A stretch of 64,000 bases of DNA from Pseudomonadota bacterium (GTDB lineage Bacteria > Bdellovibrionota_G > JALEGL01 > DATDPG01), in NCBI GenBank assembly GCA_043809315.1, contig JAZDDX010000007.1:71076-135075 (forward strand). The letters run 5' to 3'. Shown here in pieces: positions 1 to 64,000 of this stretch (position 1 is its first letter; each line of letters begins with the position of its first letter). Under the pieces are notes generated by a model that saw only the letters and a program-made list of their open reading frames with translations, ran no database searches and was not told the DNA's origin. A program made the translations under genes and the position numbers.

Positions 1-768
1 CGGATGTCGACGTTGGGGATCTTCCGGGCGGGTGGAAAGGCGGCGGAGGGCCGCCTGGTGCTCCTCGCCGAGGAAGGCCTCCAGACTACGCTTCACCGCT
101 TCAGGCAGATCGCGAACTATTCCGGGGCCGAGAACGATACCATCGCACCGAAAAACGATTCGACGGTCCTGACCAACCGAGCACTGGCCTGTTCCGGGCA
201 AACCATTTCCTCGGTCACCCTTTCTCTTCCAGGGGGGAGAGGGTTGCAGTGTATTTGTCCGCCTATCGATTCGGGGTCGAGCGTCTGTGAGTCGAACACG
301 CCGCCCTATAACAACCCCTATTGCTCCGGGAATGACTGTTCGAGCGCCCCCTGTCCCGATTACTTCGACACCACCGAGCAGTTCGACGAGATCCGCCCCG
401 GCGCCGACAATGTCTGGTGCAACTTCATGGGGACCGCGCTCAAGAACACGCAGGTCATCGTCGTCCGCCAGCCGAACGTCTATTTCACGGCTTCCAACGA
501 AAAAAACGCCGTTTTCCTCGTGAACGTCATCGCCCGCGATTCATCCGACCGCCGACAGCTGGTCCAGGGGGTCATTGTCGCCCCCTTCAGCAACGACTCG
601 GTGGCGATCGCCTTGGCTGACCCGTATCTTGCGACCGTCACGAAGCGGGCCGACCTCGGTCTCTCCGGTGCCGGTGTCGCAACGGCGCTGCCGACCAACA
701 CCGGCGTCAGTAGCAGTACGAGCAGCACCAGCAGCACGAGCAGTACCAGCGGTAAGGGCGGATCATAA
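1..768 (+). CDS. PilX-like minor pilin/pilus-assembly protein, probably 5'-truncated by the window edge; Cys-rich middle, Ser/Thr-rich tail
   Basis: ORF open from the window start. The segment 'RMSTLGIFRAGGKAAEGRLVLLAEEGLQTTLHRF' resembles the PilX_N helix (..AEAGL..). Seven Cys residues; C-terminal (SST)n tail. Confidence 0.45.
   Translation, partial: RMSTLGIFRAGGKAAEGRLVLLAEEGLQTTLHRFRQIANYSGAENDTIAPKNDSTVLTNRALACSGQTISSVTLSLPGGRGLQCICPPIDSGSSVCESNTPPYNNPYCSGNDCSSAPCPDYFDTTEQFDEIRPGADNVWCNFMGTALKNTQVIVVRQPNVYFTASNEKNAVFLVNVIARDSSDRRQLVQGVIVAPFSNDSVAIALADPYLATVTKRADLGLSGAGVATALPTNTGVSSSTSSTSSTSSTSGKGGS
709..750 (+). repeat. Imperfect 9-bp tandem repeat (AGCAG[C/T]AC[C/G]) encoding SSTSSTSSTSST
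   Basis: agtagcagtacgagcagcaccagcagcacgagcagtaccagc read directly from the sequence. Confidence 0.8.
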
Positions 769-769
769 A

Positions 770-1618
770 TCAGTCAGCAACGAGACCCTTTAGAACGAAG
801 AAGACGTTCTCTTTCCGCTCCCGCAGGCGGCGCATGAAGTACGGGAGCCAATGCGACCCGAACGGGACGTAAGTCCGGACCTGGAATCCGTTTTTTGCCA
901 GCTCCCGGGCGCGTTTCCGACGCAGGCCATAGAGCATCTGGAACTCGAACCGGTCGCGGGGAATCTTCTCCTCACCCGTCCACTCGATCGCCCAGTCGAT
1001 CAGCCGGTCGTCGTGCGTGGCGATCCCGACTTTCGATCCCCCCCGGAGGAGGATCTCGACCATCGTCCGGAACGAACGGCGGATGTCGTCCATGTTCTTG
1101 AAGGCGATGCTCTGGGGCTCCTTGTACGCCCCCTTACAGACCCGAACCGGGGCATGAAGTGCCGCCAGATCCCGGGCATCTTTCTCGCTTCGATAGAGAT
1201 ACGACTGAAGAACGATCCCGACGTTCGGATGGTCCCGATACAAACGGTAGTAGACGTCGAGCGTCGACTGCGTCAGCGCCGAACTCTCCATGTCGATCCG
1301 GACGAAGTTTTCCTGTTGGCGGGCTTTTTCCAGGATCGCGTGCATCTGGGAGAAGCAGAATTCGGTGTCGATCTCGAGCCCCATCTGGGACAGCTTGATC
1401 GAGACGTTCCCCGCGATCCCCTGACATGCGATCTCGTCGAGCAGCCGGAGGTAATCGTGTGCAGCCCCCTCCGCCTCGTTCCGGTCGGTCACCGCCTCCC
1501 CGAGGACATCGAGCGAGGCGAGGATCCCGTTTCCGTTCAACCGGCGGACCGCTTCCACAGCGTCCGACATCTCTTCCCCGGCGACGAACCGCCGGGCCAG
1601 ATAGGTGAGAGCACGCAT
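770..1618 (-). CDS. Monofunctional proline dehydrogenase
   Basis: Motifs RFVAGE, SLDVLGE, SIKLSQMG, RIDME, RVCKGAY, IATHD, EFQMLYG, YVPFG..YFMRRLRER. Confidence 0.93.
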   Translation of the reverse strand: MRALTYLARRFVAGEEMSDAVEAVRRLNGNGILASLDVLGEAVTDRNEAEGAAHDYLRLLDEIACQGIAGNVSIKLSQMGLEIDTEFCFSQMHAILEKARQQENFVRIDMESSALTQSTLDVYYRLYRDHPNVGIVLQSYLYRSEKDARDLAALHAPVRVCKGAYKEPQSIAFKNMDDIRRSFRTMVEILLRGGSKVGIATHDDRLIDWAIEWTGEEKIPRDRFEFQMLYGLRRKRARELAKNGFQVRTYVPFGSHWLPYFMRRLRERKENVFFVLKGLVAD

Positions 1619-1681
1619 GGGGCGGTAGTTAACCCGTTTTTTCGGAGGTGGGAAAGACGAAATTCGAGAAGGACTGATCTT

Positions 1682-2164
1682 TCAGTCGACCTTGATCCCG
1701 ATGATCTCGAGTTCCCGACGGCCGCCGGGGACCTGCGCTTCGACGACATCCCCGACGTTCTTCCCGATTAACGCTTTCGCGATCGGGGAGTTGACGGAGA
1801 TGTACCCTTTCCCGAGATCGGCTTCGAGTTCACCGACGATCCGATACGACAACTCTTTGTCCGCGGAGGGATCGTACAGGCGCACCGTCATTCCGAAGAT
1901 CACCCGGGAGGGGTCCATCCGGCTCGGGTCGATCACCTCGGCGCGGGAGAGTTGGTCCTCCAGAAAACGGATCCGCGCCTCCAGCTGCCCCTGCCGCTCT
2001 TTCGCGGCGTGATACTCGGCGTTCTCGCTCAAATCCCCGTGGCTCCGGGCCGTCTCGATCTCGGCGACGATCTTCAGACGTTCGGCCGTCTTGAGCTTGC
2101 TCAGCTCCTCGACCAGTTTCGTTTTTCCGTTGGGCGTCATCGGGACTCGGATTTGAACCGGCAT
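1682..2164 (-). CDS. greA: Transcription elongation factor GreA
   Basis: ARSHGDLSENAEYHAAKE and ISVNSPIAKALIGK; RBS ggag upstream. Confidence 0.97.
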   Translation of the reverse strand: MPVQIRVPMTPNGKTKLVEELSKLKTAERLKIVAEIETARSHGDLSENAEYHAAKERQGQLEARIRFLEDQLSRAEVIDPSRMDPSRVIFGMTVRLYDPSADKELSYRIVGELEADLGKGYISVNSPIAKALIGKNVGDVVEAQVPGGRRELEIIGIKVD

Positions 2165-2173
2165 CTTCTCTCC

Positions 2174-2986
2174 TTACCGGTTGGAGTCCGCGATGTTCTC
2201 GCCGCCGTCGACGCCGATCACGTTCCCCGTGATCCATCGGGCGTGCGGGAGTGAGAAGGCGACCAGCGCGTCCGCTACATCCTCGGGGGTCGTGAGGCGC
2301 CGGTGGGGATTCCGTGCCGTCGCCAACCCGATCATCCGCTCGTTCCCCGGGATCTTCCGGAGAGCCGGCGTGTCGGTGACCCCGGCCCGGATCGCATTGG
2401 CCGTGATTTTTTTCGGGGCAAGTTCGAGGGCAAGCTGCCGGACATGCGACTCGAGGGCCGCTTTGGCCGCGGAAACCGCTCCGTAGTTCGGCCAGACCCT
2501 CTCCCCTCCCGCGCTCGTCATCGCGAAGACTCTTCCCCCCTCCTTCAACAGGTTCCGGGCAACCAGATCCTGCGTCCAGTAGACGAGGGAGTGCGCCATC
2601 ACGTCGAGCGTCATCTCGAGCTGCGACCGGTTGATCGCCTCTCCCGGAGGACCGAAGTACGGTTTCAAGGCACCGAACGCCAGCGAGTGCATCAGGACAT
2701 GCACCGTTCCGGTCGGGCCGAGTTTGGCCGCAAGAGAGGTCATGACCTCGGCCTGCTGGTCCGGGTCGGCGGCGTTGACGTTGAAGAAAAGTGCTTCCCG
2801 TCCCGCCTCCCGGATCGATCCGATGATCCGGTCGACATTCTCCAGGGTCGCCTTGCGATCGAGATGGACGCCGCAAATATGCATGCCGGCACGAGCCAGG
2901 GCGATCGACGTCGCCCCGCCGAACCCGCTCGACGAACCCAGAACGACGGCCCATTTCCCGTCTAACTCTTTGAAATAATTGGCCAC
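2174..2986 (-). CDS. SDR oxidoreductase, FabL/FabI-like enoyl-ACP reductase
   Basis: GSSSGFG Rossmann motif, YGAVSAAKAALE (Y-x6-K), VTDTPALRKIP, WITGNVIGVDGG; GTG start. Confidence 0.82.
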   Translation of the reverse strand: MANYFKELDGKWAVVLGSSSGFGGATSIALARAGMHICGVHLDRKATLENVDRIIGSIREAGREALFFNVNAADPDQQAEVMTSLAAKLGPTGTVHVLMHSLAFGALKPYFGPPGEAINRSQLEMTLDVMAHSLVYWTQDLVARNLLKEGGRVFAMTSAGGERVWPNYGAVSAAKAALESHVRQLALELAPKKITANAIRAGVTDTPALRKIPGNERMIGLATARNPHRRLTTPEDVADALVAFSLPHARWITGNVIGVDGGENIADSNR

Positions 2987-3088
2987 AGAAGAACCTCAGC
3001 CGAGAGAGGCTCTCGGCTGGTGGGAGGATGGTACCGATCCCGATACGATTCGCAAGGGGTTCGGGGGGATTTTTTCCTGTGGTAGGGT

Positions 3089-3901
3089 GTGCGAATGAAG
3101 GTCACGCGCGAGACGGTTGTTATCGTAACAGGAGCTTCCGGGGGGATCGGGAAGGAAACGGCGCTCGAGTTCGCCCGAAAGGGGGCAAGGGTCGTTCTGG
3201 CCGCCCGGAATCTGGCCCGCCTCGAAGAGGTGGCAAAGGAGATCGCAGCGATCGGGTCGGAGGCGCTGATCGTTCCCTGCGACGTCTCGAAAGAGGCGGA
3301 GTGCAAGCAGATGGTCGCCAAGGGGATCGACCGGTTCGGGAAGATCGACATCCTGGTCAACAACGCAGGGTACGGCCATTACGCGGCGGTCGAGAACCTC
3401 GTGGCAGAGGATCTTCACAAGATCTTTTCGACCAACCTCTACGGGGCGATCTGGTGCGCGCAGGCGGTGATCCCTCATATGAAGGCCCGGCACACAGGGC
3501 ACATCGTGAACGTCTCGACGGTGATCTCGTTCCGCTCGATGCCGTACATGACCGCCTACTGCATGACGAAGTTCGCGATGAACGCGATGGACGAAGGGTT
3601 GCGTCTCGAGCTGCGGCCGTTCGGAATCGGGGTCACGCTTCTCTGCCCGGGCCTCACCGCGACCGACTTCCAGACGAACGCCGACAAAGTGGGGTACGCC
3701 CCGCCGATCCGGAGCCGGGGAGGGATGTCGGCGATCCGGGTCGGGAAGCTCCTGGTCCGGGCCGTCGAGAAAAAACGGCGCCGCGTGGCGCTCACGTTCT
3801 CCGGGAACGTTCTGATGTATCTCCAGCGGATCTGTCCGGCGATGGTCGACGAGATCTTGAGCCTGGTCTTCTCCCGGAAACTGGGTCCGAAGACGACGTA
3901 A
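3089..3901 (+). CDS. Classical SDR family oxidoreductase
   Basis: TGASGGIG, ILVNNAG, YCMTK (YxxxK). Confidence 0.92.
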   Translation: MRMKVTRETVVIVTGASGGIGKETALEFARKGARVVLAARNLARLEEVAKEIAAIGSEALIVPCDVSKEAECKQMVAKGIDRFGKIDILVNNAGYGHYAAVENLVAEDLHKIFSTNLYGAIWCAQAVIPHMKARHTGHIVNVSTVISFRSMPYMTAYCMTKFAMNAMDEGLRLELRPFGIGVTLLCPGLTATDFQTNADKVGYAPPIRSRGGMSAIRVGKLLVRAVEKKRRRVALTFSGNVLMYLQRICPAMVDEILSLVFSRKLGPKTT

Positions 3902-3904
3902 CCG

Positions 3905-5110
3905 TCAGCCGCTCTTCAGCTCTTCCGCTTTGATCCGCAAGCTCTCGGCCTGAGCCAGGTCGCCGAGATCCTCGACGTGGTATGCGCGTGCCTCCAAGGC
4001 CGAGGCAAGTAACGGATCGAGGCCCGAACTCCGCGCCGCTTCCTCGAACGTATCGAGGTCGGCCGCGGCTTCCGAAACCATCCCGACCGCCCGGAGGATC
4101 ATCGCCCTCAACCGAATCGGTCGGTCGAAGAGCATCCCCGCTCCGAGAGGGATCCAGCCGACCGGCCCCCCCAGAACCGAGTTCACGGTTTCGAGCGCCG
4201 CCTCGGCGCTCCGCTCGATCGCCTCGAGATCGGCGAGCCCGAGAAGCGCCTCCCCCAGCTCGACCCAGCGCTGACCGTCCCGCATCCGTTCGAACTCCTC
4301 CCGAAAGACGTTCCGCGACTCGTCGGTCCGCAGGAGACTCGGCACCGGCTTCAAGAACTCCTCCTGTCCGAGGCGGCTCCGGAGCGTCTTTTGCAGATTC
4401 TGCATCTGGAACACGGAGGCGATCGAGATCACCGCCCTTCCCGCTTCCGCGGAAAGCGCCTTCTTCTCCTTCGCCGCCAGCGACATCGTGAGCAGGGCAT
4501 CCGTGGGACGAAGACGGATCAGATCGGCCCAAAAACGGAGTTCCGGATCGGAGAACGTGGTCAGAACTTCCGAAAGAGGCCGGTCGGCCACCGACTTGGG
4601 GATTGCGATCTCCCCGATCCCGCTCAAGAGCGTTTCCTCCGATCCCACTTCCTTCCAGTCGAGCTTCGAAATCGCATCGACCGGGGGGAGAACGATCGAA
4701 TCGTCCGCCCCTTTCCAGAGCTGGGATGCCTGCGAACGAAGCCTCCCCGCGACCGGGAACGACTCGAGCCAGAGAAGGGTCCAGGTCGCCGTCCGCTCGA
4801 GCATCCTCCGTTCGACCTGGATGCGTCTCAGCACCTCGTCCCCGAACTTGTCGTAGAGGTGTTCCAAGCCGGTCAGGACGAAGAGGGTCGAGTTGAAATG
4901 CGACCCCTCGTGCCGCTCGAAAGCGCGCGGCCAGAGTTTCGGAGCCGCGAACGGTTCCTGGACGAGTTGAAATCCGCGTTCCCCGAGATACTTACAGAGT
5001 GTGTCCCGCTGCGCGATCGTTCCGACGCCGATGAAAAAACGGGGCATCGCCCCCGCCGTGGAAGCCGAGTCGTGGAAGCGCGTCGCCGCTTTCGCGAGGC
5101 CGTCGTCCAC
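3905..5110 (-). CDS. Hypothetical protein: N-terminal inactive-STAND-like alpha/beta segment plus helical/TPR-like C-terminus
   Basis: Start placed at GTG 5110, which overlaps the TAG of the upstream gene (alternative ATG at 5047). Contains LFVLTGLEHL...LRRIQVERRML...LLWL...QASQLW. Confidence 0.55.
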   Translation of the reverse strand: MDDGLAKAATRFHDSASTAGAMPRFFIGVGTIAQRDTLCKYLGERGFQLVQEPFAAPKLWPRAFERHEGSHFNSTLFVLTGLEHLYDKFGDEVLRRIQVERRMLERTATWTLLWLESFPVAGRLRSQASQLWKGADDSIVLPPVDAISKLDWKEVGSEETLLSGIGEIAIPKSVADRPLSEVLTTFSDPELRFWADLIRLRPTDALLTMSLAAKEKKALSAEAGRAVISIASVFQMQNLQKTLRSRLGQEEFLKPVPSLLRTDESRNVFREEFERMRDGQRWVELGEALLGLADLEAIERSAEAALETVNSVLGGPVGWIPLGAGMLFDRPIRLRAMILRAVGMVSEAAADLDTFEEAARSSGLDPLLASALEARAYHVEDLGDLAQAESLRIKAEELKSG

Positions 5111-5919
5111 TAGAAGATGACGCGGAAGTCCCCGACGATGAGAAGCCCGAATACACCGCGTGCCGGCTGCCGGAACGGGGCCAGGAGATGGACCCCGAAC
5201 GACATCTCGTAATCCTGGAAACGGAAGCCGGGGCCGGCATAAAGCTCGGTCTGCTTGTTCCCCCCCGAGATCGTCGAGTACCCCCCCATCTCCACCGTCC
5301 CCCAAAGATTCTGGTCAATCGACATCGCAACCGCCGCGTCGTACGAGATGATGTCTTCGATCTTGTCCCTCGAGGGATCCGACTTCGTGAAAATCTGAAG
5401 ATCGTTCCCGAGATCGAGGGAGAAGGTCAAACGATCACGAATGTAACTGACCGCAACGTAGGGGGAGATCGCCGCCTGATCTTTGGCGTACGAAACGACC
5501 GGCCTCAAGAACGTCCCGAGCCTCGCCCCGGTCTGCGCCGTCGGGAGGGCAACGTCCGCACCGACCGCGAAACGGAACCGGTCGAACGGGGTCACGTACT
5601 TCGCACCGATGACGATGTTTCCAATCCCGTAATCGTCCGGCCCTTTCGAGAGCGTCCCCGCAAGGGGCAGGCCGATCGAGATCTCCCAATCGGGAGTCAT
5701 GGCGTACTCGACGCCGAAATAGTTCGTGATCGGCGACCCTCGCCCGCCGGTCAGCCCCGGTTTTCCGAGCCAGCCGACCCCGAGTTGGGCGCGAAACGCC
5801 GTCTCGACCGAGGTCTCCCGCGCCATCAGGAACTGGGCCTCCGTCCCCCCTTCCGCCGCTCGGGCGGAGCCGATCAGGGCCAGAGAGATCACCGTCACAG
5901 CCGAAAGATTCCGGATCAT
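5110..5919 (-). CDS. Putative outer-membrane beta-barrel/transporter-like protein
   Basis: Signal peptide (..SARA/AE), alternating amphipathic strands, C-terminal Phe. Confidence 0.65.
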   Translation of the reverse strand: MIRNLSAVTVISLALIGSARAAEGGTEAQFLMARETSVETAFRAQLGVGWLGKPGLTGGRGSPITNYFGVEYAMTPDWEISIGLPLAGTLSKGPDDYGIGNIVIGAKYVTPFDRFRFAVGADVALPTAQTGARLGTFLRPVVSYAKDQAAISPYVAVSYIRDRLTFSLDLGNDLQIFTKSDPSRDKIEDIISYDAAVAMSIDQNLWGTVEMGGYSTISGGNKQTELYAGPGFRFQDYEMSFGVHLLAPFRQPARGVFGLLIVGDFRVIF

Positions 5920-6767
5920 ACGAACCCTCCCAAATCACCGTAAAACTGTTCGAGTGTCGTCGAAAGATAGGTGAACGCCTCTTTCGGCGTATCGCAATAT
6001 TTGAGGTAGCTGAGGTCCTCCGGCGAAAGAACCCCCCACCGGACCATCTCCTTGAAGTCGATCACCTTGTTCCAGTACTCCGACCCGTAGATCACGACCG
6101 GGATCTTTTTCCGGAGTTTCTCCGTCTGGATCAAGGTCAGGAGCTCCGACAGCTCGTCGAGCGTCCCGAACCCGCCGGGGAAGATCACCAGCCCTTTCGC
6201 CATGTAGGCGAACCAGTATTTGCGGATGAAGAAGTAATGGAATTCGAAGTTCAGCTCGCGGGAGATGTACGGGTTCGGGAGCTGCTCGAACGGAAGCGAG
6301 ATGTTGAAGCCGATCGAGAGCCCGCCGGCATCGTGCGCCCCTCGGCTCGCCGCCTCCATGATCCCGGGACCCCCTCCCGAACAGACGATGAACCGTCTCT
6401 TGCCACGCCCGAGCCCTTTCGACCAAACAGTCAAGAGGCGGGCCAGTTCGCGGGCGTCCTCGTAATACTTCGACATGTAGAGAAAGCGCTCGGCCCGCTC
6501 GATCTCCGCTCTCCCCTTCGCCCCAAGCGGCTTCGCTTTCTTCCGTGTCTCCTCCAGCTGTTGCTTCGCGATCTCGGTCGGTTGGATCCGGGCGGAGCCG
6601 AAGAAGACGACCGTGTCGTGGACGCGGAACTTGCGGAACCGGACCTGCGGCTCCAGAAACTCGGAGAGGATCCGGACGACGCGGGCGTCGGGGGAGTCGA
6701 TGAAATGTTCGTTCTTGTACGCCTTCACCGGCTTGCGGATCGGATGGTGGTTCGAGTCTTGTCCCAT
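5916..6767 (-). CDS. LOG family protein (TIGR00730-type nucleotide monophosphate nucleosidase)
   Basis: VFFGSAR, GGGPGIMEA, LPFEQ, FHYFFIRK, PGGFGTLDE. Confidence 0.93.
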   Translation of the reverse strand: MGQDSNHHPIRKPVKAYKNEHFIDSPDARVVRILSEFLEPQVRFRKFRVHDTVVFFGSARIQPTEIAKQQLEETRKKAKPLGAKGRAEIERAERFLYMSKYYEDARELARLLTVWSKGLGRGKRRFIVCSGGGPGIMEAASRGAHDAGGLSIGFNISLPFEQLPNPYISRELNFEFHYFFIRKYWFAYMAKGLVIFPGGFGTLDELSELLTLIQTEKLRKKIPVVIYGSEYWNKVIDFKEMVRWGVLSPEDLSYLKYCDTPKEAFTYLSTTLEQFYGDLGGFV

Positions 6768-6830
6768 AGGTTTTCCGAAAAGAGACGCGAGTATACCCGA
6801 AACCCTCTCTTTTCCGTATGATGAAAGGAG

Positions 6831-8057
6831 GTGGAGCGGAAGCGGAAACTATTCTGGATCGTCGTCCTGTATCTCTCCCAGGGGTTCCCGTTCGGGGTGA
6901 TCACGTTCCAGCTTCCGTTCTATTTCCGCACCCACGGCCTCTCCCTCGACTTCATCGGCCTCCTGGCCCTTCTTCAGCTCCCCTGGAGCCTCAAGATGAT
7001 CTGGGCTCCGCTCGTCGACCGGTACGGTCAGCGGAAACACTGGGTCGCGGCAATGCAGGGGGTGATGGCGTTTTTCTTTTTCCTGCTGCCGACCCAGGAC
7101 GCCGCTTCCCCCACGCCACTCCTTTTTCTCGCGTTGATCGCACTTCCGTTCGCTTCCGCCACGGCCGACATCGCGATCGACGCCTACACGATCGAGATCC
7201 TCAAGAAGGACGAAGTCGCCTCCGCCAATGCGGCCCGGATGATCTCGTGGAAAATCGCTTATGTTTTTGCAACCGGCATCGTGGGGACAGTGGCATCCCG
7301 CTTCGGTTGGAATTGGGCCTATATCTTTTGCGGCTTTTTCCTCGTCTGGCTCATCCCGATCACGCTTGCCGCCCCCGATAGCCGTCTCGAAATCGCACCC
7401 TCAGAGACACGCACCACCGCGTCGTTCTTTTCCTCCCGTTTCTGGCTCGAGGGGTACGGCACGTTGATGGGGCGCTCGGGGATCCTCCTCGTCCTTCTCT
7501 TCGTTCTCACCTACAAGCTCGGAAGTGCAACGATCGGGCCGATGATCTCCCCGTTCTGGCACGACCGACACTTTTCGCCGCAGGAGACCGGCTGGGTTTC
7601 CGGAGCGGTGGGTTCCCTGGAATCGATTGCGGCTCCGCTCGTGGCCGCCTGGTTCATCTCGAAGCTCCGTCTCTTCCACGCGCTCTGGGTCTTCGCATTT
7701 CTTCAGATGGCCCCCGCTCTCCTGTACGCCGCGGTGGCGCATTGGGATCTGGGAAGGCCTGCGATCTACGCGGCGTCGCTAAGTCAGAGCTTCGACCTGA
7801 GCCTCGCCAACGTCGCCTTCGCGAGTTTCTTGATGATGATTTGCGATAAGAAGTACGCCGCGACTCAGTACGCGATGCTTACCTGCCTCTTCGCCCTCAC
7901 ACGATCGGTTGCAGGGGGGCTCGGCGGATTCGCGGCACAGAGAATGGGGTACGCCCCCTTCTTCCTCGCCGCATTCTTCTTGGGCTTTGTTTCGTTCCTT
8001 TTTCTCCCGGCGGTCCGCCGGTGGATCGACGCGGCCTCGAAGCCGCCCGCGCCCTGA
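6831..8057 (+). CDS. ampG: AmpG-family MFS muropeptide permease
   Basis: LYLSQGFP, LPWSLKMIWAPLVDR, SATADIAIDAY, ATQYAMLT; about 12 TM segments. Confidence 0.85.
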   Translation: MERKRKLFWIVVLYLSQGFPFGVITFQLPFYFRTHGLSLDFIGLLALLQLPWSLKMIWAPLVDRYGQRKHWVAAMQGVMAFFFFLLPTQDAASPTPLLFLALIALPFASATADIAIDAYTIEILKKDEVASANAARMISWKIAYVFATGIVGTVASRFGWNWAYIFCGFFLVWLIPITLAAPDSRLEIAPSETRTTASFFSSRFWLEGYGTLMGRSGILLVLLFVLTYKLGSATIGPMISPFWHDRHFSPQETGWVSGAVGSLESIAAPLVAAWFISKLRLFHALWVFAFLQMAPALLYAAVAHWDLGRPAIYAASLSQSFDLSLANVAFASFLMMICDKKYAATQYAMLTCLFALTRSVAGGLGGFAAQRMGYAPFFLAAFFLGFVSFLFLPAVRRWIDAASKPPAP

Positions 8058-9272
8058 TCAGGAACTTTTCTCGAGCGTGCAGAAATAGAAGCCGTCGCAC
8101 CCTTCGACGTCGGGGCGGACGGTTCGCGCCTCCCCGCGCATGCGGAACCGCTTCTCGTCGCTCAGAAATGCTTCCACCACCCCTTCGTTTTCCGGCGCGT
8201 GAAGCGTGCAGGTGACGTAGCAGAGCGCTCCGCCTGTCTTCACCCACTGCGAGTATCGCCGCAGAAGGGTCAGCTGTTTCGCCGGTATCCGGTCCGCGAT
8301 CTCCGGAATCAGGTTCCACTTCATCCAGGCCCGTCGCCTAAGTGTCCCCAACCCCGAACAGGGAGCGTCGACGAAAACGAGATCGGCCTTCTCCCGGAAC
8401 GCCGAAAGCGGCATCGGGTCATCCGGCGCCACCCAAGCCGTCTTGACGATCGTCGCCCCGGCCCGTTTTGCCCGTTCGGAAAGTTCCTCGAGCGGCCGGG
8501 CGTCCGAGTCGGTCGCCAGGACCGATCCCTTGTTTTCCATTGACGCCGCGAGCGCGAGCGATTTCCCCCCCGCCCCCGCACAGGCGTCGATGACGGTTTG
8601 CCCTGGCTGGGCGCCGGCGGCCAGGACAGAGAGCTGACTCCCCTCGTCCTGGATCTCGAACAACCCCTGTCGGAACGCGCGCGTCGAGCGGAGGTTCTTC
8701 CGATCCGGAAGATGGAGCGCCACGGGGGAGTGACTCCCCTCCGTCACTTGAAGCCCCTCCTCGTCGAGGCGGTGGATCAGGTCGGAACGGGTGACCTTGA
8801 GCGTGTTCACACGGAACGTGACCGGCGCCGGCTCGTTGAGGGAGAGCGCCAGCGACACCGCGGAAGAAAAGCCGAACTGCTTCACCCATCGGTCGATGAT
8901 CCAGGTCGGGTACGAAAGTTCGCGTGCAAGGGTATCCATCGTCTGCGACGACCAGCGACCGACCGGAGGATTCCCTTTCAGATTCCGCGCCTCGCTTAAG
9001 CTCGCGAGGAAACGTCCTTCCTCCAGATGGGTCGGGGAGATGTCGCCGAAGATCCTCCGACGCCAACGGATCGAATCGTGGAGAAGGGCCGTCAGCTCGC
9101 GGCGCGAGTCGGAACGAAGGGATCGATTGCGCGTGACCTTCTCGTCGACGAGCCCGGGGAACGAGCCGGGACGCTCGAACGAAACCGCCAGGATCTGTCG
9201 CACGGTTTCGAAGTCGGTTTTTCGAAGCTCCACGACTCCCGAGATCATCTCCCGATCAGGAGGGAGGGTCAA
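8058..9272 (-). CDS. RsmB/NOP family m5C RNA methyltransferase
   Basis: IQDEGSQ, DACAGAGGK, DAPCSGLG, YVTCT. Start is TTG 9272 or ATG 9248. Confidence 0.9.
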   Translation of the reverse strand: MTLPPDREMISGVVELRKTDFETVRQILAVSFERPGSFPGLVDEKVTRNRSLRSDSRRELTALLHDSIRWRRRIFGDISPTHLEEGRFLASLSEARNLKGNPPVGRWSSQTMDTLARELSYPTWIIDRWVKQFGFSSAVSLALSLNEPAPVTFRVNTLKVTRSDLIHRLDEEGLQVTEGSHSPVALHLPDRKNLRSTRAFRQGLFEIQDEGSQLSVLAAGAQPGQTVIDACAGAGGKSLALAASMENKGSVLATDSDARPLEELSERAKRAGATIVKTAWVAPDDPMPLSAFREKADLVFVDAPCSGLGTLRRRAWMKWNLIPEIADRIPAKQLTLLRRYSQWVKTGGALCYVTCTLHAPENEGVVEAFLSDEKRFRMRGEARTVRPDVEGCDGFYFCTLEKSS

Positions 9273-11157
9273 TCCAACGACCGTTCCGCCGGATCAGGTC
9301 GATCAGGCGGCCGTCCGCCTCGGACTCCGGGATCTGCCGTTCGATGCACTCCCGGCCGACATACAGGTTGATGTGGCCGGGGCCGGAACCGACATACCCG
9401 AAGTCGGCGTCCGCCATCTCCCCCGGTCCGTTCACGATGCACCCCATGATCGCAATCTTGAGACCTTTCAAGTGTCCGGTTTGGGAGCGGATCCGCGCCG
9501 TCGTCGTCTGGAGATCGAACAGCGTCCGGCCGCAGGAAGGGCAGGCGATGTACTCGGTCTTCGACATCCGGACGCGCGCGGCTTGCAGGACACCGAACGA
9601 AAGACGGTGGTTGAACGAAACCTCCTCCCGCGAGGAGACCTCCACGCTGTCGCCGATCCCGTCGCAGAGAAGCGATCCGATCTCGGTCGGAACGCGGATC
9701 AGGAGGTCGTCCGCCGTGTCTTGAGAGGAAGCCGTATACCGGAGATGGATCGGCGGCCGGAGCTCTTCCTCGGCCAGCTTCGCCACGGCACTCCGCCCGA
9801 GCGAGATCAGCTCTCTCCCTTCGAGCTCGAGCCCCGCCTGGATCTTCCGGAACCCCCTCAAGAACCGGATCGCCTGGTCGACCTCTTCTTCCTTTGCGGC
9901 GCGGATCCAGACGATTCGACCTTCGAGAGAGTGCGCAAGCTTCTCGGCGTACGCCTTTTCCAGCCAAGCGTTCGACGGACGGATCGATAACTCGTTCGTC
10001 CGGAGAGTGGGGGACCTCAAATCCAGAGGGCGATCGGAGTCGGGGCGTAAAACCGACGAGCAACGGTCGGGAAGATCGATGGGGGAGTCGACTACGGCCG
10101 CTTCGATCGGCGGCTCGAGGGTCACGAATCGTCCCTTCGGAAGTTCGGTCCGGACCCGGACCGTCTCGCGACCGCCGACCGATTGCGGACCCGCATGGAG
10201 CGCCTCGCTCAGACGACGGGCGTACGAATAAGGATCCCAGGTCGGATGAACCTCCTTCGTCCCTTTCGATTCGAACCCCCGCTCGTAATGACGAAGGAGC
10301 GTGCGAGCCACGGGGATTTCAGCCTCCGATTCTTCGGTCAGAGAGACCCGGATCGTGTCGCCGAGACCGTCGGACAGGAGGGCGCCGATTCCAAGCGCCG
10401 ACTTCACCCTGCCCTCTTCCCCGTCCCCCGCCTCGGTCACGCCGAGATGGAGCGGGTAGTTCATTTTCTCGTCATCCATCCGGGCGACCAGAAGCCGGTA
10501 GGCCTGGATCATGACGACCGGGTTCGAAGCCTTCATCGAGATTACGATTTCGTGAAACCGTTCCTCTTCCGCGATCCGGACGAACTCGAGGGCCGATTCG
10601 ACCATCCCGAGCGGCGTGTCGCCGAAGCGGTTCAGGATCCGGTCGGAAAGCGAGCCGTGATTGGTGCCGATCCGGAGCGCCACCCCCCGCTCCTTCGCGC
10701 GCCGGACGATCGGAAGAAATGCCGTCCGGATCCGTGCCAGCTCGCTCTCGTATTCCGAATCGGTGTACTCCCGCGTGACGAATTTTTTCCGGTCGGCCAG
10801 GTTCCCCGGGTTGATCCGGACTTTTTCGACCAAATCACATGCGCGAAGGGCAAGTTCGGGAAGAAAATGGACGTCGGCGGCGAGCGGGACCGTGATCCCG
10901 CGTCGTTTCATCTCGACGCGCAGGTTGGGGAGGTTCTCGACATCCGCCACCCCCGGAGTCGTCACGCGAACGATCTCGCACCCGACGTTCACGAGCCTCT
11001 CGATCTGATCGACCGTCCGGATCGTGTCGGTCGTCGGGGTCGTCGTCATCGACTGAACCACGACCGGATGTTTCCCGCCGATCACGACATTTCCGACCCG
11101 GACTTCGCGCGTCAACCTGCGGATGGGGGAGAGAAACGATGGAACGTATGGGCGCAT
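9256..11157 (-). CDS. ispG: HMBPP synthase IspG/GcpE, long form with central insertion
   Basis: VQSMT, RINPGN, RIGTNHGSLS, LHLGVTEAG, GDTIRVSL, CPSCGR, AIMGCIVNGPGE. Confidence 0.96.
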   Translation of the reverse strand: MRPYVPSFLSPIRRLTREVRVGNVVIGGKHPVVVQSMTTTPTTDTIRTVDQIERLVNVGCEIVRVTTPGVADVENLPNLRVEMKRRGITVPLAADVHFLPELALRACDLVEKVRINPGNLADRKKFVTREYTDSEYESELARIRTAFLPIVRRAKERGVALRIGTNHGSLSDRILNRFGDTPLGMVESALEFVRIAEEERFHEIVISMKASNPVVMIQAYRLLVARMDDEKMNYPLHLGVTEAGDGEEGRVKSALGIGALLSDGLGDTIRVSLTEESEAEIPVARTLLRHYERGFESKGTKEVHPTWDPYSYARRLSEALHAGPQSVGGRETVRVRTELPKGRFVTLEPPIEAAVVDSPIDLPDRCSSVLRPDSDRPLDLRSPTLRTNELSIRPSNAWLEKAYAEKLAHSLEGRIVWIRAAKEEEVDQAIRFLRGFRKIQAGLELEGRELISLGRSAVAKLAEEELRPPIHLRYTASSQDTADDLLIRVPTEIGSLLCDGIGDSVEVSSREEVSFNHRLSFGVLQAARVRMSKTEYIACPSCGRTLFDLQTTTARIRSQTGHLKGLKIAIMGCIVNGPGEMADADFGYVGSGPGHINLYVGRECIERQIPESEADGRLIDLIRRNGRWIDPPS

Positions 11158-11246
11158 GATCCCTTCTGCGGCTCCGCCGCCAGGGGAGAAAACACCATCT
11201 CTCCCCCTTTTGTAAAGGGGTCCGAGCCGGGGTACGATCCGCCGCC

Positions 11247-11840
11247 ATGAACCTCCCGCTCAAAGAAGGATCGAAAGATTGGTGGGCCCAGCATTACGCG
11301 AAGTCGACCGACCTCCTGTACGGCAAAGCCCCTTCCCCATTTCTCGCCGACAACCTCTCTCTTCTGCGGAGAGGAGAGACGCTCGATGTCGGATCCGGGG
11401 AAGGGAGGAACGCGGTCTACCTGGCGCAAAAAGGGTTCACGGTGACCGGCCTCGATTTCACCGAGACTGCGATCGAACGGGCGAAAAAACTGGCCGTCGA
11501 GACCGGGGTTGCGGCCGAGTTCAAATCGCAGGACCTCGATTTCTTTCTGATTCCGCTGATGAAGTACGACACGATCGTGGTTTGCGACTACCACCCGCAG
11601 CTGACGCTCATGAAGAATCTCGCCCGCGGCCTCAATAAGGGGGGAACGCTGCTGGTCGAAGGGTACACCGTGGAACAGCTCCGTCTGGAGCAGGGGATCA
11701 AGCCGGAACCGTTCGAATGCTTCCGGCCGAACGAAGCGCTCGAGCATGTCCGCGAACTGCACTTGGTTTTTTACAACGAACGACAGATCTCGCCGAAAGA
11801 GGCGCGCGTCCAGCTGATCGCGCGCAAGCCGCTCAGGTAA
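11247..11840 (+). CDS. Class I SAM-dependent methyltransferase (TehB-like)
   Basis: LDVGSGEGRNAVYLA, VTGLD motifs. Confidence 0.88.
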   Translation: MNLPLKEGSKDWWAQHYAKSTDLLYGKAPSPFLADNLSLLRRGETLDVGSGEGRNAVYLAQKGFTVTGLDFTETAIERAKKLAVETGVAAEFKSQDLDFFLIPLMKYDTIVVCDYHPQLTLMKNLARGLNKGGTLLVEGYTVEQLRLEQGIKPEPFECFRPNEALEHVRELHLVFYNERQISPKEARVQLIARKPLR

Positions 11841-12234
11841 CCGCTTCGAGCCGCGGCGTAAACGGCGATTCGTTCACGAGCCAGACCGATTTCGGCCGGA
11901 TCTCCCGCCCCGCGATCTTCGTCTCCAGAAGGTTCTTTACCGCCGATTCCGTCACCGCGATGTAGAACTCCCACTTCTTCTCCGCGCAATATTTCGACAA
12001 TGCTTCCAAACGCGGGATCTCTTCGTCGTCTTCGAACGAATCGGGGGCAATCACTTCGATCAGAAGGCGAGCCTTTCCCTCTTTCCGGAGTGTCGTCACG
12101 TCGGGGTAGAACCTCCCGATCAGGTCGGTCTTCACGTCACTGGAAGGGATCGTGTACTTGAGGAGCCCGTAGCCTGGGTCTCGGTCGATCGTAAGCGCCA
12201 GCTGCTTCACATATCCGTCGTGGTCCAGGTTCAT
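11833..12234 (-). CDS. Small PD-(D/E)xK-fold protein resembling TnsA N-terminal/T4 gp4-like nucleases, apparently degenerate
   Basis: ATG at 12234. FYPDVTTLRKEGKARLLIEV and YCAEKKWEFYIAVTE match the YxPD...IEVK and ..C..GWEF..TE pattern; the expected Lys is Ile. Confidence 0.5.
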   Translation of the reverse strand: MNLDHDGYVKQLALTIDRDPGYGLLKYTIPSSDVKTDLIGRFYPDVTTLRKEGKARLLIEVIAPDSFEDDEEIPRLEALSKYCAEKKWEFYIAVTESAVKNLLETKIAGREIRPKSVWLVNESPFTPRLEAVT

Positions 12235-12281
12235 GGGGTCTGTCGCTATCAGGGGGAGACTCCGGAAGTCAAAGGGGGCTG

Positions 12282-12584
12282 TCAGTCGCCATTCCGGCTT
12301 CCGGCTTTTCCAATCAACCGGATCGTCAACCGACAATCGACGTATCGCGCAGCTTTCGCCATCGTTTCGAGTGAAATCCCCGTGTGGTCGTTGAACAGCC
12401 GTTCCGTCGTGCTGGAACTCCTGAAGAGCCGCCGGAGACCGCTCTTCTTCTTGTGCATTAACTTCATTCTTCTGTGAAGTTGGTAGGCGAACGCCTTCTT
12501 GGCCGCCCTGGCAGCCACCTCCGCGGATATTCCCTCCTCTTCCAGAAACGTTTCGAACGACGTTCCGACGTGCCTGTGCTTCAT
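12282..12584 (-). CDS. XRE/HTH antitoxin (HigA-like)
   Basis: HVGTSFETFLEEEGI...AKKAFAYQL N-terminus and ISLETMAKAA..V.C.L.I.L C-terminus typical of this family; 4-bp overlap with the toxin. Confidence 0.8.
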   Translation of the reverse strand: MKHRHVGTSFETFLEEEGISAEVAARAAKKAFAYQLHRRMKLMHKKKSGLRRLFRSSSTTERLFNDHTGISLETMAKAARYVDCRLTIRLIGKAGSRNGD

Positions 12585-13000
12585 CTTCTTTCACCCTTCT
12601 TTCGATCATTCTCCCGAATCGCTTGCTGAAGGTTCATCCACAGCTTCATTCGCTTCCACGCCAATTCGATTGTTCCATCGGGTAGTTTTCGACTCTTCTT
12701 TGGAACAAAATGCACGAGAATCATTCGATTCTCATAGACGAAGAACAGTGTGCGATATTCGTTGCCATCGACCCTATGTCGGACTTCATAGACGGTCCTT
12801 TCCGTTCTCCGATTCCCCGACCGCAAACGATCCACATACGGCCGGTCTACTCTCCAGTGTTCCTCTACAAACCGGATATCCGACCCAATTTCCGTACTCG
12901 CCGGCTTACCGAGAGCTCTGATCTCCTCCCGAACCGGCTCATTCCCCGCTTCCGTGCGAAAGAACTCCGCATGGATCTTCTTATCCGTCCGTTCAACCAT
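12581..13000 (-). CDS. RelE/HigB-like type II toxin (Gp49-like/DUF891)
   Basis: FFRTEAGNEPVRE, YEVR, YRTLF, LVHFVPKKSRKLP...ELAWKR. Confidence 0.85.
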   Translation of the reverse strand: MVERTDKKIHAEFFRTEAGNEPVREEIRALGKPASTEIGSDIRFVEEHWRVDRPYVDRLRSGNRRTERTVYEVRHRVDGNEYRTLFFVYENRMILVHFVPKKSRKLPDGTIELAWKRMKLWMNLQQAIRENDRKKGERR

Positions 13001-13004
13001 TTCG

Positions 13005-13033
13005 ATTGTCCTTTAAAAGAGACATCTCGTCAA
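13005..13033 (-). promoter_or_regulatory. TA promoter (TTGACG-N17-GACAAT) with overlapping TGTC-N10-GACA inverted repeat (13007-13024), a candidate antitoxin operator
   Basis: Plus strand TGTCCTTTAAAAGAGACA, immediately upstream of the toxin ATG. Confidence 0.6.
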
Positions 13034-13050
13034 CCCCCTGGCATTACTCC

Positions 13051-14547
13051 TCAGGCGCGGTACTGCAACGCCTCCGCGACATGGGGATGGGAGACTTTCT
13101 CGACCTCTTCCAGGTCGGCGATCGTCCTCGCTACGCGGAGGATCTTGTCGACGCCGCGGGCGGAAAGACCGATCTTCTCGATCGCCCCTTCGAGCAATTT
13201 TTCCGACGTCCGATCGAGCGTCACCTCCTCACGGATCTGCCGGGGGGTAAGCATCCCGTTCCAGAGCGGTTCCCCTTTTCGTCGCTCGAATTGGCGTTCG
13301 CGAGCCCGGACGATCCGTCGACGAATCACCTCACTTTTTTCGGCGGAGGAGTTCCCCCAGATCTCCCGCCAGGCGGGACGGGGAAGGCTCACGAAGAGAT
13401 CGAGACGATCGCGGATCGGGCCGGAGACGTGGTTCCGGTACCGGTCGAGAACGGGGGGAGGACAGACACACGGTTTTGTCGGATCCCCCAAGCCACCGCA
13501 CGGACAGAGGTTCATCGCCCCGACCAGAAGAAACCGTCCTGGAAGGCGATGGCTCATTTCCGCACGGCTGACCGTGACGATCCCCTCTTCGAGCGGCTCC
13601 CGGAGCGCTTCGACGACATCCCTCCGGAACTCCGCCATCTCGTCGAGAAAGAGAACCCCGCGGTGCGCGAGGGTGAACTCCCCCGGGCGGAACGGCCTGC
13701 CGCCGCCGATCATCCCGGCGATCGAAGCGTGGTGGTGCGGTGCCCGGAACGGGGGAACCCCCGAGCGGGGGAAAGCCGAATCAAACCCTGCGACGCTATA
13801 GATCCGCCGAACGTCGTTTCGCTCCCCATCCGTCAGCGGAGGAAGGATCGTCGGCAACCGCCGCGCCAGGAGCGTCTTCCCCACCCCCGGCGGCCCTCCC
13901 ATCAGAACGTTGTGCGCGCCGGCTGCTGCGATCTCGAGCGATCGCTTCGCGATTTCCTGCCCCCCGACTTCGGAGAAGTCGACCGTGAACGGTTCCGCCG
14001 GAGCCTCGAACACGGGCGAAACCCGGGGGCACGGGATCTCCCCGCGCAACGAGCAAACCAGCTCCCGCAACGAAGTCGGTGCGACGACGGAAATCCCCCC
14101 GACCAGCGACGCCTCGCCCGCGCTCGGTCGCGGGAGGACGATCCCCTTCCACTCGTTCCGCCTCGCGAGATCGGCGTAAGCGAAAGCGCCACGGATCGGA
14201 CATAGCGTACCGTCCAAGGAGAGCTCCCCGAGGGCCAGATACCCGTCGGTCGAAGAGGGCGGAATCTCAGACACCGCCAGGAGAAGCCCGAGGGCGATGG
14301 TCAGGTCGAGCGCCGCCCCCTCCTTCCGGATCGACGCGGGGGCCAGGTTCACCGTGACCCGTTTCGGCCCCCAGAAGAAGCCGCTTGCCCGCAGCGCCGA
14401 GAGGACCCGATTCCGCCCCTCCTGCACCGAGCTGTGCGCCAGCCCGACGATTTCGAACTTCGGAAGTCCCCGGGCGACGTCGGTTTCGACCGTCACAACG
14501 AACGGTTCGACCCCTCCTAGGCCCGCCCCGTAAATCCTGGAGATCAT
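13051..14547 (-). CDS. comM: YifB/ComM Mg-chelatase-like AAA+ ATPase
   Basis: VNLAPA..KEG..DL, GPPGVGKT, PFRAPHH, PGEFTLAHRGVLFLDE, LCPCG, LSARG, EALQYR. Start placed at ATG 14547. Confidence 0.93.
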   Translation of the reverse strand: MISRIYGAGLGGVEPFVVTVETDVARGLPKFEIVGLAHSSVQEGRNRVLSALRASGFFWGPKRVTVNLAPASIRKEGAALDLTIALGLLLAVSEIPPSSTDGYLALGELSLDGTLCPIRGAFAYADLARRNEWKGIVLPRPSAGEASLVGGISVVAPTSLRELVCSLRGEIPCPRVSPVFEAPAEPFTVDFSEVGGQEIAKRSLEIAAAGAHNVLMGGPPGVGKTLLARRLPTILPPLTDGERNDVRRIYSVAGFDSAFPRSGVPPFRAPHHHASIAGMIGGGRPFRPGEFTLAHRGVLFLDEMAEFRRDVVEALREPLEEGIVTVSRAEMSHRLPGRFLLVGAMNLCPCGGLGDPTKPCVCPPPVLDRYRNHVSGPIRDRLDLFVSLPRPAWREIWGNSSAEKSEVIRRRIVRARERQFERRKGEPLWNGMLTPRQIREEVTLDRTSEKLLEGAIEKIGLSARGVDKILRVARTIADLEEVEKVSHPHVAEALQYRA

Positions 14548-14643
14548 TCCGATTCGTCGGAAAGCAGAAAGGATGCCAACCATTCCGTGCGAACGGCGGG
14601 AAAGGAGGGGGCGGTTTCCGGTCCCCGCGGTCCGGATTCCGTC

Positions 14644-15081
14644 CTACTTCTTCTTTTTCTTGGAAGGCTTGTTCTTGAAGATCGGGATCGTGAGCCCCGG
14701 GTGGGTCGATTCCTCGCGCGGGGCGAATTCGACCTCAGCTTCAGTCCGCTCCGACTGTTCGATCGACCGGAGAACCTCCTCGGAGGAGTAATCCTCGAGG
14801 CGGACCTCCACGGTCACATCCCCGAGCTGGAGCCGATCCCCGTGCTTAAGAACCGCCTTGGCCACCCGTTTTCCGTTCAGGATCACGCCGCTCAGGCTCT
14901 TCAAGTCGTAAATCGTGTACCCCTCTTCCCGCTTTTTGACGTGCGCGTGCTGGCGGGAGACCGAGGGATCGCCGATACAGATGTCGTTGATCGACTGGAT
15001 CCGCCCAATGAAGATGTCCTCGTTCTCGGTGGAAAACGCGGTTTCCCCTCCGTTCGGCAGGCGGATGATGAATTTCGGCAC
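14644..15081 (-). CDS. Single FHA-domain protein with basic C-terminal tail
   Basis: IGR..NDI...VSRQHA...DLKSLSGV.LNG; GTG start at 15081. Confidence 0.85.
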   Translation of the reverse strand: MPKFIIRLPNGGETAFSTENEDIFIGRIQSINDICIGDPSVSRQHAHVKKREEGYTIYDLKSLSGVILNGKRVAKAVLKHGDRLQLGDVTVEVRLEDYSSEEVLRSIEQSERTEAEVEFAPREESTHPGLTIPIFKNKPSKKKKK

Positions 15082-15158
15082 GGGAGGATTCTCCCCGGCC
15101 TCCCTCCTCTTTGTCAAACCTTCCAACCCCCGCGGTTCGGAGGTAGATTGAAGCCCCG

Positions 15159-15566
15159 ATGCGTATCATTCGAACATTCTTCTGGCTCATGACTGCGGCG
15201 GTCCTGGTCGGTTCAGGGATCGTCTTCTACTGGCAGAATTCCCAGGAAATCGTTCTGAAGTTCGCCCACTGGACCTCCCCGCCGAGACCTATGGCTCTCG
15301 CAATGATCGTCGCTTTCGCGATCGGGGTCGTGGCGGCCGGGATTTATTTCTTGATCGACATCCTCCGGTTGCGGGCCCAGCTGCGAAAGGCGCGCCGGTT
15401 GGGCGATCTGTTGCAGCGCGAGTTGGACGCTCTCCGGAACGCCCCCCTCTATGACGAACTCCCCATCCCCTCGGCCCCGGGGCCGGGACCGTTCGACCAG
15501 CACTTAACGCACGAGGGACAACCGGAGGCATCGATCGATCTCATCGACCGGAAGAGGTTCCGGTAG
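15159..15566 (+). CDS. lapA: LapA (DUF1049) family membrane protein
   Basis: Two TM helices with F.WQN between them, followed by a coiled/basic segment; directly upstream of a LapB-like gene. Confidence 0.75.
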   Translation: MRIIRTFFWLMTAAVLVGSGIVFYWQNSQEIVLKFAHWTSPPRPMALAMIVAFAIGVVAAGIYFLIDILRLRAQLRKARRLGDLLQRELDALRNAPLYDELPIPSAPGPGPFDQHLTHEGQPEASIDLIDRKRFR

Positions 15567-16688
15567 ATGCTTCGGATCGTATCGAAGCGCCCCGACACCT
15601 CCCGGCTCCCGATCGAACCGCTCGGAGGGAGGATGTCGATCTCGTACCGCACCGCCGGGCAGCTCGGGATCGTGTCCGAACTGGAGCCGGTGATCGCGAC
15701 CCTGATCGCCCGCGTGGAAAAAGACCGCGACGCGATCGAGGATTACATTCTGATCGGGCGTCTCCTCCGGATCCGCGGGGAGGCCCGGCGCGCCCTCCGC
15801 CTTCACCGGAACCTCACCGTGCGGCCGAACCTGACCGGCGCGCAGAAGATCTTTCTCTTCACGGAGATCGGGCTCGATGTCGCGGCCTGCCGGGTCAAAG
15901 ACCGCGGCGAATCCTGGTTCCTGAAAGCGCTCGCCCTCTCGAAGAGCCATGTCCCCGCCCTCGAAGGGCTGGCCCGCACCTACGAACAGCTCGGATCGCA
16001 CGACAAGGCGGTCGAGATTCTCGCGCGCCTGATCCGTCTCGGACGGCCGGAACGGAGCCACCAGGCTCACGTTCTCTGCGAGCTCGCCCTCGCGCATCTC
16101 GGCCGGGGAACTGCGGGGCGCGCCAGGAGAGCGGTCGAGCGCGCGATCCGTTCCGACCCGAACTGCGCCTACGCCTACGTCGTTCTGTCGGACGTCTTCA
16201 TCGCCGCCCGACGGTACGATCGCGCGATCGCCGCGCTCCGGTCGTTTCTCGAGCGGTGGCCGGGCTTGAGCTTTCTCGCCCTCCGGCGCCTCGAGGATGT
16301 GCATTACCGGATGAACAACTTCCCGGGATACGAGGACACGCTCCGGTCGATGATCCGGACTTCTCCCGACAATTTCTACATCTACTTTTCCCTGGCGCGT
16401 CACCTTCGGAAAAAGCACCGCGACCGCGAGGCACTGGAATTTCTGAAACGATCCCTCGAGATCAACCCTCTCTACGTGAACTCCCTCCGGGACTCGATTC
16501 AACTCTTGGCCGGGGAGAAATCGGGGGACCTGACGGAGCAAACCGAATCGTTCTTCGAAGCGTTCAAACGCTCCCGAAGATTCGTCTGCCCGAAATGCCT
16601 CGAGCGGTACATCCCCGTGACCTGGAACTGCTCCAAGTGCGGCCACTGGGGATCGTTCGACATCCGCTACGAGCTCCCGGCCCCCTGA
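15567..16688 (+). CDS. lapB: LapB-like TPR protein with C-terminal rubredoxin-type motif
   Basis: GRLLRIRGEARRALRLHRNL, TPR repeats, FVCPKC...WNCSKCGHW. Confidence 0.8.
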   Translation: MLRIVSKRPDTSRLPIEPLGGRMSISYRTAGQLGIVSELEPVIATLIARVEKDRDAIEDYILIGRLLRIRGEARRALRLHRNLTVRPNLTGAQKIFLFTEIGLDVAACRVKDRGESWFLKALALSKSHVPALEGLARTYEQLGSHDKAVEILARLIRLGRPERSHQAHVLCELALAHLGRGTAGRARRAVERAIRSDPNCAYAYVVLSDVFIAARRYDRAIAALRSFLERWPGLSFLALRRLEDVHYRMNNFPGYEDTLRSMIRTSPDNFYIYFSLARHLRKKHRDREALEFLKRSLEINPLYVNSLRDSIQLLAGEKSGDLTEQTESFFEAFKRSRRFVCPKCLERYIPVTWNCSKCGHWGSFDIRYELPAP

Positions 16689-17227
16689 TCCGGATCGGGG
16701 ACCGGTCTCTGGATCGCCAGCAGGTTCCCGAAGTTGATTGCGAAGTGCATCACCACCGGTGCCAAAAGATTCCCTCGCCAGGCATAGAGACCCCCGAGTG
16801 CGAACCCGAGCGTCACGGCGAACAACGTCCAGGGGATGAATTTCCGTCCCGGGCCCACGTGAAGGAGGCCGAAAAAGACCGAGGTCGGGACGAATCCGAT
16901 CACTGCCTGCAGGAAGCCGCGGAAAAAGAACTCCTCCGCAACGGCGGAAAAGGCCGAAACGAGAAAGATTTCTTCCCGATTCAAGGGGCCCAGAATCTCC
17001 CGAAAGAGACGGGCCATCTCACGGAAGGCGGAAACCCGGCGGGTCAGAACCCGGGTTGCGAAGATTACGATCGCGGCGGCCGCCAGGGCCAGAATCAGGT
17101 CGATCCCGTAACGCGCGAGCCGATCCGGTCCTGCTTCGGGGAAACGGAAACGGTTTTTCGTTCCTCCCAGCCAGACCGCCGCTACGAACAAAACGAAATA
17201 GATCCCCCCGAGAAGCCGGACGTTCAT
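16667..17227 (-). CDS. CPBP (CAAX/Abi) intramembrane glutamic protease
   Basis: AEEFFFRG, FGLLH, HFAIN motifs. Start ATG 17227 (or 17254). Confidence 0.88.
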   Translation of the reverse strand: MNVRLLGGIYFVLFVAAVWLGGTKNRFRFPEAGPDRLARYGIDLILALAAAAIVIFATRVLTRRVSAFREMARLFREILGPLNREEIFLVSAFSAVAEEFFFRGFLQAVIGFVPTSVFFGLLHVGPGRKFIPWTLFAVTLGFALGGLYAWRGNLLAPVVMHFAINFGNLLAIQRPVPDPDQGAGSS

Positions 17228-17250
17228 GCGGGATCCGGAGGGGGATGCGG

Positions 17251-18582
17251 TCATGCGATCGAGCGGAGGGCCCCGAGAAGGAGACGGCTTTCCCGTTCGT
17301 TTGCGGGAACCCGCTTCCAAACTGCCCGGAGAATCGCACGTTCTCCGCGTGAAAAATCCGAACGATCGGCCAGCCTTCGTCCGAGGCGATACCCGATGCT
17401 GTGAGCCGCCTCCCACGAACTCCGCGGTTCCTCCTTCGGCCCGGAGAACCGGCGACCCGGGACGATCCAGGCGCTCGCGAAAAATGCGAGCGCCTCCTCC
17501 AGGGCCGCACGGTAGGGACCGAACGAAACCGAACGGACCCCGGCGAGGCGGACGAAATGGGCGGCCTCCTCCGCCAGATTCGCCCGGTCGAGGGTCGACA
17601 TCAGGACGATCCGTTCGGAGGGGATCACGGCACTCTCTCCGCGAATCAGACGCTGCCAAAGAAACCGTTTCACCCCCGGCCGTCCTTTTTTCCCGGCAAG
17701 AAAGCGGAAGACGCTCCCGTCGAACGGCGTCAAGAACGCTCGGGGAGGTCCCGGAGATCTCCCCTTTGATCGTCGGACGATCTTCTCCACGGCGTTCGTG
17801 AACGCGGCGCGGAGTTCGGAAGGGTCGATCAGCGGCCCCTCTTTCGCACTCCAGGCCCGATGCCCTTCCAGAGTGACGAGGGGAGAACGTCCTACGAATG
17901 CGAACGTGTCGGGGAAAGGGCGGATCCATCCGTTCGTTCGCCCGCACCTCCAGCGGGTCTCCGCCGCCTCGAGAAGGACGAACCCGGCCTCGATTCTACG
18001 GCGGACGAGGAGTTTCGGAAGATGATCCGGTGCAAGCCGCAGGGCCCCGGTCCATACGACGATCCGGTCCCCGTTCTTCGTTGTCCGGGAGATTTCACGG
18101 ACCAGTCGCTGGTCTTGCTGTGCGAACGAACTTTCTCCCCCGCACGGAACGATTCGCCACTTGCGCCTTTTTGCCATGTCCAGAATGAGGGCGGCTCCAC
18201 CCTCGGGGAATTTGTCGCTCCGCTCCTCGAGCTTGAGCCCGCGGAGAATTTCCCTACAACCTCCGTTTCGAAAGTAACGGTGAATCGCGGAAGCTTTCGC
18301 TGCCGGAAATCGGTCGGTGATCAGAACCGTTCCGGGTCCCAAGTGCAGGGAAGAGGAAAGCGCGATCAGGATCTTCTGATCGTCCGGCAGAAGCCGGTCG
18401 TCGCCGAAGACAACTGTTCGGCAATTTCGAAGGAAGCGAATCACCTGTGCGGTGGAAACCACCGGCCCGGTCGCTCGGAAAGCGGCTCGCGCCCGTCGTT
18501 CGTACGTTCCTCCGGCATCCTCGCGAAAAAGTTCGCGCCAGACGGAGTAAAGCGCTCGTTCTAGACCAAGGGGGGTTCGCAT
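17251..18582 (-). CDS. Hypothetical protein with ChaN-like N-terminal domain
   Basis: VVFGDD..LPDDQK, VWTGALRLAPDHLP, LAEEAAHFV, EEALAFFAS; ATG 18582 overlaps the upstream gene end. Confidence 0.55.
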   Translation of the reverse strand: MRTPLGLERALYSVWRELFREDAGGTYERRARAAFRATGPVVSTAQVIRFLRNCRTVVFGDDRLLPDDQKILIALSSSLHLGPGTVLITDRFPAAKASAIHRYFRNGGCREILRGLKLEERSDKFPEGGAALILDMAKRRKWRIVPCGGESSFAQQDQRLVREISRTTKNGDRIVVWTGALRLAPDHLPKLLVRRRIEAGFVLLEAAETRWRCGRTNGWIRPFPDTFAFVGRSPLVTLEGHRAWSAKEGPLIDPSELRAAFTNAVEKIVRRSKGRSPGPPRAFLTPFDGSVFRFLAGKKGRPGVKRFLWQRLIRGESAVIPSERIVLMSTLDRANLAEEAAHFVRLAGVRSVSFGPYRAALEEALAFFASAWIVPGRRFSGPKEEPRSSWEAAHSIGYRLGRRLADRSDFSRGERAILRAVWKRVPANERESRLLLGALRSIA

Positions 18583-19628
18583 TGAGATTGAGGTTGGGCG
18601 TCCCGCTCCGTCGCGGCTTCCGTATAAAGGTTGCGCACGGGAGTCGCCAGGAACGGAGCAAAGGCCAGCCCGGCACCGGTCACGTAAATCATGTTGATCG
18701 CGTACATCACGAGGGAATAGGCAAGCCCGACCGATCGCGATACGCCGAAGAGGGAGAGCGAAGCCTGCATGAAGAGCTGATACGTTCCGACGAATCCCGG
18801 AGGCCCCGGGATCATGACGCCGATCGCGGAGATCCCGAGGATGCAGAACGGCGCTCCCCAGGGAAGGTCCAGACCGAATGCACGGAGGCCGAGCCAGTAG
18901 GCCACGATCATCACCCCCCAGACGCCGAGCGACTCGAACAGAATCCAAAGAAAACTCCAAAGGTTCGGGAGAGAGCGAAGTCCCTCGAAAAAATTCTCCA
19001 CGATCTCCCGGATTCGCCTGCGAAACCGCGCCGGGACAGCCCGCAAACAAAAATCGCACACGCGCAAGGCTCGATCGCGCTGGGTGATCGCCAGGAGCAG
19101 GAAGATAAGCGTCGGGACGAAGATTAAGAGCGCGGAGATCGCCAGCGCATGAACTCCGACGGGTAAGAACGACATCTCCCCCTGTCCTTTCGGGATCGAA
19201 ATCATCCCGACGAACAACAGGCCCACGGCGACTAGGCCGTCGAAGACCCGTTCGATCGCCACGCACGCCATCCCGGTCGACATCGACACCTGCTGGCGGC
19301 GTTTCAAGAGCAGAGGACGGGTGAACTCCCCGAGCCGGAACGGGAAGAGGTGGATCGAGAGAAAGCCGACGGCGTTGATCGCGAACAACTCCAGCAATCC
19401 TACGCGACGTAGGTGACGGAGGAGCACGCCCCAACGCCGCGCACGGAACCAATGGGTGGCAACCATCATCAGGAAGATGCCGAGGATCGGCGCGACCTTG
19501 AGCTGCGCCCAGCTTCCGAGAACCTCCCCCCAATTGATCCCGCGTAACGCCAACCATAAACAGACCGCTCCGAGTAGAAGACCGAGCCACAGCTTTATTC
19601 CGCGCACGGATGAACGGTAGGAAGTCAC
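18561..19628 (-). CDS. Lysylphosphatidylglycerol-synthase TM-domain (UPF0104, flippase-like) protein
   Basis: RARRW..LL, PFRLGEFTR, IERVFD, PGPPGFVGTY; multiple TM helices. Confidence 0.88.
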   Translation of the reverse strand: MTSYRSSVRGIKLWLGLLLGAVCLWLALRGINWGEVLGSWAQLKVAPILGIFLMMVATHWFRARRWGVLLRHLRRVGLLELFAINAVGFLSIHLFPFRLGEFTRPLLLKRRQQVSMSTGMACVAIERVFDGLVAVGLLFVGMISIPKGQGEMSFLPVGVHALAISALLIFVPTLIFLLLAITQRDRALRVCDFCLRAVPARFRRRIREIVENFFEGLRSLPNLWSFLWILFESLGVWGVMIVAYWLGLRAFGLDLPWGAPFCILGISAIGVMIPGPPGFVGTYQLFMQASLSLFGVSRSVGLAYSLVMYAINMIYVTGAGLAFAPFLATPVRNLYTEAATERDAQPQSQCEPPLV

Positions 19629-19676
19629 AAGGAGAGTGTCAAGGAGCCGCTTTCGAGGGTATCATCGGCTCCGGCG

Positions 19677-20495
19677 ATGGTCGTCATGTGTGAACGGTGC
19701 GCGTCCGCGTTCCGGGTCGATCCTTCGAAGATCGGACCGACGGGAGCGAACGTCCGTTGCGGTAAATGCGGGTATGTGTTCTTCACCTCTCCGGGCAAAT
19801 TAGACTCCGTTCCCTCGGCGGGTTCGCCTCCAGAGCCTACGGAACTCGAAGGATTGGTTTCGTCGGTCAGCGATCAGCTTTCCATGGTCCATGTGCCCTC
19901 CGATCCGGCGGAATCCGCCGAACCGGCGCCCGTTCCTCCTCCCCCGAAAGAAGCCGCACCCCGGGAGGAGAGAATTCCCCGCGCCCCGAGACTGCTCAAA
20001 GCCACCCCTCCGCCGCTGGCAAAGGCACCGACACCGCGGTCCCGGCCGTTCGTTGCACGATCGATCCCTCTGGCCGACCGAATCCGCCGCGGCACGGTCG
20101 TCACCGCACTGATTCTCCTCGGGATCCTGTTCGGGCTCTTCGCAATGGGGGTAAAACCGCTCTCGCGCGACCTACGCTTCCTTCTCCAATACGGGAAAAA
20201 AGCGGTGCCGCGGGAAGTGCAGATCCTGAGTTACCGCGGTCGGCTGCAGGAGACATCCGCGGTCGAGCGGGTTTTCTTCATCTCCGGCGAGATTCTGAAC
20301 AGTTCCGACGAACGTCGGTTGTCTCCCAAACTCCGCCTCGACCTCTTCGCCCCGAGCGGTGAGTTCCTGCAAAACAGTTCGTTTTCCTCCGGTTCCCAGC
20401 ACCTCCCTCCGGGATCGATCACCCCTTTCTCCGCGGAGATCGACGCGAGCCGGATTTCCGCGGTCGGTGCTTACCAGGTGTCCATTGAGAAGTGA
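19677..20495 (+). CDS. MJ0042-type zinc-ribbon, Pro-rich linker, TM, DUF3426-like periplasmic domain
   Basis: CERC..F......VRCGKCGYVF, one TM helix, C-terminal ISGEILN...LPPG...PF. Confidence 0.8.
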   Translation: MVVMCERCASAFRVDPSKIGPTGANVRCGKCGYVFFTSPGKLDSVPSAGSPPEPTELEGLVSSVSDQLSMVHVPSDPAESAEPAPVPPPPKEAAPREERIPRAPRLLKATPPPLAKAPTPRSRPFVARSIPLADRIRRGTVVTALILLGILFGLFAMGVKPLSRDLRFLLQYGKKAVPREVQILSYRGRLQETSAVERVFFISGEILNSSDERRLSPKLRLDLFAPSGEFLQNSSFSSGSQHLPPGSITPFSAEIDASRISAVGAYQVSIEK

Positions 20496-20499
20496 AGCC

Positions 20500-21258
20500 G
20501 TGAAGTCGGTCGTCTCGGAGGAAACGTTCCCTGCCGCCTGGTGCTCCGAGCTGATCTCTTCCGCGCGCGGCATCCCCGAACCGAAACAGCGGGTGGTAAA
20601 AATTCTGACGGTGCTGGCGGCCAAAGACGCCGAGTCGATCGCGACGTTTCTGCGGCACATCTCCGACCCGCAATGCCAGCGGAACCCATCCGTGAAGCGA
20701 ACTCACCTCGATCTCGTCCGCTGTCGAACGGAATTCTTCCGCCTCGGGTACGACCGCCTCGCCGAAGTCTATGCCGTGGCGATCGAGCGGACTTGGGAGG
20801 ATGTCGCGGCCCTTCTCCGCTCCAGCCCGGCCTTGCGATCGGTCGGAGAAACCCTCCCGGAAGGGTTCGCCAAACGCCTCGGCCGCCTTACGCTTGGACG
20901 GCGCAAACAACTGGGTCGCGACCCTCGTCGCAAGAACATCGAGCTCCTGGTCTTCGATGCCGACCCGGCGGTCATCCGCGAGCTTCTGAACAACCCGCGG
21001 ATCACGGAACGTGACGTCGTCCGGATCGCCGCACGGCACCAGGCCCCACCGGCGGTTCTGGACGAGGTCTGCCGCTCCGACCGATGGATCACCCAGTACA
21101 GCATCAAAAAGGCGCTGGTTTTCAATCCCAGAACCCCTGCCGCGTTCGCCGTCGGGTTGTTGAACCATCTGCGCGAGGAGGATCTAAGGCTGATCCTCTC
21201 GGGCGGGACCTCGAGACAGAATCTGATTGCCGCCGCCCGCAAGAGACTCGGGGAATAG
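20500..21258 (+). CDS. Conserved hypothetical helical-repeat (LRV/HEAT-like) protein
   Basis: LTLGRRK, D.DPAVIRELLNNPRITE.DV, YSIKKALVFNPRTP; GTG start at 20500. Confidence 0.65.
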   Translation: MKSVVSEETFPAAWCSELISSARGIPEPKQRVVKILTVLAAKDAESIATFLRHISDPQCQRNPSVKRTHLDLVRCRTEFFRLGYDRLAEVYAVAIERTWEDVAALLRSSPALRSVGETLPEGFAKRLGRLTLGRRKQLGRDPRRKNIELLVFDADPAVIRELLNNPRITERDVVRIAARHQAPPAVLDEVCRSDRWITQYSIKKALVFNPRTPAAFAVGLLNHLREEDLRLILSGGTSRQNLIAAARKRLGE

Positions 21259-21260
21259 GG

Positions 21261-22346
21261 ATGCTGGATTCGAAGGTAAAGCTGAAGGAGGTCCGGAGCG
21301 GGCGGGAGTTCCTCCTGCTGGTCGTGAAGATGAACCTCAAAGGGCTCCTCGTGCGATCTCCTCATCCGGTCGAGCCAAACGCCCCTCTCCTGCTTTCCTT
21401 GCAGCTGAGCGAGGACGCTCCGTCTGTGGAGCTCCGTGCCGAGGTACACAAGACCACGCCGTACCCTAACGGGAGCCACGGCGTAATCGTCCGATTCTTA
21501 AACCCGCCCAACTCGGCCCTCGCGAAGATCGCCCATTACATGGAGGAACATGAGATCGGCGCCGACGGCCGTCCGCTTCAGAAACCGACGCCGCCGTCGC
21601 GGGAACGAACGGCGATCAACGAGATTGCGAGCTACTCGAAACTGCTGGCGCGCGCGCCCGAACCGGACGGCGTGGCCGTCCCGACCCCCGTCGATGAGGA
21701 GGCGTTGCACGACGCCGATCCCGGATTGGCGGGGCGAACCCGCATCTTCGACGTCCCCAAGCGCGGCCGACGAAGACGGCCCCGGGGCCGACGAAATCCT
21801 TTCCGGGTCGGGGTGCAGTGGGCCGGATTGGCCGCGATTCTTCTGATTCTCGGGATGCTGTTTCTCCGCCCGCTGGTCCGTTATCTCGACGAGCGCTTCG
21901 GTCTGCGTCCGTCGGTCCTCCCCGAATCGTTCAGTATTCTCCCATCCCCGGAACCGGTCATCCCGACGCCCCCGACGCCGACACCAACCGCAACCCCGCC
22001 CCAGATGTCGCCGATACCAACGGTCGTGGTTCGGGCCGAGATCACTCGGTACGAAATCATCCGGTCGAAGAGTTTCGTCAAACTGGTCGTCCATGGCACG
22101 GGGGATCTCTCCCGCTTCACCGTATCCCGCGCCTCCAACCCGCGGCGCCTCCTCGTCGAGTTGAGCTCGGTGGGATCGTTTCGCGTACCCGACAGTGTTG
22201 CGGTGGGGAGAAGCCCTCTTCGCCGGATCCGGACCCGCTCGGCGGGGCCGGGAACGCAGATCATCCTCGACCTGTACCCGGTCGAATTCCCGAGATATCA
22301 GGTCCGTCCCCATCCCGGATCGCTCGACATCGTCCTGCAACGTTGA
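21261..22346 (+). CDS. Degenerate PilZ - TM - Pro/Thr linker - AMIN-like domain protein
   Basis: N-terminal PilZ-like barrel (GLLV...LRAEV...GVIVRF), one TM, PTPTPT linker, NPRRLLVEL...LRRIR...IILDL. Confidence 0.7.
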   Translation: MLDSKVKLKEVRSGREFLLLVVKMNLKGLLVRSPHPVEPNAPLLLSLQLSEDAPSVELRAEVHKTTPYPNGSHGVIVRFLNPPNSALAKIAHYMEEHEIGADGRPLQKPTPPSRERTAINEIASYSKLLARAPEPDGVAVPTPVDEEALHDADPGLAGRTRIFDVPKRGRRRRPRGRRNPFRVGVQWAGLAAILLILGMLFLRPLVRYLDERFGLRPSVLPESFSILPSPEPVIPTPPTPTPTATPPQMSPIPTVVVRAEITRYEIIRSKSFVKLVVHGTGDLSRFTVSRASNPRRLLVELSSVGSFRVPDSVAVGRSPLRRIRTRSAGPGTQIILDLYPVEFPRYQVRPHPGSLDIVLQR

Positions 22347-22414
22347 ATTGTATCCGGCGCAAAAAACGTTTACCCTCCGGGCGTAGGTTTCCTCTCTAAC
22401 CAAAGGAGAAAAGA

Positions 22415-22702
22415 ATGGCGGCTCGTAAGGGTAAACCGAAGAAAAAGGGCGCGAAGATGAACTCGTTCATGAAGCCGATCACCCCCGATGCAGCTCTGGC
22501 TGCGATCGTCGGGTCCAAGGCGATTCCGCGCACCCAAGTGACGAAAAAGACCTGGGCTTACATCAAGCGGAAGAAGCTGCAGGACAAGAAGAAGCGGATC
22601 ATGATCAACCCCGACGCCCTTCTCGGAAAAGTTTGCGGAGGAAAGAAGCAGGTTTCGATGTTTGAACTCACCAAGTGGGTGAGCCGACATCTGAAAGCGT
22701 AG
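22415..22702 (+). CDS. Stand-alone SWIB/MDM2 domain protein
   Basis: FMKP.TP...LAAIVG...PRTQVTKK.W.YIK...LQD, VSMFELTK; RBS aaggag; TTGTAT-N17-TACCCT at 22348-22376. Confidence 0.92.
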   Translation: MAARKGKPKKKGAKMNSFMKPITPDAALAAIVGSKAIPRTQVTKKTWAYIKRKKLQDKKKRIMINPDALLGKVCGGKKQVSMFELTKWVSRHLKA

Positions 22703-22746
22703 CCCCCGCCCGACGATACGTTGTCAGGTCGCAGGGAACGTGCCGG

Positions 22747-23280
22747 TCAGCGGTACGTTCCCGCGACCCTGGCATAAGCAAGCGAAGAAATCACCGTCAT
22801 CCCCGTCGAGACCCAAATCATCACGGGAAGGGCTTGATCTACCCGCGAGTGGAGGGGCGTTAAGATCGCGGCAAGGATCGTGAGATTCTGGAATACCGTC
22901 GCCAACTTCCCGGACAGAAGCGGACGGATTCGGATCTTGGTACCGAAAAAGAGCAGGACCGATACACCGATCACGAGACCGAGATCCCGGCCGATCGTAA
23001 CCAGGCAATACCAGATCGGGAGATAACCCTTCGCCGTCAACGTCACGAGGCACGTCGTGATCAGGGTCTTGTCGGCGGCCGGATCCAGCCATGCGCCGAC
23101 CGCGGTACGCCACCCGAATTCGCGCGCAAGATACCCGTCCAAGAGATCGGTGATCCCCGCCACGAACAGGAGCAGAAGCGCCCCGAGAACGCGATCCTGC
23201 CAGAGCAGATAGACCAGTGGAATCGCCAGCGCCAGACGGAGCAGAGTAAGCGACGTCGGTAGGTGCCGGGCCCACTTCAT
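22747..23280 (-). CDS. CDP-alcohol phosphatidyltransferase (PgsA-like)
   Basis: TDLLDGYLAR...GAWLDPAADK. Confidence 0.92.
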   Translation of the reverse strand: MKWARHLPTSLTLLRLALAIPLVYLLWQDRVLGALLLLFVAGITDLLDGYLAREFGWRTAVGAWLDPAADKTLITTCLVTLTAKGYLPIWYCLVTIGRDLGLVIGVSVLLFFGTKIRIRPLLSGKLATVFQNLTILAAILTPLHSRVDQALPVMIWVSTGMTVISSLAYARVAGTYR

Positions 23281-24323
23281 CGGATCTCCCCTGCGACTTC
23301 CGTTTCCGTCACCGCCGTGACCAGGATCCGACCCTCCGTGAGTGCAAGAAGCCCGAGCGCACGTCCCAGTTCCGCGGCCGACCCGTTGAAGACCACGGCG
23401 AACGTCGCCCGCGAGGGAGCGTAGGCTTTCTCGATCGCCGAAGAAAACCCTCCACGGCCGGAGTTCAGGTAGTCGCGTACCTCCGAATACTGGCGATACG
23501 ATTTCATCCCCGACAGGATGATGCGGTAGTCCCTCCCCTCCCCGATCGATCGGAAGTACGCCGGGAGGACGTTCTCGAGCAGCGCGCTCGCCATCAGCCC
23601 CGCCGCCTGATCTTCCCCTGATTCGAGAGAGAAGCTCCCTTGTGCGCGGGCTAACTCGGCCGGTGGTTTCACGCGATAGCCGCTCAGGCTCCCGGTTACC
23701 GTTTTTCCGCCCGCGAACGTGAGGGCTCCAGTGATCTCGATCTCATGACTTTCCGTTCCCGGAGATGCACTCTTCCGAGCCTCGGAACCGAGCTCGTCGA
23801 CGGTAAACCCTAAGCCTACAAGGCGCCGAGCGACTTTTCGGGTCCAATCGGACGACGGGACCCCCTTCCGGGAGCCGGGCGCCCGTTTCTCGAGGTTCTG
23901 TAGGCCGAGTCGCGGCCGGGTCGTCCGGTCGTAGAGAATCCCCCACCGTACAAGATCACTACGAAGTTTCTCCACACGGGGGACGGCGCTCACGCTCAAC
24001 TTCATCGCATCCCTGGACCTCTCCTCCTTCAGCACACGGAAATCCTGGATGTACGGTTTCGGGTCGACCGAGAGTCGGGCGAGGACGATGTCCTGATTCG
24101 CCGTCCAGAGTGCGGGCGGAATCAGGACTTGGGATTGGGTCATGCAGGCGGAGATCAGGGCTTTGTCAAGCGCCGCCTCCCGGGCCGTAGCGGCGTTCGC
24201 CTTCGCGATCGGCGAATCTCCGGAAGCCGTGATCGGCACCGGCGCATCATTCGTTTGCGCAGACACGACTCCGACGAAGAGCGCGCAGAGGATCCCGACG
24301 ACCGTCAACACCCGGGCCCGCAT
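23277..24323 (-). CDS. Secreted hypothetical protein (FlgT N-terminal-like)
   Basis: Signal peptide MRARVLTVVGILCALFVGVVSA; AREAALDKAL..A and YIQDFRVLKE; ATG 24323. Confidence 0.55.
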   Translation of the reverse strand: MRARVLTVVGILCALFVGVVSAQTNDAPVPITASGDSPIAKANAATAREAALDKALISACMTQSQVLIPPALWTANQDIVLARLSVDPKPYIQDFRVLKEERSRDAMKLSVSAVPRVEKLRSDLVRWGILYDRTTRPRLGLQNLEKRAPGSRKGVPSSDWTRKVARRLVGLGFTVDELGSEARKSASPGTESHEIEITGALTFAGGKTVTGSLSGYRVKPPAELARAQGSFSLESGEDQAAGLMASALLENVLPAYFRSIGEGRDYRIILSGMKSYRQYSEVRDYLNSGRGGFSSAIEKAYAPSRATFAVVFNGSAAELGRALGLLALTEGRILVTAVTETEVAGEIR

Positions 24324-24331
24324 CGATCGGC

Positions 24332-24778
24332 TCAGTTCGTGCCCCGTTTTCCGACCAACAGCGTGAATGTTCCCTCCTGGACGACCTCCTCGCGTTGGTT
24401 CAAGAGCTTCCGTTCGACCATCACGATCCCGCGGTCGGCGCCGGTCTCTTTCTTCCGTTTGACCTCGCTCACGCACGCGACGGTGTCACCGATGAAGATC
24501 GGTTTTGTGAATTTCCAGTCGAGCGACATGAACGCGAGAATCAGCCACGGCGTCTCGTTCGTCGGGAGCCCGCTCGAGATCGAAAGCCCGAGCAGCCCGT
24601 GCGCGATCCGCTTGCCGAAGATCCCTTTTTTGGCGAACTCCTCGTCCGTATGAAGGGGGTTGAAGTCGCCGCTCAACCCCGCGAAGGAAACGATGTCCGC
24701 CTCGGTCATCGTCCTCCGTTGCGACACCGACCGCCGACCGATTTCAAGATCTTCAAAACACAGGGTTTTTTGTTCCAT
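24332..24778 (-). CDS. MaoC-family dehydratase
   Basis: FEDL, TEADIVSFAGLSGDFNPLH, RIAHG, F.KP.FIGDT. Confidence 0.92.
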   Translation of the reverse strand: MEQKTLCFEDLEIGRRSVSQRRTMTEADIVSFAGLSGDFNPLHTDEEFAKKGIFGKRIAHGLLGLSISSGLPTNETPWLILAFMSLDWKFTKPIFIGDTVACVSEVKRKKETGADRGIVMVERKLLNQREEVVQEGTFTLLVGKRGTN

Positions 24779-24870
24779 AGATCCGGCTGGTTTACCCTGA
24801 ACCGACGCGGTGATCAATTGAGAAAGAGAGTCCTTACCGGTCGGGACCGTTTTGCGGTAAGAGCATCTCG

Positions 24871-27800
24871 ATGAGGGAGGGTAGGACTCAAACGAAACCT
24901 TCCGGCCAGCTCCGCGAACGCGCGCTTCTGGGCCTGGCCTGTGATCGCGCGCTGGCCAGCGGGAACCTTACCCAGGCCTACCGCCGGATCACCGAGACCG
25001 CTACCGGCATCCTCAAGGTCGCCCGTGCCGGGATTTGGATGCTCCAGGGGGACCGGAATCAGATCCTCCGATGCGCCGATCTCTTCGAGCTGAAACGGAA
25101 GCGCCACACGTCGGGAACCGAGCTTCGCGCGAAAGAGTATCCCGCGTACTTCAAGGCACTCAAGGAGCACCGGGCCATCGTTGCGAACGACGCTGTCCGA
25201 AATCCCGCGACCCGAGAGTTCAAGGCCGGGTATTTAGAGCCGCTCGGAATCACCTCGATGATGGACGCAGCCGTTCGAATCGGGGGAAAGACCGTGGGCG
25301 TCGTCTGCCACGAGCATGTGGGGCGGAAACGGCGCTGGACCGTCCAGGACCAAATGTTCGCCGCATCGATTGCGGACATGGTCTCTCTCACCCTCGACCG
25401 CTGGGAGCAACGCAAGGCAGAGGCTGCGCTCCGAAAGAGTGAATTGAAGGTTCGGGAACTGCTCGGCAACAAACTCCGCATCACCAACGAGAAATATCAG
25501 ACGCTGACCGACTCGCTTCCGGATACTCTCTTGGTCGCCTGCCCCGAAGGGACGATCCGCTACGCCAACGGGGCGGCGGAAACCTTGTTCGGCCTTCGTC
25601 CCAATGAGTTGATCTGGCGTTCGTTATCCGGACTCCTGCCGGGATCGGTGCTCGAACAAGTGAAGAAACACTGTCATTCAAGCCGGCGTTCGATCGCCCC
25701 GTTGGGCCTCGAAACGGATATCCTTCACGCGAGCGGACGGAGGATCCCGGTCGAACTCAAGGTCTGCCATTTCGGAAAAGGGACCAAAGCCCAGTGCATG
25801 TTCATCCTCCGCGACATCACCGAACGGCGGGCTCTCGAGAATCGCTGGAAGCTCTATCAGGCGATCTTCCGGCACTCTCTCGAAGGGATCACGATCACCG
25901 ATCCCGACGGACGGTACCGGGAACAGAACCCCGCTCATCGGGAACTGTACGGTTATTCGGACGAGGAGTTCCGAGGCAAGACCCCCGCACTCCTGATGGG
26001 GGAAATCGCCTTCACTGAGATCTCAGAACGACTCTCTCACGGGAAAAACTTCCGCGGTGAAATCACGACCTGGCGAAAGGGAGGGAAAAAGATCGAGGTC
26101 GATCTCTCCGCCTTCCCGGTGCAGGATGAATCGGGAAAGACGGCCTCGTTCATCGCGGTCAAGCGAGACATCTCGATACAGAAGCAGGCGGCCGAAGCCC
26201 TCAAGCTCTACCGCGAGATCTTCCGGAATTCGCAGGAGGCGATCGCAATCCTCGATCTGCGAGGACGTTATCTCGAGCAGAACGACTGCCACCGGCGCCT
26301 ATTCGGATACACGGATGATGAACTTGCGAGGCAGGTCCCGACCTCCATTCTCAAGTCGGGGTTCTATGCCTCGATGGCACAGGAACTGGCACGGCAAGGG
26401 CACTTTCATGGAGAGACTTCGGGGAATACGAAAGCGGGATCGAGAATCGAACTCGATCTGTCGGCCTTCACCGTCCGGGATACTGAGCGAGCGCCGGTCT
26501 GCTACGTAACCGTCACCCGCGACATCACGGAAAAAAATCGGATCCTAGAGACCGTCCGCCATTCCCGGGAACAATTCCAGGCGCTCTTCGAGCAGGTGGG
26601 GGTCGGGATCGCCCAGGTCGAACTCGACGGCCGGATGGTCCAGGTGAATCAGAAGTTATGCGACATTCTCGGCTACACGAGGGGGGAACTGACGGGCAAG
26701 TTCACCCAGGAATTAACCCATCCGGCCGATCTGGAGCGGACCCAAGCCAGCTTCCGCCAGCTCCAGGAAGCCGACAGTCACACGTTGCAGTTCGAAAAGC
26801 GGTTCATTCACAAGAACGGATCGGCAGTCTGGGTCCAGCTCGATGCGGTTCTGGCCCTCGACGGGGCGGGAAAACCGCGGAACGCGATCGGCGTCATCCA
26901 AGACATCACCGAGCGAAAGAAAGCGGAGGAGCAACTTCGTCTGATGGCGTCGATCACGTCGGCCTCCGCCGAAGGGATCGTCGTTCTCGACGAGGATCAA
27001 CGGATCGTGTTCTGGAACGAGGCGGCCGAGCGGATCCACGGCTACACCGCCGAGGAGGTCCTGGGAAAGAGCGCCCGGGAGCTTCTCGTTCCTCCGGACC
27101 GGGTGGAGGAGTCGCAGCGTTTCGCGATTTTGAAGCCGGACACTCCGGGGGAAACGATCGTCGGCTTCCGGACCGAGCGCCTTCATAAATCGGGCGAGAG
27201 GATTCCCGTGTCGATGACGACCTTCACGATCCGCGACGGAACGGGAGCGGGACGGCGGCGCGTGGTGATCTTCCAGGACATGAGCCGCGAGACGGAGATG
27301 CAGGCGCGTCTCATGGAGCAGTCGAACATGGCGGCGATCGGAGAGCTGGCCGCGAACATCGCGCACGAGATCCGGAACCCCCTTTTCGCGATCTCCTCGG
27401 TCGCCCAGGTCCTCGCTCGCGAGGCCCCCGCCCACGGCGAGACGCGCGAACTGGCCGATTCGATGTTGGAGGAGATCGTGCGGCTCAACCAGCTCCTGAA
27501 AGGGATCCTACTCTTCTCCAAGCCGGCGACGGTGAAACGCCGGGCCGTCAACCCGCGGAAGCTGTTCGGAGAACTCACGGAGTTCCATCAGGCCGACCTC
27601 GACGAGAAGCGGCTCCGCTTGGATTTCGCTTTCGATCCCCCGGAAAAGGCGGTCGCGGTCGACGAGGAACAGATGAAGCAGGTCGTCCGGAACCTGATCT
27701 TAAACGCGATCCAGGCCTCCCCCGAAGGAGACACGATCAAGGTCCGCAGTCTCATCGAAAAGGGGGGTTGGCGTTTCGAGATCCAGAACGGAGGGGAACC

Positions 27801-28008
27801 GATCGATCCCAAGACGATCGGATCGGTTTTCAAGCCGTTCTTCTCCACAAAAAAGGGGGGGGTCGGCTTGGGACTATCCATCTCCCGGAAGATCGTCGAG
27901 GCACACGGCGGGACGATCCGCTGCGCCAGCCGGCCGGCCGAGGGGACCACTTTCCGCGTCGAGATCCCGCCGGAAAGCGTCTTGACGGGGTCCGGCGATT
28001 ACGCTTAG
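24871..28008 (+). CDS. Cytoplasmic sensor histidine kinase: GAF, about 5 PAS, HisKA, HATPase
   Basis: GAF (YLEPLGITSMMDA..GVVCHEH), repeated PAS/PAC (RDIT/RDIS), AHEIRNPL, NLILNAIQA, PFFSTK, GLGL; no TM segment. Confidence 0.93.
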   Translation: MREGRTQTKPSGQLRERALLGLACDRALASGNLTQAYRRITETATGILKVARAGIWMLQGDRNQILRCADLFELKRKRHTSGTELRAKEYPAYFKALKEHRAIVANDAVRNPATREFKAGYLEPLGITSMMDAAVRIGGKTVGVVCHEHVGRKRRWTVQDQMFAASIADMVSLTLDRWEQRKAEAALRKSELKVRELLGNKLRITNEKYQTLTDSLPDTLLVACPEGTIRYANGAAETLFGLRPNELIWRSLSGLLPGSVLEQVKKHCHSSRRSIAPLGLETDILHASGRRIPVELKVCHFGKGTKAQCMFILRDITERRALENRWKLYQAIFRHSLEGITITDPDGRYREQNPAHRELYGYSDEEFRGKTPALLMGEIAFTEISERLSHGKNFRGEITTWRKGGKKIEVDLSAFPVQDESGKTASFIAVKRDISIQKQAAEALKLYREIFRNSQEAIAILDLRGRYLEQNDCHRRLFGYTDDELARQVPTSILKSGFYASMAQELARQGHFHGETSGNTKAGSRIELDLSAFTVRDTERAPVCYVTVTRDITEKNRILETVRHSREQFQALFEQVGVGIAQVELDGRMVQVNQKLCDILGYTRGELTGKFTQELTHPADLERTQASFRQLQEADSHTLQFEKRFIHKNGSAVWVQLDAVLALDGAGKPRNAIGVIQDITERKKAEEQLRLMASITSASAEGIVVLDEDQRIVFWNEAAERIHGYTAEEVLGKSARELLVPPDRVEESQRFAILKPDTPGETIVGFRTERLHKSGERIPVSMTTFTIRDGTGAGRRRVVIFQDMSRETEMQARLMEQSNMAAIGELAANIAHEIRNPLFAISSVAQVLAREAPAHGETRELADSMLEEIVRLNQLLKGILLFSKPATVKRRAVNPRKLFGELTEFHQADLDEKRLRLDFAFDPPEKAVAVDEEQMKQVVRNLILNAIQASPEGDTIKVRSLIEKGGWRFEIQNGGEPIDPKTIGSVFKPFFSTKKGGVGLGLSISRKIVEAHGGTIRCASRPAEGTTFRVEIPPESVLTGSGDYA

Positions 28009-28021
28009 CTCGGAGGAAACC

Positions 28022-28432
28022 ATGAGAACACCCAAGAAGATCCTGGTCGTGGACGACGAGAAAACCATCCTCTTGAGCCTTGCCTACGCCCTCAAGGGAG
28101 AGGGGGTCGACGTCATCACCTGCAACCGGGCGGAGTGGGCGGAAAAGGCGCTCGAGAATTACTTCTTCGACATCGTGATTACCGACCTCCGTCTCTCGAA
28201 AACCAGCGACATGGAAGGGATGCAGATCGTCGAACTCACGAAGAAACGGCACCCGAGCTCGAAGATCATCCTGATCACCGCCTACGGATCGGACGAGATC
28301 CGAAAGGAGGCGAAGACTCTGGGGGCCGACGAGTATTTTGACAAGCCGATGGATCTCGATTTACTGCTGAAAACGGTCGAGAAGCTCGGCGTTCCGATCA
28401 AGAAAAAGGGGAGCGCGGCTCCGACTCTGTAG
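28022..28432 (+). CDS. Single-domain response regulator
   Basis: ILVVDDE, ITD, ITAYG, DKP; RBS ggagg. Confidence 0.93.
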   Translation: MRTPKKILVVDDEKTILLSLAYALKGEGVDVITCNRAEWAEKALENYFFDIVITDLRLSKTSDMEGMQIVELTKKRHPSSKIILITAYGSDEIRKEAKTLGADEYFDKPMDLDLLLKTVEKLGVPIKKKGSAAPTL

Positions 28433-28440
28433 GCTGAAAG

Positions 28441-29034
28441 ATGAAATTACCCCGTTATTCCTGGCTACTGCTCCTCGCCGCCGCCGCCTGTTCGCGCCCC
28501 ACCGATCTCGCCGGTCGTCCGGTCAGCCCCTACCACGACATCGAACTCCGGATGACGAAGGAGGCGCGATTCATCGGTCTCGAGAAGGTCCGATATCTGA
28601 CGAGCGCGGTTTTCAAGAGCCGTGCGCTGCGGGAGGGGTACGTCGAGGAGTACGCGAGAAGATACGAACTTCCTCCGACCGAACGCGAGAAACTCCGCAA
28701 GCGGGAACTGGAGGAGGCGGACAAATTCGACGTCTTCCTCGTCTCGCACTTCGCCACCGACAAGGACACCGGCAAGCTGACGCAGGAGGCGAAGGTCTGG
28801 CGCCTCGCCCTCGTCGCCGACGGAAACGAAGCGGAGGCGATCGAGCCGGATTATGTCGGCGCCCTGGACTCCACGGATACGGTTCTGCGCTATTTTTATC
28901 CGCAGATTACCGCGTGGTCGAAGGTCTTTCTCGTGAAGTTCAAACGTCGTGGGGATCCGGCCCGCCTGGAACTCCGGATGGCCGGTGTCGTCGACACGGT
29001 TTCCTTCGACTGGAATCTCGGAAAAGGGAGCTGA
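28441..29034 (+). CDS. Hypothetical lipoprotein
   Basis: Lipobox LLLLAAAAC. Confidence 0.7.
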
Positions 29035-29038
29035 CTCT

Positions 29039-30337
29039 GTGCACAAATCGTTCATCACCATCTCCGAAATCCCCCGGTTCGAAGGGCGCGAGGTCTCGCT
29101 GCGCGGCTGGCTGTACAACATGCGCTCCGGCAAATCGATCCACTTTCTCCAACTGCGGGACGGAACCGGGATCGTCCAGTGCCTCCTCGAAAAAGGGAAG
29201 GCCCCCGAGCCGATCTTCGAGGCGGCCCAAGCCCTGACGCAGGAATCATCGCTGACCGTGACGGGAACGGTCCGCCGGGACGCCCGCTCCCCGCTCGGGT
29301 TCGAGGTGGCGCTTACTTCCTTCGAGATCCTCGGAGGGGCCAAGGACTACCCGATCTCGCCGAAAGAGCACGGCACGGCGTTTCTCATGGACAACCGGCA
29401 CCTCTGGCTCCGGTCCCGGAAGCAGCATGCGACGCTCACGATCCGGGCTGAAATCGTCCGCGCCATCCGCGAGTTCTTCGACGGACGAGGTTTCGTGAAC
29501 CTCGACGCTCCGATCTTCACCCCCGCCGCCTGCGAGGGGACCTCGACCCTGTTCGAAACCGACTACTTCGGCCAGAAGGCGTACCTCACGCAGAGCGGAC
29601 AGCTTTACATGGAAGCCGGGGCGATGGCGTTCGGGAAGGTTTACTGTTTCGGCCCGACCTTCCGCGCGGAAAAATCGAAGACGCGGCGGCATCTAACCGA
29701 GTTTTGGATGGTGGAGCCCGAGGTGGCGTTCGCCGATCTCGAGCAGAACATGGTGCTGGCCGAGGAGTTCGTCGTCTCGATCGTCGCGCGCATCCTGGAC
29801 CGCCGGAAAGAAGAGCTCAAGGTGATCGAGCGGGACACCTGCCCCCTCGAGAACGTGAAGAGCCCCTTCCCTCGCATGAGTTACGCCGATGCGATCGGTG
29901 TCCTTCAAAAGGCGGGGGCCCCGATGAAATGGGGGGACGATTTCGGCGGGGACGAGGAGACGATCCTCACGAAACAGTTCGACCGCCCGATCCTGGTCCA
30001 CCGGTTCCCGATGGCGAACAAGGCGTTCTACATGAAAGAGGACCCGACCGATCCGAAGCTCTCGCTCTCGGTCGACCTCCTGGCGCCGGAAGGGTACGGG
30101 GAGATCATCGGCGGCGGACAGCGTGAGGATTCGCTCGAAAAGCTCGAGAAGAAGATCGCCGAACACAAACTCCCTCGTCAGGCGTTCGAGTGGTATCTCG
30201 ACCTCCGGCGGTACGGTTCTGTCCCCCATGCCGGTTTCGGCTTGGGTCTGGAACGTACCGTGGCCTGGATCTGCGGATTACACCACGTACGGGAGACGAT
30301 CCCGTTCCCGAGAATGATGGAACGTCTGGTTCCTTAA
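29039..30337 (+). CDS. asnS: Asparagine--tRNA ligase
   Basis: [62 protein letters not shown] 29039. Confidence 0.96.
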
Positions 30338-30438
30338 GCCGCTACGATCAGAACCAGAACGTCGCGCCGAGACGGTCCAGGCGAAAACGCCCTTCGCCGT
30401 CAGGACGATCAACAAACTAGGTGGCTGGTATTGTTGTG

Positions 30439-31533
30439 TTATTTCGGATCAAAAAGGGTCTCGTCGACTGTAAACCCCTGTGCCTTGGCCTGGGACAGGA
30501 ACGACGGGTGTTGCCCGGTCGGGATGTGCCGGCCGACGATCTTCCCTTTTTCGTCGACCGATTGAACCTCGTAGACAAAGAGATCGGTGACGGTGAAGTT
30601 TCCTTCCTCCGTGAGATCCCCCACTTCCGAAATGTGCGTGATCTTCCGGGAACCATCCCGCAGCCGGGCGGCCTGAACGATCACCTCGATCGCGGAAGCG
30701 ACCTGACTCCGAAGCGCGCGCCACGGCAGCGCAACATCCGACATGAGCGCCAGGGTCTCGAGACGGGCCAGGGCCCCTCTCGGTGTGTTGGCGTGAACGG
30801 TCGCCATCGATCCGGAGTGGCCGGTGTTCATCGCCTGCAAGAGATCCATCGCCTCGCCGCCGCGGACTTCGCCGATCACGATCCGGTCGGGGCGCATCCG
30901 GAGGGAGGCCCGCAGAAGATCGCGGATGGCGATTGCGCCGGTCCCGTCCGGCTCGGCGGCGCGCGTTTCCATCGTAAGGAGGTGATCCTGCTGGAGTTGG
31001 AGCTCCCCTGCGTCCTCGATGACGACGATCCGCTGGTCTTTCGGGATCAGGGTCGAGATGACGTTCAAGAGCGTTGTTTTTCCGGAGGAGGTTCCGCCGG
31101 CAACGATCGTGTTCTTCGCAAGGGCAGCGGAAAGGTTCAGGAACTTCGCCATCCCGACCGAAAGGGCTCCTGCGTCGACGAGCTGCTTCATTGACAACGA
31201 TTGACGACCGAACTTCCGGATCGAGACGTAGACCCCTTTCCGGGCGATGGGGGGGACCATGACGTGAACCCGGGAGCCGTCGGGAAGCCGGGCGTCCATC
31301 ATCGGGTGGTTCGCGTCGACCGCCCGCCCGACGGTCTGGGCGATCCTCCTCGCCGCCGCCATCAACTGCTCCTCGTCCTCGAACGTGACGGGGGTTTTGT
31401 ACAGTTTCCCCTTCTTTTCGACATAGATCTGGGCGTGCCCGTTGATCATGATTTCGCTGATCTCGGGGTCGTTTAAGAGCGGAGCGATCGGCTGGAGAAA
31501 CCCGGCCGTCGCTTCGGAAAAGAAATCGGCCAT
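30439..31533 (-). CDS. cpaF: CpaF/TadA family secretion ATPase (orphan)
   Basis: DARLPDGSRV, SIRKF, GGTSSGKTT, LRMRPDRIVIGEVRG, MNTGHSG..T.HAN. Confidence 0.9.
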   Translation of the reverse strand: MADFFSEATAGFLQPIAPLLNDPEISEIMINGHAQIYVEKKGKLYKTPVTFEDEEQLMAAARRIAQTVGRAVDANHPMMDARLPDGSRVHVMVPPIARKGVYVSIRKFGRQSLSMKQLVDAGALSVGMAKFLNLSAALAKNTIVAGGTSSGKTTLLNVISTLIPKDQRIVVIEDAGELQLQQDHLLTMETRAAEPDGTGAIAIRDLLRASLRMRPDRIVIGEVRGGEAMDLLQAMNTGHSGSMATVHANTPRGALARLETLALMSDVALPWRALRSQVASAIEVIVQAARLRDGSRKITHISEVGDLTEEGNFTVTDLFVYEVQSVDEKGKIVGRHIPTGQHPSFLSQAKAQGFTVDETLFDPK

Positions 31534-31597
31534 GGGGGGAGTGTATCAGGCCTTCGTTCGGTTGCCTTCAACTTCCCCCAGGGTAAGATCCCTTTCT

Positions 31598-32404
31598 ATG
31601 GCACGTCGTTTCTTTTTCCTGGTCCCGGTTCTGGCCCTCCCCTTCTCCGCCTGCGTTACGAAGGGGGCGCACAACGAGACGCTGGCGGAGAACATCCAGC
31701 TCTCCTCTAACCTCGGAACTCTCCAGAAGGAGCGCGACACGCTGAAAGCCCAGCTCGACGATGCGACGAAGAAGCTTTCGGCTCTCGAAACCCGGAACGA
31801 AGAGCTATCGAACACGAACCAGATGCTGGTCGGGAAGAACGCCGATTACGCCCGGAAGTCGACGGAGGTTCAGCAGGAGCTTCTGAAGCGGCAGCAGGAA
31901 GGGATGGTCCCGGAGGAGCAGAAACAGTTCTTTTCGAAAACGTACGACGAGTTGTTGAAAGGACTCCGGACCGACATCGCGGCCGGGGAGGTAAAGATCG
32001 TCCAGGATACGGATCATCTGACGATCCAGATCGCGTACGACGCCCTCTTCTCGCCTGCGAATCTGAAGATCCTGGCGAACGGACAGAAGCTGCTGAAACG
32101 GGTCGCAAGCGTTTTGAAGACGAAAGAGAAGCAGATCCAGGTCGGGACCTATGTCGATGACGGGCCGATCCCGGCGGGGATCAAGAAGACGTTCCCGAGC
32201 GGCTGGGAGCTCTCCGCCGACCGGGCTGCGCACGTGGCGCGTTTTCTCGAGGACAATGACGTCAATGCCGCTCGACTTGCGGCGATCGGGTACGGAACGC
32301 ACCGACCCATTGCCGCTAACGATACCGCCGACGGGCGGAAGAAGAACCGGCGGATCGAGATCGTGTTGACCTCGATTTCGAACGCTCCGTCGAAGAAACC
32401 ATGA
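31598..32404 (+). CDS. OmpA/MotB-family lipoprotein with coiled coil
   Basis: Lipobox FSAC, coiled coil, WELSADRA..V, GYG..RP, NRRIEI; ATG 31598. Confidence 0.85.
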   Translation: MARRFFFLVPVLALPFSACVTKGAHNETLAENIQLSSNLGTLQKERDTLKAQLDDATKKLSALETRNEELSNTNQMLVGKNADYARKSTEVQQELLKRQQEGMVPEEQKQFFSKTYDELLKGLRTDIAAGEVKIVQDTDHLTIQIAYDALFSPANLKILANGQKLLKRVASVLKTKEKQIQVGTYVDDGPIPAGIKKTFPSGWELSADRAAHVARFLEDNDVNAARLAAIGYGTHRPIAANDTADGRKKNRRIEIVLTSISNAPSKKP

Positions 32405-33117
32405 GGCGATCGATCCTTCCGCTGATCGTCGTATCACTGCTCTCTCTCGCATCGGCTGAGCCAACACCGACCCCTGATCCCACGCCCAACGCCCAGGTCG
32501 AGGCCTTGTTTTCCAAAGCCGGCAGCCTTCGAGATGCGGGAAAATTGGATGCGGCGATCGAGCTCTACGAACGAATCATCCGGGAGCATCCCCTGGCGAC
32601 GTATTCCTCGGAGAGCGAGATGGCACCCGTGTTGTACAAGAATTCCGCGGCTTCGGGGATTCAGTTCCTGAAGTGCAGAAAGAGGCGAGCGGAGGACTTT
32701 GCGGCGGCGACGCCGGAGGAGTTCGGCCGCTTGATTCGAAAAGCGATCGAAAAGAGAGATGTTGCCGGCCTGGAGCGGATGGCATCCTGTCAATTCAATC
32801 TCGGGGCATCGAATACAGATTGGGCCTGGGACGTCCTCCCGCAAAACGTCATGCCCACCATCCTGCAGATCGGCGAACGGTTGGACTGGACGACCCCCCA
32901 ATTATCGGACCCCAATTCTCTGTCCTACGTGGATGTCAAAGTGAGAGAGAAAAAGAGGGACGGGGTGAAATCCGCCCCGGCGACGTACGCCTTCTCTCTT
33001 GTAAAGAACAGCTTGAAGGGATGGTCCTGGCGCGGTTTCTCTTCCAATGACCGCGCTGCTGTAACCAGGCTCGACGACCGGTGCGCGGACGCCATGTTCA
33101 AGCCGTGCAAGAAGTGA
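32401..33117 (+). CDS. Secreted hypothetical protein with one TPR-like helix pair
   Basis: Signal peptide ..LASA, PTPTP linker, AAIELYERIIREHP; 4-bp overlap with the upstream gene. Confidence 0.6.
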   Translation: MRRSILPLIVVSLLSLASAEPTPTPDPTPNAQVEALFSKAGSLRDAGKLDAAIELYERIIREHPLATYSSESEMAPVLYKNSAASGIQFLKCRKRRAEDFAAATPEEFGRLIRKAIEKRDVAGLERMASCQFNLGASNTDWAWDVLPQNVMPTILQIGERLDWTTPQLSDPNSLSYVDVKVREKKRDGVKSAPATYAFSLVKNSLKGWSWRGFSSNDRAAVTRLDDRCADAMFKPCKK

Positions 33118-33286
33118 CCGGCCAAATCCGGGATTGAGTATTTTAAAGTTGTAGTTCAGAAATCTCAAAGCTGGGGGGTCTGGATTCGCGTCACCTTCGC
33201 TGACACCTTGGCCTTCGTCCGAACCTATACGGTGCAGAACAGATTGGCAGAGCATCCAAGAAACAATGGCTCGCTCAAATTGAGTA

Positions 33287-33315
33287 TTGAAAAAGGCATG
33301 GTTTTTCACTAGTAT
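33287..33315 (+). promoter_or_regulatory. Sigma-70-like promoter TTGAAA-N17-TAGTAT overlapped by inverted repeat TGAAAAA-N7-TTTTTCA (33288-33308)
   Basis: Read from the AT-rich segment; -10 ends 12 nt before the GTG of the ATPase. Confidence 0.55.
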
Positions 33316-33327
33316 ACTATTGAAAAC

Positions 33328-34644
33328 GTGAAACCGAACCTAACGAGCTTGAATTCTTGGTGGATGAGTGGGGGGCTTTCGCAAGATCCAGATCTTCAGA
33401 AGGCATCCACGCTGAAGATCACCTATGATCCAGCCCCTTTTGTGCCGGAGGATGTGCGAGAGCCGAACGTCTACACTCTCCGCGGACCCCGCCGGGTCGG
33501 AAAAACCACCTCGCTCAAACGATTCATCCGGCTCCTCATCGAGCAACACCATTATCCACCCCGGTCGATCGTCTGGTGCACGGCCGATACCTGCCGAACT
33601 CTGCGTCAGCTCGAGGATCTCGTCCAGATCGCCCTCGACTCCCCGGCGGGAGATCCGACGAAGCTGATTCTGATCGATGAGATTACCTCCGTTCCGGAGT
33701 GGCAACGGGTACTGAAGAAAGTCCGGGACGGAAATGCAGCTGCGCAATCCACCTGTTGGATCGTCACCGGGTCTTCCGCTGCCGATATCCGGCGAGGGGC
33801 TGAACGGATGCCGGGACGCCGGAGGGCGCTTACTTCGACCATCTCATCGATCGACCGCCTGTTGCTTCCGATGACGTTTCCTCAGTTTCTTCATGCCACC
33901 TCACTTCCGGAACCGAAAGGTTTGGAGATCTTTTTCGAAGTGGGGGGATTCCCCGCCATCGCCGCATGCGCTTCTGCCGAGCAGCGCTCCTTCCTCGAAC
34001 AGCGTCTGCGCGAACAACGGGATGCCCTTTTTTCCGACTTCGAGCGGCGAAAATTTGATCGTGTGATCGCGGAGGAGCTGATTGCCGCCTTGGCGCTCCA
34101 AGGGACAACCGCGACCAGTTGGGAAGCGTTCGGAAAACAGTTCTCCTCGGCCTCCCGGGACACCGCTCGGGCCTATGTCCGGGCGGCCGGGGAAAGTTTC
34201 CTGCTGGCCACGTATTGGGGATTCGACACGGGACGGAATCGTGTAGCGCTCAAACGGGATCGGAAGCTCCTTTGGATTGACCCGGCGCTCTTCCGCCTGG
34301 CGCCGACATCAAATCCACGCCCTGAGTTGATCGCCGAGGGGGTGACCGGCGCAAAGCTTCTTCGCGAATTCGACGACGATCTTCACGAGGGATTGCACCA
34401 ATCCCGAACGGTCTTCACTTGGAAGAGCGCTGCTCGAAACGAGATCGACTTCCTGGTGGTGAAGGGGAGGCGCAAGCTGCCGGTCGAAGTCAAATGGCAG
34501 GAACGAATCTCGGCATGGGATTTGGCAGGAATGGAGCGGGCATTCGGTACGGGGATTTGTGTCACCAAAAAGGATTTGGACCTGGGTCGGAAAACCAGAG
34601 TGATTTCACTCGAGCGGTTTTTGTGCGAATCGGCCGTCATCTGA
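33328..34644 (+). CDS. AAA_14/DUF4143-type ATPase with C-terminal PD-(D/E)xK domain
   Basis: GPRRVGKTT, LIDEI, TGSS, GR, PMTF, GGFP, EIDF...PVEVKW. Confidence 0.9.
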   Translation: MKPNLTSLNSWWMSGGLSQDPDLQKASTLKITYDPAPFVPEDVREPNVYTLRGPRRVGKTTSLKRFIRLLIEQHHYPPRSIVWCTADTCRTLRQLEDLVQIALDSPAGDPTKLILIDEITSVPEWQRVLKKVRDGNAAAQSTCWIVTGSSAADIRRGAERMPGRRRALTSTISSIDRLLLPMTFPQFLHATSLPEPKGLEIFFEVGGFPAIAACASAEQRSFLEQRLREQRDALFSDFERRKFDRVIAEELIAALALQGTTATSWEAFGKQFSSASRDTARAYVRAAGESFLLATYWGFDTGRNRVALKRDRKLLWIDPALFRLAPTSNPRPELIAEGVTGAKLLREFDDDLHEGLHQSRTVFTWKSAARNEIDFLVVKGRRKLPVEVKWQERISAWDLAGMERAFGTGICVTKKDLDLGRKTRVISLERFLCESAVI

Positions 34645-34648
34645 CTTC

Positions 34649-34676
34649 TTGACTTGTCTGGATCGAATCATATAAG
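34649..34676 (+). promoter_or_regulatory. rpsB operon promoter TTGACT-N16-TATAAG
   Basis: Lies directly upstream of the rpsB leader. Confidence 0.6.
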
Positions 34677-34691
34677 TTGCGCCGCTTTTTA

Positions 34692-34808
34692 ACGACACAC
34701 GCTGTCGCCATAACTAGTCGTTATGGTTGGATTTTCCACCCCTCGGGTGTTCTCGAAAGAGGATTGGGGGACCTTCGATCGAAGGTTGGGCAGCGGAGGC
34801 TTAACCAA
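34692..34808 (+). ncRNA. rpsB leader (t44/S2 autoregulatory element)
   Basis: ACACACGCTGTC...GGGCAGCGGAGGCTTAACC bracket, internal hairpins CCATAAC/GTTATGG and ACCTTCG/CGAAGGT, GGGT loop; directly upstream of rpsB. Confidence 0.8.
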
Positions 34809-34823
34809 AACCAAAGGAGTAGT

Positions 34824-35636
34824 ATGCCGATCAGCGTTCGTGACTTGCTCGAGGCGGGAGCCCATTTCGGCCACCGCACCCACCGTTGGAACCCCAAAAT
34901 GCGCCCGTACATTTACGGCGCCCGGAACGGGATTCACATCATCGACCTCGAAAAGACCGCCAAGCTCTGGGCGAAAGCCGAGAAGACGATCATCGACACC
35001 GTCTCGCGGGGACAGAAGGTCCTCTTTGTGGGAACCAAACCGCAGGCTCAGGAGATCATCGCCGAGGAGGCGACCCGGGCGAACCAGCACTTCGTCAACC
35101 GGCGCTGGCTGGGGGGGATGCTCACCAACTTCAAGACGATCAAGACCCGAATCGACCGCCTGCGCGATCTCGAAAACCTGAAGACGTCGGATCAGATCCA
35201 GCGGATCACAAAGAAAGAAGCCGGTGAACTGGAAAAGCTACGGGAGAAGCTCGCCAGGGCCCTGAACGGGATCACGACCATGGCAAGCGTTCCCGGCTTG
35301 GTAGTCGTCGTCGACCCGGGGAAAGAGCACATCGCCCTGAGCGAGGCGATGAAACTCCAGATCCCTCTTGTGGCGATCATCGACACCAACTGCGACCCGG
35401 ACGGGATCGAGTTCCCGGTCCCCGCCAACGACGATGCATTGAAGTCGGTCCGCCTCTTCCTGCAAACGGCTGCCGATGCGTGCCTCGAAGGGGCGCGGGT
35501 CTTCGAGCAGAAGATCCAGGAAGAAACCCGGCGCAGGATGGAAGCCGACGCCAAACGTGCAGCGGCGAAGGCCGCGGTGATCGCCGCCCCGGTCATTGAA
35601 ACCACCCCGGAGCCCCTCGCGGTGGCCCAGGAATAA
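34824..35636 (+). CDS. rpsB: 30S ribosomal protein S2
   Basis: LLEAGAHFGH..RWNPKM, LFVGTK, RWLGGMLTN, DTNCDP, PANDDA. Confidence 0.98.
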   Translation: MPISVRDLLEAGAHFGHRTHRWNPKMRPYIYGARNGIHIIDLEKTAKLWAKAEKTIIDTVSRGQKVLFVGTKPQAQEIIAEEATRANQHFVNRRWLGGMLTNFKTIKTRIDRLRDLENLKTSDQIQRITKKEAGELEKLREKLARALNGITTMASVPGLVVVVDPGKEHIALSEAMKLQIPLVAIIDTNCDPDGIEFPVPANDDALKSVRLFLQTAADACLEGARVFEQKIQEETRRRMEADAKRAAAKAAVIAAPVIETTPEPLAVAQE

Positions 35637-35648
35637 GGAGCGAAGCGT

Positions 35649-37532
<1,884 letters not shown>

Positions 37533-37543
<11 letters not shown>

Positions 37544-38294
37544 GGCTCCGGCCATCCCCCGTCACATCGCGATCATCATGGATGGCAACGGCCGGTGGGC
37601 GAAGACCCATCGGCTGGCTCGCATCCGTGGGCACCGACGCGGGATCGAGATCGTGCGGGAGATCGTCACCGCTTGTCGCCAGCTCGGCGTCGAGGTTTTG
37701 ACTCTCTACGCCTTCTCCGAAGAAAACTGGCGCCGCCCCGCTATGGAGGTGACGGCGCTCATGGCGCTTCTGAAACGGTTCCTCGTCTCGGAGCGGAAGC
37801 TCTTCTTCGACAACGGCGTCCGCCTCCGGGCCATCGGCGATTTGGGAAAGCTCCCGAAAGATGTCCACAAGACGCTCGACGAGACGATGGAGATGACGAA
37901 GCGCTACGACGGCTTGACCCTCGTCCTCGCCCTTTCTTACGGCGGAAGAGAGGAGATCGTGCGTGCAGTCCGTTCGATCGCCAAGAGGGCGGCCGACGGT
38001 ACTCTCAAACCAGCATCCATCGATGCCGACACGATCACGCGGAGCCTCGACACGGCGGAGTTCCCCGACCCCGATCTGATGATCCGGACGAGCGGCGAAT
38101 ACCGGACGTCGAATTTCCTCCCGTGGCAGGCGATCTACACCGAACTGTACGTCACGCCGACCCTGTGGCCCGACTTCAACCGCGAGAAGCTCCTGGAAGC
38201 GATCGCCGATTTCGGACGGCGCGAGCGGAGGTTCGGGATGACGAGCGAGCAGTTGCCGCGAAAAGGAGCGGAACAATGGCACGCCGGCCGATAG
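37533..38294 (+). CDS. uppS: Undecaprenyl diphosphate synthase
   Basis: HIAIIMDGNGRWA, YAFSEENW.RP, IRTSGEYRTSNFL, RERRFG. Confidence 0.97.
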
Positions 38295-39439
38295 CGATCC
38301 TCGGCTCGACCGGTTCGATCGGGACGACCGCTCTTGGCGTCGCCTCGAAATACCCCGACCGGTTCGAGGTGATCTCCCTCGCGGTGGGGGAGAATGTCGA
38401 ACGAGCCGTCGATCAGGTCCGGAAGTTCCGGCCGAAGCTGGTTTCCACCCGCACCGAAGAAGGGATGCGGAAACTCCGCGAAGCCACTTCCACAGTGACC
38501 GGCGTCGAATACACGTTCGGCGTCGAGGGGGCCGAGCGGGTCGCCACCCATCCGAACGTTCACACCGTCCTCTCCGCGATCGTCGGCGCCGCCGGCCTCC
38601 GTCCGACCGTCGCAGCCATTCAAGCGGGGAAGACGATCGCTCTCGCGAACAAGGAGTCGATGGTCGTGGCCGGGGCCCTGGTGAGCCGGCTCGCGCGGGA
38701 GAAAGGGGTCCGGATCCTTCCGGTCGACAGCGAGCACAGCGCGGTTTTCCAATCGATGGCCGGTGCGGAACCGTCGTCGATCCGGCGCCTGATTCTGACC
38801 GCATCCGGCGGACCGTTCTTCTTAAAGAAGGGGCTCGACCTTTCCAAGGTGACGCGAACGGAGGCGTTGGCGCATCCGAACTGGCAGATGGGAGAGAAGA
38901 TCACGATCGACTCGGCGACCCTGATGAACAAGGGACTCGAGGTGATCGAAGCGCACTGGCTGTTCGGCTTCCCCCCCTCGAAGATCGACGTCGTGGTTCA
39001 CCCCCAATCGGTCATCCACTCGATGGTCGAGTACATCGACGGCTCGGTCGTCGCGCAGTTGGGCGTCCCCGACATGGCCGGCCCGATTGCGCTGGCGCTG
39101 GCTTATCCGGATCGCCTCGACGGCGTCATGGAGCGCGTCCCGTTCACGAAGCTCAAGGAACTCACCTTTTTCGAGCCGGATCACGGCCGCTTCCCGGCGA
39201 TCCGCCTCGCCCGGACGGCGTTGGAGTCGGGGGAGACCCATCCGGCGGTCTTGAACGGGGCGAACGAGGTAACCGTCCGGGGGTTCCTCGACGGCAAGAT
39301 CGGCTTCCTGGAGATCTCCCGAATTAACGGGGACGTGTTATCCTCGTACCGACAGAAGCGGGCGGTCACCCTCGAGGACTACATCGCGGCGGACGAGTGG
39401 GGCCGCGCACGCGCCACCGAAATCATCTCAAAAGCATGA
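38276..39439 (+). CDS. dxr: DXP reductoisomerase
   Basis: LGSTGSIG, LANKES, PVDSEH, LTASGGPF, HPNW.MG.KITIDSATLMNKGLE. Confidence 0.97.
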   Translation: MARRPIAILGSTGSIGTTALGVASKYPDRFEVISLAVGENVERAVDQVRKFRPKLVSTRTEEGMRKLREATSTVTGVEYTFGVEGAERVATHPNVHTVLSAIVGAAGLRPTVAAIQAGKTIALANKESMVVAGALVSRLAREKGVRILPVDSEHSAVFQSMAGAEPSSIRRLILTASGGPFFLKKGLDLSKVTRTEALAHPNWQMGEKITIDSATLMNKGLEVIEAHWLFGFPPSKIDVVVHPQSVIHSMVEYIDGSVVAQLGVPDMAGPIALALAYPDRLDGVMERVPFTKLKELTFFEPDHGRFPAIRLARTALESGETHPAVLNGANEVTVRGFLDGKIGFLEISRINGDVLSSYRQKRAVTLEDYIAADEWGRARATEIISKA

Positions 39440-41064
39440 ACATCCTTCTCCCCATCGTTCTGTTCGGCATTCTCGTCTTCATTCATGAACTCGGACATTT
39501 CGCAGTCGCGAAACTTTCCGGGGTCTTCGTCGAGCGGTTCGCGTTGGGATTCGGACCGACGATCGCGCGGAAAAAATGGGGGGAGACCGAATACGCTCTC
39601 TGCCTTCTCCCGCTCGGCGGATACGTCAAGATGCGCGGGGAAGAGATGGAGGAGAACGACCTCAAAGGAGCGCCTGACCCGCGATCGTTCGCCTCCCAGA
39701 CGGTCGGGAAGCGGTTTGCGATCGTCGCCATGGGGCCGATCTCCAACCTGATTCTTCCGGTCCTTCTCTTCACCGGCCTTTTCTGGGTGGGAACTCCGGT
39801 TCCGCTGCCGCAGGTGGGGGCGGTGATTCCCGATTACCCGGCCGCGAAAGCGGGATTGCGCGCGGGGGATCAGATCGTCCGGGTCGGCGAAGCGTCGGTT
39901 TCGACTTGGAACGAGCTGATGGCTGCCCTTCGGCCGCGAGCCAACCTCTCAACCGAACTCCGGATCGTGCGGAACGGGCATGAGATCACGAAAGAGATCG
40001 TACCGGTCTCGGAGAACGAGCTGAATCTCTACGGAGAGACACAGGCTGCCGGGAAGATCGGAATCGAACTCCAGCCGTACCGACCGACGATCGGGATCCC
40101 CGACGCGAACTCGCCGGCCGCTCGGGTCGGTTTTAAAACGGGGGACACCGTTCTCTCGGTCAACGGACAGCCGATGTCGTACTGGTGGCAAATGGAGGCG
40201 CGGTTCTCGACCCACGGTCCCAAAAAGCTGGTCGTCGAACGGCGAGTGGCGCTCGACGCGGTCCCGACCCAGATTTCTCTCGAACTCGATGCCCCGACGC
40301 TTTCGGCGGCCGGGATCGAGGACGGCGAGCTGTACATCCGGGACGTTCAACCCGACTCGATCGCCGCCCAGAAGGGGCTCAAAGCGGGGGACCGGCTCCT
40401 GTCGGTCAACCGAACCCCCCTCTCTGGATGGTATTCCTTCCGGAAGCAGATCCAGGAGAACCGCGGCGACGCGGTTTCGGTCGAGATCCTCCGGAGCGGA
40501 AAAAGACTCACGCTCGAATTGATCCCCCGAGAAGTGGAGCACAAAGACGAGTTCACGAAAGAGAGTCGGAAAGTCCGTCAGCTCGGCGTGATCTCCTGTG
40601 CCATGCCCGGCGACCCCGGGACCAGAATCGAACGGTACCTGAACCCCTTCCGGGCGTTGGCTCGCGGAGCCGAGGAAACCTGGGAGATCTCGCGGACGAC
40701 CGTGATCGGGATCTCGAAGCTGATCACCGGGAAACTGGGTCTCAACTCCCTGGGCGGCCCGATCTCGATCTTCTACCTCGCCGGAAGTTCGTACCGGGTC
40801 GGCGGGTGGATTTCCTACTTCCGGATGATGGCGATCTTGAGCATCACGCTCGCGATTCTAAACTTCCTTCCGATCCCGATTTTGGACGGAGGGCATCTCT
40901 TCTTTTTTCTGATCGAGATCGTCAAAGGGGGCCCGGTCGGCGCGCGGGTCCGGCAGGTCGCGCAGCAGGTCGGCCTCTTCATCATCGTGGGGTTGATGAT
41001 TCTCACGTTCTACGTCGACATCAACCGGTACATCGTCGATAAGATCCGTGCCCTCTTCAACTGA
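39436..41064 (+). CDS. rseP: RIP metalloprotease RseP with three PDZ-like domains
   Basis: HELGH, PLGGYVKM, NFLPIPILDGG; three PA..AG(L/F)..GD units. Confidence 0.95.
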   Translation: MNILLPIVLFGILVFIHELGHFAVAKLSGVFVERFALGFGPTIARKKWGETEYALCLLPLGGYVKMRGEEMEENDLKGAPDPRSFASQTVGKRFAIVAMGPISNLILPVLLFTGLFWVGTPVPLPQVGAVIPDYPAAKAGLRAGDQIVRVGEASVSTWNELMAALRPRANLSTELRIVRNGHEITKEIVPVSENELNLYGETQAAGKIGIELQPYRPTIGIPDANSPAARVGFKTGDTVLSVNGQPMSYWWQMEARFSTHGPKKLVVERRVALDAVPTQISLELDAPTLSAAGIEDGELYIRDVQPDSIAAQKGLKAGDRLLSVNRTPLSGWYSFRKQIQENRGDAVSVEILRSGKRLTLELIPREVEHKDEFTKESRKVRQLGVISCAMPGDPGTRIERYLNPFRALARGAEETWEISRTTVIGISKLITGKLGLNSLGGPISIFYLAGSSYRVGGWISYFRMMAILSITLAILNFLPIPILDGGHLFFFLIEIVKGGPVGARVRQVAQQVGLFIIVGLMILTFYVDINRYIVDKIRALFN

Positions 41065-41065
41065 G

Positions 41066-41746
41066 ATGAGAGTTCTCGCGATCGATACCGCTACGTCGTG
41101 CGGCGTTCTGGGGCTCGCGGAGAACGGTCGCCCCGTGGCCGAGCTCTCGCTCGTATCCCGCGAGACCCATTCCGCGCGCCTCCTGCCCGCGATCGAATGG
41201 TTGCTCAAAACCATCGGATGGACGATCGCCGAGATCGACGGTTTCGGCATCACGCTTGGTCCCGGCTCGTTCACGGGGCTCCGGGTCGGTTTGTCAACCG
41301 TTAAAGGATTCGCCTGGTCGCTGTCGAAACCGGTGGCGGCATTGAACTCGCTCGAAATCCTGACACATCAGTATCGTGAAGATAGGGTCACGATCGTCCC
41401 GATGCTCGACGCCCGGAGGGACCGGGTCTTTTGTGCCGCCTACCGGTGGAACGGGGACCGGCTCGTCGTTCTCCGACCGCCGTCCGATTCGTCCGCCCCG
41501 GAGTTCGTCTCCGCCCTCGAGGGGCCGGTGGTCTGCTTCGGGGAGGGGGCCCGGAAATATCGGGGCGCGATCGAGGCGGTCGGGAAAGACAGCGTCATCT
41601 TCGCGCCGACAGAGTATGATCTGCCGAGGGGAACCACGGCGGCACGTCTCGCGTCCGAAGCGCTGTCGCGCGGAGAGACTCTGGACATTCATCGGGCCGA
41701 GCCGATCTATTTGCGCCCGAGCGAAGCGGAACGAAAAAGAACGTAA
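41066..41746 (+). CDS. tsaB: tRNA t6A biosynthesis protein TsaB
   Basis: LAIDTAT, HS..LLP, GPGSFTGLRVG, DARR, P.YLR. Confidence 0.95.
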   Translation: MRVLAIDTATSCGVLGLAENGRPVAELSLVSRETHSARLLPAIEWLLKTIGWTIAEIDGFGITLGPGSFTGLRVGLSTVKGFAWSLSKPVAALNSLEILTHQYREDRVTIVPMLDARRDRVFCAAYRWNGDRLVVLRPPSDSSAPEFVSALEGPVVCFGEGARKYRGAIEAVGKDSVIFAPTEYDLPRGTTAARLASEALSRGETLDIHRAEPIYLRPSEAERKRT

Positions 41747-41761
41747 GGAGCGAACGATTCC

Positions 41762-42493
41762 ATGGCGGAGCAGTCGGCAAAGAAAAAGCTGAAGGGGTGG
41801 TTCGACTCCTGGAAGGGGCTCGTCTTCTGGATCTTCCTCGCCCTCGTCTTCCGGTATTCGGTCGCCTCCCCGTACAAGATCCCGACCGGATCGATGATCC
41901 CGACGCTCAAGATCGGAGATTTCATCTTCGTCAGCAAACTGGCTTACGGGGTCAAGATCCCGTTCACCAACAGGAACTGGATCGACTACGACAAACCGAA
42001 GCGCGGAGAGGTGATCGTCTTCATCTATCCGGTCGAGCCGGACAAGGATTTCATCAAACGAGTGGTCGCGGTAGCCGGGGACAAAGTGGAGGTCAAACAA
42101 GGGGTCCTGTTCGTCAACGGAAAGCCGATGTCCCGAACGCCGACGAAAGAGCGAGGGATCATTTCCGATCTCGAGCCCCCCGCTTTCCAAGACGCGGCTC
42201 GGCTTTATAACGAGCAGCTCGACGGCGTGAGACACCTCGTGATGGAAATCCAGCCGGTCCCGGGGAACTACGGCCCGATGTTCGTCCCGGAGGGAAATGT
42301 CTTTGTGATGGGGGACAACCGGGACAACTCCGCCGACAGCCGCGTCTGGGGGCCCCTCCCCGTCGCGAACATCCGCGGCCGTGCCCTTTTCGTCTGGCTT
42401 TCGATCGATACCGAACATCCGGCCTTCCGTCTCGGCGAAACGTTCCTGATCCCGCACATCCGCTGGGAACGGTTCGGGATGAAGGTCCGCTGA
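41762..42493 (+). CDS. lepB: Signal peptidase I
   Basis: IPTGSMIPTL..GD, FIKRVV, MGDNRDNS.DSR.WG. Confidence 0.96.
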   Translation: MAEQSAKKKLKGWFDSWKGLVFWIFLALVFRYSVASPYKIPTGSMIPTLKIGDFIFVSKLAYGVKIPFTNRNWIDYDKPKRGEVIVFIYPVEPDKDFIKRVVAVAGDKVEVKQGVLFVNGKPMSRTPTKERGIISDLEPPAFQDAARLYNEQLDGVRHLVMEIQPVPGNYGPMFVPEGNVFVMGDNRDNSADSRVWGPLPVANIRGRALFVWLSIDTEHPAFRLGETFLIPHIRWERFGMKVR

Positions 42494-42532
42494 CGTTGCC
42501 TTCGGCCCCAACGGCGGGCAGAATGGAGTCAC

Positions 42533-42943
42533 ATGGGAAAAACCGACAAGGAAAAGCCCCGTTCCGAGACCCTTCCCGAGCCGGTTCCGGCCTTCAGCGG
42601 AACCGATCGCCGGATTCGCGGTTCGCGACTTCATGTCTCGTTCCCGGTCACGGTGACCCACCGCGGGCACCCGATCCAGGGGTACGTGGAGGCGGTGAAC
42701 TTGAGCTGGTCGGGGATGCTCCTCGCCACCAATTTCCCGCTGAACGTCAAGGACGAGATCGTCCTGGAATTTCGTCTGCCGGAGAGTTACGTCTCGATCA
42801 CCGTCAAGGCGCGCGTCGTCCATCGCGAAGATGGGAGAATCCCGGAAGAAGCGACGCTGGTCGGCGTCCGCTTCCTGGAAGCGGACCCGAATGTCCAGCG
42901 CCTCCTGACCGGATTCGTCCTGGAACATCTTTTGGTCGAGTGA
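42533..42943 (+). CDS. Stand-alone PilZ-domain protein
   Basis: RRIRGSR and NLSWSG motifs, ARVV, GVRF. Confidence 0.85.
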   Translation: MGKTDKEKPRSETLPEPVPAFSGTDRRIRGSRLHVSFPVTVTHRGHPIQGYVEAVNLSWSGMLLATNFPLNVKDEIVLEFRLPESYVSITVKARVVHREDGRIPEEATLVGVRFLEADPNVQRLLTGFVLEHLLVE

Positions 42944-43968
42944 CCGTACTCCGGCGAAAACTTCTCGCCTGGTACCGGACCCACCACCGGAAACTCCCCT
43001 GGCGTGCGACGCACGACCCGTACCGCATCTGGGTTTCCGAGGTCATGCTCCAACAGACCCGTGTGGCCACGGTGATCCCGTACTTCAAGCGATTCCTGGC
43101 GAGCTACCCGACCGTTCGAAAGCTGGCCGCCTCCGACGAGGATCCGGTTCTGCGGACTTGGGAAGGGCTCGGGTACTATTCCCGCGCACGGAACCTCCAT
43201 GCAGCGGCGCGGGAGGTCGTGGAGAAATATGGAGGGAATCTCCCCTCCTCCTCGGCCGAACTCGCCTCCCTCCCCGGGTTCGGTCCCTACATATCGGCCG
43301 CCGTCGCCTCGATCGCCTTCGGGGAGTCGACCGCCGTCGTCGACGGGAACGTCCGTCGCGTTCTTTCCCGCCTTTTTGAAACTGCGTCCGCGGTCGATGA
43401 CCGCGCACAGGAACTGATCGATCCGAAGCACCCCGGCGACTTCAACCAGGCGGTGATGGAGCTCGGAGCACTGGTCTGTCTCCCCCGAAGTCCAAAGTGT
43501 GAGATCTGCCCGCTCTCAACCGACTGTCTCGCTCGGAAGCACGGCACGATCGCTGCGTTTCCCCCTGCGCGTGCAAAAACGAAGGTCCGAATCGTTCACG
43601 CCGTAACCGTGATCGTTCAAAATCGGAACCGGTATTTTGTGACTCAAAGGCCAATGAACGGACGCTGGGCAAGAATGTGGGAGGCCCCGACACACGAGTC
43701 AGCACGGGTAACCCGCCTTGAACTCGTGATGAATTTACTTATGAATGCCTACGGGCTACGGCTGAAAAGGTTCGAACGTATTGCTCGAATCGAACATCGG
43801 CTCTCCCATCAGACGATTCATACGGAAGTGATGTGTGCGGAGGGAAGAGATCACTCGAAGAACGGTACTTGGGTGACGCTTACGGAGCTTTCGGAGCTGT
43901 CGATGTCGCGCCTGCAGCGGGAAGCATTCCGGCGGGCGGTCTCCCCTTCATCAGATCGACGGCTTTGA
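42940..43968 (+). CDS. mutY: A/G-specific adenine glycosylase
   Basis: LPWR, WVSEVMLQQT, GLGYYSRARNL, LPG.G, VDGNV.RV, Cx6Cx2Cx5C; GTG 42940. Confidence 0.94.
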   Translation: MTVLRRKLLAWYRTHHRKLPWRATHDPYRIWVSEVMLQQTRVATVIPYFKRFLASYPTVRKLAASDEDPVLRTWEGLGYYSRARNLHAAAREVVEKYGGNLPSSSAELASLPGFGPYISAAVASIAFGESTAVVDGNVRRVLSRLFETASAVDDRAQELIDPKHPGDFNQAVMELGALVCLPRSPKCEICPLSTDCLARKHGTIAAFPPARAKTKVRIVHAVTVIVQNRNRYFVTQRPMNGRWARMWEAPTHESARVTRLELVMNLLMNAYGLRLKRFERIARIEHRLSHQTIHTEVMCAEGRDHSKNGTWVTLTELSELSMSRLQREAFRRAVSPSSDRRL

Positions 43969-44725
43969 TCGATTTGAACGGTTTACGGTCCTCGCTGAGT
44001 TCGAGGAGTTTCACCCTTCCATCGACCAGAGTAAGCCGGAAGAGGTCGGTGTTGGCAGGAACGATCCTCGCGGCATTCTGACAGGAGGCATTGAGAAAAA
44101 GGGAGAGAAGCCCGCGCACCGTCCCGAAATGCCCGACGAGCATTACGATTTTCGGACTCCCCGGCTTCTCGATCTCCGAAACCAACCCCTTGAGCCGTTT
44201 CTGTACGTCGTTCCTCGATTCTCCGTCGCCGCCGAATCGGTACGCACAGTCCGAATCGATCCGTCGAAGATTGTCCCGGGTCTCCGGAGCATCCGCCGAA
44301 AGCCCTTCTAGGTGACCGAACCCCATCTCGTTCAAATTGGGCCGGATCTCCGGGACGATCTTGAGCTGGCTCGCCAACGGTTCTGCCGTCTGGTGCGTCC
44401 GACTCAGCTCGCTGACGTAAATCGTTTGAATCCCGGAATCGGATAGCAGGTCCAGAAGCTTTCGCGCCTGTTCGATCCCCTTCTCGTCGAGCACGACCCT
44501 GGGATCGAGCTTCTGCCCGATGTTGACGCGCTCTTTGTTGGCGTAGGTCTCCCCGTGACGCGAGATGTAAATCGTTTTTTCCCAACCGAAGGCGCTCGAG
44601 CAGACGAGAAGGAAACCGAAAAGAAGAGAACTGGTGCCTGGGACTGGACTCGAACCAGCATGGCATTGCTGCCACCAGCCCCTCAAACTGGCGTGTCTAC
44701 CAAATTCCACCACCCAGGCGCACAT
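43880..44725 (-). CDS. Histidine phosphatase (PGAM superfamily) with signal-peptide-like segment; start unresolved because the ORF runs through tRNA-Leu
   Basis: RHGET, S.L.RT.QTA, L.E..FG, GES, VGH motifs. No in-frame ATG/GTG/TTG between the tRNA 3' end and RHG. Confidence 0.75.
   Translation of the reverse strand: MCAWVVEFGRHASLRGWWQQCHAGSSPVPGTSSLLFGFLLVCSSAFGWEKTIYISRHGETYANKERVNIGQKLDPRVVLDEKGIEQARKLLDLLSDSGIQTIYVSELSRTHQTAEPLASQLKIVPEIRPNLNEMGFGHLEGLSADAPETRDNLRRIDSDCAYRFGGDGESRNDVQKRLKGLVSEIEKPGSPKIVMLVGHFGTVRGLLSLFLNASCQNAARIVPANTDLFRLTLVDGRVKLLELSEDRKPFKSIKAVDLMKGRPPAGMLPAAGATSTAPKAP
44632..44719 (-). tRNA. tRNA-Leu(GAG), CCA encoded
   Basis: GCCTGGGTGGTGGAATTTGGTAGACACGCCAGTTTGAGGGGCTGGTGGCAGCAATGCCATGCTGGTTCGAGTCCAGTCCCAGGCACCA: cloverleaf, long variable arm, anticodon GAG. 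Confidence 0.97.
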
Positions 44726-44736
44726 TGCGGCCCACT

Positions 44737-44765
44737 CCTATAGTCGGGCGTGCCTGGGAGGTCAA
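44737..44765 (-). promoter_or_regulatory. Promoter for tRNA-Leu, TTGACC-N17-TATAGG
   Basis: Minus-strand TTGACCTCCCAGGCACGCCCGACTATAGG, ending 17 nt before the tRNA 5' end. Confidence 0.65.
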
Positions 44766-44831
44766 CATTTTGGAACGGTCGTCGCCTTGATCCGGAGCGC
44801 TCTAACAGCTATATTTGATTACGGTTTTTCC

Positions 44832-45203
44832 ATGTCCGATCCAAACAAGCGCGTCCATCCGAGAGCCGACTTCAAGATCGCGGTCAAGGTCGAGCACTTA
44901 AGCCGCCTCCAGCAGTTCTATTCCCAGGACTTGAGCAGCGGGGGAATCTTTCTCGAGGTCCCCGGGAAGCCGCCGGAGATCGGTGCCAAGCTCCGCCTTC
45001 AGTTTCAGGTCCCGGGTATTAAGAAGCCGATCGTCGTCGACGCCGAGGTAATGCACCAGCACACGTTCCAGTTGATCGACCCGAGTCTCCGGAAGAAGGT
45101 CGCCCGCCACGGGATCGGTCTTCGGTTTCTGAATCTCGATCCAAAGGATGCCGAGTTGATTCAAAAGCACGTGACCGGAAAGGATCTAAGTGTCGACCAC
45201 TAG
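44832..45203 (+). CDS. PilZ-domain protein with intact c-di-GMP motifs
   Basis: RVHPR (RxxxR), DLSSGG (DxSxxG), GIGLRF; ATG 44832. Confidence 0.88.
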   Translation: MSDPNKRVHPRADFKIAVKVEHLSRLQQFYSQDLSSGGIFLEVPGKPPEIGAKLRLQFQVPGIKKPIVVDAEVMHQHTFQLIDPSLRKKVARHGIGLRFLNLDPKDAELIQKHVTGKDLSVDH

Positions 45204-46692
45204 CGGACCCGCCCCTAAACCCGGATTCCTGGATGAAGCAAAACGGATGGTGCTGGCCCGGTACTCGGTAATCTACGTCCAGACGTTCGAGGATGCCCGT
45301 TGCGAGTCGGTCCTGCGGGAGATCTCGAAAGCGTTCCAGCCGCCGCTCAAGATGTTCACCTGGACGGTGACGCAGGGACTGACGAGCGGAACCGAAAAGA
45401 TCGCCGGCTCGGAGGATCCGGTCGTGGCGCTCGATTTCGTCATCACCTCCAAGGACCCCACGATCTTCTCGTTCCGGGATCTGAACAAGCAGATCGGTGA
45501 AAACGCGCTTCTGATTCGAAAACTCCGCGACACCTATCAGGCGATCAAGAACGCCTATAAGACGGTTTTTATCCTCGCCCCGCTGATCGAGATCCCGGAC
45601 GAACTCTCCAAGGAGGTGGCGCTCCTCGAGTTCCCCCTTCCCGACGTGACCGAGATTGAGAAGCTGTTCGACCTGACGGTGAAGTCGTTCAAGAACCTCC
45701 AGGTGAACCTGACGCCGGACGACCGGGAGGATTTCATCAAGTCGGCCATGGGTCTCACCTGGGACGAGGCACGGAGCGCGTACGGGCGCGCCTGCACCGG
45801 ACAGACGACGCTGACACGGACGGCGCTCGTCGACGTCATCGACGAAAAGTGCAAGATCGTCCGGAAAGACGGGATCCTCGAATACCACCCGGTCGATTTT
45901 TCGTTCGACGAGATCGGGGGGCTCGAGGTTCTGAAAGAGTGGCTCCGGGCCCGCTCCCGTTTCTTCTCGAAAGAGGCCCGCGAGTTCGGCCTCTCCCCCC
46001 CGAAGGGGGTTTTGTTAACCGGAGTTTCCGGATGCGGGAAATCGAGCTGTGTGAAGGCGATCGCCCAGTATTGGCGCTTGCCGCTCATGCGCCTCGACAT
46101 GACGAAGGTTTACGGCGGGACGCTCGGAAATCCGGAAGAGACGATGCGCCGGGCGCTACGCACGGTCGAAGCGGTGGCACCGGTCGTCCTCTGGATCGAG
46201 GAGATCGAAAAGGGGGTGGCGGGGTTCGTGCAGGGGGATGGCGGCGTGACGGCGCGGATCTTTTCGTCGTTCCTCACCTGGATGCAGGAGAAAACGTCGA
46301 TGGTCTTCATCGCGGCGACGGCGAACGAGATCGACAAGCTCCCGCCGGAGCTGATGCGGAAGGGGAGATTCGACGAGATCTTCTTCGCCGATCTGCCGAG
46401 CGAGGCGGAGCGGCTGGAGATCTTCAAGGTTCACATCATGAAGCGGAAGCACAACCCGGAGCGATTCAACCTGATCAACCTCTCGAAGGCGACCGTGAAC
46501 TTTAACGGAGCGGAGATCGAGCAGATCGTCGCGTCCGGGATGTACGAAGCGTTCAACGAGAAGAGGCAGTTCAACGATCACGATCTCTACAAGATGATCT
46601 CGCACACCGTCCCGCTCGCGACGACGATGTCGGAGCGGATCAAGGAGATCAAACGTTGGGCGGATACGCGCGCCGTCCGCGCGTCGAAATAA
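45190..46692 (+). CDS. Ycf46-like AAA+ ATPase
   Basis: IGGLEVLKEWL, GVSGCGKS, LWIEEIEK, ATAN...LPPELMRKGRFDEIFF, GAEIEQ, VPL..T..E.I...WA..R. Confidence 0.9.
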   Translation: MSTTSGPAPKPGFLDEAKRMVLARYSVIYVQTFEDARCESVLREISKAFQPPLKMFTWTVTQGLTSGTEKIAGSEDPVVALDFVITSKDPTIFSFRDLNKQIGENALLIRKLRDTYQAIKNAYKTVFILAPLIEIPDELSKEVALLEFPLPDVTEIEKLFDLTVKSFKNLQVNLTPDDREDFIKSAMGLTWDEARSAYGRACTGQTTLTRTALVDVIDEKCKIVRKDGILEYHPVDFSFDEIGGLEVLKEWLRARSRFFSKEAREFGLSPPKGVLLTGVSGCGKSSCVKAIAQYWRLPLMRLDMTKVYGGTLGNPEETMRRALRTVEAVAPVVLWIEEIEKGVAGFVQGDGGVTARIFSSFLTWMQEKTSMVFIAATANEIDKLPPELMRKGRFDEIFFADLPSEAERLEIFKVHIMKRKHNPERFNLINLSKATVNFNGAEIEQIVASGMYEAFNEKRQFNDHDLYKMISHTVPLATTMSERIKEIKRWADTRAVRASK

Positions 46693-46694
46693 GA

Positions 46695-48539
46695 TTACGC
46701 GTTTGGTTTGGGTGCTTTTTTCAACTCACCCAAGAGCTTTTTCATCGTATCGACGTGCACTGTTTGTTCGGCGTCTGTTCCGAATTCCCCGATCGCCGCA
46801 TTCAGCGCAACGATCAGTTCTGGCTTGAAACCCTGGAGCAACGTGATGTCCTCGCCGGTGAATGCATTGACTCCGGTCAACCCTTGAACACCTTGGTCGG
46901 TGAGATTTTGAAGCAAGGCGCCCTGAATGCATTCGGCCAGACTTTTGAGAGCGTTGAGATCGGTCTCGGCCAGCGTCGGCTGAGTGTCGTCTTGCGGTTC
47001 GGCGAGCTTCGATCGCGAAAAAAGATCCTCATCCGCTCCTGCGCGTGGGCAGCCTGCGGGAGGGGTCGTCACTGAAATCTCCTGCGGGAGAAGTTCCCAA
47101 TCGTGCCCTCGGCCGGGAAGATTGATCAAAACGTTCTCGAGGATCAGTTCCTGTGGATTGGCCAACTCTTCCTGGGCCAACAGGGCGACGACTACTTCCG
47201 TCGGGCATTTCCCTCTCGAGGCCCGCAAATCGGCTTCGAGACCGATCGTCTGACTCGAACTTATCGGGACTGAAGCTGCCTTCAACCCCCCCTCCTGGAA
47301 GACAAAGAAGCCGGCGAGAGGCTCGCGATCGATCGGCTTGGGCTCACGCTTGAGATGATGAATCCGGATCTTTGCCCCCTCTGGGAGGTACAGGTAGCCG
47401 CGCACAAAAGCTCCAAACTTATCCCCGCGGTTGATCGTGTCCCCCTTCATGCCGTTAAGACTGTTAACGCTGAACCGCTTGGCGTTGGTCGGGATCGGAT
47501 CCCAGAACACAGATTCCCCCTTCTCGTATCCGCCCCGGTATCTTGCAAAACCCGTTTCACCCGAGTCGTAAAGGTGCGCCTTTTTCTTCTCGTCATCGGT
47601 CAGGTCGATCGGGAGTGCGCCCTCCGCTCGAAGTAAACGATCGGTCGGGATCAAGCGCCCGGCATCCTCGATCCGTTTGATCGCTCTGAGATCGGAATAG
47701 TTCAGGTATTTCAAGGTCGTCCAGATGTCTCCCAACCGCTCGTTGAACGCGGAAGGGGCGACCATCTGCCCGTCCTGGCCTTCGTTGGCCCACTTCTTCA
47801 GTGCGTCCCACCATTCCAAGAGGAAAAACTTCCCGCCTTCTTTCTTCTGACCTTTGGTCCCCTTATCTTTGTCCTGGCCTTTCTGATAATCGGCCACCTC
47901 CACCTGCAGATCCTCGATCAGCTTCTCGAACTTCTTTTTCGAGAAGTATCGGGCGGTGCTGTCATAACCGTTGAACACCTTCGGATCTTTGAACGCCGGG
48001 AACAAATCTTCCGCCAGCGCTGTCTTGCACTTATGGGAGATCCCATCCCCCGCCAAGTCGTTGGCTCTCGCGTTCTTTACCCCCGTCTTCTCACATTCCA
48101 GCTTCCAGATCGGGCGGACCGTTTTACCGTCGGCGTCCCGGTCGTCAAACTCGATAATATTCATGTCGAGTTGATCGGCCGCACGCATGATCTGCTTGCC
48201 TCGTTGTTTCCCGGCTTTGGTCGCAGGATCGGTGCCTCTCTTCTTGAGCTCATCCTGAACCGCCTTGTCGAACGCGGCTTGATCGTCGCTCTTCGTATCC
48301 CTGTCCCCGAGGTCACTCTGCGTGCGGGAAGATCGAGTCCGATCGCGGGTCGTCCGTGGTGAACCCCGGTCCCAGTTCCCCAGGCCTCTCTGCTGCTGGT
48401 ACGCGGCGAGCTGGCTGCTCGTCGCCATCCGGTTGGTCCGGTTGCTTCCGCTACAACCTGACGATCCAATCGCCAGGGTTGCCGCAAGGGCGACCGCAAA
48501 AACCGTCTTCAGCGTGCCGACGTTCCCCGCTGTAATCAT
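46695..48539 (-). CDS. Large orphan lipoprotein of unknown function
   Basis: ATG 48539 with GGAGG RBS; lipobox ..IGSSGC; no family recognised. Confidence 0.7.
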   Translation of the reverse strand: MITAGNVGTLKTVFAVALAATLAIGSSGCSGSNRTNRMATSSQLAAYQQQRGLGNWDRGSPRTTRDRTRSSRTQSDLGDRDTKSDDQAAFDKAVQDELKKRGTDPATKAGKQRGKQIMRAADQLDMNIIEFDDRDADGKTVRPIWKLECEKTGVKNARANDLAGDGISHKCKTALAEDLFPAFKDPKVFNGYDSTARYFSKKKFEKLIEDLQVEVADYQKGQDKDKGTKGQKKEGGKFFLLEWWDALKKWANEGQDGQMVAPSAFNERLGDIWTTLKYLNYSDLRAIKRIEDAGRLIPTDRLLRAEGALPIDLTDDEKKKAHLYDSGETGFARYRGGYEKGESVFWDPIPTNAKRFSVNSLNGMKGDTINRGDKFGAFVRGYLYLPEGAKIRIHHLKREPKPIDREPLAGFFVFQEGGLKAASVPISSSQTIGLEADLRASRGKCPTEVVVALLAQEELANPQELILENVLINLPGRGHDWELLPQEISVTTPPAGCPRAGADEDLFSRSKLAEPQDDTQPTLAETDLNALKSLAECIQGALLQNLTDQGVQGLTGVNAFTGEDITLLQGFKPELIVALNAAIGEFGTDAEQTVHVDTMKKLLGELKKAPKPNA

Positions 48540-48589
48540 CTTGTCCTCCGTTCGACCTGACACTTATAGGTTCTCCGAGCCCTTAGAAC

Positions 48590-48605
48590 GCAAGCCCCGT
48601 ACCAG
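48590..48605 (-). promoter_or_regulatory. Sigma-54 (-24/-12) promoter CTGGTACGGGGCTTGC
   Basis: Exact GG-N10-GC spacing, near consensus TGGCAC-N5-TTGC, about 50 nt upstream of the lipoprotein ATG. Confidence 0.7.
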
Positions 48606-48723
48606 GTTTGGCAAAAGATGAGGTTCTATGATTTCAGTATGTTGGAAGTGCGCGGTGCGTTAAAACAACTGAGCAAACTGTCGCCAGACCGCCACAGTGA
48701 GGAACTTGAGTCCCAGGTAAGGG

Positions 48724-49290
48724 TTATTCGTGTTCCCGGAGCGCGACCAGGCTGTACTTATCGAACTGCGCTTCGGCGGCGGTATATAGAACCTCGGTAA
48801 TCAGCCAGTACGGCGTGTCTTTGTCGGCGATCACCAGGATCTTCCCCTCGAACGTGATCGACTTGTTCAGCCGTTCGATCTCCTTGATCCCGTCCGCCTT
48901 CTTGACCAACGCTTTGTGAAGATCCTTGATCAGGAAGTCGCGCCTTTGGGATTGCGCGCGGAGTTCCTCTTCCTTTCCGGCGTCGAGACGAATCACCTTC
49001 AGTTCGTCCACCGCGATCACCCCCGGCTCCCCCCCCACCGCCCTCATCACCGTCAGTTTCACCGCCTCCTGGGGGGCCGTGATTCCCGACGATTTCGGAA
49101 TATGGATCTCGCCGCCGACCGGCATCGAGAGGGCGCTGACGGAATAACTCTTGAGCAGGAAGACGAGGATGATCGTCAACATGTCCATCATCGCCACGAG
49201 GTTCAGCTCTCGGATCTGGATCGGCTTGAACGCCTTCCCGCGTCTCCTTTTGAGCCTCGCTCGCCAGCTATGAATGTATCTCTCGTCCAT
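48724..49290 (-). CDS. ExbD/TolR family protein (AglS-like)
   Basis: LNLVAMMDMLTIILVFLLK with the conserved Asp; IADK.TPY..I..VLYT. Confidence 0.85.
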   Translation of the reverse strand: MDERYIHSWRARLKRRRGKAFKPIQIRELNLVAMMDMLTIILVFLLKSYSVSALSMPVGGEIHIPKSSGITAPQEAVKLTVMRAVGGEPGVIAVDELKVIRLDAGKEEELRAQSQRRDFLIKDLHKALVKKADGIKEIERLNKSITFEGKILVIADKDTPYWLITEVLYTAAEAQFDKYSLVALREHE

Positions 49291-49297
49291 TCCGCTC

Positions 49298-49795
49298 CTA
49301 GAGGATGCTCAGCGTTACGTCCGGGAACAGATCGTCGGTCCCCGGCTGTTTCTCACGCAGGACATCCATCGTCTTGATGATGTCGTCGTAGACGATCGCC
49401 GGCTCCGAGATGATCAGAACCCGACTCTCCTGCGGGAACCTTTCCTTGAGCTTCTCCGCGATTATCTTGAGCGTCTCCATGTCGAACCCGGCCCCTTTTT
49501 TCGGGATCTCCTGTCGAGGGATCGACATCCCTCCCTGCACGTTCGGATCCACGAGGTACCCGTTCTTCGTCACCCGGACCATCAGGAGGAGCTGCTCCTT
49601 CTTCTGGGGCTGCTGCTTCACTTGCGCCGCATCCGGCGCCAATTGCGGAATCGACGCGTTCAAGATCGTGAAGCTCAAGAAACTGGTGATCGTGACCAGC
49701 ATGAACATCACCAGCATGGTCATCATATCGAGGTACGGGATCAGGTTCAGATCCTGACCGATCTCCTGCAAACCCCCGCGGTGTCCGCGTGCCAC
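49298..49795 (-). CDS. ExbD/TolR family protein (AglQ-like)
   Basis: LNLIPYLDMMTMLV; Y..II.TMD; LFP.V. Confidence 0.85.
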   Translation of the reverse strand: MARGHRGGLQEIGQDLNLIPYLDMMTMLVMFMLVTITSFLSFTILNASIPQLAPDAAQVKQQPQKKEQLLLMVRVTKNGYLVDPNVQGGMSIPRQEIPKKGAGFDMETLKIIAEKLKERFPQESRVLIISEPAIVYDDIIKTMDVLREKQPGTDDLFPDVTLSIL

Positions 49796-49810
49796 CGGAC
49801 GTCCCCCTTC

Positions 49811-50446
49811 TTACGCGGCCTTCTCGGCGTCGTGTCGGAGCGTCAGAAGGTTTTCCAGGCGGCTCGTATAGTAATCGAGGTCGCCGAGGATCTTCTTCGC
49901 CACCCCCGAAAGCATTAAATGCGCGAAGATGCAGACCACCGCGATGATCAACCCGAACGCCGTGTTGTACATCGCTTCCGCGATACCGGTGCCGAGGAGC
50001 GTCGCCCTCTGTTCCGGTGTGGCGACCGAGAGGCCGCTGAACGACAGGATCAGACCATAGATCGTTCCGATCAGCCCGACGAGTGTCGCGATGTTGGCCA
50101 GAGACCACAGAGTGCCGATCCGCTTCTCCACGCTGGGAGTCACTTGGAGGAGAGCCTCATCGACCCCCATCGATACAGCCATTCCGCCGCGGTTCGCTTT
50201 GACCAGCCCCGATTTGACGACGGCGGCCAGCGGCGTGCTGGAGGTGTTGCAGTAATTGATCGCCTGGGTCAGATCGTTCGCGAGGATATGCCGTTCGATC
50301 GTCTGCATGAACCCCTTCGAATCGGACGAATACCGGAAGAACAGAAGAAAGAATCGTTCCAGGATCACGCCGACCGACATGATCGAGATGATCGTGTTGA
50401 ACCACATGAACGGGCTATCTCTATAGACAACGATGAAATTTCCCAT
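49811..50446 (-). CDS. MotA/TolQ/ExbB proton-channel protein (AglR-like)
   Basis: LANIATLVGLIGTIYGLI and GIAEAMYNTAFGL; TATAAT (50473-50478, minus strand) and GAGGAGG upstream. Confidence 0.9.
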   Translation of the reverse strand: MGNFIVVYRDSPFMWFNTIISIMSVGVILERFFLLFFRYSSDSKGFMQTIERHILANDLTQAINYCNTSSTPLAAVVKSGLVKANRGGMAVSMGVDEALLQVTPSVEKRIGTLWSLANIATLVGLIGTIYGLILSFSGLSVATPEQRATLLGTGIAEAMYNTAFGLIIAVVCIFAHLMLSGVAKKILGDLDYYTSRLENLLTLRHDAEKAA

Positions 50447-50484
50447 GCCGCATCCTCCTCGTGAAAGACTGAATTATACCGGCG

Positions 50485-51573
50485 TCATGAACCATCACCA
50501 AGGAAGTTCTCCGGTTCAACCTCTCCACCTAACTTCTCGATCTTTTTAGCAAGTTTTGCATGTTTCGGCCAGTACGCCGACCCCCTCGGCAATGATTTTA
50601 TGGCGCGATGGGCCACAAACTTCTGAAGACGTCCGATCCGGGCGAAAGAGGCGGCTGCCTCCGTCTCCGTCAGCTCCCCGCACCGCAAGGCAGCGGCGAT
50701 CCGCTTGTACGTCGCCCACGCCAAATCCAGGCTCTTCACGAGCAGAAGCAGGTCACACCCGGCCTTCAGTGCTCGAACTCCCGCCTCCGGCACCGACGAG
50801 TGAAGAGCGATCGCGTTCATCTCCAGATCGTCGCTCACCATCACTCCCCGAAACCCGAGTTTCTTCCGAAGCAGCCCCTTCATGATCGCGGAGGAAAGGG
50901 TCGCCGAGTTCTTCCGATCGAGCGCCGGATAGATGACGTGGGCGCTCATCATCGTCGGAACGCCGGCGCGGATCGCGGCGCGAAACGGCGGAAGCTCCCG
51001 CGTGAAAATCGTCCGCTTCGACCCACGGACCACCGGAAGAACGTAGTGACTATCGGTCGATGTGTCGCCGTGGCCGGGAAAATGTTTCGCACAGCAGAGA
51101 ATCCCAGCCTCCCGACAGGCGCGGACCGTCGCCGCCACCAACTTCGCTACGTGTTTCGGCTTTCTGCCGAAAGAGCGGGATCCGATCACCGGATTTTTCG
51201 GATTCGAGTCGACGTCGGCAACCGGAATTAAATTGAAGTTGACGCCGATCGCGCGGAGTTCGGAGGCCATCGCCTTCGCCTGCGCCACCGCGAGATTCGT
51301 ACGACCCGTTCGGTCGAAGATACGCCCGAGATGGTCGTTTCCCGGAAAGAGCGTGAACGGCGGTCCGAGACGAGCGACCCGTCCCCCCTCCTGGTCGATC
51401 CCGATCAACGCCCCGGGGCCGAGGATCTTTCGGATCTCGCGGGAGAGGGCCCGCAGTTGCCCCGGAGAGCGGACGTTTCGTTTGAAATAGACGACCCCCG
51501 CCGGACGGACCTCCCGGAGAAACTTCCTCTCCTTCTTCGAAAGCCGGAGCCCCTCGATTCCCGCCATAATCAA
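50485..51573 (-). CDS. nagZ: Beta-N-acetylhexosaminidase (GH3)
   Basis: IDQEGGRV.R, IG.RSFG, KHFPGHGDT..DSH, SDDLEM.A. Confidence 0.95.
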   Translation of the reverse strand: MIMAGIEGLRLSKKERKFLREVRPAGVVYFKRNVRSPGQLRALSREIRKILGPGALIGIDQEGGRVARLGPPFTLFPGNDHLGRIFDRTGRTNLAVAQAKAMASELRAIGVNFNLIPVADVDSNPKNPVIGSRSFGRKPKHVAKLVAATVRACREAGILCCAKHFPGHGDTSTDSHYVLPVVRGSKRTIFTRELPPFRAAIRAGVPTMMSAHVIYPALDRKNSATLSSAIMKGLLRKKLGFRGVMVSDDLEMNAIALHSSVPEAGVRALKAGCDLLLLVKSLDLAWATYKRIAAALRCGELTETEAAASFARIGRLQKFVAHRAIKSLPRGSAYWPKHAKLAKKIEKLGGEVEPENFLGDGS

Positions 51574-51616
51574 GCGTCCGAGGTTTTGTTTGGGGGTTGT
51601 TGGGCGGACGTCTAAG

Positions 51617-53023
51617 ATGCTTCGAGGAAAACAGATGCGGGTCGCTTTCGCAACTCTTTTGGCTCTCGTAACGACCGCCGCGTCGGCGGCGGACGGCCCC
51701 TGGGCCTCTTTCCTGGAGCCGCTCGTCAGTCGAGAGCGTCTTCCCCCCGGGCGTTACGGCATTGAATTCCGGGAACTCCGGAGCGGGAAGCTTCTCTTTT
51801 CCGACGGCGCGGAGAATCTCCTGAACCCCGCCTCCACCATCAAGGTCCTGACCTCCGCGGCCGCCCTTTCGAAACTCGGTCCCGACTTCCGATTCAAGAC
51901 GCTCGTCTCCAAGTCCGGGAATGATCTCTGTCTCATCGGCCGCGGCGACCCGTCGCTTGTCGACGAAACGATGTGGCTTCTCGTGGAGGAAGCGCGGCGG
52001 AAAGGGGTTCAGAAGATCGCCGGGGACCTGATCGCCGACGATTCGTACTTCCCGGCCACGCGCGACCATGGGATCGAGTTCGAGGGGGATGGGGAGCGGG
52101 CGTTCACCGCCCCGATCGGGGCGCTCTCCACGAACTTCAACTCGCTGACCATTCACGCCGAACCTACGGAGATCGGGCAACCCCCCCGCCTCTTCCTCGA
52201 TCCCGAACTCCCGCTCTTCCGTCTCCGTAACCGAGCGAGAACGGCGCCGAATGCCGTCAAGGGGGATCTCTCCGCTTCGATCGATCGATCGGGGGATTCG
52301 TTCGTCGTCACCGTCGGGGGGAAAGTTTCAGCCCGCACCGAACGGATGACGATCTACCGCGCCGTTCCCGACCCGGCCATCTACGCTGCCGCTCTCTTCG
52401 CCGAGCACTTCCGGCGAGCCGGAGGAACGATCGCGGGGAAGATCCGGGGGGGCGTCTGTCCCGCGACCGCCGCTCCGCTCTTCGAGTTCTCCTCAAAACC
52501 GCTGTCGCACGTGGTCTTTGATCTCAACAAGTTCAGTAACAACTTCATCGCAGAGATGATTCTCCGGTCGATCGGCGACAAGCCGGAACCGGAAAGCGGT
52601 CTTCGGACGATGCGGGATTGGCTTCCCGCGCACGGGATCCCCGCGCCGGGCGTTGTCGTGGAGAACGGGTCGGGGCTTTCCCGGAAGACACGGATCTCGG
52701 CCCGAATGATCGTCGAGATCCTGCGGGCGGCCTCGACTGATCTCAAGGTCGCCCCGGAGTTCCTCTCCTCCTTCGGGATCGCGGGGATCGACGGGACGCT
52801 TCACCGCCGCTTCGTCGGGACGCCGGCCGAATCGAGGCTTCGCGCGAAGTCGGGAAGTTTGAGCGGCGTCATTTCCCTCGCCGGGGTGCTTCAGATTCCG
52901 GACGGAATTGAAGTTGCCTTTTGCACCCTATTTAACGCACCGTCCAAGCCGAATTGGGATCTCCAGAAGCTCGAGGAGCGTTTGATCCTTGCGATCTTCG
53001 CCGGGAAGAATGTGCTAAAATGA
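51617..53023 (+). CDS. dacB: D-Ala-D-Ala carboxypeptidase/endopeptidase (PBP4)
   Basis: PASTIK (SxxK), GDP.L, SNN, NGSGLSR, G.DGTL, AKSG; signal peptide. Start 51617 or 51635. Confidence 0.93.
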   Translation: MLRGKQMRVAFATLLALVTTAASAADGPWASFLEPLVSRERLPPGRYGIEFRELRSGKLLFSDGAENLLNPASTIKVLTSAAALSKLGPDFRFKTLVSKSGNDLCLIGRGDPSLVDETMWLLVEEARRKGVQKIAGDLIADDSYFPATRDHGIEFEGDGERAFTAPIGALSTNFNSLTIHAEPTEIGQPPRLFLDPELPLFRLRNRARTAPNAVKGDLSASIDRSGDSFVVTVGGKVSARTERMTIYRAVPDPAIYAAALFAEHFRRAGGTIAGKIRGGVCPATAAPLFEFSSKPLSHVVFDLNKFSNNFIAEMILRSIGDKPEPESGLRTMRDWLPAHGIPAPGVVVENGSGLSRKTRISARMIVEILRAASTDLKVAPEFLSSFGIAGIDGTLHRRFVGTPAESRLRAKSGSLSGVISLAGVLQIPDGIEVAFCTLFNAPSKPNWDLQKLEERLILAIFAGKNVLK

Positions 53024-53039
53024 AAGGCCGGTCTCTCCT

Positions 53040-53675
53040 ATGAAAAAAAATCCAGAAAACTCAAAAGTTCGGCGGTTCGGATTCTCCCTGATCGAGCTGA
53101 TGGTCGTCGTCGTGATCATCGCCGTTCTCGCGGCGATCGCCATGCCGATCTACGGTAAGTACATCCGGAAATCCCGGACCTCCGAAGCGATCAGCAATCT
53201 CGGAACGATCGCGATGTTCGAGGAAACCTACTTCTCGGAAGCTGATTCGTACATTAAGTTGGATCCGAACCCGGGGACGGTCCCCCGTTCCTCGGATACC
53301 GGCGGACGGAGATCGTTTGACGGCACCAACGCGTCCTGGGCGCTGCTGGGTCGCGTGATCCCGGACCAGACGCCGCTCTATTTCCAGTACGAGGCGCGGG
53401 CCGGACAGATGAGCACGACTGCCGGAACAGCGAACACCGGAACGTACCTGGTCGCTCACACGGACAGCCAAACGGTAGGCACGAACAAGGCTTGCACGCC
53501 AACCCCCGCCACATTAACGGCGGTGGGATTGCAGATCCCGACACCGACCAGCAGCAACTGGTATTACGTGACGGCCGTAGGGGATCTGAAGACCACGGGG
53601 TCGAACAACAAATGTTCCGTATTCATCAAGATCATCGATCGCCCCGACGTCGTCTTCTACAACGACATCGAATGA
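53040..53675 (+). CDS. Type IV pilin/pseudopilin
   Basis: Class III signal G|FSLIELMVVVVIIAVLAAIAMP.Y..Y..KSR.SEA; two C-terminal Cys. Confidence 0.92.
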   Translation: MKKNPENSKVRRFGFSLIELMVVVVIIAVLAAIAMPIYGKYIRKSRTSEAISNLGTIAMFEETYFSEADSYIKLDPNPGTVPRSSDTGGRRSFDGTNASWALLGRVIPDQTPLYFQYEARAGQMSTTAGTANTGTYLVAHTDSQTVGTNKACTPTPATLTAVGLQIPTPTSSNWYYVTAVGDLKTTGSNNKCSVFIKIIDRPDVVFYNDIE

Positions 53676-53691
53676 GCGCTCCCGGCGTCGC

Positions 53692-54777
53692 TTACGCCGC
53701 GACGATGTACCCTTTTTTGAGCAGATAAAAGACGATCTTCCCCGTTTCGAGATCGGAGAACGGGCTTTCGTCCATCACCGACTCGAAGGTCCTGCCGTTC
53801 ATCACGAGCTGAAGAATGTCCAGCACGCGGGGGTGGAGCTTCGAGAGGGGGGCGGAAAACCCCGGCTTGATCTTGAGGGACGCCGACAGCTTCGGAAGCC
53901 CTTTCCGGATCTTCTCCAGTTCGTCGAACTGCCGGAACCCCTCCAGCAGAAGGGTTTCGGTCGAATCGCCGATCGGGTTTTGGATCTTCGCCGGATCGAA
54001 CGCCGAAGGGAGCGGTTGCAGGTCGAACTCCCCCTCGTTCCATCCCAGCATCCGGTAAAGCGCTTTCACCCCGTCGACGGGACCGACTTCGGCCGCGATC
54101 ACTTTCCCCTCCGCGACCGTGATCCCCCCTTCGTGCGACGAACGGATCCGGAGAATCCCGCTCTTGCGGTTCTGCCCCAGGTTCTGAAGCAGATCCGCCA
54201 ACCCCATCGCCGAAAGATTCCCCGATAGAGGTTTGGCCGGTTTGGGATCCGATCGCTCGAGATCGAACGCCGAATCGAGCCCCGCGTCGAGCGCTCCGGA
54301 AGGGGAATCGATCTCCTGCTCCGCGACTGTCTCCGCCGCCGGCCCCAAATCCTTGAAGGCCGGGATCGATTCGACCTTCTCTTCGGCACGCGCTTTGGAC
54401 AACGTATCTTCCGCTACGATCGCCGATCTCTTCTGCCGGTCCACGGTGATTTCGATGACGGTCGTCCCGATCTGAAGCTTGTCCCCCCCCTTGAGGTCGA
54501 CCTCCACGATCTTCTTCCGATTCACGAACGTCCCGTTCGTGCTCTGAAGGTCGAGGGCTCTGACCTCCTTTTCGTTCACGACGACACGGCAGTGTTTCCG
54601 GGAGATCTTCTTTTCCCCCAGAAAGATATCGCACTCCTCGCTTCGACCGATCGTCAGCTCGCGGGGGGGGTTGACACGGATTTCGACCCCTTCGTTCTCC
54701 CCGTCGAGAAAGCGGAGGAGCACCTCACCGATTACGAAGTCCTCGACCTCCGCGGATTGTTTTCCTGTGCTCGGCAC
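53692..54777 (-). CDS. FHA plus DUF4388 (PatA_N-like) protein
   Basis: IGR..ECD...ISRKH...DLQSTNGTFVN; LSGNL..MGLADLLQ...KSG.L, W.EGEF, LLLEG.RQFDE. Confidence 0.88.
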   Translation of the reverse strand: MPSTGKQSAEVEDFVIGEVLLRFLDGENEGVEIRVNPPRELTIGRSEECDIFLGEKKISRKHCRVVVNEKEVRALDLQSTNGTFVNRKKIVEVDLKGGDKLQIGTTVIEITVDRQKRSAIVAEDTLSKARAEEKVESIPAFKDLGPAAETVAEQEIDSPSGALDAGLDSAFDLERSDPKPAKPLSGNLSAMGLADLLQNLGQNRKSGILRIRSSHEGGITVAEGKVIAAEVGPVDGVKALYRMLGWNEGEFDLQPLPSAFDPAKIQNPIGDSTETLLLEGFRQFDELEKIRKGLPKLSASLKIKPGFSAPLSKLHPRVLDILQLVMNGRTFESVMDESPFSDLETGKIVFYLLKKGYIVAA

Positions 54778-54799
54778 TGACGTAAGAAGGGTACCCTAT

Positions 54800-55585
54800 T
54801 CAGCCTTCGACGACAAAACGGCAGAGCGTCCCGCCCAACTGGATGCGATCACCGTTCGAAAGTCGTGTTTCACTGACCCGTTTCTTGTTCACCAACGTGC
54901 CGTTCGTCGACCCCAAATCGCGGAGGACGACGTTCCCTTTCCCGTAGATGTCGATCGACGCATGCAGCCGGGAGATATCGGCATCCTGGAACGAGATGTC
55001 CGCCTTCCCCCGTCCGAGCGTGGTCCCCTTCCTCTCCAGACGGAATCGTTTCCCGGCATCCGGCCCCTCCAAGATCTCGAGCACGTAACCTTCCCCCGTC
55101 ACCTTCCCCTCCTCGGTCGTTGAGGAGGCAGGAGGAAGATCCCACTTCGAGAACCGTTTCAGTTCGTCGTCGATCATCGACCCGATGTCCCGCCTGGCGA
55201 TCGTCGGATCGGGATCCTTCGTCGTTTTCGGCGGACGGACCGGCGCCGCGGCCGCGTTCAGGTCCCGGAAGGAGGCCAGATCCTCGACGATCAGAACGCG
55301 CAGACGGCTGAACCCGAGTTGGATCTCATCGAGGTTGGCGAGCCTCGCGTGCTTGACGTCTTTCCCGTTCACGGTGATCCCGTTCCTGGATTCGAGATCG
55401 ATGATCGTCACTTCCGATCCGCTGATCTCGATCGCCGCATGCTGTTGCGAGATTTTGCGATCCCGGAGTGCGATGTCGGCCCCGCGCCGGCCGATGATCG
55501 ATCGCGGGTTCTTCAGTTTGACGGAAAACCCCTCGTCTTCCCCCTCGAGGACCGTGATCGTGACCTGGATCTCCGGTGGTTTCAT
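54800..55585 (-). CDS. Tandem (double) FHA-domain protein
   Basis: Two GR..SxxH..DL.S.NG units; ATG 55585 overlaps the upstream stop. Confidence 0.88.
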   Translation of the reverse strand: MKPPEIQVTITVLEGEDEGFSVKLKNPRSIIGRRGADIALRDRKISQQHAAIEISGSEVTIIDLESRNGITVNGKDVKHARLANLDEIQLGFSRLRVLIVEDLASFRDLNAAAAPVRPPKTTKDPDPTIARRDIGSMIDDELKRFSKWDLPPASSTTEEGKVTGEGYVLEILEGPDAGKRFRLERKGTTLGRGKADISFQDADISRLHASIDIYGKGNVVLRDLGSTNGTLVNKKRVSETRLSNGDRIQLGGTLCRFVVEG

Positions 55586-56388
55586 CCCTTTTCGAACCCT
55601 TTGAATACGATCGTCGTCTGACCTACCCGAATCCTGTCCCGGGGAGCAAGAATACAATTCGAGATCCTCCGGTCGTTCACGAAGGTCCCGTTGGCGCTGG
55701 CGAGATCCCGCAGGATCACCTGTCCCCCCTCCCCCCGTTCCAGCGCGGCGTGTTTTCGCGAGACGTCCGGGTCAGCCAGGACCAAGTCGGAGTTGAGGCG
55801 CCCGATCCAGATGGTGGATTTCGTGAATTCAAACTCTTTCCCCCGATCCGGTCCCCCGGAGATCGCCAGACGGATTTTCCGAATCTCCGATGAATCCGAC
55901 TTTCCTCCGAGGATCAGCGTCTCCCCTGCGGTCGCCTGGATGAACTCCCGCTCCAGCAGATCGGTGAGGCCGCTCTTCAGATTCCCCACGGAAGCCGGCT
56001 GTTCCGACCGGAGTTGGGCCGCCAACGCAGGATCCAGAACGATCTGGAACGCGCAGTCCCCGAGGCGGATCTCCTCCCCCGGCTTGACCGCCCGTTCCCC
56101 GACCCGCTCCCCCTCCACGAACGTTCCGTTGGAGCTTCCGAGGTCGACGACACGAAAACCGCCGCGACGAAACTCGAGAGCGAGGTGAGTTCCGGAGACG
56201 GTGACGTCCCGCACGAGGATGTCACCGTATTTCCGTCCGAGAATCGTCCGCTCGAAGGTAAGTGCCACGTGCCGTCCCGCCTCATCCCCGTCCGTGAACT
56301 CGAGAAGCGCCCCCAGCTCCGGTGGGAGAGGTTGTTTGGTCCCACCGATCGTGCGCTTCGAATCCAAGGTTTTGGGCCGAATCGGCAT
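55582..56388 (-). CDS. Tandem (double) FHA-domain protein
   Basis: LGR...VSGTH...DLGSSNGT and IGR...VSRKH...DLASANGT. Confidence 0.88.
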   Translation of the reverse strand: MPIRPKTLDSKRTIGGTKQPLPPELGALLEFTDGDEAGRHVALTFERTILGRKYGDILVRDVTVSGTHLALEFRRGGFRVVDLGSSNGTFVEGERVGERAVKPGEEIRLGDCAFQIVLDPALAAQLRSEQPASVGNLKSGLTDLLEREFIQATAGETLILGGKSDSSEIRKIRLAISGGPDRGKEFEFTKSTIWIGRLNSDLVLADPDVSRKHAALERGEGGQVILRDLASANGTFVNDRRISNCILAPRDRIRVGQTTIVFKGFEKG

Positions 56389-56472
56389 AAATGAGAAAAG
56401 TTCTTGTTATTATTGAGGTTATCACACGACGTGTCATGCCGCAAAAGAGGGGGTGAGCCGGCGGATCCTCTT

Positions 56473-56501
56473 TTGACACCGGAACCGTTCGCTTCTAGAT
56501 T
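56473..56501 (+). promoter_or_regulatory. bamD promoter TTGACA-N17-TAGATT; predicted +1 at the ATG (leaderless)
   Basis: -10 ends at 56501 and the ATG starts at 56508; no SD. Confidence 0.65.
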
Positions 56502-56507
56502 GCGCCG

Positions 56508-57254
56508 ATGAACCTTGCGCGTTTCGTTCTCGCTCTCGCCATTTCTTTCGCCGCCTGCTCCACGGTCACGCCGGAGAAGATGACGAGCGATAAACCTTTG
56601 TACGAACATGCGTCGAAACTGTTCGCGGAGCGGAGCTACGAAGAGTCGCTCAAGTTTTTCGAATCGCTCCGGAACCGTTTCCCCCAGAGCCCGTACCTGA
56701 TCGATACGGAGCTCAAGATCGCGGAAGCGCGGTATCGGAAAGACGACTTCGCTGAGGCGGAGGTGGAGTTCCAGAATTTCCGGACACTCCATCCCACGAA
56801 TCCGAAGATCCCGTACGTCACCTACATGATCGGGATGAGCCGTTTCAACCGGATCCCCGGTGGGGTCGACCGCGATCAAACCCAGACGGAGCGAGCCATC
56901 GACGTCTTCGAGGAGTTGCTTCAGAAATATCCGGCCGCGCCCGAGGCGACCCAAGCCCAGACCCTTCTCACGAAATGTCAACACGATCTCGCCGCGCGCG
57001 AAATGTACGTCGCGAACTTCTATCTGAAGCGTCACGATTACTCCGCCGCCCTTCTTCGGCTTGCGAGCGTTCGGACCAACCCCGATTTCAAGGACTTCGC
57101 CGTGGAGGCTTCGTACAAACTCGGATACGCCCGTTACAAGCTCAATGACGTGACGGGTGCGAAAGAAGTGTTGACGCCGCTCGTAAGTGACCCAAACGCA
57201 GGGGAGTACGGTAACAAAGCGAGGAATCTCCTGAAACGAATTGCGTCTCGTTGA
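56508..57254 (+). CDS. bamD: Outer membrane protein assembly factor BamD
   Basis: Lipobox FAAC, FP.SPY, F..LHP, DRDQ..T..A, LA..E..VA.FY. Confidence 0.92.
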   Translation: MNLARFVLALAISFAACSTVTPEKMTSDKPLYEHASKLFAERSYEESLKFFESLRNRFPQSPYLIDTELKIAEARYRKDDFAEAEVEFQNFRTLHPTNPKIPYVTYMIGMSRFNRIPGGVDRDQTQTERAIDVFEELLQKYPAAPEATQAQTLLTKCQHDLAAREMYVANFYLKRHDYSAALLRLASVRTNPDFKDFAVEASYKLGYARYKLNDVTGAKEVLTPLVSDPNAGEYGNKARNLLKRIASR

Positions 57255-57255
57255 G

Positions 57256-59877
57256 TTATTTGATCGCGTTGGCGATCGCTTCCAACGCCGCCGGTAGAAG
57301 GTCGGCGTTCGGACCCCCAGCTTGAGCCATGTCGGGCCTTCCCCCTCCGGAACCTCCGAGCGTTTTAGCGGCCGCGCTGACCAGATCGCCGGCGCGGACG
57401 CGCCCGACGAGATCCTTCGAAACTTTCACGACGACGAACCCCTTCCCATCCTGCTTCGCTCCGAGCGCCACGACGCCGCTCCCGACCTTCTCGAGCTGAC
57501 GATCGGCCAGGTCACGCAATCCCTTGGCGTCGACCTCCCCGACCTCCCAGCGAAGGAACCGAACACCGTTCACATTCGTGACCGAAGCTTCCCCTGCCGC
57601 GGAAGGGACGGACGAAGCTCCCTTTTTCTTCATCTCTTTCTGTTGTTTGAGAATCGTTTCAATGCGCCCGACCACGTCGTCGGCGGACGAACCCAGAAGA
57701 CCGGCGACCGCCCTAAGACGTTTTTCAATCTCCGAGAGATGGTGCAACGCCCGATGTCCCGTCACCGCTTCGATCCTGCGGATTCCGGCCGCCACGGAGG
57801 CTTCCTTCACGATCTTGAAAAGACCGACCTCCCCCGTCCGGGAGAGATGCGTTCCACCGCAGAGTTCTTTCGAGTAATCACCGACCGTGATTACGCGCGC
57901 CGTCTTCCCATATTTTTCGTCAAAGAGAGCGGTCGCCCCCGATTGGAGTGCCTTCTCGATCGGCATTTCTTCTGTCTCCACCCGCGCATCGCTCCAGATC
58001 CGCTCGTTGATCTTTTGGTCGATCGCGGCGAGTTCCGCCTCGCCGACAGCCGACGGATGAACGAAGTCGAACCGGAGACGTTCCGGGGAGACCCACGATC
58101 CTTTCTGTTCGACGTGGGACCCTAGAACCTCGCGGAGGGTCGCGTGCAGGATGTGTGTGGCGGTGTGGTTCTTGGTGGTCCCCTCGCGGGCTTTCGTATC
58201 GACCGAAAAGAGCGCCTCAGCCCCGGCCCAGACCTCCCCGTCGGTCACCCGGCACTTGTGAAGGAGAATTCCGGGAGCCGGTTTCTTGGTATCGATTACC
58301 TCGAGCGAAAACCCCTCTCCCGAGATCGTGCCGATGTCTCCCACCTGCCCGCCCGCTTCGCCGTAGAACGGCGTCCGGTCGGATAAGAGTTCGACTTCGT
58401 CCCCCTCCTTGGCGTCAGCCACCACCTCCCCGCCCCGGACCAGGAATCGGATCTTTCCACTCGAAGCGAGTTCGTCGTACCCTAGGAATTCGCTCTTCTC
58501 TTTCTTGGCGACCCAGCCGGCCACCAGGCCGTCGATCACGTTCGTCGCAGAGCCTTTCCAGCTTCCGCGCGCCTTCTCACGATGGAGAGCAAATGCCTCT
58601 TCGAACCCCTCGTCGTCGAGCGACAGCCCCTGTTCCCGGAGAATGTCGGCCGTCAGATCTTTCGGGAACCCATACGTGTCGTAGAGACGGAACGAGACCG
58701 CCCCGGAAAGAGTCGAACCTCCCTCTTTCTTGAGCTTCGTGATTTCCGTCTCCAAGAGACTGAGACCGCGATCGATCGTCTCCGCGAACCGTTCCTCCTC
58801 TCGGCGGATCGACGAGAAAATCACAGAGGCGTTCTTCTTGAGCTCGCCGAAGTGACCCCCCATTTTTTCGACCACCGTTTTCGAAAGTTCCGACAGTCCG
58901 GTCTCCGAGATCCCTGCCTTGCGCGCGTGTCGCATCCCCCGGCGCATGATCCGTCGTAGGACGTATCCGCGCCCCTCGTTCGAAGGGTGAACCCCGTCGG
59001 CGATCAGGAACGTCATCGCCCGGACGTGATCGGCCACGATCCGCATCGAAATCTTCGTCTCGTCCGATGCCTTCTTCCAGTAATCCGTTCCGGAAAGGGT
59101 GGAGATCTTCTGAAAGATTTCCTGGAAGAGGTCGGTCTCGTAGTTGCTCGCCTTCCCTTGCGTGATCGCCGTCACCCGCTCGAGCCCCATCCCGGTGTCG
59201 ATCGACGGCTTCGGGAGCTTGTTGCGGGTTCCATCGGGCTTCCGTTCGAACTCCATGAAGACCAGATTCCAGAATTCGATGTACCGGTCGCAGTCGCACC
59301 CGACGTCGCACCCCGGCTTGCCGCAACCGACCGACTCCCCCTGATCGAAGAAGATCTCGGAGCACGGACCGCACGGCCCCGTCTCCCCCATCGCCCAGAA
59401 GTTGTCTTTCTCCCCGAAGCGATAGATCCGCTTCGGGTCGAGGCCGATTTTCTTGTTCCAGATCTTGAACGCCTCGCCGTCGTCGGTGAAAATCGAGACG
59501 TACAGCCGCTCTTCCGGAAGGCGCAACTCCTTCGTCACGAACTCCCAAGCCAGGCGGATCGCCTCTTCCTTGAAGTAGTCGCCGAACGAGAAGTTCCCGA
59601 GCATCTCGAAAAAAGTGTGGTGCCGCGCGGTCCGTCCGACGTTCTCGAGGTCGTTGTGCTTCCCTCCCGCACGGACGCATTTCTGCGAGGAGGCGGCGCG
59701 CTTGTACTCGCGCTTCTCCTGCCCGGTGAAGACCCCTTTGAATTGGTTCATCCCGGCGTTGATGAAGAGGAGGGTCGGATCGAGACGCGGGACGAGAGGA
59801 GCGCTGGGTACGATCCGGTGCCCATTTTTTTCGAAGAACCGAAGAAACTTTTCGCGAATTTCGCTAGAAGCGCTCAA
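57256..59877 (-). CDS. alaS: Alanine--tRNA ligase
   Basis: DPTLLFINAGM, RHHTFFEMLGNFSFGDYFK, DTGMGLER, HTATH, ELCGGTH, GGGRPDMAQAGG; TTG start. Confidence 0.98.
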   Translation of the reverse strand: MSASSEIREKFLRFFEKNGHRIVPSAPLVPRLDPTLLFINAGMNQFKGVFTGQEKREYKRAASSQKCVRAGGKHNDLENVGRTARHHTFFEMLGNFSFGDYFKEEAIRLAWEFVTKELRLPEERLYVSIFTDDGEAFKIWNKKIGLDPKRIYRFGEKDNFWAMGETGPCGPCSEIFFDQGESVGCGKPGCDVGCDCDRYIEFWNLVFMEFERKPDGTRNKLPKPSIDTGMGLERVTAITQGKASNYETDLFQEIFQKISTLSGTDYWKKASDETKISMRIVADHVRAMTFLIADGVHPSNEGRGYVLRRIMRRGMRHARKAGISETGLSELSKTVVEKMGGHFGELKKNASVIFSSIRREEERFAETIDRGLSLLETEITKLKKEGGSTLSGAVSFRLYDTYGFPKDLTADILREQGLSLDDEGFEEAFALHREKARGSWKGSATNVIDGLVAGWVAKKEKSEFLGYDELASSGKIRFLVRGGEVVADAKEGDEVELLSDRTPFYGEAGGQVGDIGTISGEGFSLEVIDTKKPAPGILLHKCRVTDGEVWAGAEALFSVDTKAREGTTKNHTATHILHATLREVLGSHVEQKGSWVSPERLRFDFVHPSAVGEAELAAIDQKINERIWSDARVETEEMPIEKALQSGATALFDEKYGKTARVITVGDYSKELCGGTHLSRTGEVGLFKIVKEASVAAGIRRIEAVTGHRALHHLSEIEKRLRAVAGLLGSSADDVVGRIETILKQQKEMKKKGASSVPSAAGEASVTNVNGVRFLRWEVGEVDAKGLRDLADRQLEKVGSGVVALGAKQDGKGFVVVKVSKDLVGRVRAGDLVSAAAKTLGGSGGGRPDMAQAGGPNADLLPAALEAIANAIK

Positions 59878-61048
59878 TTTTTATTCCGCCCGAAGGGTCG
59901 CCCCCCCCCTCTTTGCCACCGCCACCGCCGCTGCGCGCTTTTTCGAAGTCGTCCCAGCTGGTGTCGGAAGTGGAGGAGACCCCCTTCACGCGGAGCGCGA
60001 AGTCGTCGGGGTTGGAGCTCTGCCGGAGCGCCTCTTCATACGTGATCAGTTTGTGGCTCAAAAGACCCATCAGGGACTGGTCGAACGTCTGCATCCCGTA
60101 CGATACGAATCCCTGTGAGATCGCGTCGTGGATCTCTTTCGTCCGCTGATCGCTCTCGACCAGTTCCCGGATCCGGCTCGTCGCAACGAGAACCTCGCAG
60201 GCGGGAACGCGCCCGCGGCCGTCGACCTTCGGAACGAGTCGCTGGGAAACGATCGCCTTCAAGACCGCGCCGAGCTGCAGTCGAACCTGCTTCTGCTGAT
60301 ACGGCGGGAAGACGGAGATGATCCGGTTGATCGTCTCCGTGGCGTCGAGGGTGTGAACGGTCGACATGACGAGGTGTCCGGTTTCGGCCGCAAGCAGCGC
60401 CGTCTCGATCGTCTCGAGGTCCCGCATTTCGCCGACCAGAATGACGTCGGGATCCTGTCGCAACGCCGAGCGAAGCGCCTGCGAGAACGAGATCGTGTCG
60501 ACCCCGACCTCCCGTTGGTTCACGATGCACCGTTTGTCGCGGATCAGGAATTCGATCGGGTCTTCGATCGTCATGATGTGGGCCGTCCGCCGGGCGTTGA
60601 TGAAGTCGATCATCGACGCGAGCGTGGTCGATTTCCCGGAGCCGGTCGTGCCGGTCACCAGAACCAACCCGCGACGTTCCAGGGCGATCTTCTCGACCAC
60701 TTTCGGGAGGTTCAGCTCGTCGATCGATGCGATTTTGAACGGGATCACGCGGAGTACGATCCCGACGGTGCCGCGCTGCTGGAAGCAGTTCACGCGGAAG
60801 CGCCCCACACCGGGGACGCCGTACGCCATGTCGATCTCGTTGTACTCCTTGAACTTCTCCGCCTGGTAGGAGTTCATGATCGAGGCGCCGATCTTCGCCA
60901 CCTCCTCCGGATTCAAGCGCTTCCCGTCTTTCAGGGGAAGAAGAGCGCCGTCGATCCGGAACATCGGTGGAAGCCCCGCCTTTAAGTGGACATCGGAGGC
61001 ATTCCCTTTGACCGCGACCTTCAGGAGCTCGTTTAGATCGATGTCCAT
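59864..61048 (-). CDS. pilT: Type IV pilus retraction ATPase (PilT/PilU family)
   Basis: ASDVHL, GTTGSGKSTT, TIEDPIE, ALRQDPDVILVGEMRD, AETGHL, GMQTFDQ. Confidence 0.93.
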   Translation of the reverse strand: MDIDLNELLKVAVKGNASDVHLKAGLPPMFRIDGALLPLKDGKRLNPEEVAKIGASIMNSYQAEKFKEYNEIDMAYGVPGVGRFRVNCFQQRGTVGIVLRVIPFKIASIDELNLPKVVEKIALERRGLVLVTGTTGSGKSTTLASMIDFINARRTAHIMTIEDPIEFLIRDKRCIVNQREVGVDTISFSQALRSALRQDPDVILVGEMRDLETIETALLAAETGHLVMSTVHTLDATETINRIISVFPPYQQKQVRLQLGAVLKAIVSQRLVPKVDGRGRVPACEVLVATSRIRELVESDQRTKEIHDAISQGFVSYGMQTFDQSLMGLLSHKLITYEEALRQSSNPDDFALRVKGVSSTSDTSWDDFEKARSGGGGGKEGGGDPSGGIKIERF

Positions 61049-62116
61049 TTATTTCTTGTCCTTGCCGTTTCCCTTTTCCGTTTTGGGTGGTTCCACGGCC
61101 AGAGATTTGAGCGCTGCCGGGGGTTTGATCCCCGCCGCCGTGTACAACTCCGTCTCCAGCTTCGTCATCAGCTCCGGCTGGGCCTTCAGGAACGCCCTCG
61201 CGTTCTCACGCCCCTGACCGAGCCGCTCCCCTTTGTAGGCGAACCAGGTGCCGGTCTTCTCGATCAACCCCCGCTCGGCGCACAGGTCGAGAATATCCCC
61301 CGCGCGGGAAAACCCTTCCCCGTAAATGATGTCGAGTTCGACCTTCTTGAACGGGGCCGCCATCTTGTTCTTGACCACCTTGATCTGCGTGCGGGAGCCG
61401 ATCACATCCTCCCCCTCTTTGAGGGCGCCGATCCGGCGGATGTCGATCCGGACCGAAGAGTAGAATTTGAGGGCGTTCCCGCCGGTCGTCGTCTCCGGGT
61501 TCCCGAACATGACGCCGATCTTCATCCGGATCTGGTTGATGAAGATGACGGTCGTGAGCGATTTCGAAATCCCCGCGGTCAGCTTCCTTAAGGCTTGGGA
61601 CATCAGTCTCGCCTGCAACCCCATATGGGCGTCCCCCATCTCACCGTCCAGTTCGGCTCGGGGGGTCAGCGCCGCCACGGAGTCGATGACGACGACGTCG
61701 ATCGCCCCGGAACGGACCAGTGTTTCGGTGATCTCGAGCGCCTGCTCGCCGCTGTCCGGTTGTGAAAGCAGGAGATCGTCGACCCGGACTCCGAGCTTGC
61801 CGGCATACGTGAGATCGAGGGCGTGTTCGGCGTCGATGAACGCCGCCACACCGCCGCGTTTCTGGGATTCCGCGATCACATGGAGCGCCAGCGTGGTCTT
61901 CCCGCTTGCTTCCGGCCCGTACACCTCGATCACCCGCCCACGCGGGAAACCGCCGATCCCGAGTGCCAGGTCGAGAGAAATCGATCCGGTCGGGATGATC
62001 GGAACGTCCCGAACCCGCGTCTCTTCCGCGCCCAAGCGCATGATCGATCCCTTGCCAAACTGTTTTTCGATCGCCGCTACCGCCAGATCGATCGCTTTTT
62101 CCCGATTCAGGTCCAT
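61049..62116 (-). CDS. recA: Recombinase A
   Basis: [50 protein letters not shown]. Confidence 0.99.
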
Positions 62117-63393
62117 GACTTCTCCTTTACATCCTTCGACAGCCGGAGCCGCTCCGCCAGACGGAGGAGACCCCGTAACGACTCAAAAACGGCCATCATT
62201 CTATTTCGATTCCGGTCCCAGCGGAACTGATATCTCGCAACCTCCGTCCCCGCCGGTCCGGCCCATGCCACGTACGTGAGCCCCACCGGTTTCTTTTCCG
62301 TCGCCCCGGTCGGCCCTGCGATCCCGGTGGTCGCGACCGCCACCTCCGTTCCGGCGCGGCTTTTCGCCCCCGCCACCATCTCCGCGGCACACTCTTCCGA
62401 AACCGCCCCGTGCCGCGCAAGCGTTTCCTCCGACACACCGAGAAGCTCGATTTTCGAACGGTCGCTGTACGTCACGAACCCCCGCTCGAAAACGGACGAA
62501 CTTCCCGGGACATCCACGATCTTCCCGGCGAGAATCCCGCCGGTCATCGACTCCGCAACGGCCAGATGGAGACCGATCTCGGCGAACTCCCGGACCACTC
62601 TTCCCTCGATCGTCTCGGCGTCGAGAGAAACCAAATACTCCCCCAGCTCCTTCCGGACCGCGGTATCGGCTTTTCCCAGCAAACGGAGCGCCGACCCCCC
62701 CGGCTTGGCAACGACCGAAAGCGTGACGTCGATCTGCGGGAACGACTCGGTGTAGGCGATCCGGATCTCCCCTCCCGAGATCTTCGGAAGCGCACATCGG
62801 TCGACCGCTTCCTCGACGTACGATTCTGGCAGGCCGAGGAGATGATAGCTCCGCTCGAGGCGCCGACCCGAGGTGCCGAGCCGCTTCTCGATCTCCGGCA
62901 GGACCCCTTTCTCGAACAGAGGGATCATCTCCCGCGGCGGGCCGGGGAGACAGGCGACCAACTTCCCCTTCTCCTCGATGAGGCACCCTGGAGCCGTCCC
63001 GTATTCGTTGGGGATCTCCATCGCCCCCTTCGGGAGGTTCGCCTGCCGTTTCTGCGAATCGAGGATCCGGAAGCCGCGCTTCGAAAGACGTTCCTCGAGT
63101 TTGGTCCAGATCTCGGGGCGGAACTCTAGATCTCGCCCGAGGGCGCGCGCCGCTGCTTCGAACGTGATGTCGTCCGCCGTCGGCCCCAACCCCCCGGTCG
63201 AGATCACGACGTCGGAACGAGTGAGCGCCAGCTGAAAGGCCGCAACGATCTCCTCCATCCGGTCGGTGGTCGACTGCCGGTAGCGTGGAGGAACTCCGAG
63301 CGCCGTGAACCGACGTCCCAGCCAGGCCATGTTCGTGTCGATCCGCCGGCCGTCGAGCAGCTCGTCCCCGAGGGTCAAAACCTCGACGATCAC
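62107..63393 (-). CDS. cinA: CinA family protein (MoCF-like plus NMN deamidase PncC domain)
   Basis: GDELL.G..DTN, TGGLGPT.DD.T, N..GTAPG, LPGPP.EM, AES.TGG, GAVS, TGIAGP.G; GTG 63393. Confidence 0.93.
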
Positions 63394-63857
63394 AGGAGCG
63401 CCTCGAGACGAAGGCCCGCACGAAGAATGAGCTGCGCGTAGATCCCGCAGACGACGTCGTCGAAGATCACGCCGCGGGCGCCGGGCCACCGCGCATCGAT
63501 ATAATTCGCAGGAAACGGTTTGAAGATGTCGAGCGCGCGAAAGACGAGGAACCCGGCCAGAATGAGGGCTGGCGTCGGCTGGAAGGCCAAGAGCGTGATC
63601 CACATCCCTGCCACCTCGTCGATGACGATCCGGGAATCGTCATGAGTCCCGGCGGCCCGCTCCACCTCTCTCGCCGCCCAGAGACCCACGACGATCGCCA
63701 ACACGATGGCAAGAAGATGGACCGGCCAGGCAAACCGGCCCAAGTAGAAAAAGGCGACCGCCGCTACAAACGATCCGGCCGTCCCCGGAGCGATCGGCGA
63801 ATACCCGGCGCCGGCGGCCGTGGCGAAGAAAAAACCGAGGCGGGTCGTAAGCGTCAT
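63390..63857 (-). CDS. pgpA: Phosphatidylglycerophosphatase A
   Basis: APGTAGS, IVIDEVAG, FR.LDI.KPFP, DD..G. Start ATG 63857 or 63914. Confidence 0.93.
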   Translation of the reverse strand: MTLTTRLGFFFATAAGAGYSPIAPGTAGSFVAAVAFFYLGRFAWPVHLLAIVLAIVVGLWAAREVERAAGTHDDSRIVIDEVAGMWITLLAFQPTPALILAGFLVFRALDIFKPFPANYIDARWPGARGVIFDDVVCGIYAQLILRAGLRLEALL

Positions 63858-63926
63858 CCTGCGCGACGGACGCGCAATTTCCGGGCCGACCTTGCCGATT
63901 CTCTTTTTCTTCATCGGATTCGAAAC

Positions 63927-64000
63927 TTAGCTGAGAACGTCGATCTTCAACAGCCGGATCGGGCTTCGAAAACCGGTCGTAAGGGTCTGGTTTCGGGTAC
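63927..64000 (-). CDS. 3' end of an unidentified gene running off the window
   Basis: Open frame ...TRNQTLTTGFRSPIRLLKIDVLS-TAA just upstream of pgpA. Confidence 0.4.
   Translation of the reverse strand, partial: TRNQTLTTGFRSPIRLLKIDVLS

Follow-up and report, generated by a model that had tools for sequence, protein, structure and literature searches.

A tRNA-Leu gene in frame within the 5' part of a histidine phosphatase ORF: a candidate transcript with two fates

In E. coli, some tRNA genes share their promoter with a protein gene, as in thrU-tyrU-glyT-thrT-tufB and tyrT-tpr, where the tRNA promoter drives the downstream protein gene and no terminator lies between them. In the same organism, the AUU of infC, a poor start codon, acts together with a Shine-Dalgarno site as an autoregulatory device. 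The closest described system comes from the Alphaproteobacteria, in which selC, the gene of tRNA-Sec, is nested in the selB ORF (Mukai 2021, PMC8124441). This arrangement was documented by bioinformatics only, and tRNA folding and processing are proposed to compete with the synthesis of the full-length protein (PMC8124441). Experimental translation through a functional tRNA gene in any bacterium was not found in the literature searched.

We analysed a stretch of 64 kb (hereafter the window) in which, as the original prediction had proposed, a complete tRNA gene lies in frame in the 5' part of a phosphatase ORF. The ORF occupies positions 43880-44725 on the minus strand, comprises 281 codons and contains the whole of tRNA-Leu(GAG) in sense orientation. 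The tRNA gene, which includes an encoded CCA whose last base is 44632, runs from 44632 to 44719 on the same strand and takes up codons 3-31 of the ORF plus the first base of codon 32. It is the single tRNA detected by ARAGORN in the window, and the Rfam tRNA model scores 47.7 bits on it, compared to a gathering score of 29. The cloverleaf with a long variable arm, the GAG anticodon and the acceptor stem with CCA are those of a functional bacterial tRNA-Leu, and the gene is the sole Leu(GAG) gene among the 45 tRNAs of the genome. The codons that it reads, CTC and CTT, make up 57% of the Leu codons of 1,150 long ORFs. An orthologous tRNA, 86-90% identical, was found in three of the four other genomes of the family, and in the window as in these three it is adjoined by a divergent PilZ-domain gene (44832-45203, plus strand, in the window). 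By these features the tRNA-Leu(GAG) gene appears to be a working, non-redundant one.

The promoter that had been noted ahead of the tRNA is present, with a -35 box TTGACC (44760-44765, minus strand) and, 17 nt past it, a -10 box TATAGG (44737-44742, minus strand). The TTGAC of the -35 box stands unchanged and in register in the window as in G001, G003 and G004, the -10 box reads TATA[CG][CG] in all four genera, and the position of the promoter is kept in all three related genera. A consensus scanner misses it because the scanner demands a T as the final base of the -10 box. The ORF opens at an in-frame TAG that lies within the -10 box, and the box also overlaps an AGGAG. Neither terminator-like nor promoter-like sites were found between the tRNA and the phosphatase ORF, in agreement with the predicted lack of a terminator, and the stretch 3' of the tRNA is unstructured. 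An RNA switch at the junction was considered and rejected, as the folding of 44540-44733 gave a z-score of +1.54 and no special structure.

The in-frame start-like codons among the first 80 are ATG 1, GTG 5, GTG 6, TTG 14, ACG 51, ATT 52, ATC 54, ATC 69 and GTG 78. The ATG (44723-44725, minus strand) is located in the pre-tRNA leader, with 11 nt between it and the -10 box upstream and 6 nt between it and the tRNA downstream, and is a candidate near-leaderless start, whereas the first two GTG codons (44711-44713 and 44708-44710) and the TTG (44684-44686), on the same strand, lie inside the tRNA. None is found within codons 15-50, and the first canonical start past the tRNA is codon 78, downstream of the catalytic R56-H57-G58; the codon listing thus confirms that no ATG, GTG or TTG separates the tRNA from the catalytic RHG. 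Annotation sources are in conflict over this gene, as one gives the 281-aa ORF through the tRNA and the other, NCBI-sourced, gives a 230-aa product (P0002, beginning MYISRHG) started at the in-frame ATT of I52 (44570-44572, minus strand). The tRNA is indeed stop-free in the frame of the ORF, and only in that one of its three sense frames. Since 60 of the 135 tRNA sense frames of the genome are open, an open frame alone is unremarkable.

The part of the ORF from W48 to P281 and the stop (43880-44584, minus strand) encodes a mature His_Phos_1 phosphatase. PF00300 matches residues 52-244 with an E value of 8.8e-39 and 133.6 bits (cut-off 21.7) and is covered from model position 1 to 192 of 194, that is over the whole domain. 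The enzyme carries what we take to be the catalytic set, namely R56-H57-G58, the second arginine R109, the acidic E133 and the second histidine H199, and R56, H57, G58, R109 and E133 are invariant across an alignment of six sequences. Its best solved relative is CobC (6nru, E 4.7e-11). None of the NCBIfam equivalog cut-offs was reached, the top model being TIGR03162 (alpha-ribazole phosphatase CobC) with 86.9 bits against a cut-off of 162.9. The RHG core and the full Pfam domain are shared with the His_Phos_1 family at large (CobC/alpha-ribazole phosphatase, PhoE, the fructose-2,6-bisphosphatase domain); the small clade of the window enzyme differs by a signal peptide, which the cytoplasmic homologues lack. 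Cys160 and Cys215 are both present in five of the six sequences and both missing in G003, and a disulfide between them is possible. In an AlphaFold2 model (mean pLDDT 68.9), a helix spans residues 31-45 and strand beta-1 begins at residue 50. The 3' end of the gene is overlapped by 89 nt by that of a convergent mutY-like gene (42496-43968, plus strand, start uncertain), an overlap present in G003 too.

Between the tRNA and the mature enzyme, codons 32-47 (44585-44632, minus strand) correspond to the h- and c-region of an ancestral Sec signal peptide, according to an alignment with G001, P0003, P0004, P0005 and G003 and to the helix of the model. This region starts on the last base of the tRNA and ends with SSAFG ahead of W48. 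Residues 33-47 have the hydrophobic core and the small residues at -3 and -1 (A-F-G before W48) of a Sec signal, but a short charged n-region following a start of its own is missing and the tRNA occupies its place. The signal-peptide-like stretch that had been described after the CCA is therefore real, and the signal peptides of the orthologues are its homologues. All four Leu codons of this region are CTT or CTC, which are read by tRNA-Leu(GAG); a link between the two was rejected, as the share of these codons in the genome makes the chance of this about 0.11.

P0001, a protein from an independent metagenome, is also 281 aa long, is 88% identical over 100% of the query and shares with the window ORF the tRNA-encoded N-terminus, the W-E-K-T-I-Y frame and the ATG. 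This ATG is likewise found in a variant contig of run X1, which covers 44592-44939 with 2 differences and extends 41 nt on the ORF side of the junction; X1 is one of the two runs available for this stretch, both of them DNA contig runs of one study, and the contig may derive from the source sample of the genome. The fused ORF is thus common to two lineages (window and P0001) and one near-identical contig. In contrast, the orthologues of two other genera (G001 and G003) have a start codon preceded by a Shine-Dalgarno site, and their signal peptide includes an n-region. In G001, GGGAGG and a further 4 nt precede the ATG. In G003, the 16-nt 3' end of the tRNA is repeated 14,413 nt downstream, past an integrase-bearing island, and at the attR flank a 31-nt spacer that contains GGAGG separates the tRNA CCA from a GTG start, after which the signal peptide begins. 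An island still integrated at the tRNA of the window was rejected, as no second copy of the tRNA 3' end was found in the 64 kb.

Comparison of these sequences indicates that the ancestor had a single-copy tRNA-Leu(GAG) followed, without terminator, by a short spacer in which an exported phosphatase had its Shine-Dalgarno site and start. In the window lineage, a deletion of ~40-50 nt took away the charged n-region together with the start and the spacer ahead of it, and joined the tRNA CCA, in the only open frame of the tRNA, to the hydrophobic signal-peptide core. The suggestion that the gene lost its 5' end at the tRNA is thus supported by the G001 and G003 starts and by the G003 attR flank. 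A normal ATG and ribosome-binding site in relatives had been named as evidence that would refute the prediction; such starts occur in the distant relatives and not in the closest, P0001, and therefore point to a fixed deletion rather than to a sequence error.

The order comprises 15 genomes, of which 3, G000 included, have an orthologue of the phosphatase. The gene is missing from G004, where tblastn found no remnant in the mutY-tRNA spacer, and no orthologue was found in G002. A scan of genome contigs for orthologues returned 14 loci, with G003 alone, already known, and one of metagenome contigs gave 64, of which the best is 32% identical, the 2,624-nt contig of P0001 not being among them. 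In a search of shorter proteins for N-terminal fragments, none of 68 candidates gave a score. Among 1.84 billion representatives, the tRNA-Leu-encoded peptide gave 12 protein matches at E <= 0.001 and none at E <= 1e-10, and the 5 of the 12 that were inspected are short, spurious-looking ORFs over tRNA genes.

Synthesis of the phosphatase probably relies either on translation through the tRNA or on the ATT as a rare start codon. Our best explanation, held tentatively and at somewhat less than an even chance, is a start at ATG 44725, or at a GTG or TTG within the tRNA, on transcripts uncut by RNase P. It corresponds to one of the two alternatives of the original prediction, the translation of unprocessed pre-tRNA, which is a possible one. 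The phosphatase would be transcribed from the tRNA promoter and translated from ATG 44725, a few nt from the expected transcript start, with GTG 44713, GTG 44710 and TTG 44686 as less likely starts. The ribosome would read the tRNA as 29 codons of a long n-region and then the retained h- and c-region, and the enzyme would be exported and cleaved ahead of W48. A transcript on which a ribosome loads ahead of tRNA folding would serve as mRNA; otherwise RNase P would cut off the start codon and the transcript would yield the tRNA. In its full form, which we regard as a shade more tentative still, the proposal is that a single-copy major tRNA-Leu doubles as codons 3-31 of the ORF of an exported enzyme, that a near-leaderless AUG in the pre-tRNA replaced the lost initiation region, and that transcripts are split between RNase P (tRNA) and the ribosome (mRNA), so that the output of enzyme is inverse to tRNA maturation.

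Several observations favour initiation within or ahead of the tRNA. The fusion sits in the single open frame of the three, and both fused lineages keep, without indel, a hydrophobic core and small -3/-1 residues (SSAFG before W vs SNALA before W). The W-E-K-T codons upstream of the ATT are the same in the window and P0001, and neither the ATT nor the ACG has mutated to ATG in either lineage. ATG 44725 is exclusive to the leader of the fused lineage, being missing from the tRNA leaders of G001, G003 and G004, although the ATG and the in-frame fusion are weaker evidence than they appear because both helped to single out the site. The 11 nt between the -10 box and this ATG fall within the spacing of 6-12 nt enriched in this genome, where TANNNT precedes starts with 129 matches over 7 spacings vs ~6-7 per spacing elsewhere (911 ORFs). 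Shine-Dalgarno 4-mers were found at only about a quarter of the starts (194/797, vs 113/797 controls), and this layout appears to be one that the genome uses for leaderless genes. Finally, the base at -1 of the tRNA is C in the window instead of the T of all three relatives, and U at -1 is the preference of bacterial RNase P.

Other observations argue against such a start. Of the 16 codons of the signal region, 6 differ between the window and P0001, which is 3.46 times the rate of the mature part, compared to a ratio of 1.73 in the unfused pair P0003/P0004. When 20,000 sequences carrying 6 residue changes were simulated under neutrality, 4,317 of them still passed a simple signal-peptide test, which is compatible with neutrality. 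The window/P0001 differences do not avoid family-conserved columns (7/69 vs 20/165 elsewhere, p = 0.82). In addition, the -10 box is without its final T, the ATG may sit 1-6 nt from the predicted 5' end, and a 31-residue n-region would be unusually long, with the nearest arginine 19 residues ahead of the hydrophobic core.

A start at ATT 44572 (or ACG 44575, ATC 44566), on read-through or 3'-processed transcripts of a strong tRNA promoter, is the main alternative and somewhat less likely. It would give a 230-aa cytoplasmic phosphatase and, as part of the same reading, the former signal codons would remain as a pyrimidine-rich 5' leader that is not translated, while the open frame of the tRNA would be incidental, in line with the 12 of 45 tRNAs of the genome that have a sense frame open for at least 100 codons beyond them, such open frames being common. 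The NCBI-sourced P0002 starts there, and both the Pfam and the TIGR03162 models begin at residue 52, so that the product would hold the whole domain. The faster, possibly neutral evolution of the signal region fits an untranslated leader, and the unstructured stretch 3' of the tRNA and the few genes that use Shine-Dalgarno sites here are also in its favour. As the tRNA reads more than half of the Leu codons, its promoter should be strong, and plentiful mRNA could make up for a weak start. However, the one-base change that would convert this poor start codon to ATG occurred in neither lineage, and no GGAG, GAGG or AGGA precedes ATT 44572. A shift of compartment should alter constraints, yet the rate of the enzyme equals that of the exported sister clade. 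The fusion is in frame, none of the signal features or W-E-K-T codons has been lost and the reading frame is kept, and strand beta-1 of the model begins, with moderate confidence, two residues before the ATT.

The original prediction had also considered a start-less relic, in which the deletion ended expression and both lineages carry a pseudogene that is as yet without stops or frameshifts; this is improbable. In its favour are the absent canonical start, the differences at conserved columns between the window and P0001, and the 69 columns invariant in four unfused sequences, of which the fused two changed 11 and 12. Moreover, the gene, absent in G004 and not found in G002, is therefore dispensable in the family. 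On the other hand, the 234 mature codons are intact in both lineages, 12% diverged from each other, and R56, H57, R109, E133 and H199 are retained. Tajima relative-rate comparisons between fused and unfused sister sequences (17/23, 13/20, 19/19, 17/15, 17/23, 15/20, 19/19 and 19/15) all gave p >= 0.30, with no acceleration in the fused enzyme in any of the eight. Of 203 sites of the mature enzyme, 22 differ between the window and P0001, and of 123 sites of the neighbouring PilZ, 9 do. The phosphatase thus diverges ~1.5 times as much as PilZ, the same ratio as across genera (38-55% for the phosphatase, 43-50% for PilZ), whereas a several-fold higher one would be expected under neutrality. The relic claim is thus not supported, and the mature phosphatase appears from these comparisons to have been kept under normal constraint since the fusion, in two lineages.

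An artefact, either a chimeric MAG join at the tRNA or a base-calling error, e.g. in the A6 run 44575-44580, is very improbable and largely refuted: the genome is a 44-contig assembly, assembly breaks commonly fall at tRNAs, and the out-of-frame TTG 44583-44585 directly ahead of the A6 run, which the loss of one A would bring in frame, is suggestive, but P0001, from another source and 12% diverged, has an identical 281-aa layout and W-E-K-T-I-Y frame, G001 and P0003 read W-E-K over the A-rich stretch, so that a frameshift there and a TTG start were rejected, and the X1 contig bridges the junction at which a check for mis-assembly had been advised.

If translation proceeds through the tRNA, DNA of one strand serves both as a tRNA and as protein-coding sequence, and RNase P cleavage is a switch between two fates of one transcript. 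Such a dual tRNA/mRNA fate has been proposed bioinformatically only, for selB/selC (PMC8124441), and is not known to have been proposed for the start of a gene; this would be the first chromosomal gene that needs translation through a functional tRNA for its start. If instead the ATT is used, the locus would be a dated natural case of an exported enzyme made cytoplasmic by one deletion and kept by selection. At present, annotation rules settle the product, 281 aa or 230 aa, arbitrarily. Other genes of this genome begin 4-28 nt after a tRNA, and the placement of genes right after tRNAs looks habitual here; for the other tRNA-gene pairs, DNA matches in G001-G004 cover essentially the tRNA parts only. 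Given several such genes and the many leaderless-type starts, this lineage may suit the study of tRNA punctuation of bacterial mRNAs.

With regard to the known systems, the tRNA-mRNA operons resemble the proposed earlier state, seen in G003 with its 31-nt spacer, but their protein genes have a ribosome-binding site and a start of their own and the window gene has neither. The likeness to infC is that ATT codon 52 is the only start-like codon giving a complete domain without the tRNA; unlike that of infC, it has no Shine-Dalgarno site, and it codes for a residue in a strand that is conserved in the family (I in 4 sequences of the alignment of 6, V and L in the remaining two). The closest resemblance is to selB/selC, in which a complete and apparently functional tRNA likewise lies within a conserved ORF, in frame and in sense orientation (PMC8124441), here one kept across two lineages and a near-identical contig. 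There, the tRNA lies at the 3' end and contributes a C-terminal extension (PMC8124441), whereas in the window it lies at the 5' end, replaces the initiation region and, unlike selC, would provide a signal peptide with its start and n-region. The tRNA and the protein of selB/selC belong to one pathway and those of the window are functionally unlinked, and the origin by deletion can be reconstructed for the window, unlike for selB/selC.

The tRNA-Leu(GAG) gene (44632-44719, minus strand; ARAGORN), the only tRNA called in the 64-kb window, scored 47.7 bits with the Rfam tRNA model, against a gathering score of 29, and its CCA is encoded in the DNA. It is present in one copy among the 45 tRNAs of the assembly of the window's genome (G000), and the codons it reads, CTC and CTT, represent 40% and 17% of the leucine codons in 1,150 long ORFs. 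Orthologues were identified in three other genomes of the family, G001 (90% identity), G004 (90%) and G003 (86%); none was found in a fourth, G002. An upstream TTGAC[CG]-17 nt-TATA[CG][CG] pair keeps its register across the four genera. As these boxes stay in register while their surroundings have diverged, they very probably constitute the promoter of the tRNA gene; a consensus promoter scanner made no call at this pair. tRNA-Leu(GAG) is a working, important gene. The base at position -1 (44720) is C in the window versus T in G001, G003 and G004. Bacterial RNase P favours U at this position, and 5' processing of the tRNA may therefore be slower in the fused lineage.

The phosphatase ORF of 281 codons (43880-44725, minus strand; ORF calling) starts with an ATG located 6 nt upstream of the tRNA, which provides codons 3-31 and the first base of codon 32. 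Residues 52-244 match the whole His_Phos_1 model (E 8.8e-39), and the catalytic residues R56-H57-G58, R109, E133 and H199 are all present. ARAGORN, Rfam, ORF and domain matches agree with the original prediction of a complete tRNA-Leu gene lying in frame within a histidine phosphatase ORF. The enzyme is an ordinary His_Phos_1 member; its best solved relative is CobC (E 4.7e-11), and none of the NCBIfam equivalog cut-offs was reached. Only one of the three sense frames of the tRNA is free of stops, and the phosphatase is joined in exactly that frame. The start-like codons in frame are ATG 1, GTG 5, GTG 6 and TTG 14, followed by a gap up to ACG 51, ATT 52 and ATC 54. A canonical start recurs only at GTG 78, already past the catalytic histidine, and the codon listing thus bears out the claim that no ATG, GTG or TTG separates the tRNA from the RHG motif. 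Frames that run open through a tRNA are frequent in G000 (60% G+C): genome-wide, stops are absent from 60 of 135 tRNA sense frames, and at 12 of the 45 tRNAs the frame stays open for at least 100 codons past the tRNA; among these 12, a recognisable gene without a start after the tRNA was found at tRNA-Leu(GAG) only.

The phosphatase is present in three of the order's 15 genomes, G000, G001 (59% identity) and G003 (44%), to which a large protein collection adds the orthologues P0003, P0004 (the G001 protein) and P0005; the clade is small. The G003 protein, P0003, P0004 and P0005 all start with an ordinary signal peptide, preceded in G001 by GGGAGG, 4 nt upstream of the ATG. In the alignment, residues 32-47 of the window ORF correspond to the hydrophobic core and the cleavage site region in the signal peptides of these orthologues (SSAFG/WEK versus SNAFA/WEK), and the stretch described earlier as signal-peptide-like is therefore a true signal peptide deprived of its n-region and start. 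In G001, the phosphatase gene, with its own Shine-Dalgarno sequence and ATG, and tRNA-Leu(GAG) (L085:513-600) are on separate contigs, the latter between mutY and the PilZ gene in the orientation opposite to that in the window, G003 and G004.

P0001, a metagenome protein from a different source, is 88% identical to the window ORF across all 281 residues, with the same ATG and the same 29 tRNA-encoded residues, followed by ISLLFGLVLVCSNALA/WEK. The phasing and open frame, which were to be sought in relatives, are kept in P0001. The 2,624-nt contig of P0001 also encodes the PilZ orthologue P0038, and therefore represents the same locus as in the window. A 348-nt contig from the DNA sequencing run X1, possibly the source of the G000 genome itself, spans 44592-44939 with two differences; codon 2 is changed there from TGC to CGC, giving the residue also found in P0001. 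A base error in the A6 run was ruled out, as P0001, P0003 and G001 read W-E-K there. The fused arrangement is not an error, and its sharing by two lineages is well supported.

In each of G001, G003 and G004, as in the window, the tRNA adjoins the PilZ gene, and the phosphatase and mutY genes are tail to tail in the window and G003. A distance of 14.4 kb separates the tRNA from the phosphatase in G003. A tyrosine integrase gene directly follows the tRNA, with a large serine recombinase, a Schlafen/AlbA_2 and HATPase_c_4 protein and a SocA/RelE-like pair further on, and the final 16 nt of the tRNA are repeated 14,413 nt downstream. This stretch (L092:1251-15647), bounded by the 16-nt direct repeats, is an island integrated into the 3' end of the tRNA, possibly a defence island. 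Accordingly, what lies to the right of the second repeat represents the old chromosomal flank; it consists of the CCA, a 31-nt spacer with GGAGG, GTG-ATT-AAA-AAT (M-I-K-N) and the hydrophobic core. Judging from this layout, the earlier state was a tRNA followed 31 nt on, without a terminator, by a separately initiated phosphatase. Measured against that state, about 40-50 nt are missing from the window, comprising the spacer, the start and 1-6 codons. The loss may have occurred by plain deletion or by faulty excision of an island; no second copy of the tRNA 3' end is left within the 64-kb window. An origin of the fused arrangement by deletion is well supported.

The convergent phosphatase and mutY ORFs share 89 nt at their 3' ends in the window (43880-43968) and 146 nt in G003 (L092:16320-16465). 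The first ~150 residues of the longest mutY ORF (42496-42950) are Arg/Pro/Gly-rich with no domain match, the HhH-GPD domain begins at residue 180, and the G004 mutY is only 351 aa long; the actual start codon probably lies far downstream of 42496. Inside mutY (43149-43253, plus strand), Rfam gives a weak match to HCV_J750 (30.5 bits versus a gathering score of 90), which is very probably due to chance.

On sequence grounds, the preferred reading, if slightly short of an even chance, is that translation of the phosphatase begins in or upstream of the tRNA. The join was made in the sole open frame of the tRNA; the hydrophobic core and the reading frame persist in both lineages, together with the W-E-K-T codons and a small residue at each of -3 and -1; and the leader ATG, found in the fused lineage only, is 11 nt downstream of the -10 box. 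In a crude set of 797-911 long G000 ORFs, a Shine-Dalgarno 4-mer precedes 194 of 797 starts (24%) versus 113 of 797 controls (14%), and TANNNT occurs 19, 12, 27, 26, 13, 15 and 17 times at 6 to 12 nt before the start (911 ORFs), versus ~6-7 at other spacings. The latter is the layout of leaderless genes. Given this peak and the low Shine-Dalgarno use, leaderless or short-leader mRNAs seem common in G000, and we count both features in favour of a start in or upstream of the tRNA. One such gene is PilZ (44832), which lacks a Shine-Dalgarno sequence and has a TATATT ending 16 nt upstream. Three other G000 genes begin just after a tRNA CCA with no Shine-Dalgarno sequence in the gap: a 476-codon membrane protein gene with its ATG 8 nt after tRNA-Pro(GGG) (L107, G000:C8:15560-15850), a gene whose product carries a signal peptide and whose ATGs lie 4 and 16 nt after tRNA-Leu(TAG) (L108, G000:C16:177900-178200), and a prs-like gene ~28 nt after tRNA-Gln(TTG) (G000:C17:156288-156400). 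DNA matches of these pairs in G001-G004 covered the tRNA parts only. In G000, 3' processing of tRNAs may create short-leader mRNAs.

Translation from ATT 52, the choice of the NCBI-sourced annotation, is a more doubtful possibility. Its product holds the complete domain, and the tRNA promoter should give an abundant transcript. Also in favour of the ATT, 6 of 16 codons in the signal region differ, 3.46 times the mature rate versus 1.73 times in the unfused pair, a divergence that fits neutrality and relaxed selection equally; when 6 residue changes were simulated neutrally, 21.6% of the sequences still had a passable signal peptide. However, neither ATT 52 nor ACG 51 has been changed to ATG in either lineage, which favours the start in or upstream of the tRNA.

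The fusion is older than the split between the window and P0001. Between them, 22 of 203 aligned sites of the mature enzyme are changed (27 of 234 with the tail), and 9 of 123 in PilZ. The two proteins diverge alike across genera (38-55% and 43-50%, respectively), and the phosphatase/PilZ ratio is therefore held near 1-1.5, without the several-fold rise expected of neutral sequence. When the fused lineage was compared with its sister clade (P0003, P0004), using P0005 or G003 as outgroup, the Tajima relative-rate counts (fused/unfused) were 17/23, 13/20, 19/19, 17/15, 17/23, 15/20, 19/19 and 19/15, none of them significant. That the gene is a start-less relic decaying after fusion, as the original prediction alternatively proposed, would agree with the 27 differences not avoiding the columns invariant in four unfused sequences (7/69 versus 20/165, p = 0.82), but is very improbable in view of this ratio and these relative rates. 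Continued constraint on the enzyme is well supported, and the unaltered rate would most simply mean that the enzyme still works in the same compartment, a point in favour of a start in or upstream of the tRNA.

Taken singly, tRNA-mRNA operons, AUU initiation and leaderless translation all have precedents; we know of no combination in which a tRNA replaces the initiation region of a gene that stays under selection. Full-text literature searches for tRNA genes nested in bacterial ORFs yielded selC inside selB as the sole published case (PMC8124441). There, the tRNA lies at the 3' end of the ORF, whereas that of the window lies at the 5' end, and both cases are bioinformatic.
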